NCBI GenBank assembly: GCA_977020255.1
Contig: CDROCS010004396.1
Span: 1 to 64,000 of the forward strand
Origin: Obrimoposthia wandeli
Taxonomy: Eukaryota
Direction of reading: 5' to 3'
DNA: 64,000 bases
Shown here: positions 1 to 64,000 of the stretch, piece after piece
Position numbering within the stretch: position 1 is the stretch's first letter
Layout: the number at the start of each line of letters is the position of its first letter
Notes under the pieces: model-generated
The model's input: the letters and a program-made list of their open reading frames with translations, nothing else
What the model was told of the DNA's origin: nothing
Database searches by the model: none
Translations under genes and position numbers: made by a program

Positions 1-38
1 GTTCAACATTGCACTGTCCACAAAAGCTTACAGATAAT

Positions 39-608
39 ATGTCAAATAAAACGTCATCTAAATCAACCTCTATCATGCCATACAAAATTAGCTTATTTAT
101 TCATTTATTAGTTGAGAAAATTTGTCTCTTTTTGGTTGTGGCTCTAGTGTTCAGCGAAATCTGTATTGTGTTTTTAAGATATATCTACGATATTGGTTTT
201 TTGCAGTTGCATGACTTCGCTCTTTATAACTTTAGTGCGTTAGTTATGTTCAGTGTTGTGTATACATTTGGCTGTAATAAACATGTTCGGGTTGATGTGT
301 TTCGTGAGAAGCATTCCATCAAGGTGCAACAGCGAGTCGATATAATTGCGGTAGTGGGTTTTTTAATACCATTCTTTGCTCTTATCTTATACTGGGTTTG
401 GTCAGATATTGTCTACGCTTGGAGCATTTTGGAAGGGTCGCGAGAAACAGGCGGTTTAGGAGGGCTTTTCCTGGTTAAATCAACGCTACCGTTAGTGTGT
501 TTGTTGATGCTTATACAAGGCGTTTGTGTAATCGTGCGTCGCGGAAAATACTTATCGCAAGTACCTGATAGCCTAGCACCCTCAATCAATATTGAGGCAA
601 ACCACTGA
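39..608 (+). CDS. dctQ: TRAP transporter small permease (DctQ family)
   Basis: Four hydrophobic segments, HVRVDVF and SRETGGL motifs; stop overlaps the dctM start. ATG at 39 preferred over TTG at 9. Confidence 0.88.
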   Translation: MSNKTSSKSTSIMPYKISLFIHLLVEKICLFLVVALVFSEICIVFLRYIYDIGFLQLHDFALYNFSALVMFSVVYTFGCNKHVRVDVFREKHSIKVQQRVDIIAVVGFLIPFFALILYWVWSDIVYAWSILEGSRETGGLGGLFLVKSTLPLVCLLMLIQGVCVIVRRGKYLSQVPDSLAPSINIEANH

Positions 609-2212
609 TGAGCATTGCAGCTATTTGGATACTAATATTAGTGATCACCTTGTTGATTGCGATCATGAGCGGCATACCGGTTATGTTAGCCATTTCAGGT
701 ATTCCGGTAATAATAGGGGTTGTCGCTTCATTTTTTGGTCATTTTGATTTAAGTTTTTTTGGCGCATTTCCACAGCGTGTGTTTGGTATTATGAACAATT
801 CGTTGCTCATTGCGATACCGCTATTTGTGATGATGGGCATTTTATTAGAACGCTCAAAAGTTGCTGAGCGCATGCTCTTAATAATGGCCAGTTTCTTTGG
901 CGGTGATAGGGCAGGGTTGGCTTACTCTGTACTAATAGTGAGTACATTGATTGCCGCATCAACAGGGATTATTGGTGCCACTATCGTTATGTTGGGCATG
1001 ATAAGCTTACCTGCACTGCTTAAAGCAGGTGTGTCTGTGCGTTTATCCTCAGGCCTTATTTGTGCCTCGGGTACTTTAGGGCAAATTATACCGCCATCTA
1101 TAGTCTTGATTTTACTCGGCGATCAAATTTCAAATGCTTACATTGAAGCACAGCAAAACATTGGCAACTTTGCCCCAGATCCCGTATCTGTTGGTGACTT
1201 ATTCGCAGGCGCTTTACTACCGGGCTTATTGCTAGTTGTACTCTACGCATTTTATGTTTTTATCTATAACCGTTTTATCGATCCTGAACCGCGTACAACG
1301 AAGCATTCTATGGCGGGCTCAAAGCAGAAGGATGCTTTTATACAAGAAAACATATCTATACAAGAGATTTGCACTGCATTTCTTCCCCCTATACTACTAA
1401 TTATTGCCGTACTAGGCTCTATTCTATTTGGTGTCGCAACACCTACTGAGGCAGCGGCCGTTGGAGTTGCAGGCACTTTGCTCATTGCTGCAGCAAATAG
1501 TAGTAATGCAGTTAATTGGCTTAAAAAGCTCATCTTATTAGGCGCAATTTCAGCGTTTAGTTTGAGTTTATTGATTTCGTATAATATATCTAAAATAGAT
1601 TTAAGCAGCGGTGCATTAGTATTAGATTACGGCAGTGTAGGCGCCATAGCCTTAAGTTTGATTTTATTAAGTGCCTTAGTTTGTTCAGCCCATCGTCTAG
1701 TAAAAGACAACATCTTAAGAGATGCTATCAGCCAAAGCGTGAGCGTTTCTGGCATGGTGTTCGCCATCATCATTGCCGCTTCAATGTTATCTCTAGTGTT
1801 TAGAGGCTTTGAAGGAGACGAAATGGTCGCGCATGTTTTATCGCAAATACCTGGCGATAAATGGGGTGCACTGATAGCGGTAATGCTAGTGGTGTTTTTA
1901 CTTGGTTTTATTTTAGAGTTCGTTGAGATTTTATTTATTGTTATTCCTATCGTAGGCCCGGTTATTTTGGCTATGGATTTCAATCCAATATGGTTTGCAA
2001 TAATGATCGCTATTAACTTACAAACCAGTTTCTTAACACCACCTTTTGGCTTTGCGCTATTCTATTTTCGCTCAGTTGCACCCAAAAGCATCAGCACAAT
2101 GGACATTTACAAATCCGTCATCCCTTTTGTTATTATCCAAATAATAACAATGGGCGTGTTAATCGTTTTTCCTGAATTGGTGACTTGGTTGCCAATGTGG
2201 ATTTTTTCTTAG
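608..2212 (+). CDS. dctM: TRAP transporter large permease (DctM family)
   Basis: AIPLFVMMG, GTLGQIIPPSIVLI, ATPTEAAAVG and SFLTPPFGFALFY motifs; highly hydrophobic. Confidence 0.93.
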   Translation: MSIAAIWILILVITLLIAIMSGIPVMLAISGIPVIIGVVASFFGHFDLSFFGAFPQRVFGIMNNSLLIAIPLFVMMGILLERSKVAERMLLIMASFFGGDRAGLAYSVLIVSTLIAASTGIIGATIVMLGMISLPALLKAGVSVRLSSGLICASGTLGQIIPPSIVLILLGDQISNAYIEAQQNIGNFAPDPVSVGDLFAGALLPGLLLVVLYAFYVFIYNRFIDPEPRTTKHSMAGSKQKDAFIQENISIQEICTAFLPPILLIIAVLGSILFGVATPTEAAAVGVAGTLLIAAANSSNAVNWLKKLILLGAISAFSLSLLISYNISKIDLSSGALVLDYGSVGAIALSLILLSALVCSAHRLVKDNILRDAISQSVSVSGMVFAIIIAASMLSLVFRGFEGDEMVAHVLSQIPGDKWGALIAVMLVVFLLGFILEFVEILFIVIPIVGPVILAMDFNPIWFAIMIAINLQTSFLTPPFGFALFYFRSVAPKSISTMDIYKSVIPFVIIQIITMGVLIVFPELVTWLPMWIFS

Positions 2213-2284
2213 CAATGGGCAGGTGTAATCAAAGTCATTTTAAATTCAATAACAACAGAGCAAACAACCTAATAAGGAGTATTT

Positions 2285-3352
2285 ATGCAGCGTAGAAAAT
2301 TTTTACAAGGTGCCGCTTTAACAGGAGCTGGTGTTGCTATTACAGGCGCACCCGCTATTGCAAGTGGTAAAATACAATGGAAGTTACCGACCAGCTTTCC
2401 CGCTAAAGCACCCGGTGTAGGTACAAATGTCACTAGCTTTGCAAAGCGTGTAGAAGCAATGTCTGGCGGACGTTTATCTTTTAAAGTGTATTCTGGTGGT
2501 GAATTAGTGCCTCCATTTGCTGTAGAAGATGCTGTACAAAAAGGCACGGCAGAAATAGGGCACAGCACGCCGTATTATTCAGCAGGTAAAAACTCAGCCA
2601 TTCATTTCTTTAGTACTGTTCCCTTTGGTATGACAGCCAGTGAGCACGTTGCTTGGTTGCAGTTTGGTGGTGGCCAGCAATTATGGGATGACATTTATGC
2701 TCAGCGTGGTTTAAAAGCGTTTTACAGCGGTAATTCAGGTACACAATCTGGCGGCTGGTTCAAAAAAGAAATTAATTCAGTTAAAGATCTTTCTGGCTTA
2801 AATATGCGTATTGCTGGTTTAGGTGGAGAGGCAATGCGTAAACTTGGCGTTAACGCTATTCTGTTGCCGCCACCGGAAATTTTCCCCGCTTTTAAATCGG
2901 GTGCTATTGATGCAGCTGAGTGGGTAGGTCCTATGTTAGATCAAGCATTTGGATTAAATAAAATCACAGATCTTTGCTATACCCCAGCTTTTCATGAACC
3001 TGGCGCGGCGCTGGAAATCGTGGTTAACAAAGATGCATTCGCTGAACTTCCTAAAGATTTGCAAGCGATTGTAGAGGAAGCTGCCCGCGCTACTTCTGTC
3101 GAAACGTTGGCTCAATTTGATTACTTCAATACTATGGCAATGCTTAAGCTGCAAGAAAAGGGCGTTAAGTTTAAAGAATTCCCAACGGATGTCGTTGAAG
3201 CATTGAAGAAAGCCAGCATTGAGGTAATGAATGAACTCGCAGCTGCAAACCCAGAGTTTGCAAAAGTGCAAAAAAGCTATCAAGCATTTTTAACTCCTGC
3301 TACGCAATACGCTAATTTGTTCCAGGGTGCTATTTACCGCCAGCGTAGTTAA
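2285..3352 (+). CDS. TRAP substrate-binding protein, TakP-like (2-oxoacid-binding type), Tat signal
   Basis: Tat-like MQRRKFL N-terminus; conserved LNMRIAGLGG arginine motif; GAIDAAEWVGP; AAGGAG RBS upstream. Confidence 0.88.
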   Translation: MQRRKFLQGAALTGAGVAITGAPAIASGKIQWKLPTSFPAKAPGVGTNVTSFAKRVEAMSGGRLSFKVYSGGELVPPFAVEDAVQKGTAEIGHSTPYYSAGKNSAIHFFSTVPFGMTASEHVAWLQFGGGQQLWDDIYAQRGLKAFYSGNSGTQSGGWFKKEINSVKDLSGLNMRIAGLGGEAMRKLGVNAILLPPPEIFPAFKSGAIDAAEWVGPMLDQAFGLNKITDLCYTPAFHEPGAALEIVVNKDAFAELPKDLQAIVEEAARATSVETLAQFDYFNTMAMLKLQEKGVKFKEFPTDVVEALKKASIEVMNELAAANPEFAKVQKSYQAFLTPATQYANLFQGAIYRQRS

Positions 3353-3357
3353 TGATG

Positions 3358-3395
3358 TTAGCTCCTTTTCATTACATTCATTGAAAAGGAGCTAA
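3358..3395 (+). terminator. Hairpin after TRAP operon
   Basis: Perfect 14-bp inverted repeat TTAGCTCCTTTTCA/TGAAAAGGAGCTAA with 10-nt loop just after the stop. Confidence 0.7.
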
Positions 3396-3671
3396 TTGTG
3401 CAGCATTTATATAGAATATTTTTTATGGAAATTTTGAACAATGCCGTAGGGCGTTAATCAGCTGCAATGTAAAGTTTATAAATTCACACCTCCACTTTTT
3501 TAATAGAACGCACACTGTGACCATTAACCATTCAAGTTTTTATACAAAGCGTGACGTAAAGCTCATTAAGCTACATAAAATAAGCGTACCGATTAAGTAA
3601 AGGAGTAGCCTAGTACGTCGCCTTAAGTTACTCTTAACCTTATATAATAATGATTTTTTAAAGGTACATAC

Positions 3672-5582
3672 ATGTCTAATGCTTATGTTGAGAGCCTCAC
3701 TTTTTACCCTCTAAAATCTGGCGCCGGTATCAATTGTGATGCAGCACAGGTCGATAATGCTGGCATAGACGGCGACAGGCGCTTTATGCTCACAAAAATG
3801 GATGGCAGTTTTGTAACTGGTCGCACACACCCTAGGATTACGGCCATTAGTTGTGAATACATCGATAATAACTTAGTGCTAAAACACGCTAGTTGTGATG
3901 ACTTGGTATTGGAGCAGCATAATTTTTCTACGCAGTATTACCCTACAGAAGTTTGGGGCACTAAATTTTTGGGACAAGGATGTGGTTATGCTGTTGATCA
4001 ATGGATTAGCGCTATTTTTGATGAGCCGTTACGTATTTTATTTTTTGGTGACAACTCTAATAGAGAAGTAGAAGGCCATGAGACTCACGAAGTGGCGTTT
4101 GCCGATGGTTTCCCGCTACTTATCGCTAACACTCAATCACTTGATCACCTAAACCAACGCTTATTAGCACCAATCAGCATGGCGGCGTTTAGACCAAACA
4201 TTACCATTAATGGCGCATCTGCTTGGGCAGAAGACGAATGGGCGCAAATCAAAATTGGTGAAGTTGTTTTTGAATTACCAAAACCATGTAGTCGCTGTAT
4301 TTTTACAACAGTCGATCCAGCTACAGCAATCCTCGATAGCAAATCAGAGCCGGTGAAAACCTTAGCTACTTATCGTAAAACTGAACAGGGCGATGAGATC
4401 ATTTTTGGCGAAAACATGTTAGTTTTAAAGCCCGGAATAATTCGCATTGGTGATAAAGTTGAAATTTTGAAAACAAAGCCGAAACCGGGCTATGCTGATC
4501 ATTGGCAATTAAAAAACAGCCGCTTATCGCAGCAACTAACACTCGCTGCTAAAGAAATTTCAGCTAAAAACACTCTGTTGCGATGCGTGCAAATTATTGA
4601 TGAAACGGCAGATGTTAAAACGTTTAAATTTACGGCTGACCCTGTCACTAGATTCTCATACTTACCCGGGCAATTTGTAACGTTACAACCGCTCATTGAC
4701 GATCGAAAATACCCTCGTTGCTATACGCTTTCTTCAAGTCCATCAACACCTGACTTAATCTCCATCACCGTAAAGCGTGTTGAACAGGGCATCGTGTCTA
4801 ATTGGCTGCATGATAATGTGAAAGTAGGTTCCTCTATTGAAAGTAGTGCACGCAGCGGAGTGTTCCATTTATCAGATCGAGCTTTACCAAAAATCTTGTT
4901 GCTATCAGCAGGTTCCGGCATTACGCCGATGCTATCAATGGTACGTTACATTACAGATTTAGCACTAAACATTAACATTCACTTTCACCACAGTGCTAAA
5001 ACAGTAGATGATTTGATCTGTTTTAATGAGCTAAGGTTGATAGCCAGCCAAACAGATCATTTATCTTTATCTTGCAACTTTACTCGCCAAGCGGCAGTTG
5101 ATGATCACGCCATAGCGAATGTCAGCGGTAGATTAACCACAAATATGTTGCAAGGGTACTGTAGTGACGTTGCCGAGCGTGAAGTTTTTGTCTGCGGCCC
5201 AGAAGGGTTTATGAGCGAAGCACAACAAATGCTGACCCAGCTGGCATTGCCAGCAGCGCAATATCATCAAGAAAGTTTTGTAATTGATAGTGCAGTACAA
5301 AGTGAAGAAATTGAGCAAGGTCGTTATAAGTTGAAGTTCTTACAGAGCGGTTTGGAGGTTGAAGTTGATGGTGATCAATCTATTTTAGATGCAGCAGAGC
5401 AAATGGGTATATATCCTGATTATAGTTGTTTGGCGGGCATATGCGGCAGCTGTAACAGCCAATTGGTGAGCGGAAAAATTCATGCACCTGATGCAATGGC
5501 TTTAGATGAAGAAGATAAGGCAAATGGCGAGTTTTTACCTTGTTGTAGCTATGCTCGCTCTGACCTAGAAATTGACTTGTAA
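3672..5582 (+). CDS. ycbX: YcbX-type MOSC protein fused to FAD/NAD(P)H reductase and 2Fe-2S ferredoxin
   Basis: GDRRFML (MOSC_N), FADGFP, FRPNI, KPCSRC (MOSC); RCYTLSSSP, SAGSGITPM, VCGPEGFM (FNR-like); CLAGICGSC...PCC (2Fe-2S). Confidence 0.88.
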   Translation: MSNAYVESLTFYPLKSGAGINCDAAQVDNAGIDGDRRFMLTKMDGSFVTGRTHPRITAISCEYIDNNLVLKHASCDDLVLEQHNFSTQYYPTEVWGTKFLGQGCGYAVDQWISAIFDEPLRILFFGDNSNREVEGHETHEVAFADGFPLLIANTQSLDHLNQRLLAPISMAAFRPNITINGASAWAEDEWAQIKIGEVVFELPKPCSRCIFTTVDPATAILDSKSEPVKTLATYRKTEQGDEIIFGENMLVLKPGIIRIGDKVEILKTKPKPGYADHWQLKNSRLSQQLTLAAKEISAKNTLLRCVQIIDETADVKTFKFTADPVTRFSYLPGQFVTLQPLIDDRKYPRCYTLSSSPSTPDLISITVKRVEQGIVSNWLHDNVKVGSSIESSARSGVFHLSDRALPKILLLSAGSGITPMLSMVRYITDLALNINIHFHHSAKTVDDLICFNELRLIASQTDHLSLSCNFTRQAAVDDHAIANVSGRLTTNMLQGYCSDVAEREVFVCGPEGFMSEAQQMLTQLALPAAQYHQESFVIDSAVQSEEIEQGRYKLKFLQSGLEVEVDGDQSILDAAEQMGIYPDYSCLAGICGSCNSQLVSGKIHAPDAMALDEEDKANGEFLPCCSYARSDLEIDL

Positions 5583-5663
5583 TCTTTAGCTCAGATCTAA
5601 GATCAATAACAGGGGAGCTGTTAAAAAAACTCCCTTTAAAGCGCCATATGAAAAGAGATATAA

Positions 5664-6137
5664 ATGACACCTGCGATAAACAGTGCCAACAAAAATAAAA
5701 TAAACCATGTTATTCATGAATATGTGCATGATGTTAAAGCAACTTCCTATGGTATCGAAGCTGCTGAAAAATTAGCAGTGGATCCTAAACAAATATTCAA
5801 AACGTTAGTGGTTAGTTTAGATAATAAAAAGCTAGCGGTAGCAATTATTCCTGTTCTAGATCAACTTAGTATGAAGCGTGTTGCCAAAGCACTGGCCGTA
5901 AAAAAAGTGGTGATGGCAGATAAAATAGTAGTAGAGCGCTCTACAGGATACGTGCTCGGCGGCGTGAGTCCTTTAGGTCAAAAAAAGGCATTGCTAACCG
6001 TACTTGATCAATCAGCGCAATGTTTAGATACGCTATTTGTTAGCGCAGGTAAAAGAGGTTTAGAAATAGAACTTAAGCCAAGTGATTTAATTAAGCTCAC
6101 ACGTGCAAAGTACGCTTCCATTATTCAAACTGATTAA
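5664..6137 (+). CDS. ybaK: Cys-tRNA(Pro) deacylase
   Basis: IFKTLVV, TGYVLGGVSPLGQKK and SAGKRGLEIEL motifs. Confidence 0.92.
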   Translation: MTPAINSANKNKINHVIHEYVHDVKATSYGIEAAEKLAVDPKQIFKTLVVSLDNKKLAVAIIPVLDQLSMKRVAKALAVKKVVMADKIVVERSTGYVLGGVSPLGQKKALLTVLDQSAQCLDTLFVSAGKRGLEIELKPSDLIKLTRAKYASIIQTD

Positions 6138-6249
6138 GTATTCAATACCTTGATTTACTATGTACGCAATTGAACGGTAATTCACTTTAAATTTTAACCC
6201 TAATTATTTGAATTTTATATATAAAAACTTATATCCTTGTTGGGTCATT

Positions 6250-6868
6250 TTATCTGTTGGGTCTTTTTCTAGCAGGACGTTTAACTGAGTTATATTTTGC
6301 TGCTGATGTTTTTTTAGGAGTGGCTAAATAAACTACTTCTTTTCTGGTGTCGCCACTGGACAAGTTTCCAACGGTCCAGTTACCAATAGCATACCTTACT
6401 AATCTCAATGTAGGATAGCCTACCGCTGCAGTCATACGTCGAACTTGACGATTTTTTCCCTCTTTAATTTTGAGTTCTAGCCAAGAAGTTGGTTTATCTT
6501 TGCGTTCTCTTATTGGTGGGTTTCATGCAATATAGACTGTGGCCTTCAATGACTCGAGCTTGTGCAGGTTTAGTCTTGCCATCTTTTAACACAACCCCCT
6601 TAATGAGCTGGTTGAGAGCTTCTTGATTGATTAAACCTTCTACTTGTACCCAATAGGTTTTCTCTAACTTAAATGCAGGGTTTGCTAGCTGATGTTGAGT
6701 AGGTCCGTCATCTGTAAGAATCAACAATCCTTCAGAATCATAATCTAAACGCCCAGCAGGATAGAACCCTTTTTCACTGACAAAATCTCGCAGTGTTGTG
6801 CGCTCTCCATCATCAGTGAATTGGCTCAGTACTTGGAAAGGTTTATTGAGTAATATTAAATTGGCCAT
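6250..6868 (-). pseudogene. rluE: 23S rRNA pseudouridine synthase RluE, frameshifted in this sequence (may be a sequencing error)
   Basis: GRLDYDSEGLL catalytic motif in 6494-6868; [43 protein letters not shown] continues in another frame to 6250; indels near 6519-6546. Confidence 0.85.
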
Positions 6869-6938
6869 GAATTATCATTTTTTAGGTGGAAGATAAAAGC
6901 GAAGCAGCTTACTTGATACATATTAAAGCTGCAAACAT

Positions 6939-6974
6939 AAAAAATCCCGCGTTAAGTCAGTACTTAAGCGGGAT
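6939..6974 (-). terminator. Rho-independent terminator downstream of acnB
   Basis: ATCCCGC(G)TTAAGT/ACTTAAGCGGGAT stem followed by a T-run on the minus strand. Confidence 0.65.
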
Positions 6975-7086
6975 AGTATAATCTTATAATTGTTGCAGAT
7001 ATAGCATTGCTAGAATACTAAGCTATCAACCTTTCAATACTATTAAATCGTTGATGGCTTATTTTAAACGCAACAATTAACGCTAT

Positions 7087-9679
7087 TTACGCTTCTACAA
7101 GTGGAATGACGTTAGAGGCCTTCTTAACGTAGCTTTCCATTTGATCAAAATTTAAATAGCGATAGATTTCGCTAGACATAGCATCGTATGTTTTAGCATG
7201 TTCTAAATATTCTGCTACAGTAGGTAACGAACCTGTAATCGCAGCCACTGATGCTAACTCAGCAGATGCTAAGAATACATCCGCACCATCACCTAAACGG
7301 TTAGGGAAGTTACGTGTAGAAGTTGAAACAGCCGTTGATTTAGCGGCGATTCTTGCTTGGTTACCCATGCATAAAGAACAACCAGGCATTTCAATACGCG
7401 CACCAGCATTACCAAAGATGTTGTAATAACCTTCTTCAGAAAGTTGTGCTGCATCCATCTTAGTCGGTGGGGCAATCCACATGCGAGTTGGGATAGAACC
7501 TTTATTAGCTTCTAGCAATTTACCAGCTGCACGGAAATGACCAATGTTAGTCATACAAGAGCCGATGAATACTTCATCAATTTTTCGTCCTTGAACACTG
7601 GATAACAAACGTGCATCATCAGGGTCATTTGGTGCGCAAAGAATAGGTTCTTTGATTTCTGAAATATCAATTTCAAGTGTATGAGCATATTGCGCATTGC
7701 TATCAGCACGCATTAAGCTTGGGTTTGCTAACCATTCTTGCATGCCAATAATACGACGCGAAATAGTACGTACGTCGCCGTAGCCTTCATTTAACATCCA
7801 TTTCAACATAACGATGTTAGATTTCAGGTACTCAGTCACTGATGCTTCACTTAAAGTGATAGTACAACCAGCAGCAGAGCGTTCAGCAGAGGCATCTGTC
7901 AATTCAAAAGCTTGTTCAACAGTCAGCTCTTCAAGCCCTTCAATTTCTAATATGCGACCAGAAAATTCGTTGATTTTGCCAGATTTTTCAACCGTCAATA
8001 GACCTTCTTGGATACCGCGGTAAGGAATAGCGTGTACTAAATCACGTAAGGTAATACCTGGTTGCATCTCACCTTTGAAACGTACCAAGATTGACTCAGG
8101 CATATCCAATGGCATAACACCAGTCGCCGCTGCGAAAGCAACTAAACCAGACCCTGCAGGGAAAGAAATACCCAATGGGAATCGCGTATGGGAATCACCA
8201 CCTGTACCCACAGTATCGCTAACAGCATACGGTTTAACCGAAGAGTGACAATAACATCGCCTGGCGAGTGCAACACCACCACGAGATCCGCATGAAGTCG
8301 GGTAGGTGTGGTGTGTATTGACATCAACAGGCTTAGGGATAAGCGGCGGTATGGCAAAATGACATAGTTAAATCAGCAGAGAAGCCAAGACAGGCAAGAT
8401 CTTTTAGCTCATCACGTGTCATTGGGCCGGTAGTATCTTGCGATCCTACAGTGGTCATTTTAGGCTCGCAATATGTGCCAGGTAGAATACCTTCAACATT
8501 ACAAGCTTTACCGACCATTTTTTGAGCAAGGGTGTAGCCTTGATCACTGGCAGCAGTAGGCTGATCAGGGGATCTGAATAGATCTGTGCTTCCCAATGAT
8601 AATGCTTCTCTTGCTTTGTCAGTTAAACCACGACCGATAATCAGCGGAATACGACCACCCGCTTGAACTTCATCAAGCAATACTTGGGTTTTAAGCGAGA
8701 AAGTAGAAATCGTTTCGCCAGCTTCGTTAGTCACTTTACCTTCGTAAGGGTAAACAGTGATTACATCACCCATTTGCATTTTATCTACATCTAGCTCGAT
8801 AGGTAACGCGCCTGCATCTTCCATAGTATTAAAGAAGATAGGTGCAATTTTATTACCGAAACAAAAACCAGCAGTGCGCTTGTTAGGAATATTTGGAATA
8901 TCATCACCAAAGAACCAAAGCACTGAGTTAGTGGCTGATTTACGTGAAGAACCGGTACCAACAACATCACCAACATAGACAACAGGATTGCCTTTGGCTT
9001 TAACCGCTTCTATTTGAGCTAATGGGCCTAATACACCGTGCTCTTGTGGCTCAATACCATCACGTGTCATTTTTAACATTGCATTGGCGTGCACTGGAAT
9101 ATCAGGGCGTGACCATGCATCCGGTGCAGGAGAAAGATCATCGGTATTTGTTTCGCCAGTCACTTTAAAGACTGTTAGCTTAATGTTATCAGCAAGCTTT
9201 GGCTTAGAGGTAAACCATTCAGCTTGCGCCCAAGATTCAATAACTTGCTTGGCAGATGCATTTCCAGCATCCATTTTTTCTTTTACATCGTAAAAAGCAT
9301 CAAACATTAACAAAGTATGCGAAAGTGCTTTAACCGCTGATGGCGCTAATTCATCAATTTCAAGACAAGCTATTAAAGGCTGTATGTTATAGCCGCCTAG
9401 CATGGTGCCTAGAATTTCAACTGCCAAAACTTTTGAAATCAAAGGGGATTCTGCTTCACCCGTGGTGATAGCGGCCAAAAATCCAGCTTTTACATAAGCA
9501 GATTGATCAACGCCCGCAGGAACGCGTTCAGTTAAAAGATTAAGAATGAAATCTTCTTCGCCAGCCGGTGGCGCTTTTAGTAATTCTACTAAAGCAGCTG
9601 TTTGATCTGAATCTAATGGTAATGCTGGAACGCCTTGAATTGCACGCTCTTCTACATGTTTACGGTAAGCTTTTAACAC
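7087..9679 (-). pseudogene. acnB: Aconitate hydratase B, interrupted by a cluster of small indels (probably a sequencing artefact)
   Basis: [54 protein letters not shown] and [11 protein letters not shown]; two ORFs joined by a disrupted patch at about 8213-8368. Confidence 0.93.
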
Positions 9680-10009
9680 GGTTTAGCCCTCATCTGTTTG
9701 TCTGCCGTTTAATTACTATAATATGAAAATGTCGGCGTATATCTAATTTATTCACTAGAATTACTCTAGATCTTGATATAGAGATCAATTGTACCTGAAA
9801 AGGCAAATATTGTCGACAATCCCATTTTAAATACTTTGTTTTTATGGGTGATTAACACTTTAGTCTATGTTTTCATGATAGTTAGCTAATAAAGTTACTA
9901 TTTCGCTATTTTTTATGGGAAGCTTATTTTGAATATCAAAAATTTAACAGCAATGACTACGTTAATCAAAAAACAAACCCTGTCAGCATTGTTATCAAGT
10001 ATTATTTGC

Positions 10010-10038
10010 AAAAAAAAACCGGCTCAATAGCCGGTTTT
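10010..10038 (-). terminator. Rho-independent terminator of the OmpA-family gene
   Basis: AAAACCGGCT-caat-AGCCGGTTTT stem with a long T-run on the minus strand. Confidence 0.8.
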
Positions 10039-10054
10039 CTTAAAGTGTCATTAC

Positions 10055-10933
10055 TTAGTTTTGAATTTGCATTTCTACACGTCTGTTTTGAGCACGACCA
10101 TCATCTGTTTCATTACTAGCAACAGGGTTGTTTTCGCCAAAACCTTCAGAGGTAATATTATTTGAAGGAACACCTTGAGAGATAAGGTATTGTCTAACTG
10201 AGGCAGCACGCTTGTCAGAAAGCTGAATGTTATAAGCGTTACCGCCAATAGAGTCAGTGTGTCCAGCAACTAATACTTCAGCTTGAGCGGCGACAAGTTT
10301 GCTAGCGACATTATCAAGTATTTGCTTTGAATCGACTGTTAGATCAAATGACTTATACTCAAAGAAAACACCTTCAAGCACAATAGCAACGTTCTCATCA
10401 CAACCGATAGAGTTTACAGCCATGCCTGCTGGGGTGTCAGGACACTGATCCGCTTCATCTAATACACCGTCACCATCTTGGTCATTTATAACTTCACAGC
10501 CTGTTTCATCAACTTCAGTACCCAGTGGTGTATTAGGGCACTGGTCAATGCTGTTTGCAACGCCGTCTTTATCATCATCAAGTGTACAGCCAACTTCATT
10601 TACAGCCGTTCCTAAAGGTGTGTACGGGCATTCATCTATCTTATCAATAACACCGTCTTTATCACCATCCAATACAACGCCTGGCGCACAGAATATTGCG
10701 CCTAAACCAGCACCTACCAATGCACCAGCAGCGCCAGATTTGCTGTCGTTATCACGATTAGCAGCCGCATCCATTGCAATACCTGCAAGACCACCAGCGG
10801 CAACACATAAAACACGTTTAGTGTCCCAAGTACCTGGCTGAGAAGTATTGTTAGACGTCGAAGCACAACCTGTGATGACAAGCGACAGCGTGATTACACC
10901 GGCTGCTTTTTTGAATGTTTGATAGTTGTTCAT
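10055..10933 (-). CDS. OmpA-family lipoprotein with glycine zipper and three thrombospondin type-3 (DxDxDG) repeats
   Basis: Lipobox ITGC; DGDKDGVIDKIDECP, DDDKDGVANSIDQCP, DQDGDGVLDEADQCP; C-terminal GHTDSIG...N..LS.KRA...NRRVE. Confidence 0.9.
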   Translation of the reverse strand: MNNYQTFKKAAGVITLSLVITGCASTSNNTSQPGTWDTKRVLCVAAGGLAGIAMDAAANRDNDSKSGAAGALVGAGLGAIFCAPGVVLDGDKDGVIDKIDECPYTPLGTAVNEVGCTLDDDKDGVANSIDQCPNTPLGTEVDETGCEVINDQDGDGVLDEADQCPDTPAGMAVNSIGCDENVAIVLEGVFFEYKSFDLTVDSKQILDNVASKLVAAQAEVLVAGHTDSIGGNAYNIQLSDKRAASVRQYLISQGVPSNNITSEGFGENNPVASNETDDGRAQNRRVEMQIQN

Positions 10934-11719
10934 TGTATATACCTATTCCTTTTTATTTGTCGTCTATATCGATTTATTATGTACTGATCATCAAGTTAAA
11001 ACGCTCTTAAAGTGAGAATTATCACAAATCATCAACAGAGATCTGAATTATAATTTTTTATTAAAACTATTTTGTCTTAGAAAACAAATGCTTATTCATT
11101 ATACGTATTTAAAAACCATCGAATATTGTTATTACAGCTCATTACTGGCAACTAAGAAAACCATATATCAAAGGTATTTATTTAAAGCTAATTCGGTTTT
11201 ATAAAATATATTATGATGAAATCTTACACCATTAGAAGAATCATAACTTCTTACTGGAAAATATTCATCAATTGTTCATTAAATAGTTCAATTATTTAGT
11301 GATTTTTTTATAATACTATAAACATTCGCTTAGTAAATGAGTAAAGGTCACTACCTATTCTTCCACACATTTTGAACATTTACTTCCAGGTTCAACGATC
11401 CAAACTTCGCTTTGCAATAATATTTTTGCCTTTACCTAACGATTCATTGTTTGCGCTTAAACGGCTGTATGGCCTATTTAAAGCTTACGATAGATATGTG
11501 TAACATATACAACTTTTAATTTAGCAAAGGCTCCATTCAAAGTGATGCTAACTTTCTCCAAACATCCATATCCAGAAAGCATATATTAGTGACTTGGATA
11601 AATTAACTAAGAATAATTAACATAACCCAGTACAATAGCTGCTCTGTTTAATATACATATTTAGCCAATAATAGCTGGGATCTTACTGATCTTTATTACA
11701 CACAATCAATGGTATCTAA

Positions 11720-13135
11720 ATGCAATCAACTGTCAATTTTCAAAATCTACAAACCTTAGCTAAACAGGGCTTGTTTGAAACCATCGAAAATGCAGTTACT
11801 GGTGCCATTACTGTGAATATAAAGTCGGAAATAGTTTGGATAAATGATAATTATCTACGCTTTTTAGGTTTTAGTAGTACAGAGCAAGTGGTAGGGAGAA
11901 ATGTTTGGGATGTTATCGAAGGCAGTAAATTACCTTATATCATTAAAAGCGGAAAAACGATTTTGTTTGACCTGCTTGAATATGAAAAAGGCTGGGCAGC
12001 TGTCTCCCGATTCCCATTAAAAGATAGTGATGGTGTAATAATTGGCGCCTTTGGATTTTTGTTATTCGGTAATCTTGAAAATATCGAACCCGTCATAAGA
12101 AAAATAGCAAATTTAACAAAAGATCTTGCGAAAACTCAAAAAAAAATAAGCTACCAACGTGTTGTAAAATACAGTTTAAAAAATGTTATAGGCACCAGTG
12201 ATGCCATCACATCGGTAAAAAAGCAAGCAAGGCAAGCTGCTAGCTCTAAAGCTTCAATGATTATTTCTGGTGAAACCGGCACAGGTAAGGAACTTATCGC
12301 ACAAGCCATTCATTCATTATCAGCGAGAACCTCAGAAAAATTTGTAGCAATCAATGTTGCTGCCATACCCGAAAATTTGGTTGAGGTTGAATTTTTTGGG
12401 GCTGTTGGCGGCGCTTATACTGGTGTTAGCAAGCAAGGAAGAATGGGGAAAATGCAGCTTGCCAATGGAGGGACTTTATTTTTAGATGAAATAGCTGATA
12501 TGCCAATGAATGTGCAATCTAAAATGCTACGCGCCTTACAGGAAAGGGAAATTGAACCTGTTGGATCAAACAAAATTATCCCTATTGATATTAGAGTTAT
12601 CGCTGCAACTAGCGTTAATCTTGAAAAGTTAGTCGCTGAAGGTTCTTTTAGGGCTGATCTATATTATCGTTTAAATGTGATCCCAATCGAAATCCCGCCT
12701 TTAAGAAGGAGGTTAGATGATATTGACTTATTATGTGAAGCTATTTTAGATAGCATATCTGCTCAAGAAAATAGCACCCCCCGATTTATTAGTGATGCAG
12801 CCATCATGCATTTAAAGCATCATGATTGGCCTGGGAATGTTAGGGAGCTTAAAAATGTGCTCGAGAGAGCCTGTGCTATGAACGACAACACTATTATTAG
12901 AAAAGAAGATTTAGCTATAATCTTGGGTGCTCGAGAAAAAAAGGCAATAACAGTTATAGATGAACAAATTTCGCTTTCCAATTCACAGTCTTTAAGTGAC
13001 ATGGTCGCTCAGTACGAAGAAAAAATCATTACTGAAACACTTTTCAAATGCAACAACAATAAATCATTGACCGCTGATATGCTTGAAATACCAAGATCAT
13101 CGCTGTATGTGAAACTTAAAAGATATGGGCTTTAA
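11720..13135 (+). CDS. PAS-domain sigma54-dependent transcriptional activator (Fis-type HTH)
   Basis: GETGTGKE Walker A, GAYTGV loop, LFLDEI Walker B, FRADLYYRLNV, WPGNVREL, C-terminal HTH. Confidence 0.93.
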   Translation: MQSTVNFQNLQTLAKQGLFETIENAVTGAITVNIKSEIVWINDNYLRFLGFSSTEQVVGRNVWDVIEGSKLPYIIKSGKTILFDLLEYEKGWAAVSRFPLKDSDGVIIGAFGFLLFGNLENIEPVIRKIANLTKDLAKTQKKISYQRVVKYSLKNVIGTSDAITSVKKQARQAASSKASMIISGETGTGKELIAQAIHSLSARTSEKFVAINVAAIPENLVEVEFFGAVGGAYTGVSKQGRMGKMQLANGGTLFLDEIADMPMNVQSKMLRALQEREIEPVGSNKIIPIDIRVIAATSVNLEKLVAEGSFRADLYYRLNVIPIEIPPLRRRLDDIDLLCEAILDSISAQENSTPRFISDAAIMHLKHHDWPGNVRELKNVLERACAMNDNTIIRKEDLAIILGAREKKAITVIDEQISLSNSQSLSDMVAQYEEKIITETLFKCNNNKSLTADMLEIPRSSLYVKLKRYGL

Positions 13136-13191
13136 AGTTTTAATTTAAAACGATGAAACCCATTTTTTTAAGAGAACGATAATAATCATTG

Positions 13192-13360
13192 CCTAGCAGC
13201 CTGTCGGGCTTAACACTAATCTACTGCGAAAAACCAGAATTTGGCCATATTTCCTGTTCTTTCTCGTTAAATAGCTCGCTATTCGCCTCAAAAGACCAAG
13301 AAACCTATCTCAAATCTACTTTTTCTCGCTACGATCAGCAAAGCCCGACAGACTGCTAGG
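13192..13360. mobile_element. MITE-like non-autonomous element (169 bp)
   Basis: 20-bp terminal inverted repeat CCTAGCAGCCTGTCGGGCTT / AAGCCCGACAGACTGCTAGG with 1 mismatch; CTAG at both ends; no internal ORF. Confidence 0.72.
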
Positions 13361-13383
13361 GTATATTTGATCTATTAAGGTAT

Positions 13384-14994
13384 TTACCTAGGCAGTTGTT
13401 TTCTAATGATTTTACCTGTTGTGGTCATTGGTAGCTCATCAATGAACTCAATTTCTCTTGGATATTCATGAGCAGATAACTTCGTTTTCACAAAATCCAT
13501 TATTTCAAGCTTTAGCGCTTGGGAGGGTTGGAATTTCTCATTTAATATCACAAATGCTTTTACGATTTCTGTTCTGGTAGCATCGGGCTTGCCGATCACC
13601 GCTGACATTTTAATCGACTCATGCATAAGTAGGCAGTCTTCTATTTCCCCAGGCCCAATTCTATAACCAGAACTGGTAATAACATCATCATCACGGGCAA
13701 AAAATTTAATAAACCCCGCTTCATTTTTAGACCCGCAATCTCCCGTAACCAGCCAATTACCAATATATTTTTTGATTGATTCATTATTGTTTTTCCAATA
13801 ATAAAGAAACTTTGAGGGACTATCGTTATAAACTGCAATATTTCCGATTTGATTGGCGGGTAAAATATTGCCTGAATCATCTATAATTTCAACTGTGTGC
13901 CCAGGTACTGCTTTTCCCATATACCCTGCTGGGGTATGCATGATTTCAGAGCAAGATGAGATAACCATATTGCATTCCGTTTGCCCATAGAATTCATTGA
14001 TCGTTAGATCAAAGGTATCTTTTCCCCACTGGTGTAACGATTCCCCTAAACTTTCTCCGCCACTAGCGATGGTTCGCACCGCAAATTTCCAGCGTGCTTG
14101 GGGGTCTTCGACGGTTGATAGCATCTTAATAGCAGTAGGGGGCAGAAAAATATTCTTTATCGATAGTTCTGAAATAAGCTCAAACACTTTTTCAGGTATA
14201 AACTTTCTAAAGCGATGACAAACAACGGGAACACCATGATGCAGAGCAGGCATAAGTACATCGTATAAGCCGCCAATCCACGCCCAGTCTGCAGGTGTCC
14301 AGATGAGATCATCCTCTTGCGGGAAAAAATTGTGAGACATTTCAACCCCAGGAAGATGTCCCAAAAGTACTTTATGACAATGTAGCGCTCCTTTTGGTTG
14401 CCCAGTAGTTCCTGAAGTATAAATTATAACAGCAGGAGTCTCTAAGGTTGTTTTAACGGGAGTAAATTCAGTGCTTTTACCTTCCAGGCGTTGATAAAGA
14501 GATTCACAGCCGTCTTCATCGCCATCTATGCAGTAGATTTTTTCTAAGTCGGGTAGCTCATTAAGCATGCTTGTTATTTTTCGAGCGCTTTCTCGATTGG
14601 TAATAACAAACTTGGCGCCACTATTTTGCAACCTAAACTTAATTGCTTGTTCGCCAAAAAGAGCAAACAAAGGTATAGCAATGCCTCCTAGTTTATAAGT
14701 GGCGATATGACCAAATGCGACTTCAGGAGATTGAGGTAATAAGATGGCAACAGCATCCCCACAGATAAAACCATCGTCTATCAACATGTTACAAATTGCA
14801 TTAGATTGCTGGTATAAATCAGCAAAACTGTAGTTCTTCACAGAGCCATCTTCTAGTTTGTGGATGATGGCTAATTTTTCAGGGGATTTGTAATACCATT
14901 TATCACATACGTCAACACCGATATTATATTCATGCGGGAAGACCGCCTGAAAAGAGTCGTACAGTTGCTGATAATTTTTGTTATGAATTAGCAT
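13384..14994 (-). CDS. AMP-forming acyl-CoA synthetase (short/medium-chain, ACSM-like)
   Basis: YTSGTTGQPKG, FYGQTECN, TGD, RDDDVITSSGYRIGPGEIE, LPMTTTGKI. Confidence 0.92.
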   Translation of the reverse strand: MLIHNKNYQQLYDSFQAVFPHEYNIGVDVCDKWYYKSPEKLAIIHKLEDGSVKNYSFADLYQQSNAICNMLIDDGFICGDAVAILLPQSPEVAFGHIATYKLGGIAIPLFALFGEQAIKFRLQNSGAKFVITNRESARKITSMLNELPDLEKIYCIDGDEDGCESLYQRLEGKSTEFTPVKTTLETPAVIIYTSGTTGQPKGALHCHKVLLGHLPGVEMSHNFFPQEDDLIWTPADWAWIGGLYDVLMPALHHGVPVVCHRFRKFIPEKVFELISELSIKNIFLPPTAIKMLSTVEDPQARWKFAVRTIASGGESLGESLHQWGKDTFDLTINEFYGQTECNMVISSCSEIMHTPAGYMGKAVPGHTVEIIDDSGNILPANQIGNIAVYNDSPSKFLYYWKNNNESIKKYIGNWLVTGDCGSKNEAGFIKFFARDDDVITSSGYRIGPGEIEDCLLMHESIKMSAVIGKPDATRTEIVKAFVILNEKFQPSQALKLEIMDFVKTKLSAHEYPREIEFIDELPMTTTGKIIRKQLPR

Positions 14995-15160
14995 TTTAGC
15001 AGTAGCCTTTTTTAATAATCGCGATTTTCTAGTTAAGTCGAATAGCTAGATATTCATATATAGCTTTATGTTGAGTGCTTTTTGCTCATTATAAATAGCG
15101 CCGAGCAGTGTTCGTTATGTAATTGAAATGTACTATCCAATATTTTTATATTTCTATAAG

Positions 15161-15176
15161 AGCAATTAGTGGGCCA
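15161..15176 (-). promoter_or_regulatory. Sigma54 (-24/-12) promoter of the acyl-CoA synthetase
   Basis: Minus strand reads TGGCCC-ACTAA-TTGCT, matching TGGCAC-N5-TTGC with correct GG/GC spacing; a bEBP gene is adjacent. Confidence 0.72.
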
Positions 15177-15257
15177 ATAAAATCACTTTCTATTCATAAC
15201 TAAAATAGCTGATATCGGCTATAAATGTTCAAACTAATGATAGATCTGTATCGATGC

Positions 15258-15295
15258 GTCCATTAACTAGACAGTAATTCTAGAATCTGGACAGT
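15258..15295. promoter_or_regulatory. Candidate tandem upstream activator sites for the bEBP
   Basis: GTCCA-N5-TAGAC and TTCTA-N5-TGGAC, 20 bp apart, roughly 80-120 bp upstream of the -24 element. Confidence 0.4.
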
Positions 15296-15331
15296 TATTA
15301 ATAACGATAGTCAACCATGGCTGAAATGGTA

Positions 15332-15928
15332 TTAGTGATTTAAATTATTGCGCATTTGTTGGCGAATCCAGAGAATTCGTTTTTTAATATAACGGCTAGG
15401 AGGATGAGCTGAGTATTTAATAGGATTAGGTAAGATAGCTGCGATTGCGGATGCCTGGTTATATGTCAATTGAGATGCAGATCTGTTGAACCAATGTTTG
15501 GCAGCAGCTTGAACTCCAAAAACACCATTTCCCATTTCGATACTATTGAGGTACACCTCTAAAATTCGCTCTTTACTCCAAAGTATTTCAATTAAAAGTG
15601 TAAACCAGACTTCTAAGCTCTTTCTAACCCAGCTGCGCTGTGGCCATAAAAAAACATTCTTAGCGCATTGCTGAGAAATAGTACTACCGCCTCTTAAAGG
15701 CTTTCCATGACTGTAATCAGATATTGCAGTTTTAATCGCTTGGAAATCAAACCCTGAGTGTTTAAAAAACTGTTGATCCTCAGCGCTAACTACTGCTTGG
15801 CGCATGCCTCTGGTGATTTCAGTCATAGGAACCCATTGATGTTCAATGCGTGTTAATTCCTTTTTTTCAACATAGCGAATCGCCATAAGAGGGGTGTATT
15901 CAACCGCAGCGAATTTATAGATAAACAC
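15332..15928 (-). CDS. mtgA: Monofunctional peptidoglycan transglycosylase (start uncertain; frame open to 15988)
   Basis: AVVSAEDQQF..HSGFD, RGGSTISQQCAKNVFLW, RKSLE, YLNSIEMG, AAILPNP. Confidence 0.88.
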   Translation of the reverse strand: MFIYKFAAVEYTPLMAIRYVEKKELTRIEHQWVPMTEITRGMRQAVVSAEDQQFFKHSGFDFQAIKTAISDYSHGKPLRGGSTISQQCAKNVFLWPQRSWVRKSLEVWFTLLIEILWSKERILEVYLNSIEMGNGVFGVQAAAKHWFNRSASQLTYNQASAIAAILPNPIKYSAHPPSRYIKKRILWIRQQMRNNLNH

Positions 15929-16141
15929 CCAAGATACGCTGAAGAGTATCCAGACAATGAGTATTTTTGATAAAAAAGAAGATACAGGTTAATTTAAACA
16001 GCCACAAGCATTATCTGAAAAAATCAAACTATGTACTATCACTATAATAACCGGACAGCAATAAAGAATTACGAAACCTGGGTAAACAATTTCAAACCTT
16101 TACAAGACTGTGCTCGGTATTGAGTGTTAAAATCTAGTTTA

Positions 16142-16579
16142 TTAATCACAAATGGATCCATCAAAGCTATCGTGTTTAGGCAAATCATCATTTAGCAGAT
16201 AATAATCGCCTTTGTCTTGTACATAAATATGCTCAACAATATTTAAACCGGTAGGTTGATCTAGTGTACCGGCAAAAATGGATATGGAGTCACTGTTTAA
16301 CGCCTTCCAAAACAAATTCGACCCACACGAACCACAAAAACCACGTTTAGCAAAACTAGATGAATGATACCACTTTAAACTATCTGAGCTTAGGAAAGTT
16401 AAATCTTGCTGGGCCACATTAGTCGCCGCTACATGAAAACCTGATGTTTTCTGACATTGACGACAATGACACGCAACCACAGGCCTTAAGGGAGCATTTA
16501 CTTGATACCTAACTGCTTCACATAAACACCCACCTAAATGCTTTTCAATATTTATCATTATAACCACTCTTTTACTCAA
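16142..16579 (-). CDS. GFA/CENP-V family zinc-binding protein
   Basis: GGCLC..V.Y, CHCRQCQK and RGFCGSCGSNLF motifs. Confidence 0.88.
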   Translation of the reverse strand: MSKRVVIMINIEKHLGGCLCEAVRYQVNAPLRPVVACHCRQCQKTSGFHVAATNVAQQDLTFLSSDSLKWYHSSSFAKRGFCGSCGSNLFWKALNSDSISIFAGTLDQPTGLNIVEHIYVQDKGDYYLLNDDLPKHDSFDGSICD

Positions 16580-16745
16580 AAAATAATGATGCGATAAACA
16601 GCCTACGATATCAAATGGAAAATGACCTGCTGTCGTTAAGAGGCAGCTTAACTATCAGAATTGATTTGATTTTGTGCTACTATGATATGAATCATTAAGA
16701 TTGATAAACGCTCTATTTAATAGATTAGCATTTAAAGGATTATAT

Positions 16746-17534
16746 ATGAAATGTCATGAAGTCGATTACGAAATCATTGGTCACGATATTCAATTAGTAG
16801 AAATAGAATTAGACCCAAATGAAACGGTAATTGCTGAAGCTGGCGCCATGAATTATATGGAGCAGGATATTAGTTTTGAAACTAAAATGGGGGATGGATC
16901 AACACCCGATGAAGGGGTTATGTCAAAATTGTTTTCAGCGGCAAAACGCAAGCTAACGGGGGAATCAATATTTACTACCCACTTTAGTAACCAAGGATCA
17001 AGCAAACAGCGAGTAGCATTTTCAGCGCCATACCCTGGCTGCATTGTGCCGTTAGATATGAACCTGTTAGGCTCTAAAATCACCTGCCAGAAAGACGCAT
17101 TTTTAGCCGCAGCACTGGGCACAAAGGTGTCGATCACGTTTAATCGTAAATTAGGTGCTGGATTCTTTGGAGGTGAAGGGTTTATCTTACAAACCTTAGA
17201 AGGCGATGGCATGGCATTTATACATGCAGGCGGTACTTTGATTAAAAAAGAGCTTAAGGGTGAGACGTTACGTGTTGATACCGGCTGCTTAGTGGCGTTT
17301 ACTTCAGGTATTGAATACGACATTGAAAGATCCGGAGGGTTAAAATCAATGGTGTTCGGTGGAGAGGGCATGTTCCTAGCAACTTTATCGGGCCACGGTA
17401 CTGTTTGGCTACAAAGTATGCCTTTTTCACGTCTCGCTGATCGCATTTTTCAAAGTGCGGCTGGTCATGGTGGAAACAGCAAAGGGGAAGGCTCAACTTT
17501 AGGCGGTTTGGGTCGTATCTTAGACGGCGACTAA
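16746..17534 (+). CDS. TIGR00266/AIM24 family protein
   Basis: [54 protein letters not shown]; AAAGGA RBS before ATG 16746. Confidence 0.88.
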
Positions 17535-17565
17535 TATATAGAGATCACCTAAATTTATTGCATAG

Positions 17566-17590
17566 AAGAAATTGCACGTCAATTTCTTTT
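17566..17590 (+). terminator. Probable terminator
   Basis: AAGAAATTG-cacgt-CAATTTCTT followed by TT. Confidence 0.55.
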
Positions 17591-17776
17591 ATGTATCCTA
17601 AACCATACATATAGTTCAATATATCAAACAGTACTGCTTGTTATCTAACCATTGTCGTATATAAATCCCAATCTCTTTTGCGTTTTTCACTAATAAGTCA
17701 TATTGTTTTCAATCAAGCACCATAGAAGTTTAGATCTAAGCTATTATTAATGTAGTAATGCTAACTAAGGATTAGC

Positions 17777-19345
17777 TTGCTAGATATATCTTCAACAGAT
17801 GCTATATTGACAACAACGCAGGAGTCCAACTTGATTATTGACAACCTAACGGCATTGCGCCGACGATATAGTAAAAACAGCATTAAAATAGTTAACATTA
17901 TTATGATTTCTCTTTTTTCATGCTCATTAGCTGCAAATACGACAATAGTGTATACCTCAAACCAGCCAGATATTTTGCTAGAAAAAGAAGTGGCGCATTT
18001 TCCACAATTAGGCTCTTTACTAGAAAAGATAAGAGCTAATCAAAATAAAAACACCTTGTTTCTACACGGTGGAGATAGTTTTTCACCAAGCGCTATATCG
18101 CTGTTTGATAAGGCACGTAATATTATATCTTTAGCCAATATTATGGATGTGTCTCTTTACTCGGTCGGTAAAAGAGAGCTTAGTTATGATGTAGATGTTC
18201 TATCATTAAGGGCACATGATGCTCAGTTTCCAATCGTTAGTAGTAATATGACGGATGCACGTAGCAATACACCAATCGAGGGCTTATTCTCCGATTATCA
18301 ATTCAATATTGAAGGAAAATCAATTTCAGTAGCTTCTATTATTAGCCCTAGAACGTTAATAACTTATGCTCCAAAGTTTGCTCAAATCGAAAACCTTGAT
18401 AGTGTTTTAAAAAAAATTGTAGTCACGCAAGCCTCATCCGATATGAAAATCCTGATGACCGATCTAAAAAAGGAAGCGGCGGTAGCAATAGCGGATAAAT
18501 ACAGGTTTGATTTAATACTGGTTGCTATTGACGGTAAGGATGAAATTATCATCAAAAATGAAACAACTATTGTACTAGGTGGTGGCCAAGACGGTGATGC
18601 TGTTGTCATTGAGATAGATTATAGTGCAGCACAGAAAATATCTGCCCGCATTGAGCAGCTTAATGAATACCCTGCTAATGCTGAAATAGTAAGCTTTATT
18701 AAAAAGTATCAATTGCGCTTAGGTAGTTTATACAACGAGGAAATAGCTACGGCTGAAGATAAATTCACGACAGAAAAAAAACAGATCAGAACAAGAGAAA
18801 CCGCATTGGCAAACGTATTTGTAGATGCACTACATGAGCATGCAAATGCTGACATAGCCATTTTAAACAGCGGATCAATACGCAACTCTGCTATTTATCC
18901 TGTAGGTTACAAATTTACCCGTGGAGACATTCAACGAGAATTTCCTTTCGGCGGCTTTTATGTCGTAATAGAAATATCCGGAATAGAATTACTACAAATG
19001 ATGGAAAATTCAGTCAGTAGAATAGAGCATATTGATGGCCGGTTTCTCAATATTGCTGGCATGAAGGCTGTATACGATTCCTCAGCGCCTGTAGGTAGTC
19101 GATTAAAATCTCTAAATATTGCAGGAAAACCGGTAGTGAAAGACAAAATTTATACATTGGCGCTGCAAGATTTTTACTTAAAGGGAGGAGACGACTACCA
19201 TATGCTTAAAAACAAGGAGCCAGTCAATAATTTATTTAACAAAGGTAGAATTTGGAATATTGTTTCCGATTATTTTTCAACACATCAAACAATTCGAAAG
19301 CCCGCTATGAATAGAATGGTAGATCAGGCAAACGATGAGAACTAA
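17777..19345 (+). CDS. Exported 5'-nucleotidase-fold protein with degenerate metallophosphatase active site (start probably near 17855)
   Basis: GGDSFSPS, FPIVSSN, NSGSIR, FPFGG and DFYLKGGDDY match the UshA/CpdB fold; DxH, GNHE and GGHxH motifs are replaced; signal-like N-terminus. Confidence 0.85.
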   Translation: MLDISSTDAILTTTQESNLIIDNLTALRRRYSKNSIKIVNIIMISLFSCSLAANTTIVYTSNQPDILLEKEVAHFPQLGSLLEKIRANQNKNTLFLHGGDSFSPSAISLFDKARNIISLANIMDVSLYSVGKRELSYDVDVLSLRAHDAQFPIVSSNMTDARSNTPIEGLFSDYQFNIEGKSISVASIISPRTLITYAPKFAQIENLDSVLKKIVVTQASSDMKILMTDLKKEAAVAIADKYRFDLILVAIDGKDEIIIKNETTIVLGGGQDGDAVVIEIDYSAAQKISARIEQLNEYPANAEIVSFIKKYQLRLGSLYNEEIATAEDKFTTEKKQIRTRETALANVFVDALHEHANADIAILNSGSIRNSAIYPVGYKFTRGDIQREFPFGGFYVVIEISGIELLQMMENSVSRIEHIDGRFLNIAGMKAVYDSSAPVGSRLKSLNIAGKPVVKDKIYTLALQDFYLKGGDDYHMLKNKEPVNNLFNKGRIWNIVSDYFSTHQTIRKPAMNRMVDQANDEN

Positions 19346-21239
19346 TTGGAAAGATAGCATATCCGTTAGGATTAATGCCGGTATGTTGGTTATCCTTATC
19401 GCACTTTTTATGATTACGGCATTATCTTTTTGGATGATGGATAAATTTAGTTATTTATCTCTTGTTGTCTCTGAAAAGCAGGTTCCAGAATTATCTAAGT
19501 CATCAAATTTACATTTAGCAATCAAGAACGTACTGAGAAAAATGGATGCAATCCCTCACGTTAAAAGTAACGCTGAAAACAGGGTTATTGTGCAAGAGCT
19601 AAGTAATGAATTGCATCAAATCACACTCGCTATTGATAATATTTCCAAGGATAAATACAGTAAATTAATGCTAGCGATGACAAAAGAATTATTACCTATT
19701 GTTAATTCTTATAGCTTAGAAACGGATAGATTTCTTGATTCAAAACTAAATTTGCGTAAACAAATAATTGCATTGGATGATGCCTACATAACTAAGTTAA
19801 TGAATATACAAAGCCATCAAATGAGTGAAACAAGTGAGCTTAACCAGCTTTATACATCAGCACGCTCGCTTCCTGATTATCCAACTACATTTTTGTTTAA
19901 GCGTGCAAGAAGTAATATTATTAATAGAATCAAACAGTTAAAGCAAAAGGGTATTAACGACAAGCACTTTTTCGAAATTATTGATCACCACCAAGATGGG
20001 ATTATTGCCATACTTCAAGAGCAAGGCGATATATCGGTCAATTTATCAGTGTTAGAAACACAAACTAACGTCATTATTGAACAGCTTATCGCCATTTCCT
20101 TTGATAAAGTTAATGTTGTTAAAAACTTAGTAAAGGAAGGTACCCAAAAGCTAAATAATATTTCATCAAACTATACTAAAGGATTAGTCTCAATTGTTCT
20201 ATTCACCACTGTTTTTACCATTGCCTTCATATATTTGTTTCACCAAAGCGTCTCTAAAAGATTAATAGTTCTAGCTAGAAGTATCGGCACTAAAGAGAAC
20301 CGTAAAATGCTGACAAAAGAAACACGAGGGGGCTCTGAAATTAGCATCATTGCAAAATCTATCCTTAAGTATATGCTTAAGAATGAACAGCAAAAAAGTG
20401 AAATAAAAACCAACGCTAAGCAATTAATGCTGATCATTGAAAACTCCAATCAAGCAGTGATTATTTACAGCGGAGAGAAAATTGTTTACTGCAATCAATA
20501 TTCTGAGCAACTGCTAAATATAAACGCAATAAATAATACTGACATTATTTCTGAAAACCTACTCATCGCTATTAAAACTATGACCTACAAAGACAGGTTG
20601 CAGATAGATCAATGCTTTTTTCGTTTTTTCGCTACCGATATAGATTGGAATGGCAAAGCTAGTACACTTGCTTTGTTAATTGACATAACTGTTGATGTTA
20701 AAAAAGAAAATCAATTAATAAAAACACTTGAACAAGTTAAAGACGAGTCATTAACAGATACTTTAACAGGCCTCTATAACCGTAGAAAACTAAAGCCTTT
20801 TATTGATCAGCAGATAGGATTAAATTACGCATTAATTATGGCTGATATAGATTACTTTAAGGCCTTCAACGATTTTTACGGGCACGCGGAAGGTGATGTG
20901 TGCATTAAAAAAGTTGCAACGGCCATTAAACAAAGCTTGCGCACTGATGCTGATTTAGCGGTGCGCTATGGCGGAGAAGAATTTTTGGTATTATTAGTTA
21001 ATAGCACCATTACTCAGGCTGAGTTAGTAGCCAATAGAATACAGTCAATCATCCAGAAACTTGATATCAAACATGAAAAATCGACTCTTAACCATCTCTC
21101 TTTGAGTTTAGGTATCGCTCACTCAAGTGAAATTGAAAGCGGAGATTGGCAAGCTTTATTTGAAGTCGCTGATAAACGGTTATATCAAGCAAAAACAAAT
21201 GGCCGCGCTAGAATAGTCTCCTCTGAAGGGTTTAAATAA
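19335..21239 (+). CDS. Membrane diguanylate cyclase (TM-periplasmic-TM-HAMP-PAS-GGDEF)
   Basis: Two TM segments, DTLTGLYNRR, DIDYFKAFNDFYGHAEGD, RYGGEEF, ADKRLYQAK; overlaps the upstream gene by 11 nt. Confidence 0.93.
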   Translation: MRTNWKDSISVRINAGMLVILIALFMITALSFWMMDKFSYLSLVVSEKQVPELSKSSNLHLAIKNVLRKMDAIPHVKSNAENRVIVQELSNELHQITLAIDNISKDKYSKLMLAMTKELLPIVNSYSLETDRFLDSKLNLRKQIIALDDAYITKLMNIQSHQMSETSELNQLYTSARSLPDYPTTFLFKRARSNIINRIKQLKQKGINDKHFFEIIDHHQDGIIAILQEQGDISVNLSVLETQTNVIIEQLIAISFDKVNVVKNLVKEGTQKLNNISSNYTKGLVSIVLFTTVFTIAFIYLFHQSVSKRLIVLARSIGTKENRKMLTKETRGGSEISIIAKSILKYMLKNEQQKSEIKTNAKQLMLIIENSNQAVIIYSGEKIVYCNQYSEQLLNINAINNTDIISENLLIAIKTMTYKDRLQIDQCFFRFFATDIDWNGKASTLALLIDITVDVKKENQLIKTLEQVKDESLTDTLTGLYNRRKLKPFIDQQIGLNYALIMADIDYFKAFNDFYGHAEGDVCIKKVATAIKQSLRTDADLAVRYGGEEFLVLLVNSTITQAELVANRIQSIIQKLDIKHEKSTLNHLSLSLGIAHSSEIESGDWQALFEVADKRLYQAKTNGRARIVSSEGFK

Positions 21240-21336
21240 CTAGCTTCAACCTTTCTTAGTTAACAACTATTCATGGTTAATTGTTCCGACCTAGAGAATT
21301 TAACTTGATGATCTATGAACTGTTATATCATCAGAA

Positions 21337-22617
21337 TTAAATACTTCTTTTAAAGCCGCTTCTTGCTCTATCCTTGATATTGCTTTGAATATAGTTTTTA
21401 TCTGTTGTTTCAGATGAAGCATGGCCCAATTCATCGGCAAGATGTTTAAGCGGTCTAGAGCCTGCATCCTCAGTTGCTCCAGTATGCCTTAGCCAATGCG
21501 TTGTTGCGGCCATCAGATAATTAGCATCTTCAATAAAGCCATCTTTTTGTAAAGCTTTTATCGCATAATCAAAGCTTTGCTCTACAATCCTGCGTACTTG
21601 GCGAGAGGTCATATTTCCAGATCCACGCAATTTATTTAGCATCGCAGAATCCTCATCAGGCGAGGGTAGAGCTGATAACTGTCGATAAGTACGGTAACGT
21701 TTTAGATACTCTAAATAGGCTTGCGGCACGGTAACAGAACGAATTTTGTTACCTTTTCCAAACACAGTGAGATACCAAAAATCGTCATTATCTTTACTGA
21801 AATCAGACATAGTAGGTCGCCACTTTGCATGTTCTGATAACTCAGAAACCCTTAAATATAAAGATTTCAATGTCACTATAATAAATAAATTACGCTCATA
21901 CTGACTATCGGCATCTGCCATTTCTTTGGTTGTGCCTAATACGTATTCCCATTGCAATTCACTCAGTGTATCCGGAGTTTTGCGCTGTACCTCTTTAACT
22001 AAATATGGACAGCTCTTTTTTACTACCGGCACAAAGTTTTTATCGCAAACTTCCTCCATTTGTGCGTGTTGATAAAGCACACTGATAGCTGTGAAGGTAG
22101 AAATTAATGATTCTTGAGAAGGTCTATATTGCTCAGGGTTTAAGTTGTGGTTTTGATTTTTCTTAACCATCGATTTTGGCAATTTAACCACAAAAGGACG
22201 CCATTTCTGGTTTGCTTGAAAGCTCCCTGATGTCAATTTAAAGCGCTGCTGCACGGAAAGTCCAATCCAAGCTTTATCGGGCTTCCAAACAAATTCAATA
22301 TAAGCTTCAATGTCTGAACGGTTAACATTAAAAATAGCTTTATTTCGCTCTTGCCAACAAAACAAACACCAACGTTCAATTTCATTGCGAAACCGAATAA
22401 ACGTACCATCTGATTTTCGACCCATAATATATAGAAAGTCCAGAACAAATATGAGTTCAGTTTGCGCAGTTTCCTGTAATTCATTTAAAGAACTAAGAAA
22501 AGATGCCACACTAGGATATTCAGTCGCAAGCTGTTGCTGCTTAAGCAAAGATCGCTGGTTTCTAATTTCAGTAAAGGTGTTTATTAAAGGCGTTATCTGT
22601 AACATATAAAAATCCAA
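21337..22617 (-). CDS. Tyrosine recombinase / site-specific integrase family protein
   Basis: LYLRVSEL (R), GKGNKIR (K), HWLRHT (HxxR), LGH...NY (H/Y). Confidence 0.88.
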   Translation of the reverse strand: MDFYMLQITPLINTFTEIRNQRSLLKQQQLATEYPSVASFLSSLNELQETAQTELIFVLDFLYIMGRKSDGTFIRFRNEIERWCLFCWQERNKAIFNVNRSDIEAYIEFVWKPDKAWIGLSVQQRFKLTSGSFQANQKWRPFVVKLPKSMVKKNQNHNLNPEQYRPSQESLISTFTAISVLYQHAQMEEVCDKNFVPVVKKSCPYLVKEVQRKTPDTLSELQWEYVLGTTKEMADADSQYERNLFIIVTLKSLYLRVSELSEHAKWRPTMSDFSKDNDDFWYLTVFGKGNKIRSVTVPQAYLEYLKRYRTYRQLSALPSPDEDSAMLNKLRGSGNMTSRQVRRIVEQSFDYAIKALQKDGFIEDANYLMAATTHWLRHTGATEDAGSRPLKHLADELGHASSETTDKNYIQSNIKDRARSGFKRSI

Positions 22618-22861
22618 ATATTCACATAATTATAAGCAAAACGCAGTATAACAACATATATCACTATGTCCAATACTTAAGAGTATTGGACATAGTATGG
22701 CTTATTATGCACCTTCTACATTATATTGTGTGGTTTCCAAAGTTTTTTGAGACTGTGGCCCAGTCTAAGACTGAAAATGAGACTGAAAAGATATGCATTA
22801 AATTAGAATGCCTTGCAACTTTTCAACTAGCAACCAGATCTAAGCTAAAAGTCAGATCTCT

Positions 22862-22963
22862 ATTTAACAAGCAATGCTCAAAGTTGAAGGTACTTTATCT
22901 ACGAATAACTGTGGAGCAATTTAAGTAACAACTTTAGTAGCCGACTACAGTTACTTGTTAAAT
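22862..22963. repeat. attC-like imperfect palindrome
   Basis: ATTTAACAAG...CTTGTTAAAT terminal IR (RYYYAAC/GTTRRRY), internal AAAGTTG/CAACTTT IR, 102 bp; lone GTTAGGC core on minus strand at 22966-22972. Confidence 0.4.
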
Positions 22964-22989
22964 GGGCCTAACGGGACTTCATTATCTAG

Positions 22990-23670
22990 TTACCATTCGG
23001 AAGATAATCTAATTATTGTATATTTATTACTCAAATGGATTGCACGGCCATTTACCAGCTTTGCTTCAATTTTCGAATCCATATTAAAGTCTGTATTCTC
23101 ACCACATAGATAAATCTTATATGTACCTGAGTAAACTTTACTAAGCTTTAAGTAATTTTTAATTTCATTAAGAAGCCAGCCTAATACCACTGTCTTTTTA
23201 CCATCCATCTAATTTATTCCATATTTGAGTTATTAGAATATGTTGGATTTACTAATTTTTGATACATTAGATATATGTTTATTAACTGCTTCTCTATATT
23301 TTCAGCTTTATAGCTTAGAATTTCTTCTTCTCCTAACTATCCCACAAATTAAAAATTACCCGAGCAGCAGCATCTAAATTGGATAGCTTTTTGTCGTAAA
23401 GATATTGATAGAGAAATGTCACATGAACACTTCAAGCCAATGCAATACACTGTAATCAACTGCGTTATTAAGTGATCCAATTCATCATATAGAGATTCTG
23501 ATGAATTCAGGAGTTATTTCATCTTTGAAATATATGCGCACAATTTGAAATGCATTATTCGATGTACGCAGTCTTGAAAACTTATAGATTGAAATTTTCA
23601 CTGCTGACAACCGAAAACTTAGTATCAGCTTCCAAGATATATTGGATAAAAAGTATATGACTTTATTCAA
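22990..23670 (-). pseudogene. Eroded AT-rich gene of unknown family
   Basis: Successive protein-like minus-strand fragments in different frames (RIYFKDEITPEF; FLYQYLYDKKLSNLDAAARVIFNLWDS; LGEEEILSYKAENIEKQLINIYL; MDGKKTVVLGWLLNEIK). Confidence 0.35.
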
Positions 23671-24115
23671 TGCAACCTGGTATAAGATGTACTAATGGGA
23701 GAAACAGTTTCTTACGCAGAAATACAGAAGACTCAATAACTAGCGCCCTATTCAATCGAGCTGAATTGAATCGTTACCTTGATAGACGAAACTTTATGGT
23801 ACAGAGGTGCCATATAAAAAATTAGTCAGATTTTTAGTATCAAATTCAATGTAATAGATTGGCGAATTTTAAGTGAATTTAATGTTACCATAAATAAAAT
23901 AATATTTAAATTTCAATAGCTTAAGTTAATAACCGGATTTTAAATAGTATTTAATTATTTCCATATATTAGACTCATCTAGTGAATACACTAAATCATTG
24001 AGCATATAATATTTTAGTCTCAAAACTATAGACAGAAATTTCCTAATCCTTCCTAATCTCAAACCCTCAAAAAAGAGGTATTTTCGTTCGAGTAAGTAAC
24101 AACAAAACTATTGGC

Positions 24116-25018
24116 TTACAGTTGTGCATACGGCTTCGCAAGTTCTTCACCGAGCAAATCAAACACCATTCTCACGCGAGAGTTTGTATGCAATTCCCGG
24201 TGAGTAGTTAACCATACGGGATAGTTTATAGAGTTAAAATTGGGCAGGACTTGCTGCACTTTTGGTTCGAGATCTCCAATATCTTGCGGCATTATACCTA
24301 TGCCTAATCCTTGCTTGACCAGTTCCCAGTGTACGATAAAGTTTTCACTTAAATGGTTGAAATTCTCTGAGTTCAAATTCAAACCCATTTCCCTAAGGCC
24401 TTTTAGTAACATACCTGAACCATCAAAGCTGATAAAATTTGCCTGATCAAGATCCCCCGGCTCGATTATTTTATTAATACTCTTCAGATAACTTGGATTA
24501 GCGTAAAGTTTAGCATTAACGTCTTTGATTTTACGTGCTATTAGCTCTGGCTGAGTAGGTCGAAAATTACGAATTGCTATATCAGCCTCACGTTTTCGCA
24601 AGTCGCTTGCATCACTAGTCGCAATAATTTCAATGTTGATTTTTGGTTCTAATAGCCGTAATTTTGCAATAATTTTAGGCAACCAAAACATCGCATAAAC
24701 CTCACTTGCACTAATACACACATTACCTTCAAGCTGTTGTGATTGACCATTGGCAAGTAGTGAAAATTGACTGGCAGCCTCCCCCATCAGGCGCACTTCC
24801 TGTAAAAGTTCTAGTCCGATTGGAGTAATAGTGAAACCTAACCCAATACGCTCAAACAATACCACTCCCAGATCTTTTTCCAATGCGTGGACTTGACGGC
24901 TCAAGGTTGGCTGACTCATCCCCAGAGCCCTTGCAGCAGCAGAAAGCGATCCCTCTTCTGCAGTAACCAAGAAAGATCTGGCATGATTCCAATCAAATTT
25001 TACCGATCTCCAATCCAT
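24116..25018 (-). CDS. LysR-family transcriptional regulator
   Basis: EEGSLSAAARALGMSQPTLSRQVHALEKDLGVVLFER HTH; READIAIR. Confidence 0.93.
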   Translation of the reverse strand: MDWRSVKFDWNHARSFLVTAEEGSLSAAARALGMSQPTLSRQVHALEKDLGVVLFERIGLGFTITPIGLELLQEVRLMGEAASQFSLLANGQSQQLEGNVCISASEVYAMFWLPKIIAKLRLLEPKINIEIIATSDASDLRKREADIAIRNFRPTQPELIARKIKDVNAKLYANPSYLKSINKIIEPGDLDQANFISFDGSGMLLKGLREMGLNLNSENFNHLSENFIVHWELVKQGLGIGIMPQDIGDLEPKVQQVLPNFNSINYPVWLTTHRELHTNSRVRMVFDLLGEELAKPYAQL

Positions 25019-25035
25019 TTCTGTAACACCTCTAT

Positions 25036-25053
25036 CTATGCATATATGAATAG
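25036..25053. promoter_or_regulatory. Candidate LysR recognition site
   Basis: Near-palindrome CTATGCAT-AT-ATGAATAG in the divergent intergenic region next to the LysR start. Confidence 0.45.
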
Positions 25054-25148
25054 CTATTATAGAATAATACCATATTTATATTATTTTATGCATAGTCTAA
25101 ACTAATACCTCAAACATAAAATTACAATCAAACATTAAGGATAGAAAC

Positions 25149-25877
25149 ATGTCGGTCTTAGTAGTAGGCGCTAGCGGTGACACTGGACGTTTAGTCGTAG
25201 AGCAGTTATTACACAGTGGTAAGCGTGTGAAAATCATCGTCAGAAACAAGACAAACCTCAGTCAATATGCCCAAAAACATCCTCAATTAATCATCATTAA
25301 AGCCAATATATTGACTATGAGTGATGAACAACTCGCTCGGATAGTGCAAGATTGCTCTGCTGTTATCAGCACACTTGGACACAAACTTAGTTTTCGGGGG
25401 GTATTTGCACCTCCTCGTGCATTAGTCACGGATGCAACACAAAAGTTGTGCGAGGCAATTCTTAACCACAATGCTAATAAGAAGGTCAAGTTCATACTAA
25501 TGAACAGTAGTGGCGTACGTAACCCTGACCTGAATGAAATTATTTCTAGTGCTCAAAAAATGGTGATTTTTACATTGTGCCATATATTGCCACCCCATCG
25601 GGATAATGAGCAGGCTGCTACATATTTACGCACTAAAATAGGCGGGCGCCATCCGCAGCTAACATGGGTTTCAATCAGACCTGATGCGCTAGTGAATCAT
25701 CTGCAAGAATCTGCATATGAAATGCACCCCTCTCCAATACGCAGTGCCATATTTAATTCAGGTATCTGTAGTAGAATAAACGTTGCAAGCGCTATGCGGG
25801 ATTTAGTTGTTGATGACCTGCTATGGGGGAAATGGCAAGGTAGCATGCCGGTATTATATAATAGTGCCGAAATATAA
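25149..25877 (+). CDS. NAD(P)-binding oxidoreductase (atypical SDR / flavin reductase-like)
   Basis: VLVVGASGDTGRLVV Rossmann motif; WVSIRPDAL; divergent from LysR. Confidence 0.82.
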   Translation: MSVLVVGASGDTGRLVVEQLLHSGKRVKIIVRNKTNLSQYAQKHPQLIIIKANILTMSDEQLARIVQDCSAVISTLGHKLSFRGVFAPPRALVTDATQKLCEAILNHNANKKVKFILMNSSGVRNPDLNEIISSAQKMVIFTLCHILPPHRDNEQAATYLRTKIGGRHPQLTWVSIRPDALVNHLQESAYEMHPSPIRSAIFNSGICSRINVASAMRDLVVDDLLWGKWQGSMPVLYNSAEI

Positions 25878-26014
25878 TTGTGAGTGAAACCTCATTCTAT
25901 TTATCGTACAAACCAGACTTTCCTTTAGTGCCTTTTAGATCAAGTGTTTAGCTTTGACGACTGGCTTCTAGAGAACGACAATAGTATTAGAACATTTATA
26001 TTTTTGGAACGAAA

Positions 26015-26182
26015 ATGAATAATATAACTTGTACAATAGCGCTTGCTTTGTTGCTAACCATTTCTGGTTGCTCCATGAAGCAAGTAAACCAAGCTGTTTA
26101 TGATGGAGTTAAAGGTACTAAGTGCACCGAGCAAACTGGAAACTCCTTTTGTAGACCTGCAATGAACTCCAATAAACATTAA
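26015..26182 (+). CDS. Small predicted lipoprotein (55 aa, absent from the ORF track)
   Basis: MNNITCTIALALLLTISG-CSMKQVNQAVYDGVKGTKCTEQTGNSFCRPAMNSNKH; lipobox ISGC and a Cys pair in the mature part. Confidence 0.6.
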   Translation: MNNITCTIALALLLTISGCSMKQVNQAVYDGVKGTKCTEQTGNSFCRPAMNSNKH

Positions 26183-26568
26183 TTCTAGGTATTTTGACAA
26201 TAAAATCAATCTAGAGAGTTGGGCCATACCAAAGATCAAGCTTTGTTCCCGTATGCTGGCTGGTTCTTTTGTATAACAACGGTATTTATACATTGGTTAC
26301 TATGAGCTTATTGAGTAATCTTATACAGTTTGTGGTCAGTCTTGCTATCTCACGGAAACTTTTATAATTTCTTTCATGATAAATTGCAAAACTCTTTGAT
26401 CTCGCGTCTCAAGATGAACTAGTCTTAAAAATTCCAAGAAACCATATTATTGTTGAAGCTTTTGCGGCTATAGCCAAATCTAAAACTGAGGTAACGTATA
26501 CGCGATTTCAAGTTTATTAAGCCTGCTAAACTGTCAACAAAAAGTCACGAAAAATCTACCATCTGTAA

Positions 26569-27612
26569 TTAGCGGCGCGCCAGCAAATAACAAAAATAGC
26601 AGCCTCCCACTGCGCCAGTAAGAATACCAATAGGTAACTCTTGCGGTGCCAATAAAAGCCGAGCCATGATGTCTACAGCAAGCACAAAAACGGCCCCAGC
26701 CAGTGCACATAATGGCAACAATATACGGTTATCACCGCCCACAAACGCTCGCATAATATGCGGAACAACTAAGCCAACAAATCCAATAGTCCCGGTAAGC
26801 GAAACAATTGAGCTCGTTACCAACGTCGCTAATAGCAAGACAGTTATTTGAACTCGATTAACTGAAACACCCATTGCAGCGGCACTTTCTCGCCCCATCA
26901 TCATGGCATTTAAGTTTCGGGATTGCCAAAACAACACAACTACACCCAGTATAATGCACACACTGGGAATCGGGAGTAAATCCCAGCGCGCTCGACCAAG
27001 ACCGCCAAGCATCCAAAATACGATGGATTGTGCCGCTCGTTGATCTCCCAGAAAAATCAAACCGTTAGTGACCGCCATTAGTAAAAACGAAATTGCCACA
27101 CCTGCTAACACTAAGCGCTCTGGTCGCTGATTTTCGGGTCGCCTGATTAATAATAAGAGTAAAAAAAAGGAAAATAATCCGCCTGCAAAGCTAAACACTG
27201 GCATAGTGTAAGCACCTATTAACAGGCCGACATGTGAGATAACTAATACCGCTCCCATTGAAGCACCAGACGAAACCCCCAGCAGAAATGGATCGGTGAG
27301 AGGATTGCGGGTTACTGCCTGTAAAGCAGCTCCGCAAACCGCTAATCCTGCACCTGCTAAGATGGCTAAAATGGTTCGTGGAGCTCGTAACTCTATTACA
27401 ATAACCGCTTGAGACTTACGCCAAAATGGCTCAATAAAATTGACGGTCAAATCTGGACTAATACTTTGTAGTATAATACCAAGTGCTTGAGCAGGGCTGA
27501 TTTGACTAACACCTATCACCACACCGGTAAGTGAAAACAGTGCAATAAAAAGCAATAAAAAACCTGCTATTATGTGAGGCTTGCGAGCACTGTTCAATAC
27601 TTTAGCTTCCAA
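26569..27612 (-). CDS. FecCD/BtuC-type ABC permease
   Basis: ELRAPRT, TRNPLTDPFLLGVSSGA, GTIGFVGLVVPH, ELPIGILT. Confidence 0.9.
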   Translation of the reverse strand: MEAKVLNSARKPHIIAGFLLLFIALFSLTGVVIGVSQISPAQALGIILQSISPDLTVNFIEPFWRKSQAVIVIELRAPRTILAILAGAGLAVCGAALQAVTRNPLTDPFLLGVSSGASMGAVLVISHVGLLIGAYTMPVFSFAGGLFSFFLLLLLIRRPENQRPERLVLAGVAISFLLMAVTNGLIFLGDQRAAQSIVFWMLGGLGRARWDLLPIPSVCIILGVVVLFWQSRNLNAMMMGRESAAAMGVSVNRVQITVLLLATLVTSSIVSLTGTIGFVGLVVPHIMRAFVGGDNRILLPLCALAGAVFVLAVDIMARLLLAPQELPIGILTGAVGGCYFCYLLARR

Positions 27613-28558
27613 TCTTGTGCATTTTATTTGACAGTTTTTGTATCGCTTGAATATTCAGTGGTCCCGGGGTTATTTCTCCGTATTCAAGGGGTAAAAATCG
27701 CTCATTTTTAACGGCATCGAGGGTCGATAGCACAGGGTGGTTTTTGATAAAGTCCCAAGAAGACTTCCAACCCCCCTTTTGGTAATCAACTAAAATAAAG
27801 AACTCAGGTTCGGCGTCCATTACTGCCTCAATACCCACTTTACCCCAGCTGGTATCAATGTTATCCATTACGTTTATACCGCCAGCTGCTCGAATCAACG
27901 CCGTTGGCATACCAAAACGACCAGATGTAAATATTTTATCTTCGCCAGAGTCATAAAGAAATACTTTAATCGCCGGTTTACCTTGTAGCGTATTAGTGAT
28001 TTTCTGTAGTTTTAATTGCCATTCATTGGTCAACGCGACCGCTTTCTCTTTGACTCCAAAAACGGAGCCTAAGCGTAGTACATCTTTATAGAGCAGATCC
28101 ATAGAGGCATCAGCACCCGACTTACTTAAATGAACACAAGACTCAGAAAGCTCTAGCACGGGTACACCTAGTTTCCCTAAACTCTGCGGAGTGAGTTCAC
28201 CATTTGTTCGCATGCCGTAATTCCAGCCAGCAAAAAACAGATCAGGATCAACGCTTAGAATGTTTTCGGTGGTCGGGTTTTTATTGGCTAACTCGGGGAT
28301 GTCTCCACGATCTTTATCAAATTCAGGCGACGTTTTATACCAACCAGTAATCCCTGTCAAACCCACTATATTGTTTTGAATACCTAAAGCAAACGCCATC
28401 TGACTCATATTCTGATCATGAATGATCGCGCGTTGAGGTGCTCTTTCAAATGTAATTGTTCGGCCACAACTATTTACACTTACTGGAAACTCTGACGCCT
28501 CAATTAGCGGCGCTAGACTGCCTAGAAAGATGACGGAGCTTAGCATTAGATTACGCAT
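27602..28558 (-). CDS. Corrinoid/cobalt ABC substrate-binding protein (TroA/BtuF class)
   Basis: Signal peptide from ATG 28558, overlapping the ATPase stop; FPVSVNSCGRTITFERAPQR, PDLFFAGWNYG, RAAGGIN. Confidence 0.85.
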   Translation of the reverse strand: MRNLMLSSVIFLGSLAPLIEASEFPVSVNSCGRTITFERAPQRAIIHDQNMSQMAFALGIQNNIVGLTGITGWYKTSPEFDKDRGDIPELANKNPTTENILSVDPDLFFAGWNYGMRTNGELTPQSLGKLGVPVLELSESCVHLSKSGADASMDLLYKDVLRLGSVFGVKEKAVALTNEWQLKLQKITNTLQGKPAIKVFLYDSGEDKIFTSGRFGMPTALIRAAGGINVMDNIDTSWGKVGIEAVMDAEPEFFILVDYQKGGWKSSWDFIKNHPVLSTLDAVKNERFLPLEYGEITPGPLNIQAIQKLSNKMHKIGS

Positions 28559-29363
28559 GTGATTTCTCGTTATTGGAAGTTTCAGAAAAGGATGAGAGAG
28601 GGCTCGCATGGAATGACCATTGCTCCCAAGGATTAGTATAGGTATTTGCATGCACACCAAACACTGAAGCGAATAATTGTGACGTGAGTACTTCTTTGGG
28701 ACTACCCTCTGCAATTAAACGCCCATGTTGCAGCATTAAGACTCGATCGCAGTATCTTGCCGCTAGTGGAAGGTCGTGTAATGATATTAAGCTGCTTACA
28801 GGTAACTTGCGCAATAATCCCATGAGGCTAAGCTGATGTGCAATATCTAGATGGTTACAGGGTTCGTCGAGTATCATTAGTTGAGGTTGTTGTACTATTG
28901 CTCGACAGATCATCACTCTTTTACGTTCACCGCCAGAGAGATCTTTAATATCACGGTCTAAAAAGCCACCGAGGTTAAACTGTTTCACAGCGGCTTCGAA
29001 TACACTCGCACCTATAGGGTCCCTACCACTGAGCCAATGTTGATGCGGTGTACGGCCCGTTGAAATAACAGAGCGAACACTTAACTGGAAATCAGCGGGG
29101 GTTTCTTGCGTCACAGCAGCGATTAATAATGCGCGCTGACGAACAGTTAACGTGCGGCTATCTCGCCCATTTAGATAGATTTCTCCAGAAAAAGCATTTA
29201 ATGCACCAAACAAGCAACGCATTAAAGTCGTTTTACCAGCGCCATTTGGCCCTAGCACTCCCACCATTTCACCTGCTTTTAGATTAAAACTGACATCTTC
29301 TAGTAGTTTTTGATGCGCATCGCCAGAGACACTCAAGTGTTTGACTTGTAACAAATCAGCCAT
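28551..29363 (-). CDS. ABC ATP-binding protein (FepC/BtuD class)
   Basis: GPNGAGKTT, LSGGERKR, ILDEPCNHLD, LHDL. Confidence 0.92.
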   Translation of the reverse strand: MADLLQVKHLSVSGDAHQKLLEDVSFNLKAGEMVGVLGPNGAGKTTLMRCLFGALNAFSGEIYLNGRDSRTLTVRQRALLIAAVTQETPADFQLSVRSVISTGRTPHQHWLSGRDPIGASVFEAAVKQFNLGGFLDRDIKDLSGGERKRVMICRAIVQQPQLMILDEPCNHLDIAHQLSLMGLLRKLPVSSLISLHDLPLAARYCDRVLMLQHGRLIAEGSPKEVLTSQLFASVFGVHANTYTNPWEQWSFHASPLSSFSETSNNEKSHA

Positions 29364-29525
29364 AGCCCAAGATCAACTAAAGGTTACATACATTGAACTA
29401 TACTTTTGAATATTTTTTGTCATGTGCTGCCTAAGCTCACACACGGAGAAACATGCCTAGGAAGAAAGCCCAAAGGCTTTCATGCCCAGAACCGCCCACC
29501 GCGATTATTTAAAGGGGGTAACGTT

Positions 29526-29690
29526 AGGCTGTTTTTCGGGCTTAACAGTGGTGGATCAATCTTTTCCAAGCTGTTGCTCAGAGGTTTTATTGATCGACAA
29601 ACTGTAATTACCGTTGCGGGGGCAGCGCCTGGTTTCCACAAGCTTCCCAATTATCAGTCAGGTATTAAATGTCTGACTGCACCTATCGCA
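29526..29690 (-). ncRNA. Cobalamin riboswitch
   Basis: Minus strand AGGTG...AATTGGGAAGCTTGTGGAAACCAGGCGCTGCCCCCGCAACGGTAA...AAGCCCGAAAAACAGCCT, upstream of a Btu-like ABC operon. Confidence 0.9.
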
Positions 29691-30526
29691 TACAAATTAA
29701 TTGGCAAGTATTGTATTGAGAAATATTTTTAAACACAATCTTTGTTTGTATATATTTTCAACCAGAACGCTAGCCGTAAAATGAGTAGAGTTTACTAAGA
29801 TCCGGATAATATTGGCATGGGAATAAACAAGTAATTCTAATCAAAGCATTGCCTACATCAAGTAGGTAAATAGCATTAGTGGCTTGCTTTTACTAATGCT
29901 GCGCTATTGTTTTAAGCTTTTTTCTTAAAACCACTCCAACTCCTACCCTCCCACAAACGACAGCTAAGGCTACTAATATTGATGCTATATCGTGATAAGA
30001 GCGTAAGCACTAAATCATTAAACCCAACTCTCTATTTAACATAATATTATTTATACGTATGAATTTTTATATAAATATATGTGTTTTTAAAAGATTATTA
30101 CAACAGTGATCAATTACTATATTTTCATAGACGATCAATTGCTAATCTCCTCATGATCGATGCTTCTAGCTGTAAAATTCTTTGAATTGCAAAAAATTAT
30201 TGATGACCACTCCACTAGCTCTTTATCTACATGCTTGGATTGATATTTGATCTAACCCGTTTTTTATTATTTTTTTGTGGATACTTACACGCCTATGGAT
30301 TAATGTTTAATACAGGGAATGTTGCAGCAACTTGTTATTATTACTACTATTAGTAAACTCTTTATTCACTTTGGGTACTGCACATTACCTATGCTTGAGT
30401 TACCGTTATGTTTAAAATAGCATCTAAGGATGCGTCAAATTTTCATAGAAACTGTTAGTGCAAATATTTTGTTTGATACATTGATGGCATTCCCCAATAA
30501 AATTTGTCAGCCGAAGAGAGAATAAT

Positions 30527-31831
30527 ATGAATAAATATGCGCAAAAGAACATACTCATTACCATTGTCAGTACTATTACACTGATCAGTAGTGCGTCTAC
30601 AATTTACGCTGCCGGCTTTCAATTAAAAGAGCAAAGCGCGGAAGGACAAGGAAACTCATTCGCAGGACAAACGGCTAAAGCTGTTGACGCAAGTACAATA
30701 TTTTTCAATCCTGCTGGTATGTCACGCCTTGAAGGCAACCATGTTCAGTCAAATATTTCTTATATTGCCCCTTCTGCTAAATATGGACATAGCTCTGCGG
30801 GCACTTCAGCTGCATTAGGCCCTACTCCTAACCCATTCACAAACACCTCTGGCATTGATGGGGGTGTTTCAGCCTTTGTGCCAGCAGCTTATGCTGTTTG
30901 GGATTACTCTGAAGATATCAAGCTGGGAATAAGTATCAATGCGCCCTACGGTTTATCCACGGAATACAATAAAGATTGGGTAGGAGCTGAATATAACGTT
31001 TTAAGCCAAATAAAAACGATTAACCTGGCCCCTTCAATTTCTTATCGCATTAATGATAAATTTTCAATTGGTGGTAATGTACAGATTCAAAAAATGGACG
31101 GAGAACTTACTAATCAATCTTTGTACCAAGCCTCTATCGGCGATGTAAACACTAAGGCTTTAACGACACTTAAAGCCGATGATATTGGTTTTGGCTTTGG
31201 TTTTGGCATGCTCTATGAATATAGTGACAAAGGACGCGTTGGCTTTAATTATCGCTCTCAGATTAAGCACAAACTAGACGGCGATGTAAAAACACCTATT
31301 GCTGCCGCTCACCCTGCATTTAGTGCTACCAACTTTAATGCTTCTGCACATTTTACGACACCTGCCACTGCCTCTATCGGCTTATACCACGATGTTACTG
31401 ACCAATGGGCTTTACTTGCAGATGTAAGCTGGACAGATTGGTCTGTATTTGACAAATTAGAGGTTATAAGAGATGACGGATCACTAGCTGCAGTTACGGA
31501 CTATAATTGGAGTGATAATATTTTCGTCGCATTAGGAGCGAACTACCAATACGATGCACAGCTTCAACTAAAAATGGGAGTCGCTTATGATGAAGGAGCC
31601 GCTAATGATCAGCATCGCTCAGCAGGGATCCCAGATGAAACTAGGTATTGGACATCTGTTGGAGCGTCTTATGCATTGAATAAGAAGACGACATTAAATG
31701 TCGGTTACTCTCACATTAGAGCTAGATCGGCTGATGTAAATGAAGGTAGATCAGGTAAAGCGACTACTTATGCTGGTGCATTTAAATCCCGTGTAAACAT
31801 ACTTAGTGTAGGGTTTGATTATCAATTTTAA
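30527..31831 (+). CDS. fadL: Long-chain fatty acid outer membrane transporter (FadL/OmpP1/TodX family)
   Basis: AGFQLKEQSA, DASTIFFNPAGMSRL, NAPYGLSTEY, C-terminal F (FDYQF). Confidence 0.92.
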   Translation: MNKYAQKNILITIVSTITLISSASTIYAAGFQLKEQSAEGQGNSFAGQTAKAVDASTIFFNPAGMSRLEGNHVQSNISYIAPSAKYGHSSAGTSAALGPTPNPFTNTSGIDGGVSAFVPAAYAVWDYSEDIKLGISINAPYGLSTEYNKDWVGAEYNVLSQIKTINLAPSISYRINDKFSIGGNVQIQKMDGELTNQSLYQASIGDVNTKALTTLKADDIGFGFGFGMLYEYSDKGRVGFNYRSQIKHKLDGDVKTPIAAAHPAFSATNFNASAHFTTPATASIGLYHDVTDQWALLADVSWTDWSVFDKLEVIRDDGSLAAVTDYNWSDNIFVALGANYQYDAQLQLKMGVAYDEGAANDQHRSAGIPDETRYWTSVGASYALNKKTTLNVGYSHIRARSADVNEGRSGKATTYAGAFKSRVNILSVGFDYQF

Positions 31832-32422
31832 TGGCTACATCGAAGGTCTTCTCCCCTCCCCTGCAATCTAAAGTAGGTGATTTTTAGCACTATAACCTTC
31901 GATATATTTAGACCAGATTGAAATATATTACACGTTATCTTTTAATGTTTTTAAAAAATATGTTAACAATTGTTGTTTACATGTGCGCAACTTCACCAGC
32001 TATATTTCATTTTATGCTTAAGAACCTCCTAAGTTATAGATGTTATTAGCTTTAAAAATCAATGACAAACCTTGCATGGAACAAACTCTACGGCACTATA
32101 ATAAAAATTTGATGTCTATATTATTATGATGAGCGATTACTCACATTAACAACTCGTCTTTATCAGTTCACGAGCCACCCCAAAGGTAACCTGTTCATCC
32201 TGAAGTAGATCGAGGATTATAGAAAACTGTTTTTAAAAGGGGGTCTAGCAATTTCAAGAAATACTTTAAACGCTCTAAAGCGATATTGACAAGCTTGTTA
32301 TTTTTTTAACACAACTATCGTTTTTAAACGACCTTTAAATCAAATACTTACGATTTCTCCGTTAAATATTGAATACATCATAATTTATATCAATAAAGGC
32401 AATAAACTTATGGAGGTTTAGT

Positions 32423-33547
32423 ATGAAGCAAGCCGTCATTGTCGGGTTTAACCGCTCCCCTTTCCATTTAGCCAACAAAGGCAGTTTAGCCTGTGTTCGA
32501 CCAGATGATTTAGTTGCACAAGTCATTAAAGGGTTACTGACAGCCACCCAAGTTAACACTCAGGATATAGAAGACCTTATTTGCGGCTGTGCGTTTCCCG
32601 AAGCTGAGCAAGGCTTTAATATAGGTCGTTTAGCTGTTTTTATGAGCGGCTTGCCAAATAGTATAGGTGGATCGACAATCAATCGCTGGTGTGGCTCCTC
32701 GATGCAAGCAATACATATGGCTGCTGGTAGCATCGCGCTTAATGCAGGAAACGTATTTATCTGCGCCGGCATTGAAAGCATGTCACGTGTTCCTATCATG
32801 GGCTTTAATCCCATGCCTAACCCTGTCTTATATAATGAAAACCCAAATGCTTTTATCGCAATGGGTGATACCGCTGAAGTTGTTGCTAACAGATATCAAA
32901 TAAGTCGTGAACAGCAAGAATCCTTCGCACTGCTTTCTCAACAAAAAGCAAGTTGGGCGCAAAATAAAGGCTACTTTGTCGAGGAAATAATCCCTATCAA
33001 TGGTAATGATACTGATGGCTGTATTCGAGAAGATACTAGCTTAGAAGCTTTAGCGAGTTTAAAACCTGCATTTGATGTGCAGGGATCTGTTACAGCAGGT
33101 ACAAGTTCTCCTTTAACAGATGGTGCGAGTGCTGTACTCGTTTGTTCACAAGATTATGCACAAAATAATAACCTTAAGCCGTTAGCTAAAATTATAGCGG
33201 TTGCAACTTCTGGCTGTGATCCACAAATAATGGGTATGGGTCCGGTATATGCAACTTTAAAAGCTTTAAAGCGCGCAGGATTAAGTATCAACGATATGGA
33301 TATAATTGAGTTAAACGAAGCTTTTGCCTCTCAAGCTTTAGCTTGTATTAAGCAGTTAAAAATTGACCCTAGTAAAGTAAACATAGATGGCGGAGCTATT
33401 GCCCTTGGCCACCCGCTAGGCGCCACTGGAGCGCGTATTGTTGGTAAACTAGCCAGTTTATTGCAACGCGAAGGTAAGAAATACGGATTAGCAACCCAGT
33501 GCATCGGAGGTGGGCAAGGAATCGCTACCATATTGGAGGTTTTATAA
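32423..33547 (+). CDS. Acetyl-CoA C-acyltransferase (thiolase)
   Basis: NRWCGSSMQ, ELNEAFA, GHPLGATG and TQCIGGGQG catalytic motifs. Confidence 0.93.
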   Translation: MKQAVIVGFNRSPFHLANKGSLACVRPDDLVAQVIKGLLTATQVNTQDIEDLICGCAFPEAEQGFNIGRLAVFMSGLPNSIGGSTINRWCGSSMQAIHMAAGSIALNAGNVFICAGIESMSRVPIMGFNPMPNPVLYNENPNAFIAMGDTAEVVANRYQISREQQESFALLSQQKASWAQNKGYFVEEIIPINGNDTDGCIREDTSLEALASLKPAFDVQGSVTAGTSSPLTDGASAVLVCSQDYAQNNNLKPLAKIIAVATSGCDPQIMGMGPVYATLKALKRAGLSINDMDIIELNEAFASQALACIKQLKIDPSKVNIDGGAIALGHPLGATGARIVGKLASLLQREGKKYGLATQCIGGGQGIATILEVL

Positions 33548-35898
33548 TGAATGAAATCAAAAATATCTGCGTCATAGGTGCTGGCGTCATGGGAGCAGGT
33601 ATTGCAGCTCACATTGCCAATGCCGGGCATCGTGTGTTGCTGTTCGATATTGTTCCTAAAAATATCAATTCTAAAAGCTTAGCCAGTAATCGAGATCGCA
33701 GTATCGTTGCTAAATCAGCCATTAAAAAGCTACTTAAAACCTACCCTGAACCCTTTACACATACACGAAATGCAAAGCGAATTATTGCATTGAACATTGA
33801 TGACCATCTTTCCCAAATAAGTAAATGTGATTGGATAATAGAGGCAATAGTCGAAAATATTGCACTTAAACAAGCCCTTTACACAAAAATACACGCCATA
33901 CGAAAGCCTGGATCAATCGTATCCTCAAACACTTCCACTATCCTATTAGCAACACTAGTCAAAGATATGCCACAGCGCTTTGCCCAAGACTTTTGTATTA
34001 CACATTTCTTTAATCCTCCTCGGTATATGCGTTTAATTGAAGTTGTTAAAGGCGAGCACACCAAAAGCTCAGTTATTGATGTTGTGAGTCAGTTTTGTGA
34101 TTACACACTGGGAAAGTCAGTGGTCTTGTGCAAAGACAGCCCTGGCTTTATAGCAAATAGGCTGGGAATCTTTTGGATATATTGCGCTTTAATTGAAGCG
34201 CTCGATAGCGACATTAGCATAGAGGAAGCAGACGCTATCCTGGGCAAACCTTGTGGAGTACCTAAAACGGGTGTTTTTGCTTTGATGGATTTAGTCGGTT
34301 TAGATTTAATGCCTAACGTTATTGATTCTATGCTAACAGCATTACCTGCAAAAGACGCTTTTGTAAATATTAAACGAGACTTACCACTACTGCTAAAAAT
34401 GATTGATAAAGGTTATACCGGCCGTAAAGGAAAAGGTGGCTTTTATCGTGTTAAAACAGTGCAAGGCACTAAAATAAAGGAAGTGATCAACTTACATACT
34501 GGTAACTATGCACCGGTTAAAAAGGTGGATGTAGCAGGATCGATAACTAACGTTAATAATATTAAGCAATTATTTGAATTAGAAGATAAAATTTCTAGAT
34601 ACGCATGGCGAGTGATGTCAAGAACACTTGCTTATGCTGCCCAGCTAGTACCGCAAGCAGCTGATAATATTCACGCTGTAGATGAAGCAATGCGCTTAGG
34701 CTACAACTGGAAACTTGGCCCCTTTGAGTTAATTGATAAAATAGGTGCCCGCTGGTTTAAAGAGAAACTACTGGCTGAAAACATTGCAATCTCAACCACC
34801 CTAGAAGCGGCTGTCGCGCAAGGTTTTTATAAAACAGATGAATCGCAAAAACTGTCATTAAATACCCAAGGTGACTATTCACCTGTACAGCGCCCAGCTG
34901 GTGTGGTGATGTTAAATGATATTAAACGTAATACAACAGCCATTTTAAGTAACTCTTCTGCTGCTCTTTGGGATATTGGTGACGGTGTTGCCTGCTTTGA
35001 ATTCACCTCGAAAATGAATTCATTAGATTCAAATACCATGCAGTTATTACATAAGTCTATTCTAGAAGTGTCCAAAAATTATAAAGCAATGGTTATATAT
35101 TCAGATGCGGATAACTTTTCAGCGGGAGCAAATTTAGGCTTAGCCATGTTTGCGGCTAATATCGCGGCATGGCCAGAAATAGCCAATATAGTGCAGGCGG
35201 GACAACAAGCTTACAAAGCTCTTAAGTATGCACCTTTTCCAGTCGTTTCCGCACCTAGTGGCTTGGCGCTTGGTGGTGGCTGTGAAATTTTGTTACACAG
35301 CGATGCTATTCAAGCGCATATAGAAACCTATACCGGATTAGTTGAAGCGGGCGTCGGATTAGTGCCTGCATGGGGTGGCTGCAAAGAACTGCTAGATCGT
35401 TGGATGAATAATCCACATTACGTAAAAGGCCCCATCGCCGGGCCCGCTAAAGCGTTTGAACTCATTTCCACGGCTGCTGTGTCTAAATCTGCTGAACAGG
35501 CAAAAAGTAACAAAGTAATGCGCTCTAGCGATGGAATAACCATGAACCGATACCGCTTATTAGCAGATGCTAAGCAAAAAGCACTTTCTTTAGTTGAGCA
35601 ATATAAGCCACCACTAGAGCCTAGCTTTAACTTGCCTGGTCCCAGTGCAAAAGCGGCTTTTGAAATGTCTATCGCTAGCTTTGTGCGCAGTGCCAAGGCT
35701 ACTAAACATGATGGTGTGGTCGCATTGGAAATAGCCGAAGTACTCAGCGGCGGCCCTAAAGCAGATCCGCAAGTAACGCAAAGCGAGGATGATATTTTGG
35801 CGCTTGAACGCAGCTCCTTTATGCGTATTATCCGCCATCCTGAGAGCTTAGATAGAGTCGAACATATTTTGTTAACGGGTAAACCATTAAGAAATTGA
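33547..35898 (+). CDS. 3-hydroxyacyl-CoA dehydrogenase / enoyl-CoA hydratase, dehydrogenase-first (FadN-type) order
   Basis: VIGAGVMGAG, SSNTS, THFFNPPRYM, PGFIANR at N-terminus; ALGGGCEI, GLVEAGVGLVPAWGG at C-terminus; ATG overlaps the thiolase stop. Confidence 0.92.
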   Translation: MNEIKNICVIGAGVMGAGIAAHIANAGHRVLLFDIVPKNINSKSLASNRDRSIVAKSAIKKLLKTYPEPFTHTRNAKRIIALNIDDHLSQISKCDWIIEAIVENIALKQALYTKIHAIRKPGSIVSSNTSTILLATLVKDMPQRFAQDFCITHFFNPPRYMRLIEVVKGEHTKSSVIDVVSQFCDYTLGKSVVLCKDSPGFIANRLGIFWIYCALIEALDSDISIEEADAILGKPCGVPKTGVFALMDLVGLDLMPNVIDSMLTALPAKDAFVNIKRDLPLLLKMIDKGYTGRKGKGGFYRVKTVQGTKIKEVINLHTGNYAPVKKVDVAGSITNVNNIKQLFELEDKISRYAWRVMSRTLAYAAQLVPQAADNIHAVDEAMRLGYNWKLGPFELIDKIGARWFKEKLLAENIAISTTLEAAVAQGFYKTDESQKLSLNTQGDYSPVQRPAGVVMLNDIKRNTTAILSNSSAALWDIGDGVACFEFTSKMNSLDSNTMQLLHKSILEVSKNYKAMVIYSDADNFSAGANLGLAMFAANIAAWPEIANIVQAGQQAYKALKYAPFPVVSAPSGLALGGGCEILLHSDAIQAHIETYTGLVEAGVGLVPAWGGCKELLDRWMNNPHYVKGPIAGPAKAFELISTAAVSKSAEQAKSNKVMRSSDGITMNRYRLLADAKQKALSLVEQYKPPLEPSFNLPGPSAKAAFEMSIASFVRSAKATKHDGVVALEIAEVLSGGPKADPQVTQSEDDILALERSSFMRIIRHPESLDRVEHILLTGKPLRN

Positions 35899-35909
35899 TT
35901 GGAGGTTAT

Positions 35910-37694
35910 ATGTCTACTTATCAAGCACCTATTAGAGATATGCAATTTGTATTATATGAACTTCATAATGCTTCTAAATTGGTTGAATTAAGCGGTTTCG
36001 AGCAAGTAAGCCAAGACTTAGTCACCCCTGTTTTAGACGCTGCTGCTAGTTTTACCGAACAAGTATTATTCCCGCTTAACCGTTTGGGAGACAAGCAAGG
36101 CTGTCTACTTAAACGAGGTAAAGTCAGCACCCCGACAGGCTTTAAAGCTGCTTACCAACAATTGTGCGAGGGAGGCTGGACAGCCTTCAACTGTGACACA
36201 CAATACGGCGGTATGAATATGCCTAAGAGTATCCATTCTATGGTTGAAGAAATGCTATGCTCAGCCAACCTATCCTTTGGTATGTATCCGGGCTTAACCT
36301 TTGGGGCCTATCATGCCTTGTATAGTTTTGCATCGACTGCCCTTAAAAATAAATTTTTACCCAAGCTAGTTGATGGCTGCTGGTCAGGTACTATGTGCTT
36401 AACTGAGCCGCATTGCGGTACCGATTTAGGTTTGTGCTCTACTCAGGCGAAACCACAAAAGGATGGAACTTATCTGATTAGCGGTACTAAAATATTCATC
36501 TCTGCAGGCGAGCACGATTTAACAGACAATATCATTCACTTAGTACTGGCACGCACACCCGATGCAGTGGCAGGTATTAAAGGTATTAGTTTATTTGTCG
36601 TACCTAAAAATCATATTGATGAATACAGTGTATCTGGCGCTAACAATCATGTTATATGCAGCTCAATTGAAGACAAGATGGGCATTAAAGCTTCAGCCAC
36701 CTGCACCATCAATTTTGAAGGCGCTCAAGGCTGGCTAGTAGGCAATCTCAATGAAGGTATGAAAGGTATGTTCTCTATGATGAATAGAGCCAGATTAGCC
36801 GTTAGCATTCAGGGCGTAGGTTTATGCGAAATTTCTTATCAGGGTGCGGTTGAATACGCTAAAAATCGATTACAAGGGCGTTCCTTAAGCGGTGTTAAGC
36901 ATCCCGATAAAATCGCAGATCCAATCATTGTGCACCCAGATGTCAGGCGCATGCTGATGACAATGCGTGCTTATACACAAGGATGTCGAGCTTTTGGTGC
37001 TTGGGTTTCACAAGAATACGATAATTCCATTGCTCACAAAGATGTTAAGCGCAGAAAAGCCGCTGACGAGTTTGTGCAATTAACGACTCCCATTGTAAAA
37101 TCTTTGTTCACTGATGTTGCCTTTGAATGCACTAATCTCGGCGTACAAGTATTTGGGGGGCATGGTTTTATTCGTGAATCAGCGATGGAGCAGTATGTGC
37201 GTGACTGTCGTATTACACAAATTTACGAAGGCACCAATGGCATTCAAGCACTCGACCTAATTGGGCGTAAATTACCTGAAAAATCAGGTAGGAATTTGCG
37301 ACATTTTTTTCATCCTATCCAAGAGTATATTGAGAAAAATGCCGCCAACGCGCAATTAATCCTCTTCGTTCAACCTTTAACCAAAGCTTTTATACGTTTA
37401 CAGCGAGCTACAGGACATATCGCATTGATTGGATTGTCTAAACCCGAACAGGCAGCTGCTGTCGCCAATGAATACTTGAGACTATTCGGTTTTGTTGCTT
37501 TAGCTTTCATGTGGTGTCGAATGGCGCAAATAGCGCAGCAAAAACTAGCAAAAGATACTGATGGTTTTTATTCTGCAAAAATCACCACTGCGCTATTCTT
37601 TATGCAAAAAATCTTACCGCAAACCAGTGCCTTATTTGCAGCGGTTATGACGGATTCTAAAACAATAATGGAACTTGATGAAGAACAGTTTTGA
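35910..37694 (+). CDS. Acyl-CoA dehydrogenase
   Basis: GTMCLTEPHCGTDLG, GTKIFIS, KMGIKASATC, QVFGGHGF, IYEGTNGIQALDL; GGAGG RBS. Confidence 0.93.
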   Translation: MSTYQAPIRDMQFVLYELHNASKLVELSGFEQVSQDLVTPVLDAAASFTEQVLFPLNRLGDKQGCLLKRGKVSTPTGFKAAYQQLCEGGWTAFNCDTQYGGMNMPKSIHSMVEEMLCSANLSFGMYPGLTFGAYHALYSFASTALKNKFLPKLVDGCWSGTMCLTEPHCGTDLGLCSTQAKPQKDGTYLISGTKIFISAGEHDLTDNIIHLVLARTPDAVAGIKGISLFVVPKNHIDEYSVSGANNHVICSSIEDKMGIKASATCTINFEGAQGWLVGNLNEGMKGMFSMMNRARLAVSIQGVGLCEISYQGAVEYAKNRLQGRSLSGVKHPDKIADPIIVHPDVRRMLMTMRAYTQGCRAFGAWVSQEYDNSIAHKDVKRRKAADEFVQLTTPIVKSLFTDVAFECTNLGVQVFGGHGFIRESAMEQYVRDCRITQIYEGTNGIQALDLIGRKLPEKSGRNLRHFFHPIQEYIEKNAANAQLILFVQPLTKAFIRLQRATGHIALIGLSKPEQAAAVANEYLRLFGFVALAFMWCRMAQIAQQKLAKDTDGFYSAKITTALFFMQKILPQTSALFAAVMTDSKTIMELDEEQF

Positions 37695-37774
37695 ATAAAT
37701 ATAGACCTATAGTTCATCTACTTGATTAGACTTTTAAATCTAAAATATCATTATAAGTTCAAGGGTTAACTTGC

Positions 37775-38593
37775 ATGCAAAGCTTACATAATAAAACGCT
37801 ATTTATTACCGGTGCCAGTCGCGGCATTGGTTTAGAAATAGCAAAAAAAGCAGCACTTGATGGCGCAAATATAGTTATTGCTGCAAAATCGGCCATCGCT
37901 CACCCTAAGCTTGCTGGTACGATATATACCGCCGCTAAAGAAATTGAAGCACTTGGGGGTAACGCACTACCCTTGCAAGTTGATATTAGGGAAGATGATC
38001 AGATAGCCGCTGCGGTTAGTGCCGCTGTTAGTACCTTTGGAGGTATTGATATTTGTATTAACAATGCATCCGCGATTAGCTTAACGAATACTGCGCACAC
38101 CTCAATGAAGCGATTTGATCTTATGCATCAAGTCAACACACGAGGCACCTTTGCAGTATCACAAGCTTGCTTACCTTATTTAATTAAAGCCGAGAATCCA
38201 CATATATTAAACCTTGCGCCACCATTAAATATGCAAGCCAAATGGTTTGAAAATCATACCGCTTACACTATTGCAAAATACGGAATGAGTTTGTGTGTGC
38301 TAGGTATGGCGCAAGAGTTTAGTCAACAAGGGGTAGCAGTGAATGCCCTGTGGCCAAAAACGGTTATTCATACTGCCGCACTTGCTGCGCTTGGCGGGGA
38401 AATTCAAGCAGAAAACTGTAGAACACCGGCAATCGTTGCCGATAGTGCGCACCATATTTTGCTACAAGATGCGAAAAACTGTACGGGGAATTTTTTTATT
38501 GACGAGCAAGTTTTAACTGACATAGGCATAACTGATTTTTCAAAATACGCCGTTGATCCAACTAAAACGTTATTGCCTGATTTATTTTTATAA
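37775..38593 (+). CDS. Short-chain dehydrogenase, HSDL2-like
   Basis: TGASRGIG, NNAS, YTIAKYGMS, NALWP. Confidence 0.88.
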   Translation: MQSLHNKTLFITGASRGIGLEIAKKAALDGANIVIAAKSAIAHPKLAGTIYTAAKEIEALGGNALPLQVDIREDDQIAAAVSAAVSTFGGIDICINNASAISLTNTAHTSMKRFDLMHQVNTRGTFAVSQACLPYLIKAENPHILNLAPPLNMQAKWFENHTAYTIAKYGMSLCVLGMAQEFSQQGVAVNALWPKTVIHTAALAALGGEIQAENCRTPAIVADSAHHILLQDAKNCTGNFFIDEQVLTDIGITDFSKYAVDPTKTLLPDLFL

Positions 38594-38597
38594 ACGG

Positions 38598-38795
38598 TTA
38601 ATAGCTTTCATCGTCACTAAAAACAGCGACATCAATATCGCCGCTTAAAGCCGTTGAAATCGAAAAATTAATAGGCCTGCAACATACTTGACAATCTTCT
38701 ATATATTGCTGATCAACATCTGTTGTATCGATCAATACTGCTAGTAATTCACCACAATAAGGGCAGCTTATGTTTTGCTCAAGAAGACTATTCAT
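38598..38795 (-). CDS. CPXCG-motif cysteine-rich protein
   Basis: SCPYCGE...YIEDCQVCCRPI. Confidence 0.8.
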   Translation of the reverse strand: MNSLLEQNISCPYCGELLAVLIDTTDVDQQYIEDCQVCCRPINFSISTALSGDIDVAVFSDDESY

Positions 38796-38891
38796 TGATA
38801 TTTCCTGCTTGGGTTATAAATTTCATTTTTATATAAAATGCGCTTTATACCTTTTTTAATAGGATCTACACAAGCAAGATTTTTATAATGG

Positions 38892-39383
38892 TTATACTGC
38901 GCCCATACTACTCGGCATTTTCACCGCTATGACTTGTCCCTTAGCGCATATTTTGCCGTGAGCACTTAGCGTGATATCTACTATTATCTTACGCTCTTTT
39001 ACTTCACTAAAGGTGCCTACTAACGTTAATTCAACGCCTAGAGGTGTGGGGGCCACAAAGTTAACTTCTAGCTTCCCCGTCACAAAGCGCAGAGCAGGTG
39101 CTTCACCTAATGCTCTGCCGGCTTGTTTGTAAGCCATCGCAGAGGCACTTCCTGTACCATGACAGTCAATTAATGATGCTATCAAGCCACCATATACAAA
39201 GCCTGGAATTGCTGTATGGCATGCACTTGGAGTAAATTTGGCAAAAGTTTGTTCTCCTCCTTCTTTTTTTGACTCTGATGACCAATAACTTTTTAATTGA
39301 TGCCCTTGAGGATTGTTTTTACCACAGCCAAAACAATGGCTTAAATCTTCAGGGTAAGCATCTTGAAATGCTGTTACATTCAT
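38892..39383 (-). CDS. PaaI-family hotdog-fold thioesterase
   Basis: HCFGCGKNNPQG, VYGGLIASLIDCHGT, FVTGKLEVNF. Confidence 0.85.
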   Translation of the reverse strand: MNVTAFQDAYPEDLSHCFGCGKNNPQGHQLKSYWSSESKKEGGEQTFAKFTPSACHTAIPGFVYGGLIASLIDCHGTGSASAMAYKQAGRALGEAPALRFVTGKLEVNFVAPTPLGVELTLVGTFSEVKERKIIVDITLSAHGKICAKGQVIAVKMPSSMGAV

Positions 39384-39419
39384 AATATTCCTATTTATAG
39401 TCTCGTGTGTAATGTAAAG

Positions 39420-40667
39420 CTATAAAGTGCGTTGATCGTCTATCACTTTGCCATCATCTGCTAATTGACTAATAGACACTATCTCTACATTACCATTCAG
39501 TTTAGTGACAGCCTTTAATGTTTTCGCGATGCTGCTTTGTAAAGTATTTAACTGCACTTGATCTAATTGAGCTTGGTCAACTTCGCAATGCAATTGCATC
39601 ACATCATTGTGGTTTTGTTGAGCAACGACTAGTCTTGTTTTTACAATTTGTGGATGCGCTAAACGCACTTTTTCAACCTGCTCTGGATGCACAAACATCC
39701 CCTTGATCTTAGTGGTTTGGTCGGCGCGGCCCATCCAGCCTTTAATGCGATCATTAGTTCGACCACATTGACTAGTACCCGGTAACATCGCTGATAAATC
39801 ACCCGTCGCAAAACGAATCAGTGGGTATTCCTTATTAAAACTAGTGACGACAACTTCGCCTATTTCGCCTATTGCTACCGGTTCAATGCTCCCTGGGCGT
39901 ACTATTTCTACCAAAACATCTTCTGCAATAATTAACCCTTCATGAGGATCGCTTTCATAAGCTATCAAGCCAATATCTGCAGTTGCATAAGCTTGTAGCG
40001 CCAATATGCCAGCAGCTTTGAATTCTGCTCTTAAAGCAGGAAAAAAAGCTTCACCTGTTACTAATGCTTTGGTGATGCTCGAAACATCTCTGTTATTTAA
40101 TTGCGCTTTATCTAACAATATTTTTAAAAAAGAAGGTGTTCCACAATAACCTTCTGGCTGTAAATTTTCGATCACATCAAGTTGCTGGTCAGTTTGTCCT
40201 GGCCCTGCGGGAATAACCGTACAGCCACAAGCTCTTGCGCCTGAATCAAGAATAAAACCACCGGGAGTTAAATGATATGACAAACAATTTTGTACTTTAT
40301 CGCCCGCTCTAAAATTTGCAGCATAAAACGCTTGACCCAACCTCCACCAGTTATCAGTGCAACTTTCAGGCTCATTGATAGGTCCTGGAGACTGATACAT
40401 GCGATCAATTTTAGCTTGCGTCGCATTGATGCCAGCAAAAAGCTGTTGCTTACTCTGCATAGAAATTAACGCAGATTTTCGAGTAATTGGCAGTTTAGCG
40501 AGTTGCTCTCGTGTAGTGATAACACTGGCATCAACGCCTTTTAAAGTACTGGCATAATGTTCACTATGTTGTTGAGCATACGCAATAAATGGCGCTAATC
40601 TTGTTAATAAAGAAGCTTCGCGATCAATGTTCGATTGTGTTTCTTGCGGGGAAAAAAACGGACTCAT
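39420..40667 (-). CDS. Phenylacetate-CoA ligase-like (PaaK family) protein with variant P-loop
   Basis: LPITRKSAL, YHLTPGG, YATADIG, PLIRFATGDLS, GRADQTTKIKGMFVHP; QSPGPI in place of SSGTTG. Confidence 0.8.
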   Translation of the reverse strand: MSPFFSPQETQSNIDREASLLTRLAPFIAYAQQHSEHYASTLKGVDASVITTREQLAKLPITRKSALISMQSKQQLFAGINATQAKIDRMYQSPGPINEPESCTDNWWRLGQAFYAANFRAGDKVQNCLSYHLTPGGFILDSGARACGCTVIPAGPGQTDQQLDVIENLQPEGYCGTPSFLKILLDKAQLNNRDVSSITKALVTGEAFFPALRAEFKAAGILALQAYATADIGLIAYESDPHEGLIIAEDVLVEIVRPGSIEPVAIGEIGEVVVTSFNKEYPLIRFATGDLSAMLPGTSQCGRTNDRIKGWMGRADQTTKIKGMFVHPEQVEKVRLAHPQIVKTRLVVAQQNHNDVMQLHCEVDQAQLDQVQLNTLQSSIAKTLKAVTKLNGNVEIVSISQLADDGKVIDDQRTL

Positions 40668-40754
40668 AGCAACTCACTAAAGTAGATTAAATATTAAAAA
40701 CAACAGACGATCGATTTATCAAAGGTGCAATATTGACAGCTTATTAATTAGCAA

Positions 40755-41576
40755 TTATAACCAACGCTTACGGCGCTTATAAGATTTTAAATTTTTAAAG
40801 CTTTTACGCTCTTCATTACCGCCACCAAGGTAAAACTCTTTCACATCTTCATTACTCATCAACTGATCTGTTGTACCATCAAGTACAATTTTACCGGATT
40901 CCATGATGTAACCGTAATCGGCAGCACGTAGCGCATAGTTTGCGTTTTGCTCGACTAGCAACATAGTAATACCTTGATCTTTATTGATTTTTTTAATGAT
41001 ACCGAAAACTTCTTTTACCAATAAAGGTGATAAACCCATGGATGGTTCATCCAAACAGATCATCTTTGGCCTGGCCATTAATGCACGCCCAATTGCCAGC
41101 ATTTGCTGCTCGCCACCAGAAAAGTAACCCGCTAATCCCGTACGTTCTTTCAGCCTTGGGAAATAGTGATATACCATTTCAATATCTGATTTTATGTTAC
41201 TGTCATTACGCGTGTAAGCACCGAGCTTTAAATTTTCTAAGGCTGTCATATCTTCAATAATACGGCGTCCTTCCATCACTTGGAAAATACCGGTACGTAC
41301 TATTTCATCGGCATATTTTTTATCTATACGCTCACCCATGAAACTAACATCACCACGGGTTACTTCTCCATTTTCTGTTTTCAGTAAACCGGATATAGCT
41401 TTTAGAGTTGTTGATTTACCCGCGCCATTTGGTCCTAATAATGTAACGACGTCTCCTTCAGGCACTTCTAAAGAAACACCTCTAAGCACCTGAATAACTT
41501 CGTCATAAACAACTTCAATGTTATTAACTACTAAAAGTGGTGTAGCAGCTTCGGTTTTGGTAGCGGCTTGCGACAT
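40755..41576 (-). CDS. LivF-like ABC ATP-binding protein
   Basis: GPNGAGKST, FSGGEQQMLAIGRALM, LDEPSMGLSP, LLVEQNA. Confidence 0.92.
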   Translation of the reverse strand: MSQAATKTEAATPLLVVNNIEVVYDEVIQVLRGVSLEVPEGDVVTLLGPNGAGKSTTLKAISGLLKTENGEVTRGDVSFMGERIDKKYADEIVRTGIFQVMEGRRIIEDMTALENLKLGAYTRNDSNIKSDIEMVYHYFPRLKERTGLAGYFSGGEQQMLAIGRALMARPKMICLDEPSMGLSPLLVKEVFGIIKKINKDQGITMLLVEQNANYALRAADYGYIMESGKIVLDGTTDQLMSNEDVKEFYLGGGNEERKSFKNLKSYKRRKRWL

Positions 41577-41651
41577 AACAAACTCCAAACTATGAAAGGT
41601 TCAATCAGCGTTAAAATTATTACGCTAAAAAAGACCTTTGTATTATTTAAA

Positions 41652-41673
41652 TGACAGGGTTTTCACCCTGTCA
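41652..41673 (-). terminator. Intra-operon hairpin after the substrate-binding protein gene
   Basis: TGACAGGG-N6-CCCTGTCA perfect stem, followed by TTT on the minus strand. Confidence 0.55.
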
Positions 41674-41687
41674 ATATTCCCTATTGA

Positions 41688-42962
41688 TTAATAGCCTAAC
41701 CAGTCTTTACGACGCTCTAATGTAACCGTTGATACTTTTTCAATTACCACTTCACCGCCGTTGTAATTTCCTTTGTGGATATTAACTTGGTTTATTCCGC
41801 GATGGTCCTTTTCAGTCCAGTTAGCAGCAAGACATACGCCTTCTAAACCTTTTGGTACCCAATCAGTTTTTGCGTACATGCCTTTCTTAATGTTTTCACC
41901 GGTAATGCCGCCGTTTGCTTTAGCCCACTGCATTGCTTCTTTCATGAAATAAGTAGAGCAAACGCCTCTCATATAATGATGTAAACGCTCTTTTTTACCT
42001 TCAGTGTCTGACATTTTTGAAATTTCACGTACTAGCTTCATGCCCGGTACGTCATCATTCCAAAAAGGTGTCATTGATGGGAATATATAGTCTTTTATGC
42101 CTTCACCTGCTGCGGCAAACGTCTTTTTGTCGCCACCCCAAATATTAGACATAAATTGGATTTTTGTGCCAACGGTATTACAAGATTTAACCAGTGAAAG
42201 CACTGAACCACCTAAGTTTCCGATATAACCATAATTGGACTTAGAGCTCTTAATACTTAAGCACTGCGCTTTAAAATCACCTGGTTTCATCGAAACAACC
42301 ACTGGATGTTGCACATCAAACCCTAGCTCTGTTGCATATTCTCCACAGGCTTTTTTCGGTGCATTTGGAAATGGATGGTTGGCGCCTATATGCGTAAACT
42401 TTGGCTTGCCTTCACCTTTTTTGTCTTTCCAATCTTGAGCTGCCCATTGTACTAGGCCACGACAAGCATCTGAATATGAAGCACCATAGAAAAAGTTGTA
42501 AGGAGCTGGTTTTTTAGTATTAGGGTTTAAACCAGTAGGGTCGGTTAAATGACCTGAATACGATGCCGAGAATACTGGCGTTTTATCTTTAGCAACAAAG
42601 GATATTAGTGCTTCAGTATCAGCAGTTCCCCAGCCTTGCATAGCGACCATTTTCTTTCTTGATTTCCATTTTTTATATGCAGAAATTGCCTGTGGTACTT
42701 TGTACGCATAATCGATTGTTTCAGATTCTAGCTTCGTACCGTTGATACCGCCATTTGCATTGATATAAGCGAGTGAGTCACGAATACCATTAGCATATAC
42801 TTTGCCAATAAAGGCAGTAGGTCCTGACATGTCGGCTAAGTGACCAACAAATACTGTATCACCAGCAGCCGCTTGTACATTGGTACTAAGTACCGCTGCA
42901 GCTAAAATGGTGGGTAACAAGATTTTATGTTGACTAGCTGGTTTAATAGTTGTTTTTTTCAT
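41688..42962 (-). CDS. LivK-like ABC substrate-binding protein
   Basis: Signal peptide; DMSGPTA, ANGGING, DYAYKVPQA, GWGTADT. Confidence 0.88.
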   Translation of the reverse strand: MKKTTIKPASQHKILLPTILAAAVLSTNVQAAAGDTVFVGHLADMSGPTAFIGKVYANGIRDSLAYINANGGINGTKLESETIDYAYKVPQAISAYKKWKSRKKMVAMQGWGTADTEALISFVAKDKTPVFSASYSGHLTDPTGLNPNTKKPAPYNFFYGASYSDACRGLVQWAAQDWKDKKGEGKPKFTHIGANHPFPNAPKKACGEYATELGFDVQHPVVVSMKPGDFKAQCLSIKSSKSNYGYIGNLGGSVLSLVKSCNTVGTKIQFMSNIWGGDKKTFAAAGEGIKDYIFPSMTPFWNDDVPGMKLVREISKMSDTEGKKERLHHYMRGVCSTYFMKEAMQWAKANGGITGENIKKGMYAKTDWVPKGLEGVCLAANWTEKDHRGINQVNIHKGNYNGGEVVIEKVSTVTLERRKDWLGY

Positions 42963-43290
42963 AACAAGCTTCCTTCATAAATTATGGCTAATTGCCTATT
43001 TTTTGCCAATATCTGGCCGATCCTTTACTGCTACTTACTTGAAGAGAATTCTGTAAACTTAGTTATCAAGAGATCCCTTAAAATTACATATGTGCTTTTC
43101 TTCTTATTTCTTATCCCTTTACCTTCATTTTTAATCATTGCTGTCCGGTTAAAAAGTGTAAGCTCTTTACTCATTGATTTGTGGTTTTCTAGCATAGTTA
43201 GTTAGATTTTTTCAGCCTAAAAATGCTTGTAATTAACGTAAAATCAATAAGTTAAAGAACAACAAAAATTAAACAGGACACTAATGATCT

Positions 43291-44364
43291 CTAATAAGAG
43301 AATGGGTAGAACTTCCAATAGTTTTTAATTTGTGCCCAGCGATGTGCTAGGCCTTCAGGTTCGAATATCAAGAAGCCGATAATAACTAAGCCTATCGCCA
43401 TTTCTTTGATATAGGCTAAACCGTCGATTACCATTGGGATATTGCCCCATTGTGTCTCGCTGAGTACGCTCACGCCGCTTTCTAATACTTCAGGTAAAAA
43501 CACCATAAAAATAACACCCATTAAAGTGCCGTTTATAGAACCTAACCCACCAATAATAATCATGGCTAAGAACTGTACCGACATAAAGATAGTGAATCCT
43601 TCTGCGGAAACATAACCTAAATAGTGTGCGTATAAAGCGCCGCCTATGCCTGCATAAAAAGAAGACACACCAAAAGATAGCAAGCGATACTTATTGAGTT
43701 TGATACCCATGATTTCAGCTGATAAATAGTGATCTCTCAATGCAACAAAGGCACGACCATCACGGCTTCGCATCAAGTTACAACCCCAGATAAACATAAA
43801 GACTAAGGCAAAAAGTGCGACATAATAAAAGCTTTGATCAGTATCAAATACGTAACCAAATAAGCTAAAAGGCTCAGCTGATGCTCCTGATGAGCCACCT
43901 GAGAACCAATCTGCTCTGGCAAAAAAGTCTTCAATAATAAACTGTGACGCTAATGTCGCTATCGCTAAGTAAAGCCCTTTAATACGTGCAGCAGGCAAAC
44001 CAAACATCATGCCGACACCCATTGTTAAGAAACCAGCTAATGGAATACTTAAGAAAACAGGGATATGTAAGCTAGTATTTAACCAGGCAGATGCAAACGC
44101 GCCAAAACCAAAAAATGCGCCGTGACCTAGTGATATTTGCCCCGTAAAGCCGACTAAAATATTTAATCCTAGCGCTGCTATGCCTAAATATGAAATTTGA
44201 ATACATAAGGTTAAGAAATAACCGTCTAAAAACAGTGGCGCTGTACACAGTAAAAGAACCGTTGCTATGGCTAGCATACGAATCGTTTTTGTTTCAAATA
44301 TTGTATTATCTTGCTTATAGCTAGTGCGGAAATCACCGCACGGACGCATCGTTAAACTTGACAT
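43291..44364 (-). CDS. LivM-like ABC permease
   Basis: GFTGQISLGHGAF, RIKGLYLAIATLA, IIGGLGS. Confidence 0.9.
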   Translation of the reverse strand: MSSLTMRPCGDFRTSYKQDNTIFETKTIRMLAIATVLLLCTAPLFLDGYFLTLCIQISYLGIAALGLNILVGFTGQISLGHGAFFGFGAFASAWLNTSLHIPVFLSIPLAGFLTMGVGMMFGLPAARIKGLYLAIATLASQFIIEDFFARADWFSGGSSGASAEPFSLFGYVFDTDQSFYYVALFALVFMFIWGCNLMRSRDGRAFVALRDHYLSAEIMGIKLNKYRLLSFGVSSFYAGIGGALYAHYLGYVSAEGFTIFMSVQFLAMIIIGGLGSINGTLMGVIFMVFLPEVLESGVSVLSETQWGNIPMVIDGLAYIKEMAIGLVIIGFLIFEPEGLAHRWAQIKNYWKFYPFSY

Positions 44365-44384
44365 AAATAACTCCTAAAAAAATA

Positions 44385-45278
44385 TCAAATACGTTCAATG
44401 TCTTTGGTACCAAATAAGCCATAAGGCTTGAACCATAGAATGATTAGTAGTACGTAGAAAGGTGCGATGTCATACATGTTACCTATGTGCAAGTATTGAC
44501 TATCGACAAATTCTGCTACGTTTTCCAATACTCCAACAATTACGCCGCCGACAATGGCGCCAACAATTGAATCTAATCCACCTAAAATAACCGCTGGGAA
44601 AACTTTGATCCCCATGATTGAAAGTGAATCAGAAACACCGTTGACCATTCCTAGCACTATGCCCGCTGTTGCAGAAACGGTAGCCGCAATACCCCAACTC
44701 ATGGCAAATACATTCTTAACGGATACGCCTAAGCTTTGTGCAACTTGTTGGTCAAACGCGGTAGCACGCATAGCTAAACCATGTTTTGAATGTTTAAAGA
44801 AGAAGTAGAAAGCGCCCATAATGATGATCGCAATTGCAGTACTCATCAAATATGCCATTTCGATATTCAAACCAAGAATATTAATGCTTTGTTGATCGAA
44901 TACTTGAGGGTAGCTTTGCGCTGATACTCCAAAGATCCACTTCATCAACGCTTGGAAGAAGATTGACAAACCAATGGTGATCATGATCACGGATATGATG
45001 GGCTCGCCTATCATCGGCCTAAGCACTATCTGCTGCAGTAAAATGCCGAAAGCGGCCATAAAGCACAGGCTTAGTACAAAACCTAATAAGAATGGCAGTT
45101 CAAAATACACCAGCGCTGTCCAGCAAACCCAAGCACCTATTAATAGGAACTCGCCTTGGGCAAAGTTAACAATTTTGGTGGATTTGTAAACGAGCACAAA
45201 ACACATACCAATCACACCATATAACAAACCAACAATTAAGCCGTTGATGATGAGTTGGATTAATAATTCAAAGTTCAT
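44385..45278 (-). CDS. LivH-like ABC permease
   Basis: VNFAQGEF, GLAMRATA, ILGGLDSIVGA, KPYGLFG. Confidence 0.9.
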   Translation of the reverse strand: MNFELLIQLIINGLIVGLLYGVIGMCFVLVYKSTKIVNFAQGEFLLIGAWVCWTALVYFELPFLLGFVLSLCFMAAFGILLQQIVLRPMIGEPIISVIMITIGLSIFFQALMKWIFGVSAQSYPQVFDQQSINILGLNIEMAYLMSTAIAIIIMGAFYFFFKHSKHGLAMRATAFDQQVAQSLGVSVKNVFAMSWGIAATVSATAGIVLGMVNGVSDSLSIMGIKVFPAVILGGLDSIVGAIVGGVIVGVLENVAEFVDSQYLHIGNMYDIAPFYVLLIILWFKPYGLFGTKDIERI

Positions 45279-47224
45279 GATGCTTTCCTCTGAAGATTTT
45301 GTGGTGCTGATTGAGCTGTATTTTCAATCAAGGTTTCAACCGCTAGCTGAGTTTGAATTCTCGACGTGCTGCCATCTTGGAAAGTAATAACAGTATCAAT
45401 ATCAACGACTTTATCATTGTTGTAAATTGAATCTATAATATCTTTATATTTTTCAGCGATAACAGAACGGCGTACTTTACGGGTACGCGTTAATTCCCCA
45501 TCATCTGCATCTAATTCTTTATAAAGTAATACAAATTTATTTATTTTTTGTGCTTCAGGTAACGTTTCATTAACAATGGCAACCTCTTGCGCTAACTTTT
45601 CATAAACTTCTGGCAAAGTCGTTAAGTTGGTATAGTTAGTAAAAGCTAAACCACGCTGTTCGGCCCATTTAGAAAGGATAGAGAAACGAATACAAATAAT
45701 GGCGCTTAAGAAAGGTTTGTCTTTACCCAAAATAACCGCTTCACCAATGAATGAAGAAAACTTGAGTTTGTTTTCAATGTATTGCGGCGAATACTGCAAA
45801 CCATTACTGGTTTTTGCCAAATCTTTAATGCGATCAATGATCACTAAATGGCCAGAATCCTTAAAGTATCCAGCATCACCTGTATGCATCCAGCCGTCTT
45901 TTACATCTTCATCGTAAGCAGCCTGATTATCTAAATAGCCGGTAAACATACCGACAGTTTTAGCAATAACTTCACCCACACCTTCGTTGTCTGCATTGAT
46001 GACTTTGATTTCTGAATTATCAAAACAAACCCCTACGCTGTCATAATCGATATCATCATTTTGATGCACCGTATAAGCGCCGCCTAATTCGGTTTGTCCA
46101 TACAGTTGTCTTAATGGCACACCAATGGTTTGAAAGAATCTAAAAGTATCTGGCCCCATCGCTGCACCACCGGTAGCCGCTGACTTAAGAAAGGTGAATC
46201 CTAATCTGTCACGCAGTGCTTTCATTAGCAAAACATCCGCTAACCAAGATTTTCTACCCAGCTTTTGAGCGTCTTCAGCATGCTTCATGGCAAAATCAAA
46301 TAGTTTTTGCTTAAGTGGAGTTGAATCCATCATGCGCGCTTTTACATCCGCTAAAATTCCTTCCCATACCCTTGGTGCAAGTAACACAAAGCTTGGGCCA
46401 ATTTCACGCAAATCTGACATCAATGTTTCTTGCTCTTCAACAAAATTAACTATCTGCCTGGCGATGAGCGCTTGGCCGATAGCGTATACTTGCTCCATTA
46501 TCCAAGGTAGTGGTAGCACCGATACGTAGTTATCCCCTGCTTCTCTAGGGTCAGCTCTTAAGTACGCACTACAGTGCTTAACAAAGTTGCCGCCACCGAG
46601 TAAAACTATTTTAGGCAGTGATGTGGTACCGGATGTTGTGCAATATATAGCGGTTTCTTCAGCGTTGGTTGCATCGACATAGGTGTCGTATAACTCAGGA
46701 GATAGGCTGTCAATTTCGCGCCCTTGTTTATAAATATCTTCAATACTAACTAAGCGCGGATCATCGTATTTGCGCATACCTCGAGGATCGCAATACACAA
46801 TCACTTTCACGCTATCTATTTGATCACCAAGCTCCATTAGCTTGTCGCACTGTTCTTCATCTTCAGCAATAACCACTGTCGCTTTAGATTTATTAAGCAG
46901 GTAAACAACTTCTTCATGCAGTGAATCTTGAAAAATTCCAATGGAGTAGCAACGCATGGCGTGCGCTGAAATTTCACCCCACACCCATTCAGGTCGGTTA
47001 TCACCTAATAGCGCAACGGCATCGCCTTTTTGCACGCCTAACTTTACCAGTGCAAGTGACATCCACTTAACACGGTTTTGGTAGTCATCCCAGCTAAACT
47101 CTGTCCAAATACCGAGCTCTTTTTCACGCATGGCAGTGTTATTTGGCCAATTTTTTGCGTTATGTCGCAGTATTTTAGGAAAAGTGTCGAACTCTCCCAT
47201 TTCAAAATCGGTCACGTTACTCAT
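45275..47224 (-). CDS. Long-chain-fatty-acid-CoA ligase-like AMP-binding protein embedded in the ABC operon
   Basis: TTSGTTSLPK, LYGQTE, GWMHTGDAG, IIDRIKD, LTRTRKVRR. Confidence 0.9.
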   Translation of the reverse strand: MSNVTDFEMGEFDTFPKILRHNAKNWPNNTAMREKELGIWTEFSWDDYQNRVKWMSLALVKLGVQKGDAVALLGDNRPEWVWGEISAHAMRCYSIGIFQDSLHEEVVYLLNKSKATVVIAEDEEQCDKLMELGDQIDSVKVIVYCDPRGMRKYDDPRLVSIEDIYKQGREIDSLSPELYDTYVDATNAEETAIYCTTSGTTSLPKIVLLGGGNFVKHCSAYLRADPREAGDNYVSVLPLPWIMEQVYAIGQALIARQIVNFVEEQETLMSDLREIGPSFVLLAPRVWEGILADVKARMMDSTPLKQKLFDFAMKHAEDAQKLGRKSWLADVLLMKALRDRLGFTFLKSAATGGAAMGPDTFRFFQTIGVPLRQLYGQTELGGAYTVHQNDDIDYDSVGVCFDNSEIKVINADNEGVGEVIAKTVGMFTGYLDNQAAYDEDVKDGWMHTGDAGYFKDSGHLVIIDRIKDLAKTSNGLQYSPQYIENKLKFSSFIGEAVILGKDKPFLSAIICIRFSILSKWAEQRGLAFTNYTNLTTLPEVYEKLAQEVAIVNETLPEAQKINKFVLLYKELDADDGELTRTRKVRRSVIAEKYKDIIDSIYNNDKVVDIDTVITFQDGSTSRIQTQLAVETLIENTAQSAPQNLQRKAS

Positions 47225-48030
47225 TAACTAGCCTCCTGCATCGCATCGTCAATTTCATCATCTTCAATACCCAGATAAGCGCGTTTAACATGTGGATCAG
47301 CCATCACTTCTTCGGGTAGTCCTGACATCAGTTTTTTACCAAAATCAAGTACCATTACCTCGTGAGAAATATCCATGACCACACCCATATCATGCTCAAT
47401 CATCATCACGGTAATATCGAACTCTTCATTCAAATCAAGAATATAGCGTGCCATATCCTCTTTTTCTTCCAAGTTCATGCCCGCCATTGGCTCATCTAGT
47501 AAAATAAGCTTTGGGTTCAACGCCATCGCGCGAGCAAGCTCTACGCGTTTGCGTAAACCGTAAGAAAGAGTACCTGCGATGGATTTTCGAATATGGGAAA
47601 TCTCTAAGAAATCAATTACTTCTTCAACAACTCTGCGATGCTCTAGTTCTTCTTTTTGCGCACCAGACGCCCAATATAAAGGGCCTGTTAACCAGTTATT
47701 CTTCAATAAGTGATGACGCCCCACCATAATGTTATCTAGAACGGATAAGTGACCAAATAAGGCTAAATTTTGAAAAGTACGCCCCATACCTAAATCTGCT
47801 CGATAGTTAGGCTCTAAGTTAGTAACATCTTTATCCTGAAAAGATATGCTACCGCTATTTGGCTGGTAACGTCCTGAGATGCAGTTGAGCATTGACGTTT
47901 TCCCGGCGCCGTTTGGGCCTATAATTGAAAACACTGAGCCTTTTTTTACCTCAAAGCTCACATCTGTCAGCGCTTTCACTCCACCAAATGCTAGAGATAT
48001 CTGATCTACTTTGAGTATTGACTGGGTCAT
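47224..48030 (-). CDS. LivG-like ABC ATP-binding protein
   Basis: FGGVKAL, GPNGAGKTS, RTFQNLALF, LDEPMAGMN, IEHDM, AYLG; ATG 48030 follows a GGAG RBS. Confidence 0.92.
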   Translation of the reverse strand: MTQSILKVDQISLAFGGVKALTDVSFEVKKGSVFSIIGPNGAGKTSMLNCISGRYQPNSGSISFQDKDVTNLEPNYRADLGMGRTFQNLALFGHLSVLDNIMVGRHHLLKNNWLTGPLYWASGAQKEELEHRRVVEEVIDFLEISHIRKSIAGTLSYGLRKRVELARAMALNPKLILLDEPMAGMNLEEKEDMARYILDLNEEFDITVMMIEHDMGVVMDISHEVMVLDFGKKLMSGLPEEVMADPHVKRAYLGIEDDEIDDAMQEAS

Positions 48031-48442
48031 ACCCACACTCCCTTTTGTGTTGATTTCATCCAATGGTAGTTTGAGATAGGTTATAGACGACTAACGGTAA
48101 TTAAATTATTAGTTTTAAGTCAATTTTTTATATTTAGTATTAACTTATTTTCTATAGCGATCACACCAATTTACACATTGGGTTAAACGATAAGCTTTAC
48201 TTGTGCTTCTCTAATGTAGCTTTATCTTAAATTAGTTAGCAAAACCCGCAATCGGCAATAAGGATTAGCACTGAAGGTTTAGTTCATAATAACTAGTACT
48301 TAAGTGCTAATACTTAAGTTTTAATAATCTCATTGAACTTTAATATCTATTAAATAAGATATTTATTTCAATTAGATATATGCTAAATTTAACTTAAAAG
48401 AATAATGTTAAATAACGTCATTAAATCCCTGTAGAGAGTGTT

Positions 48443-51400
48443 ATGTTTTCGAATTGGTTATTAGTAAGCGTGAGTTTAGGGTATATCAGTTTACTGTTTT
48501 TACTCGCGCACTTAGGCGGTAAATACCGCCATTCTATCGGTGCAAATAATCACCGAATTATCTATGCTTTGTCGCTAGGTGTTTACTGTACGTCTTGGGG
48601 GTTTTTAGGGACCGCGGCTCAAGCCGCTAATGGGTCATTCACTTATATTTCTCTCTACTTAGGGCCGGTGTTACTGTTTGTTTTCGGTTGGGGCTTCATT
48701 CAACGCATTATTAAAATCAGCTTAAAACTAAACATCACCTCCATTGCTGATTTATTATCTGCACGTTTTGGCAAATCGCAGAAACTCGCTATAATTATTA
48801 CCTTAGTCGCTTTTATCGGTACGATGCCTTATATAGCCCTGCAGTTGAAAGCGATTGTATATTCTTACCAAATGCTACAGGAAAGCCAGGACCTACCTGC
48901 ATGGCAACTAGGACTGATAGTTAGTTTGATTTTAACTGGATTTACTATTTTGTTCGGTGTTCGCACCATTGATATCAGTGAACGGCACCCAGGTGTCATG
49001 ATCGCAATTGCCTTTGAATCACTGATTAAGTTAATTGCCTTTATCATGGTGGGCATGTTCGTTTGTTTTTATATTTATGATTCTCCGCAACAAATATTCC
49101 AGCTTTCAATGCAACACATCGACATGCAAGCGCAGTTCCACCCAAGCAATCTTGTAGGTATGGTTGGTATGTTAGTCATTTCTACAGCTGCCTTTCTTTG
49201 CTTACCGCGGCAATTTCAAGTGATGTTTGTTGAAATTAAAGAGGCCAAATACGCAAATTTGTCACGTTGGCTAGTACCCTTGTACGTGATTATTTTTGCA
49301 TTTTTTGCCGGTCCTATCGGGCTTGCCGGATACCTTAAATACGGTAACTCCCTCTCAGCTGATGCCTATGCGTTATTTTTACCATCCTATAATGGCCAGC
49401 TATGGTTGTCGTTATTTGCCTTTATCGGTGCGGTATCTGCTGCAAGCTCAATGGTCATCGTTTCAACCATCGCTTTAAGCACGATGTTAAGTAATGAAAT
49501 CGTATTCCCATTAATGTTTAAATATTCACGTAAGCAGCATCACGATTTCAATCACTTTCAAACTCAGCTATTAATGATTCGCAAAGCGCTGGTATTTTTT
49601 GTCATTGCACTAAGTTTTAGTTTGCTATTACTTTCACCTCCCGACACATTATCTTCACTAGGAGAAGTGGCTTTCGGTGCAATTGCACAAATCGGCCCTA
49701 TTCTGGTTGCCGCCTTTTTTTGGCGAAGGGCCACTTTAAGCGGTGTTTTAAGCGGCGTGTGTGTTGGTTTTAGTATTTGGCTGGTTTTTAATTTTTTTCC
49801 ACAACTAGGCCTTTACAAGCACTCTTTACAAGACTCTATCTATCCAGGCACCACTGTTATCACATTAATCGGCTTAGCCTTTAATATAGTCGTGATGTGG
49901 ATTGTCTCTGTTTCTTCAAGGCAAAGTTTGAGAGAACAGATGCAAAGCAAGTTTTTTTACCCCCAGCGGGAAACAGTGCAATGGAGTTTTCCTAGACAGC
50001 CCAAAGTTGATATCCATGAATTGGAGTTTTTAGTGGCGCGCTTCATGGGCACCGAGAAAGCTGAACTCTCCTTTAAAAAATTTACCAATGAAAATAAGAA
50101 TCTTAAAGCAAGAGATTTTGATGAAGCCGTCATTTTTCACGCAGAAACGACTTTGGCTGCCGTACTAGGTTCAGCATCTGCAAAGCTCGTCACCTCCTTT
50201 GCGGTAGAAGGCAATGAAATGGCTTTTGACCAGATCGCTCAATTAGTTCAAGAAAGCTCAAACCAGCAACTTGAATTCAGCCGTACAGTGCTGCAAAGTG
50301 CGATTGAAAATGCCAGTGAAGGCATTTCTGTTATTGATAGCGAATTAAAGCTGGTGGCTTGGAATCAACGTTATTTAGATATTTTTCATTTTCCAGAAGA
50401 GTTTATCTATATTGGTAGCCCTATTAGCCAATTAATTCATTACAACTTAAGTCAGCGACCTAAATATGCTGCCAATATTAATGAGCAAGTGCAAAAACGT
50501 TTGCAATTTATTCGCGATGGAAGCCGTCATAGTTCAGAGCGTAAACTAGATAATGGCATCACTATTCATATCGAAGGTAACCCCATACCCGGGGGTGGTT
50601 TTGTAATGATTTTTAGTGACATTACTACATATAGGCAAACTGAAGAGCACCTTAAAGAAGAAAACGATGACCTTGAGGGACGAGTACTAACGCGCACCGC
50701 TGAGCTAGAAAAAGCCAACAACGAGCTAGAACAAGCAAATAAGGAATTAGCACTAGCGAGACATAAAGCAGAACAAGCACACTTCAAGAAGAGCCAGTAC
50801 TTAAAAGCTTGTAGCCATGATTTGTTACAACCCTTATCTGCTGCTCGGCTATTTTCTTCAGCGGTTAGTCTAAGTTCTAGAGTAACAAGCCAAGAGCGTA
50901 AACAAATAAAACAAATTGATAACTCTCTGGAAATTGCCAATAACCTATTGCTCGATTTAAATGAGATAGCAAGAATTGAAAGCGGCAATATCATACCTGT
51001 AGTAAAGCCTATTGCTGTAAAACAACTTTTTGACATGCTAAGTTTAGAGTTTAAACCATTAACAAAACAATACGGTATAGGCTTTAAATGCCATTACAGC
51101 GCCTTGTATATCTTCAGTGATTTAACCCTACTAACTCGCATTATCCAAAACTTTCTCAGTAATGCTTTTCGCTACACAAATTCAGGAAAAGTAGTATTAG
51201 GCTGTCGCCGACAAGGCAAGCATTTATGCATTCAGGTTTATGATACGGGCCCAGGCATTCCAAAAGAGCAACAGCAGCAAGTGTTTGAGCAGTTCACACA
51301 ACTTGACACAAAAACAACAGGACCAAAGGGCCTTGGGTTAGGACTCAACATCGCTCAAAGTTTAGCTTGCTTGCTAAACCACGGTATCGATTTAAAATCA

Positions 51401-51937
51401 ACTATCGGTAAAGGTTCTATGTTTAGTGTAAGCGTGCCGATCGCACCTAAACAGCTAAATCTCCCTAGCCTCGCTCCTAATGTAGTATCAACTTTACAAG
51501 GTGTTAAAGTGCTCTGCATTGATAATGAAGAGAACATATTATTAGGCATGCAAGATTTACTTACGGCTTGGAAATGTGAAGTATACACTGCTCAAAGTGC
51601 AGAGCTTGCTTTACAACTTTTCGCACAACATGATAACCAATTTGATTTTTTATTAGTCGACTATCAGCTACAAGACAATGCATTGTTTAACACCCAAGCA
51701 TCATCTCCCGCCACAGATGGCATTAGTTTAATTAAACTTTTACAAACAAAAAGCCAATATCCAATCCCCGCCATTTTAATAACAGCCACCACTGATGAGA
51801 ACGTGGTGACTAGAACTCAGCAAGCAGGCATTGGTTACTTAAGGAAAATTGTTAAACCGATTGCGCTGCGTGCTTTGATGAGCTCTTTGTTAGCTAAAAA
51901 TCTAGAGAAAAACTATGCTCACCAGGATTTTAGCTGA
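48443..51937 (+). CDS. crbS: SLC5-fused hybrid sensor histidine kinase, CrbS/MxtR-like
   Basis: N-terminal Na+/solute symporter-like region (YALSLGVYCTSW), PAS, SHDLLQPL, DTGPGIP, GLGLGLNIA, C-terminal receiver domain. Family-level call; orthology not tested. Confidence 0.85.
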   Translation: MFSNWLLVSVSLGYISLLFLLAHLGGKYRHSIGANNHRIIYALSLGVYCTSWGFLGTAAQAANGSFTYISLYLGPVLLFVFGWGFIQRIIKISLKLNITSIADLLSARFGKSQKLAIIITLVAFIGTMPYIALQLKAIVYSYQMLQESQDLPAWQLGLIVSLILTGFTILFGVRTIDISERHPGVMIAIAFESLIKLIAFIMVGMFVCFYIYDSPQQIFQLSMQHIDMQAQFHPSNLVGMVGMLVISTAAFLCLPRQFQVMFVEIKEAKYANLSRWLVPLYVIIFAFFAGPIGLAGYLKYGNSLSADAYALFLPSYNGQLWLSLFAFIGAVSAASSMVIVSTIALSTMLSNEIVFPLMFKYSRKQHHDFNHFQTQLLMIRKALVFFVIALSFSLLLLSPPDTLSSLGEVAFGAIAQIGPILVAAFFWRRATLSGVLSGVCVGFSIWLVFNFFPQLGLYKHSLQDSIYPGTTVITLIGLAFNIVVMWIVSVSSRQSLREQMQSKFFYPQRETVQWSFPRQPKVDIHELEFLVARFMGTEKAELSFKKFTNENKNLKARDFDEAVIFHAETTLAAVLGSASAKLVTSFAVEGNEMAFDQIAQLVQESSNQQLEFSRTVLQSAIENASEGISVIDSELKLVAWNQRYLDIFHFPEEFIYIGSPISQLIHYNLSQRPKYAANINEQVQKRLQFIRDGSRHSSERKLDNGITIHIEGNPIPGGGFVMIFSDITTYRQTEEHLKEENDDLEGRVLTRTAELEKANNELEQANKELALARHKAEQAHFKKSQYLKACSHDLLQPLSAARLFSSAVSLSSRVTSQERKQIKQIDNSLEIANNLLLDLNEIARIESGNIIPVVKPIAVKQLFDMLSLEFKPLTKQYGIGFKCHYSALYIFSDLTLLTRIIQNFLSNAFRYTNSGKVVLGCRRQGKHLCIQVYDTGPGIPKEQQQQVFEQFTQLDTKTTGPKGLGLGLNIAQSLACLLNHGIDLKSTIGKGSMFSVSVPIAPKQLNLPSLAPNVVSTLQGVKVLCIDNEENILLGMQDLLTAWKCEVYTAQSAELALQLFAQHDNQFDFLLVDYQLQDNALFNTQASSPATDGISLIKLLQTKSQYPIPAILITATTDENVVTRTQQAGIGYLRKIVKPIALRALMSSLLAKNLEKNYAHQDFS

Positions 51938-52094
51938 GTAGTTTAAAGTAATTCTCGGCATTTTCAGATACAAAACTAATATTATTATACTTTTCATTTT
52001 GAGCCTTCAACACTAGGTATCTGGCTTTTGAAGATAGAGCTAAGTAGCATGTTTAAAAAATGGAAATCATCTAACCGATCAACAATGAGTAAAG

Positions 52095-52757
52095 TTAGTT
52101 GGTCTTCGGGCCGAAGGAGTTTTGCGCCATTATTATTTCATTAAGCACTATCACAGCCTGTGTTCTATTACGCACCCCCATTTTTAAAAAAACAGTACTG
52201 GCATGGCTCTTAATAGTTGATTCCGCTAAACCAAGCTCATAAGCTATTTGTTTGTTTAGCAATCCATCTGCAAACATAAGTAGAATTTTGTGCTGCTGAG
52301 GGGTTAAAGAATCGATTCGTTCATCTATATTCACCTCATACGCAGCCGGGTTAAACCCTCCCGCCGGAGTCCATAATTCCCCTGCAAACACCTTTTTTAT
52401 CGCCTCGACCATATCAGTAACTGAGGTCGATTTAGGTATAAATCCAGCTGCTCCATGGTGCATCGCTTTATTAATAGTATCTATATCTTCAATACCAGAA
52501 ATTATAATAATACCTATTTCAGGGCGCTCTGAACGCAAGTTAATTAACGTATTAAAGCCTTGTGCCCCTGGAATATCTAAATCCAGCAATATTAGATCAG
52601 CTGCCTCTGTTTGTGTTTTCAATAACTCTTCTAATTCAAAAACAGTTTCAACTTCATAAAGTTGTGCATCTCTATAGTGTGCTCGAAGCATAACCGCAAG
52701 GGCTTGTCTAAATAACGGATGATCATCCGCTATAATTATCTTTTCAGTACTACTCAT
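52095..52757 (-). CDS. crbR: NarL/LuxR-family response regulator, CrbR/ErdR-like
   Basis: IADDHPLFRQAL, LLDLDIPGAQG, GAAGFIPKS, LTPQQ...GLLNKQIAYELG; adjacent to the CrbS-like kinase. Confidence 0.8.
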   Translation of the reverse strand: MSSTEKIIIADDHPLFRQALAVMLRAHYRDAQLYEVETVFELEELLKTQTEAADLILLDLDIPGAQGFNTLINLRSERPEIGIIIISGIEDIDTINKAMHHGAAGFIPKSTSVTDMVEAIKKVFAGELWTPAGGFNPAAYEVNIDERIDSLTPQQHKILLMFADGLLNKQIAYELGLAESTIKSHASTVFLKMGVRNRTQAVIVLNEIIMAQNSFGPKTN

Positions 52758-54584
52758 GTTGTGATAAAACCTATTTCATAGCAGCTGTAAATCGCTGTAT
52801 TGCTTTAATATAACATCATCAAATCCCACTAAGATATTTCAGCATGTCAGGCTAAGGCACTGCATGTGCTGAAAACTTATGAAATTTAATTCCCAAAAAA
52901 GAAATGGTATTTAGGCATTGCTAGATCGCTAGTTGGCGTAATTTTCAGCACTGATCTTAACAGACTAAATGTTAAGCGGGTATTACATTCTAAGAAAAAG
53001 ATAATTTCTTAACGATTGACAATTCAAGATGCTTATCTGTTGTTAAGCATCTATGAGTATTTAGTTTTAGAGCGGGTTGAAATTTAAAAACATTCATAGT
53101 ATTGGCTACTACAATGGTAACTTTCTTACAAAAAATTTATCATCAGCAGACTTATTAGCTGCATATTTATATAAATTGACTATTGCGTAAAGTTTGCCAT
53201 CTTAGCTAGCTGTAGGCGGTTGCGCACTAAGTAAGTGGAACAAAGCCTATGGGGTGTTCTCTTTGACAAAACAAATAACTGCTTGAAACGGAAATTTGAT
53301 TATAACTCAGTGAGGAGTTTATATCACCGACACTATAACTATAGAAACGGTTCAATCAAGCTCTAGAAGTGGACGCCGTGACAAAGCTAAGCAAGGTATT
53401 GAAGCAGGATTGGAAACTACTTTCGTATTACTTATTCATCGCCTATTAAAACTCCGATATCACTTTGTTTTTCTATAAATACTCTATACGGCTATCGCCG
53501 CAAATTTTATGCTTGGATGGAATTATTAGCATTATTTTCTAGGCAACGTCTTCTTCAATCTGCGTTTTATTATCTACTGTTACTCCAGTCTTGAATAATA
53601 ATACATATTAATAAGCATGTATTATGTATTTTAAATACATATAAACTAGAAATTTGCGTAGTTATTAATCAGCTGTATAACATAAGTGTAAAAGTTACTT
53701 TCTACTAATTGTAACAAACACTCACTCCTATCAGACGTAGCTTATCTTGAGCGCGATACTTACATCGAAAATAGTTTTTATAGCACGAAAAATCTCTACA
53801 TAACGATTATTTTCAATAATTCCGTGCTAAAAATTCCCCTATTCACCAGCAATTCCAACAATGAGTAACGTACTGATCCTGAATTTACCTCAATACATTA
53901 GGTAATAAATAGCAGTGAAGAATTGCTAACTCCAACACCAACTTTGTAAGCGCTAATAAAGTATAATATTTAAATGGCGATGTGCATTCCTTATCAAAGA
54001 CTTGATATAGCCATAGAAATTTCTAGAGAAATGACTAGGCACATCATGAGCATCAGTATTATTGAAAAGAAACCTCTGAAGATCTAAGCACAATAAAAAA
54101 CACAAGCATCGCTGCAAGAGTATTTTTCAGCCTCCATCAATTATAAAATTATCTATCAATCAATAATTTGATGCCATATATTCAAGTTAATTACAGACAA
54201 TACAAATATAAGTAAGCTGAGCAACTGACATTACCATTCCATCTTTTTCGGGTGCTTTTTCATACGCGCTATCAATCCATACTATCAATTCGCATTACCA
54301 ACCCACGATGAACGGTTTGATACAATCCCATTTAAATTGATGTAGCGCTAAACAGCTAAGTATTAGGTATGTTTATACAAGTTATGCCATTGATGCTCAG
54401 TATTTAACTTAAGTATTAGCCCTTTTCCCTTTCGAGCGTAATAAAGGTTACGCCGTGTTGAGGTTATATATAAATGACAACATAGTAATTGATAAATTTT
54501 AAGGTGATATCTAACGCACTAGCTAACTAATGCAAAGTACCACCTTTGATATTATTCAAATGATTGATTGCGAAGTAGCAAAGC

Positions 54585-57263
54585 TTAAGCACTCATAGGA
54601 TCAAATTTCTCTAGCGGTATATTTAATACCTTACGCGCCGCTTCTAATTTAGCTTCATCAATTTGCTTATTTTCAAACAATTTAGCCAGCGCTCCCCAAG
54701 CAATGTATTGTGCATTCACCTCAAAATACTCGCGTAATGTTGCACGATCTTCTGAAAGACCAAAACCGTCAGTGCCCAAAATTACCGGTGAGCTTGGTAG
54801 CCAATTCGCAATACCATTTGCCAGAGACTTCGAATGATCACTTACGCTCACATATACTCCGCTCTCTCCTTGGGTCAGTAGCTGAATATCATTTAACTGC
54901 CTATTACTCGGATCAAGTCGATTCTTTCTCTCAACACTTTGGGCATTCCTAGTTAGCTGGGTGTAACTTGTAACACTCCAAATGTCACATGAACAGTCAA
55001 GCTCTTGCAAAAGATCTGCTGCGGCTAATACTTCTTGCATAATACTTCCACTACCCAATAAGTGGATTTTATGTCCAGGGTTTAAATTTTGTTGAAATTT
55101 GTACATGCCTTTTAATACACCGTCTGCAATATTTTCTGGCATACTGGGCATCGCATAGTTTTGATTATAAAGCGTAATATAGTAAAATATGTTCTGATTT
55201 TGCTGATACATACGCTTAATACCATCACGTATTATAATGGCTAATTCAAAAGAAAAAGCAGGGTCATAACACTGCAAATTAGGCACGGTTGCCGCAAGAA
55301 CATGAGAGTGACCATCTTGATGCTGCAGCCCTTCTCCGTTTAAAGTCGTTCGCCCAGCGGTAGCACCTAACAAGAAACCTTTCGTCATGTTATCAGCGCA
55401 AGCCCATACCATGTCGCCTACTCGCTGCATTCCAAACATGGAATAAAAGATGTAAAATGGAATGCTGGGTACGGCATAATTTGCATAAGCGGTGCCTGCT
55501 GCCATAAATGAGGCCATAGCCCCCGTTTCACAAATCCCTTCTTGCAGTAATTGCCCATCTTTCGCTTCTTTATATGGCAGTAAGCTACTGGAATCAACAG
55601 GTTTATATTTTTGCCCTTCGCTAGAATAAATACCAAATTGATTAAATAGTGATTCCATGCCGAAAGTACGCGCCTCATCTGGCACTATTGGAACAATATA
55701 TTTACCCAGCTCTTTATCTTTAAGCAACACTGAAAGCATACGCACAAAAGACATCGTCGTTGATTGCTCACGCACTGAGCCAGCGGTAATTTTCTCAAAT
55801 ATACTTAGATCCGGTGCTTGCAATGGTTTTGCTTCTACCACTCTAGAAGGTAAGTAACCGTTTAATTGTTTTCTCTGTGAATGTAAATATTTCATTATTG
55901 CTGAATCGTCATCAGGCTTATATAACTTAGCTTCACTTAATTCTTTATCAGATAATGGGATGTTGAAACGACGCCCCATATCTATTCGTTCTTGATCCGT
56001 TAAATGCTTCTTTTGGTGAGCTGTATTTTGACCTTCTGCCGAAGCTCCCATACCTTCACCCTTTACCGTTTTAATCAACATAACCGTTGGCTTACCGTTT
56101 TGTTGCAACGCTTTCTCAAAAGCGGCAAAAACTTTTTTCCTATCGTGCCCGCCGCGTTTTATACATCTTATTTGTTCATCAGATAATGTTTTCATCAGCG
56201 TGGCGAGTTCAGGATTATCCTTAATCCAATGATTACGCACTGTATTACCATCAGAAACCGTGTAAAACTGATAATCGCCATCCACAGCTCTATCCATGCG
56301 TGCTTGTAATACGCCTTCGCTATCCCTAGAAAACAGCTCATCCCATTCACTGCCCCAAATAACTTTGATGACATTCCATCCTGCACCACGATAATTACGC
56401 TCTAGCTCTTGAATAATTTTTCCATTACCGCGCACTGGGCCATCTAAACGCTGTAAATTACAATTAATCACCATCACCAGATTATCTAGATTATCACGTG
56501 TCGCCATATTGATAGTTCCCATCACTTCGGGCTCATCTGATTCTCCATCCCCAATAAAGCACCACACTTTCCCACCATCAGCGGCTTTTAACCCCCTGTT
56601 TTCTAGGTATTTCATGAATCTTGCTTGGTAAATAGCAGAAGGTGTTGATAAACCCATGGAAGCAGTCGGCCCCTGCCAAAAACCTGGCATTCTTCGAGGG
56701 TGCGGATATGAGCTCAATCCCCCATTAGGTTGTAATTCACGTCTAAAGTTATTAATTTGATTATCGCTAATACGTCCTTCCAAATACGCTCTTGCGTATA
56801 TGCCAGGCGCCGCATGCGCTTGAACATGTACTTGATCGCCGCCATACTGAGCATTGCGGTTTTTAAAAATATGATTAAAGCCAACCTCCAGCATAGTGGC
56901 GGCAGATTGATAGGTAGATATATGCCCTCCAACACCAGTACCTAAATCATTTGCCTTTAACACCATAGCAGCGGCGTTCCAGCGAATAATGTTTTCAAGT
57001 TGTATTTCTAATTCAGGGTTACCAGGGTAGCTAGGTTGTTCTGAAACAGGAATAGTATTGCGATATGGAGTATTTAACAGAGCATCACTAAGGCCAACGT
57101 TTTGGCTCAACATATTTGCTTGTAATAGACGTAATATTTCTTTAGTGCGCTCTTTTCCTTGATGAGCTAGCACATCATTTAATGCCGCTAGCCATTCTTG
57201 GTTCTCTAAGGCGATATCCTGCTCATTAAATGCCTCATTGTTTTGCTTATCACTCATACCCAC
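54585..57263 (-). CDS. aceE: AceE-type 2-oxoacid dehydrogenase E1 component (stand-alone; start GTG 57263 or ATG 57257)
   Basis: GGHISTYQSAA, LSSYPHP, TASMGL, GDGESDE...N (ThDP motif), PDEARTFGM, GEGLQHQDGHS. Confidence 0.88.
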   Translation of the reverse strand: MGMSDKQNNEAFNEQDIALENQEWLAALNDVLAHQGKERTKEILRLLQANMLSQNVGLSDALLNTPYRNTIPVSEQPSYPGNPELEIQLENIIRWNAAAMVLKANDLGTGVGGHISTYQSAATMLEVGFNHIFKNRNAQYGGDQVHVQAHAAPGIYARAYLEGRISDNQINNFRRELQPNGGLSSYPHPRRMPGFWQGPTASMGLSTPSAIYQARFMKYLENRGLKAADGGKVWCFIGDGESDEPEVMGTINMATRDNLDNLVMVINCNLQRLDGPVRGNGKIIQELERNYRGAGWNVIKVIWGSEWDELFSRDSEGVLQARMDRAVDGDYQFYTVSDGNTVRNHWIKDNPELATLMKTLSDEQIRCIKRGGHDRKKVFAAFEKALQQNGKPTVMLIKTVKGEGMGASAEGQNTAHQKKHLTDQERIDMGRRFNIPLSDKELSEAKLYKPDDDSAIMKYLHSQRKQLNGYLPSRVVEAKPLQAPDLSIFEKITAGSVREQSTTMSFVRMLSVLLKDKELGKYIVPIVPDEARTFGMESLFNQFGIYSSEGQKYKPVDSSSLLPYKEAKDGQLLQEGICETGAMASFMAAGTAYANYAVPSIPFYIFYSMFGMQRVGDMVWACADNMTKGFLLGATAGRTTLNGEGLQHQDGHSHVLAATVPNLQCYDPAFSFELAIIIRDGIKRMYQQNQNIFYYITLYNQNYAMPSMPENIADGVLKGMYKFQQNLNPGHKIHLLGSGSIMQEVLAAADLLQELDCSCDIWSVTSYTQLTRNAQSVERKNRLDPSNRQLNDIQLLTQGESGVYVSVSDHSKSLANGIANWLPSSPVILGTDGFGLSEDRATLREYFEVNAQYIAWGALAKLFENKQIDEAKLEAARKVLNIPLEKFDPMSA

Positions 57264-57351
57264 TTCCTCAAACTTAATCCGTACGATTTATTCCAATCAA
57301 TTTAGATTAGACTACATGAACTTATAAGCTTAGTGAAGTCACTTAACATAA

Positions 57352-57365
57352 AAGTGCATGCACTT
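57352..57365. promoter_or_regulatory. Candidate GntR operator
   Basis: Perfect 14-bp palindrome AAGTGCATGCACTT between the divergent aceE-like and gntR genes. Confidence 0.5.
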
Positions 57366-57442
57366 ATTGTTATATTACATACATTTCTTTTTTTAGGGTG
57401 CGGTTTTTGCTATTGTTTGTTCACTTAGGCATAGGAAATTGT

Positions 57443-58108
57443 ATGAACACGCTTTTACTAGACGAAGATCCTTCGCAATCACGTTTATCTGATCGCATAC
57501 ATCAAATATTATTAGGCCGCATCTTAAGTGGCCACATGAAATCAGGGGATATTATTGCTGAAAAGAAACTGGCTATTGAATTAGGCGTTAGTCGTACACC
57601 TGTTCACGATGCTTTACGTGATTTGATAAAAGATGGTTTCTTGCATCAAGAAAAAAATCGCCGCCCTGTTGTAACAGATTTCACTGCTGAGGATGTGCAC
57701 GATATTTTTGAAATACGTATTCTATTAGAAGGAGAGGCTTGTTTTCGTGCTGCCTCAAGAATGGATAGATTAACGCTAAGCGATTTACGCGAGCAAGCGG
57801 AAATTTTATCAAGTACGCAAACAGAACAAAATTGGTTAGAGTTATGGGCACAATTTGATGACAGCTTTCATAATAAAATTGCTAAGGCCAGCGGTAGTAA
57901 GCGTTTGTTGCAGGATATAATTAAGCATCGCCTATCTCACAGAGCCTTAAACATTCAAGCTGAAAGCCCTTATTCGTTCAGTAATTCATTGCAAGAACAT
58001 CTTGATATTTTAGATGCGTTAGATGCAAGAGATGCACAGCGGGCCAAAAAGGCAATGCAGAACCATATCAGAGAATCACAGACATTATTTGTGAGTAAGT
58101 ATTCATGA
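57443..58108 (+). CDS. GntR-family (FCD domain) transcriptional regulator
   Basis: EKKLAIELGVSRTPVHDAL HTH; FHNKIAKASG, EHLDILDAL, AMQNHI. Confidence 0.92.
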   Translation: MNTLLLDEDPSQSRLSDRIHQILLGRILSGHMKSGDIIAEKKLAIELGVSRTPVHDALRDLIKDGFLHQEKNRRPVVTDFTAEDVHDIFEIRILLEGEACFRAASRMDRLTLSDLREQAEILSSTQTEQNWLELWAQFDDSFHNKIAKASGSKRLLQDIIKHRLSHRALNIQAESPYSFSNSLQEHLDILDALDARDAQRAKKAMQNHIRESQTLFVSKYS

Positions 58109-58125
58109 TCAAAAGCGTGTTCTGG

Positions 58126-58404
58126 CTAAGAGCGATAAATAGTTTCAATTAAATGATAACCAAACTTTGTTTTAATTGGACCGTGTACAGTGAGTAGAGC
58201 TTGCCTAAAAACAACTCTATCAAAAGCTTTTACCATCACGCCTTCTTTAAACTCACCTAAGTCCCCTCCTTTTTTAGCTGACGGGCAAGTGGAGTGTTTT
58301 TTAGCCATTTGACTAAAACTAGCGCCTTTCGTCAACTGTAACTGTATCGCTAACGCTTCAGGTTTTGTTTTAACTAAAATGTGTCTTGCGCAGGCATAAG
58401 CCAT
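58126..58404 (-). CDS. ppiC: Parvulin peptidyl-prolyl isomerase
   Basis: ARHILVK, HSTCPSAKKGGDLGEF, GPIKTKFGYHLI. Confidence 0.93.
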   Translation of the reverse strand: MAYACARHILVKTKPEALAIQLQLTKGASFSQMAKKHSTCPSAKKGGDLGEFKEGVMVKAFDRVVFRQALLTVHGPIKTKFGYHLIETIYRS

Positions 58405-59061
58405 TTATCAGCCTCTTTGTATATTAACAAGTTTAATTACGTAGCTACTCATCTGTTAATCAGCCTCTATTATGGTTCATATCACTCGGGTTCTATTGTG
58501 AAGCGCATCATATAAACCGGTAAGAAGAAAGGCAAGCTGAAGATAAGCTTCGCTCTTTTTCTCCGACAAGATATTAAACGACAATGAGATACTACTAACA
58601 GTTGGTTTAAAATGAACGATGCCAGATATTTAGACTAAAGAAAAGAAGTATTCGCAAAGAGAACCTGCTAAGCCTGTGTGAGTTAGTCAATCGACTGTTA
58701 GGCCGGAATGATGCGCGATACAGGCAAAAAAGGCTAGTAATAACATAAAACAACATCGAATATGATAGCCACCACCAAAGATAAACTACGCATTTAATAC
58801 AGTCCACAACAAATATCTGGCTTGGTTATAAACTATCTATAAAAGTATAGATTATTGCCCTCAAGCAGTTTATTGTAAATCACGAATAGGTGTTCGGGAA
58901 TGATACCATCATTAGTGAAGGCCACAGTGACGCATGAGTAACAGTCGCTAATCGAATGACTAACTTCACCGCATCAAAACAAATAAAAGAAAACAGCATC
59001 GCAACTGTAGATACCTCTTCTTCAATACCTAAAAGGCTTTATTTACCCAATTATAGCCGAC

Positions 59062-59218
59062 ATGGAAAAGAGTTCACTCATCATGAGGCAAGCAGTTAAA
59101 GGGCTAAATGCTCGGCCACGATAAAGGCTGAAATTTAGAACACCAGATGAATTAATAACCGAACATAGAGAGCTGCGCGAACAACTTAAATAATGATGCA
59201 CTTCTCATTCGAAATCGC
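59062..59218 (+). mobile_element. IS30-family remnant (transposase C-terminus plus right inverted repeat)
   Basis: Translation AVKGLNARPR*RLKFRTPDEL matches IS30 LNxRPRKxLxxxTP; followed by TGATGCACTTCTCATTCGAAATC, resembling an IS30-type right end. Confidence 0.65.
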
Positions 59219-59542
59219 TGTAATAAAAATTAACATCCCCTTTTTTGAACATATTATTTGGTTATTATTATCTAGCCACAGTTTTACTATCAATTTCCCT
59301 GAATTAAAATATATTAAGACATATAATAAAATACTAGCATGCTGTAGGTTCAGGCTTTCGTTTCAACACCTTTTTCCTTATTATTTTGTTGCACGCTACA
59401 ACCCTTTAGTTTCGAATTTATAACCAGATATGGCGGTTGTTGAACGCTTTTTAAATGCGTTAAAGGTGATCCTATTTATCAGCACACCCAACACTATTGA
59501 ATAAGATACCAATAACTAAAAGCACTGGATAAAGCCCCTATC

Positions 59543-60325
59543 ATGCAATATGAAACAGATCTCTATCGTCAAATGAGTGCACTGGATGCCAAATATTTTA
59601 ATACCTGTTTTTACTGCGGTTGTATTGCCACCGAATATGACCTGACCCCACCGCTAAAATATGCCGAGTTTTATCTAAAAACTCGTGAAGAAGCTGACTT
59701 TTACAAGGTGCCTGCTTGTCGTGAATGCTTTTACTTTTTAAAAAATGACAACAGTGCTTTATTAGGACAGCGGGTAGATATAGCAAAGCGCTGTTTAGCG
59801 CGTAAATATAAAAGAGCCATTCGCATCTATGATGTATGGAATCCCGATGAGATTGATGAGCTAGATTACCAATTAAAACATAGTGTTAATGCCGGCATGG
59901 TGTTGGGCAAAGAATCCTCTGAGCGAATAAAATTTAAGGGATTTAACTATGAAGCGGATGGCATCAAACACAGGGCTCATTTTGTTGAAAACGAAGTATT
60001 CCTGATCTTCGGTGAGGAATTCGAACACTTTCGTGATGCACTCGAATATGCCAGCAACGCCTATCGAATTTCAAAAGCGCAACTGATAGAGCTATACACT
60101 GAGCATAACAACTGTTTTGATACCGCGATTAACACACACCATGAAAAACTGGCCCGTAAAATCCTCGACAAAAAACTATCAGCAAAGTGCAGAGCTTTTG
60201 CTTTAGAACATAAGCAAAGCATTAAATTTGTTATGCGCACTATCGAAATCTATTGCGCCCAAGATGAAAGCCTCACTGTTGAAATGGCACTGGATAAGCT
60301 GTATCAAGAAATAATTAAAAAGTAG
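59543..60325 (+). CDS. Hypothetical protein with degenerate HNH-like zinc-binding N-terminus
   Basis: CFYCG...YDLTPP...ACRECF; long open frame with plausible composition. Confidence 0.75.
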   Translation: MQYETDLYRQMSALDAKYFNTCFYCGCIATEYDLTPPLKYAEFYLKTREEADFYKVPACRECFYFLKNDNSALLGQRVDIAKRCLARKYKRAIRIYDVWNPDEIDELDYQLKHSVNAGMVLGKESSERIKFKGFNYEADGIKHRAHFVENEVFLIFGEEFEHFRDALEYASNAYRISKAQLIELYTEHNNCFDTAINTHHEKLARKILDKKLSAKCRAFALEHKQSIKFVMRTIEIYCAQDESLTVEMALDKLYQEIIKK

Positions 60326-60520
60326 CCCACCTTTTACGACATGCTAGAAGCGTAGTTTGTGTCGCTGAAAGTTGTACATTTGAGTGACTTGGGACATCGC
60401 CTGTCTGACTAGATTGTTTTATAGTTTTTACGGTGAAATAATTTATAAAACTCTCTGCCTATTTTTTCTATAAACCACACGAAGAAAAGTATATTGTCCA
60501 TTGTATTTAAATACTTTTGT

Positions 60521-60551
60521 AAAAAAAGCGCCGCTCAAGTTTGGCGCTTTT
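60521..60551 (-). terminator. Rho-independent terminator (possibly bidirectional)
   Basis: AAAAGCGCC/GGCGCTTTT stem with a 7-T run on the minus strand. Confidence 0.75.
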
Positions 60552-60630
60552 ATTCCTTACCTTTTTGCTCCTTTCCTTTTGTTCTTTACCCTTTTATAGC
60601 TACCCCTTTACTCCTTAAAAAAACTAGCAT

Positions 60631-63048
60631 TTACACTCGTATTTTAGCATTGCTAGGATCGTAAGCAGCTTCCAATTCAACATGTGCTGTGCGCTCCCCC
60701 AGCGAGGTTTCAACAACGACTTGCTGCCCTTGAATATTGTGCTCAGGCTTTATGTAGGCGAAGGCGATGCTTTTACCTACTCTGTGGCCATAAGCTCCCC
60801 CGGTGATTAAACCACTGAGTTCTCCCGCTACCCAAACCGCTTCATTGCCAAAACATTCAGCGGGAATATCATCGTCAAACACTAGATAAGCGTTTATCAT
60901 GTTCAGTGGCTGCTCTTGGCGTTGACGGATATTTTCAGCCCCTAAGAAATCGCGACTCGTATCTAAAAACCTGTCCATGCCCGCTTCAAGTGCTGATATT
61001 TCCTCAGTGAATTCAAGGCCGTAAGCACGATACATTTTTTCCATGCGCATTGAGTTCAACGCCATCCCACCAAAGTCTTGCAACCCAAGCGGCGTGCCGT
61101 TTTCAAACAGTGATTCGTAAATAGAGATGAGCTGCCACACCGGCATGTGCAATTCCCAACCTAGCTCACCTGCGTAAGAGACACGCATCGCAAACACTTC
61201 AGCAGAGTCTATCTGCATGCTCTTACACGTCAACCAAGGGAAAGCCTTGTTAGATAAATCTTGCTCCGTGTGCGCCATCAAAATTTCGCGCGCTTTAGGG
61301 CCTGTCAATAACAACCCTCCCCACTGCTCGGTGATATCTTCAATCGTCACATCAAAGCCCGATTGGTGCCATTGTAGCCACTGGTAATCTTTAACTTGTG
61401 AGCCCAAGGCTCCCATTAATATAAAATGGTGCTGGTTAACCCGGCTGACGGTTTGCTCAGCCATGATACCGCCCTTTTCAGTGTGAAATAGGGTTAAGCT
61501 GATGCGTCCATCTTTGTTGGGTAATTTATTGCACGAGAGCTTATCGAGGAAAGCGTATGCATCGGGGCCTTTAATCACAAATTTTGCTGTACCACTGAGA
61601 TCGGCGATACCACAAGTATCTTGCACTGCTTGGCATTCTTGCGCGACCGCTTTATGTGCTTCGCTGTGTGCCCAAGTTAGAGTTTCACTTAGAATGCTGG
61701 TAGTTTTGTACCAAGCAGGTTTTTCATAACCGCTATTCACAGTGTGCACTGCACCTTTTTGCGCAAGTAATGTATGTAAAGGGCTAACACGAATTGGCCG
61801 GCCGTGAGGTCTATTATCATTGGGAGCCGCGAAAGAATACATGCGTTCATAAGATTCAATCGCTCGGGTAATGCAGTAATTTTTATCTGCCCAAGTATCA
61901 AAGCGACGGCTATCTAAAGAAGCCATATTCAGCTCTGTTTGACCATGTACTATCCACTGCGCTAAGTATTTACCAACTCCCCCTTGGGCTATGCCTATAG
62001 AAGCGCCGCATAGATTCCAAAAGTTACGCATGCCTTTTGCGGGCCCTACGAGTAAATTATCATCTGGGGTATGAGTGATAGCACCGTTGATAATCGTGCG
62101 GATACCAACTTCGCTAAAGCCCGGCACTAACTCCATGCAGCGCTCAAGAAATGGCATGATACGCACTAGATCTCCGGCAAATAAACCGCGATCAAAATCC
62201 CAATCCATACCCTCAAGTGCCCAAGGTTTAGCCCCTGAGGTTTCATAGGGGCCAATTAAAAAGCCATCGCCTTCTTGGCGTATATAACTGGCCGCCCAAG
62301 AATCGCGAGTAACTGGCATTTCTTTAGCTAGTTTTGCAATTTCTGGATGATTATCAGTCACTAAATATTGGTGCTCGAGATTAACCAGTGGAATATGCAC
62401 ACCTAACATGCGCCCTACTTCAGGTGCGAAACAACCCGCCGCATTCACTAGGTGCTCACAAGTCACGGTGCCTTGCTCAGTTATCACTTGGTACTCGCCA
62501 CTGGGTAAGAGATTAATATCGATAACGCGATTAAAGCGCGAAACTTTAGCGCCCTTTTCTCGCGCTAACTGGCCAAGTGGCATGACGATAGAAGTAGGAT
62601 CTACATGCCCATCATCTGGGGTGTATAAAATGCAGCGCGCGCGATCAAAGTTCATTAGCGGATTGATCGCTTTGGCCTCCTCGCGGCTGACAAAACGCAT
62701 CTCGCAGCCAATATTGCGCGAGCGACTAATAACGTTGCGAAACCATTGTTCTTCCACTTCGGTATAACCGACTCGCAAGCTACCGGTGCGATGAAAGGTA
62801 GAATCTAAGCCGGTTTCTCTAGGGATAATCTCATCGTAGAGTTCGATAGTGTATTGATGGATTTTCGACAGTGTATGATTGCCATTGAAGTTGGGGCAAA
62901 GCCCCGCTGCATGCCAAGTAGATCCCGAGGTCAGCTCGCCTTTTTCAATCAAAAGCACGTCATTCCAGCCCTCTTTCGTGAGGTGGTACATAAGGTTCAC
63001 TCCCAGTGACCCACCGCCGATGATGACGACTCTTGCTGTCTCTTGCAT
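60631..63048 (-). CDS. GcvT-family FAD-dependent dehydrogenase (dimethylglycine/sarcosine dehydrogenase-like)
   Basis: VIIGGGSLG, ELTSGSTWHAAG, TPDDGHVDP, THTPDDN, SYAGELGWELH, MRMEKMYR, AYDPSN. Confidence 0.9.
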   Translation of the reverse strand: MQETARVVIIGGGSLGVNLMYHLTKEGWNDVLLIEKGELTSGSTWHAAGLCPNFNGNHTLSKIHQYTIELYDEIIPRETGLDSTFHRTGSLRVGYTEVEEQWFRNVISRSRNIGCEMRFVSREEAKAINPLMNFDRARCILYTPDDGHVDPTSIVMPLGQLAREKGAKVSRFNRVIDINLLPSGEYQVITEQGTVTCEHLVNAAGCFAPEVGRMLGVHIPLVNLEHQYLVTDNHPEIAKLAKEMPVTRDSWAASYIRQEGDGFLIGPYETSGAKPWALEGMDWDFDRGLFAGDLVRIMPFLERCMELVPGFSEVGIRTIINGAITHTPDDNLLVGPAKGMRNFWNLCGASIGIAQGGVGKYLAQWIVHGQTELNMASLDSRRFDTWADKNYCITRAIESYERMYSFAAPNDNRPHGRPIRVSPLHTLLAQKGAVHTVNSGYEKPAWYKTTSILSETLTWAHSEAHKAVAQECQAVQDTCGIADLSGTAKFVIKGPDAYAFLDKLSCNKLPNKDGRISLTLFHTEKGGIMAEQTVSRVNQHHFILMGALGSQVKDYQWLQWHQSGFDVTIEDITEQWGGLLLTGPKAREILMAHTEQDLSNKAFPWLTCKSMQIDSAEVFAMRVSYAGELGWELHMPVWQLISIYESLFENGTPLGLQDFGGMALNSMRMEKMYRAYGLEFTEEISALEAGMDRFLDTSRDFLGAENIRQRQEQPLNMINAYLVFDDDIPAECFGNEAVWVAGELSGLITGGAYGHRVGKSIAFAYIKPEHNIQGQQVVVETSLGERTAHVELEAAYDPSNAKIRV

Positions 63049-63142
63049 TTGAATTTCCTTTTATTTTAATGTTTTGTAAGGCGAGCGACTCAGCTATTGA
63101 TTATTGCAGCTCGCTATTTTCTCATCTTGTCATCTTTTTGAG

Positions 63143-64000
63143 CTAGCGCCCCATTTTTTCGGCGCTCAAGTGTATTTTGTAGCGCTTGCGAATACGTTGA
63201 TCGACTTCATCGCTTATATGTTTAGGAAAGTGGCTACTCAGTATTTCGTTCTTTCTTGCAATAGCTTTATCTAATAGCACAGGCTTGCCTTTTTCTTTCC
63301 ACACATTAGGGCTGTCACGGTCACTCATCAGTGGATACAAATATTCGCTTTGCATTACCGAGAGTGTTTGGCTAGAACCTAAATAATGGCCCGCATTATT
63401 CAGACAAACATCTTTCAGCGTTGCGTAGCTTAACGATGTCTCATTGACAGTTATCCCTTTGGTCATGCGCATACAAGCACCCAAGACATCGTTATCCATT
63501 AAATAACTTTCAGGGCATACACCTAGTAAACTGGCGTACATGCCACCCGCTTCATAGACAATGTTAGCCCCTGCCATGGCTGCAGCAGAAGCTGTGTAAC
63601 CCCGTTCAGCCCCTGCCTGATAATCGGGAAACTTAGCATCGCTCATTCCCCCCGCTGTACCCGTTGGCAAATCAAAATAACCGCCCATCTGTGCACAGGC
63701 AGCTGAGAGTAACCCCTGCTCAGGAGAGCCACCACTCATCGATCCGGTGCGCAAATCGCATACAAAGGGCCAAGTGCCGCATATTGCTGGAGCTCCAGGT
63801 TTAATCGCGTTGACATACACTAAACCTCCCAGGCATTCTGCCCAAGCTTGTGCCACTGCTCCTGCCAGACTAGCGGGCGCCGTAGCACCTGCTTGTCCTG
63901 CTGAGAGCAGAAGTATTGGCATCCCTCGCTCTACACCAACACGCAAACACTCTAAGGATTCTTCTGCAAATTTCATCGGCGGCACTACAAAACAGTTAGA
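63143..64000 (-). CDS. Trimethylamine methyltransferase (MttB) family protein, non-pyrrolysine; 5' end outside the window
   Basis: GATAPASLAGAVAQ, DLRTGSMSGGSPE, SDAKFPDYQAG.E, AGANIV; frame open to the window edge. Confidence 0.88.
   Translation of the reverse strand, partial: SNCFVVPPMKFAEESLECLRVGVERGMPILLLSAGQAGATAPASLAGAVAQAWAECLGGLVYVNAIKPGAPAICGTWPFVCDLRTGSMSGGSPEQGLLSAACAQMGGYFDLPTGTAGGMSDAKFPDYQAGAERGYTASAAAMAGANIVYEAGGMYASLLGVCPESYLMDNDVLGACMRMTKGITVNETSLSYATLKDVCLNNAGHYLGSSQTLSVMQSEYLYPLMSDRDSPNVWKEKGKPVLLDKAIARKNEILSSHFPKHISDEVDQRIRKRYKIHLSAEKMGR

Follow-up and report, generated by a model that had tools for sequence, protein, structure and literature searches.

Within the 64-kb window, the whole stretch of DNA analyzed here, two genes on the forward strand code for a 5'-nucleotidase-like protein (A) and a membrane diguanylate cyclase (B) (Table 1). 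The longest open reading frame for A opens at 17777, but translation probably starts at the TTG at 17831; this codon is preceded by a Shine-Dalgarno-like AGGAG, and homologs of A such as P0002 begin at the equivalent position. The stop codon of A overlaps the ATG of B by 11 nt, as the initial annotation had stated and the ORF coordinates bear out, an arrangement that suggests translational coupling of the two genes. Hydrophobic N-termini are found throughout the family of A, and A itself carries a predicted Sec signal peptide, probably cleaved between SLFSCSLA and ANTT, that would direct its export. The LFSC stretch in this peptide was also considered as a lipoprotein anchor; since the Cys is not shared among family members and the lipobox is unusual, a cleaved Sec signal was preferred. 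No tRNA genes were found within the 64-kb window, and promoter and terminator scans were uninformative, returning fewer sites than shuffled sequence. Among sequencing runs, one of unrecorded type covers the locus, and none recorded as RNA does.

Table 1. Coordinates of genes A and B and of their features in the 64-kb window
Feature	Positions	Strand	Evidence
Gene A, predicted exported pseudo-5'-nucleotidase, 504 aa	17831..19345	+	ORF scan, Pfam, phmmer, AF2, Foldseek
Shine-Dalgarno-like AGGAG, 6 nt 5' of probable TTG start of A	17820..17824	+	sequence read
Predicted Sec signal peptide of A, aa 1-34	17831..17932	+	sequence
Degenerate metallophosphatase-like N-domain of A, aa 35-295	17933..18715	+	motif alignment; without Pfam match
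Former motif TSNQPD, A N-domain	17954-17971	+	
Former motif GGDSFSP, A N-domain	18068-18088	+	
Former motif GKRE, A N-domain	18167-18178	+	
Former motif MTDL, A N-domain	18455-18466	+	
Former motif AIDGK, A N-domain	18524-18538	+	
5_nucleotid_C domain of A, aa 305-460	18743..19210	+	Pfam E 1.3e-32
DFYLKGGDDY motif at end of A C-domain	19169-19198	+	
Overlap of A stop and B ATG, 11 nt	19335..19345	+	
Gene B, membrane diguanylate cyclase, 634 aa	19335..21239	+	ORF, Pfam, TIGR
TM1 of B, aa 17-35	19383..19439	+	hydropathy; helix in AF2 model
Predicted periplasmic sensor domain of B, aa 36-283, 248 aa, all-helical	19440..20183	+	AF2, structural alignment
TM2 of B, aa 284-302	20184..20240	+	hydropathy
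Cytoplasmic linker and PAS-like region of B	20241..20750	+	weak PAS_8 at aa 365-400
GGDEF domain of B, aa 473-625	20751..21209	+	Pfam E 1.8e-41, TIGR00254 E 2.8e-44
GGEEF motif of B, aa 546-550	20970-20984	+	sequence

The sole Pfam domain in A is the C-terminal 5_nucleotid_C module; no Metallophos domain was detected by Pfam, and the excised N-domain had no Pfam match of any kind at E<=10. The AF2 model of A (pLDDT 89.5) nevertheless recovers the full two-domain 5'-nucleotidase fold, in which an N-terminal metallophosphatase-like domain is joined by a linker helix to the C-terminal substrate-binding domain. Foldseek searches with this model retrieved 2z1a, CD73, 3ivd and UshA with e-values of 1e-40 to 1e-34, in agreement with the earlier statement that the fold is kept, and the model is closer to closed 5'-nucleotidases (TM 0.73-0.79) than to open forms (0.52-0.56).

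To assess the active site, the motifs of A were compared with those of L005, a canonical gene of UshA type from this assembly, and of other canonical relatives. In this alignment the canonical LHTNDNHG is replaced by VYTSNQPD in A, SGGDINTG by HGGDSFSP, IGNHEFDN by VGKRELSY, ATTHMGHY by LMTDLKKE and IIGGHSQD by ILVAIDGK, and a phmmer search against the PDB independently aligned GKRE of A with GNHE of 3ivd. The losses in the DxH, GNHE, later His and GGH motifs were thus as the initial annotation gave them, and its claim that the GD motif is the only survivor also holds. Among the ligands of the dimetal center (DxH, GD, GNH(E), the motif IV His and GH(x)H/Q) only the GD Asp, D82, is left, the other former ligand positions being occupied by N44, P46, K114, D211 and I233. 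The catalytic His-Asp dyad of GNHEFD is likewise gone, with R115 at the position of the His and S118 at that of the Asp.

These losses extend across the family. The DxH, GNHE, motif IV His and GGH motifs are kept in none of 42 family members, and those from Alteromonadales and Psychromonas additionally lack the GD Asp. A count of the catalytic residues kept out of seven, taken over the 150 best of 1.84 billion representatives, gave a bimodal distribution, with 93 domains retaining 0-2 and 63 retaining 4-7. In the 135 degenerate rows of the alignment, the catalytic His position is Arg in 106 and the metal-binding Asn position is Lys in 80. The replacement motifs TSNQPD, GKRE and MTDL are themselves conserved within the Oceanospirillaceae clade and unconserved across the wider family. 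As an enzymatic assignment, the current label of these proteins, 'bifunctional metallophosphatase/5'-nucleotidase', is almost certainly wrong, and their annotation is affected accordingly.

The C-domain motifs IRTRET, NSGSIR, FPFGG and DFYLKGGDDY, which had been described as retained, are all present in A. They supply a nucleoside/phosphate pocket consisting of R320, N346, R351, F373, F448 and D454, which by motif alignment, rather than from a solved structure, correspond to CD73 R354, N390, R395, F417, F500 and D506; in CD73, N390 too is a pocket residue. In CD73, R354 and R395 make phosphate and ribose contacts, D506 contacts the ribose, and F417 and F500 stack on the adenine (PMC7508162). 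In the degenerate rows R320 is retained in 133/135, N346 in 132/135, R351 in 131/135, F/Y373 in 128/135, F/Y448 in 133/135 and D454 in 129/135, so that at 95-99% in the family the six residues are as well kept as in active enzymes.

In B, both TM segments and the cyclase module with its intact GGEEF motif stand as initially described (PF00990, 142 bits against a cut-off of 23.8; TIGR00254, 150.8 bits). The proposed PAS is represented only by a weak PAS_8 match (E 0.002) below the Pfam cut-off, and the proposed HAMP found no counterpart in Pfam, even when the linker was searched by itself at E<=10, although more distant B-type partners do carry a weak HAMP. The allosteric I-site motif RxxD lies five residues upstream of GGDEF in many cyclases, if not all. 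At this position, which we take from PleD, B reads RTDADLAVRYGGEEF, with the Arg one position off register, and its I-site is non-canonical (RTDAD in place of RxxD).

The periplasmic domain of B was modeled with a pLDDT of 87.3. Foldseek returned TorS (3i9y) as its top match with a weak e-value (9e-3), and a clear fold match needed exhaustive structural alignment: VIA-align superimposed the domain on the McpS HBM domain (2yfa, Z 17.4 over 212 aa), the TorS sensor (3i9w, Z 16.6 over 211 aa) and the TorS-TorT complex (3o1h, Z 16.1), that is, with Z 16-17 over ~210 residues. The modeled domain is accordingly classified as a TorS/McpS-type (HBM-like) double four-helix bundle set between two TM helices. 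Co-folding of mature A (aa 35-504) with aa 36-283 of B gave 0.00 in two runs without controls, a result that by the tool's own account is uninformative either way.

A falls within one degenerate clade that takes in 133 of the 135 rows, comprises at least about 90 clusters at 50% identity and is found in Gamma- and Alphaproteobacteria, Spirochaetota and Desulfobacterales. The initial annotation had proposed synteny of the pair as a check, and wherever downstream DNA was present, at 62 of 62 loci, A is indeed followed by a gene of one periplasmic-sensor-domain family. In the 58 such loci from species genomes, that gene invariably encodes a TM segment, a periplasmic stretch of ~250-275 aa and a further TM segment, and falls in one HMM family; likewise, all 54 partner proteins fall in a single HMM family defined by the sensor domain. 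The spacing between A and the sensor gene in related loci is an overlap (-4 or -11 nt) or a gap of <=45 nt. The pair is present on four contigs of this assembly. Its flanking genes are unrelated among Marinomonas sargassi, Alginatibacterium sediminis and an Osedax symbiont, and five whole genomes each have a single A and a single strong match to B. An exception among the sampled family members is P0130, which has no adjoining sensor gene; an ECF sigma factor gene lies upstream of it, and YceI and cytochrome b561 genes lie downstream. Across the 62 loci the linkage of A to a membrane sensor is strict and ancient.

The output attached to the sensor varies. At six loci (L029, L037, L072, L054, P0114 and P0054) the partner is a hybrid histidine kinase. 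Furthermore, in two fusion proteins (P0096 and P0109) a signal peptide is followed by the pseudo-5'-nucleotidase domain, SBP_bac_3, a TM segment, PAS and SpoIIE, with SiaC genes adjoining; here the dead domain lies within the extracytoplasmic part of SiaA-like PP2C sensor phosphatases, and it falls inside the same degenerate clade as A. What is conserved is the pseudo-nucleotidase together with the periplasmic sensor domain, rather than the initially proposed link to c-di-GMP synthesis.

We also compared the phylogenies of the two components. The nine clades into which A falls reappear in the sensor-domain tree with the minimum number of changes, and the Mantel correlation between the two is 0.92 (permutation maximum 0.24), a congruence equally expected from plain co-inheritance of one operon. 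The match spans paralogous pairs, of which Marinomonas has three types and Paraglaciecola two, and persists where the output domain differs. Both genes are under purifying selection, with dN/dS values of about 0.1 (A, 0.14; B, 0.11; N-domain of A against the C2735 copy, 0.095).

Given that the whole metal site is lost, that the pocket is kept, and that A is paired and has co-evolved with a TorS-like sensor, it appears probable that A is a soluble periplasmic pseudoenzyme which serves as a ligand-binding co-receptor for B. The earlier reading of A as a pseudoenzyme receptor is supported in part, by these features and by the 62/62 linkage with congruent trees and the TorS/HBM fold, but was too narrow in restricting the output to c-di-GMP. 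Under the mechanism we propose, A would bind a nucleoside or nucleotide, or some phosphorylated ribosyl compound related to these, and its two domains would close around the ligand; Lys114 and Arg115, which occupy the former places of the metal-binding Asn and the catalytic His, could contact a phosphate. A would then dock onto the TorS/HBM-like four-helix-bundle periplasmic domain of B, altering transmembrane signaling and, in one direction or the other, the activity of the GGDEF domain and the level of c-di-GMP.

We think it unlikely that A is instead a ligand-independent periplasmic regulator. Such a protein would repress or activate the sensor constitutively until envelope or redox stress caused it to be titrated, degraded or released, much as YfiR controls the cyclase YfiN. 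Strict pairing and co-diversification would suit any obligate partner protein, and the former active-site motifs conserved anew in the Oceanospirillaceae clade could mark a protein interface. However, these new N-domain motifs are not conserved in the wider family, and the old pocket would have to be conserved for structure or for partner contact; its near-invariance across clades sharing only 26-30% identity is hard to explain other than by a small nucleoside-type ligand. HBM domains such as that of McpS bind small ligands unaided, so B may sense without A. In that event A, which retains its substrate pocket, would sequester or buffer a nucleoside or nucleotide, or exert some residual metal-independent activity, without contacting B. 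The best structural match of B, McpS, does bind malate directly, and weaker HBM-like sensors with no adjoining A occur in the same genomes as the pairs. We nonetheless consider direct sensing by B improbable. A and the sensor domain have diversified together, paralog by paralog, and in SiaA-like proteins the dead domain is covalently built into the sensory part; both observations point to action of A within one receptor complex, while residual catalysis is countered by the loss of all residues of known catalysis.

Gene adjacency by itself is no proof of interaction, and P0130 lacks a sensor neighbor altogether. The two genes might then be merely co-transcribed and unrelated in function, with A, for example, scavenging nucleosides as the binding protein of a transporter whose genes lie elsewhere. 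This is very hard to reconcile with 62 of 62 loci in four phyla with differing flanks, with the start/stop overlap in many of these loci, with trees that stay congruent even across swaps of the output domain, and with the existence of domain fusions; moreover, no conserved transporter genes were found near the pair in the loci compared.

It is quite possible, if still tentative, that the degenerate clade constitutes an unrecognized class of extracytoplasmic receptors for nucleosides or nucleotides, with a single origin from an enzyme, and wired, as separate or fused proteins, to GGDEF, hybrid histidine kinase or SiaA-type PP2C outputs. An enzyme fold would in this family have been turned into a receptor subunit, in a system that is conserved in four phyla or more, strictly linked to a single family of sensor domain and connectable to several outputs. 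It offers a testable candidate for the sensing of extracellular nucleosides or nucleotides, leading to c-di-GMP or a phosphorelay, in copiotrophic marine bacteria and symbionts, the candidate carriers being Oceanospirillaceae (including Osedax symbionts), Marinomonas, Alteromonadaceae and Psychromonas. If true, marine and host-associated bacteria would perceive lysed cells or host tissue in a purinergic-like way and thereby control attachment and biofilm formation.

A receptor of the A type is most likely undescribed: literature searches for a nucleotidase-like protein that acts as co-sensor with c-di-GMP enzymes turned up no relevant paper, an absence that is no proof of its being unpublished, and 'nucleotidase' is mentioned neither in a review of c-di-GMP sensing nor in one of binding-protein signaling. 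To our knowledge, only a handful of binding-protein-dependent periplasmic sensors have been characterized, nearly all with classical solute-binding-protein folds. The 5'-nucleotidases of the UshA, CD73 and 3ivd types share with A the two-domain fold and the C-domain nucleoside/phosphate pocket; the A family differs from them in having lost the dimetal ligands (the GD Asp being left in some members) and the His-Asp dyad, and in having a signaling protein as genomic partner, except for P0130. PruR, in turn, has an enzyme-type fold. A pterin-binding periplasmic protein, it controls the membrane c-di-GMP enzyme DcpA (PMC11194511); fold, ligand and sensor domain all differ from those of A and B. 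Periplasmic nucleotide sensing is coupled to c-di-GMP in bacteria through PA2072, a receptor of extracellular ATP that modulates c-di-GMP (PMC12625894); it is a one-component CHASE4 protein with no separate binding protein. In the polyamine-sensing NspS/MbaA system, a periplasmic binding protein encoded beside a membrane c-di-GMP enzyme sets its output (PMC8967002, PMC8050422), but NspS is a classical SBP_bac_8 protein and MbaA combines a dCache-like sensor with GGDEF-EAL. The comparison with the TMAO-sensing TorT/TorS system (PDB 3O1H), drawn in the initial annotation, is apt because the sensor domain of B has the TorS/HBM fold. There too a two-lobed periplasmic binding protein is encoded beside a membrane sensor; TorS, listed as HBM-like in a review of solute-binding proteins (PMC8050422), has the HBM-type double four-helix bundle (Z 16.1-16.6 over ~210 residues with the B model) and, like some partners in the A family, is a hybrid histidine kinase. 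TorT differs from A in its Peripla_BP_1 fold, A having the 5'-nucleotidase fold and not that of a type I binding protein; the output of B is that of a GGDEF cyclase; and the complex is known for TorT and TorS, whereas for A and B it is a prediction.

The degenerate 5'-nucleotidase-like gene (gene A) runs into the gene for a membrane GGDEF protein (gene B), and our reading of the ORFs bore out the 11-nt overlap of stop and start described in the initial annotation. The probable start of gene A is a TTG codon with an upstream AGGAG, at the position where its homologues also start, and the resulting 504-aa product begins with a hydrophobic stretch predicted to be a signal sequence.

Coordinates of the gene pair and adjoining features in the window
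Feature	Position	Strand	Remark
Gene A, longest ORF	17777..19345	+	ORF reading
AGGAG	17820-17824		upstream of the probable start
TTG	17831		probable start of gene A
Gene B, ORF	19335..21239	+	ORF reading
Tyrosine recombinase gene (Phage_integrase)	21337-22617	-	directly downstream of cyclase gene B
AT-rich stretch, GC about 0.30	22600-24000		after the recombinase gene

Pfam recovered only the C-terminal 5'-nucleotidase domain of A (E = 1.3e-32); no match to the metallophosphatase domain was found, and the excised N-domain matched no Pfam family even at E ≤ 10. An alignment with a canonical UshA-type gene of the same assembly and other canonical relatives upheld the claimed losses: DxH is replaced by TSNQPD, GNHE by GKRE, the motif IV His region by MTDL and GGHxQ/H by AIDGK, with the Asp of the GD motif retained. 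GKRE also lies opposite GNHE in an independent phmmer alignment to PDB sequences. We then compared 135 degenerate sequences (42 from our loci and 93 among the best 150 of 1.84 billion representatives) with 66 canonical ones. The catalytic His position is Arg in 106 of the degenerate sequences and the metal-binding Asn position is Lys in 80. The retention of the C-domain pocket, likewise claimed earlier, extends to this set: six residues, equivalent by motif alignment to CD73 R354, N390 (which we take to belong to the pocket), R395, F417, F500 and D506, are kept in 95–99% of them, equal to the canonical sequences. The pocket roles of CD73 R354, R395, D506, F417 and F500 have been described (PMC7508162). 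Among the best 150 representatives, the number of catalytic residues kept per domain is sharply bimodal, at 0–2 or 4–7. An AlphaFold2 model of A from a 42-sequence alignment was confident (pLDDT 89.5) and matched 5'-nucleotidases across both domains, with a better fit to closed-state than to open structures. Taken from its model and motifs, A is a folded, putatively exported and apparently catalytically dead protein with its predicted pocket kept.

Between the window and a 92%-identical copy on contig C2735 of the same assembly, A and B have dN/dS values of 0.14 and 0.11, and the degenerate N-domain of A taken by itself has 0.095; the low value for A indicates that the gene is maintained rather than decaying. 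In a FastTree phylogeny rooted on a UshA-like sequence, one clade takes in 133 of the 135 degenerate rows, which, as far as this fast method goes, fits a single ancient loss. In the nearest canonical relatives (P0026–P0035 and many other representatives) motif I is D-x-Y or D-x-D rather than D-x-H, with the other metal ligands all present; a precomputed Pfam Metallophos match is still present in P0026, P0027 and P0030–P0035. The top-scoring representative, P0036 (predicted 2537 aa, ten tandem 5_nucleotid_C domains), could be a genuine repeat protein or else a product of misassembly.

The pair also occurs, amid unrelated flanking genes, in Marinomonas sargassi, Alginatibacterium sediminis and an Osedax symbiont. 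Sampling each species by a single genome gave 65 loci, in Oceanospirillaceae/Nitrincolaceae, Marinomonas, Maribrevibacterium, Alteromonas, Glaciecola, Paraglaciecola, Agaribacter, Pseudoalteromonas, Psychromonas, Neptunicella, Novispirillum, Spirochaetia and a Desulfobacterales MAG; the low-scoring L070, L071, L073, L078 and L079, found in Bacilli and in an actinobacterium, resemble larger enzymes of other types. The proposed linkage held in all 58 family loci with downstream DNA, where A is followed in the same orientation by a gene for a TM, about 250–275 periplasmic residues and a second TM. The intergenic distance lies between -41 and +45 nt at 57 of these loci (at L045 the start is uncertain), and the periplasmic stretches all join a single profile family by the third iteration. 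Each of five whole genomes contains a single A and a single strongly matching B; the few other HBM-like sensors there match much more weakly and have no A. A counter-example is P0130 (L083), a degenerate family member without a sensor partner, which lies between genes for an ECF sigma factor and a 259-aa unknown protein upstream and YceI, cytochrome b561 and YceI genes downstream. In Alteromonas gracilis J4 (L046, 5454-7080) a frameshift or sequencing error breaks the partner cyclase into overlapping ORFs of 425 and 132 aa, the second of which carries the GGDEF. L059 was probably mis-binned: its contig, placed in Flavobacteriales, is nearly the same as L058 of a Paraglaciecola MAG (A-tree branch lengths 0.004–0.006).

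The conserved unit is A plus the sensor domain, and the output is not conserved. The majority of partners end in GGDEF; hybrid histidine kinases are found at L029 (Desulfobacterales), L037 and L072 (Novispirillum), L054, P0114 and P0054. The sensor-domain tree recovers the nine clades of the A tree at the lowest possible number of changes, and patristic distances correlate with r = 0.92 (permutation maximum 0.24). The match includes within-genus paralogous pairs (Marinomonas has three types, Paraglaciecola two), and in both trees the Desulfobacterales kinase clusters with Spirochaete cyclases. Three representatives have the degenerate domain fused to others, together with two or three SBP_bac_3 domains in the extracytoplasmic part (locus L080, 3001-7254). 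P0096 and P0109 run from a signal peptide through the degenerate domain, SBP_bac_3 domains, a TM helix and PAS to a SpoIIE phosphatase, with SiaC genes adjoining; in the partial P0122 the visible part is limited to the degenerate domain and, after it, SBP_bac_3. By its domain order this architecture is that of a SiaA-like sensor phosphatase whose extracytoplasmic sensory part contains the dead domain, and the fused domains fall within the same degenerate clade (FastTree).

In B, TM helices at residues 17–35 and 284–302 flank a 248-aa periplasmic stretch, and a strong GGDEF match carries GGEEF, as the initial annotation had it; of the two domains placed between, PAS was recovered as a PAS_8 match, though a weak one, and Pfam detected no HAMP. 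The AF2 model of residues 1–320 is all-helical (pLDDT 87.3), and Foldseek gave the TorS sensor domain as its top match, a weak one. Exhaustive structural alignment gave Z 17.4 with the McpS ligand-binding domain (2yfa; 212 residues, rmsd 2.5), 16.6 with TorS (3i9w; 211 residues) and 16.1 with TorS of the TorS-TorT complex (3o1h). These matches score slightly above single four-helix bundles and span the whole domain. Since helical bundles easily reach high scores, the alignments show fold class rather than homology, the modelled class being an HBM/TorS-like double bundle.

The assembly, at 1.35 Gb in 6912 contigs, has a size that fits a eukaryotic host assembly with bacterial contigs in it. The closest named relatives of A and B are from an Oceanospirillaceae MAG (83% identity) and Osedax symbiont Rs1 (60%), and the surrounding genes are ordinary bacterial ones (acyl-CoA-type ligase, transglycosylase, GFA, AIM24, tyrosine recombinase, LysR regulator). 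On C2735 and C3321 the pair is adjoined by ORFs comparable in size to the recombinase (426 and 422 aa), and in the Osedax symbiont (L014) a Phage_integrase gene is close to it; the 64-kb window has no tRNA genes. The pair is present on at least four contigs, C4396 (the window), C2735, C3321 and C4798, at 100, 92, 61 and 30% identity, so several related bacteria, probably host symbionts or associates, contributed contigs to the assembly.

The best-supported reading of the comparative and structural evidence is that A and B form a binding-protein-dependent receptor. A would bind a nucleoside- or nucleotide-like ligand in its retained pocket and close, a new Lys/Arg pair perhaps replacing the metals at the phosphate, and would pass the signal to the GGDEF domain via B's TorS-like domain; both the contact between A and B and the nature of the ligand are what we infer. 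Were A instead a YfiR-type regulator that needs no ligand, the near-perfect retention of its pocket would be hard to account for. Direct sensing by B, with A merely shaping the signal, and mere co-transcription of the two genes both sit poorly with the paralog-specific co-diversification and the fusions.

Extracellular ATP sensing has already been linked to c-di-GMP through a different type of receptor, one with a CHASE4 domain (PMC12625894). Full-text literature searches and reviews of c-di-GMP sensing and binding-protein signalling made no mention of a comparable system. A lies outside the 5'-nucleotidase enzymes because the GD Asp alone remains of its catalytic features, and the different fold of the binding protein sets the pair apart from the TorT/TorS family. 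The signalling logic resembles that of TorT/TorS, NspS/MbaA and PruR/DcpA; given this likeness, the different fold and the silence of the literature, we rate the logic as known and the receptor-subunit fold that serves it as new.
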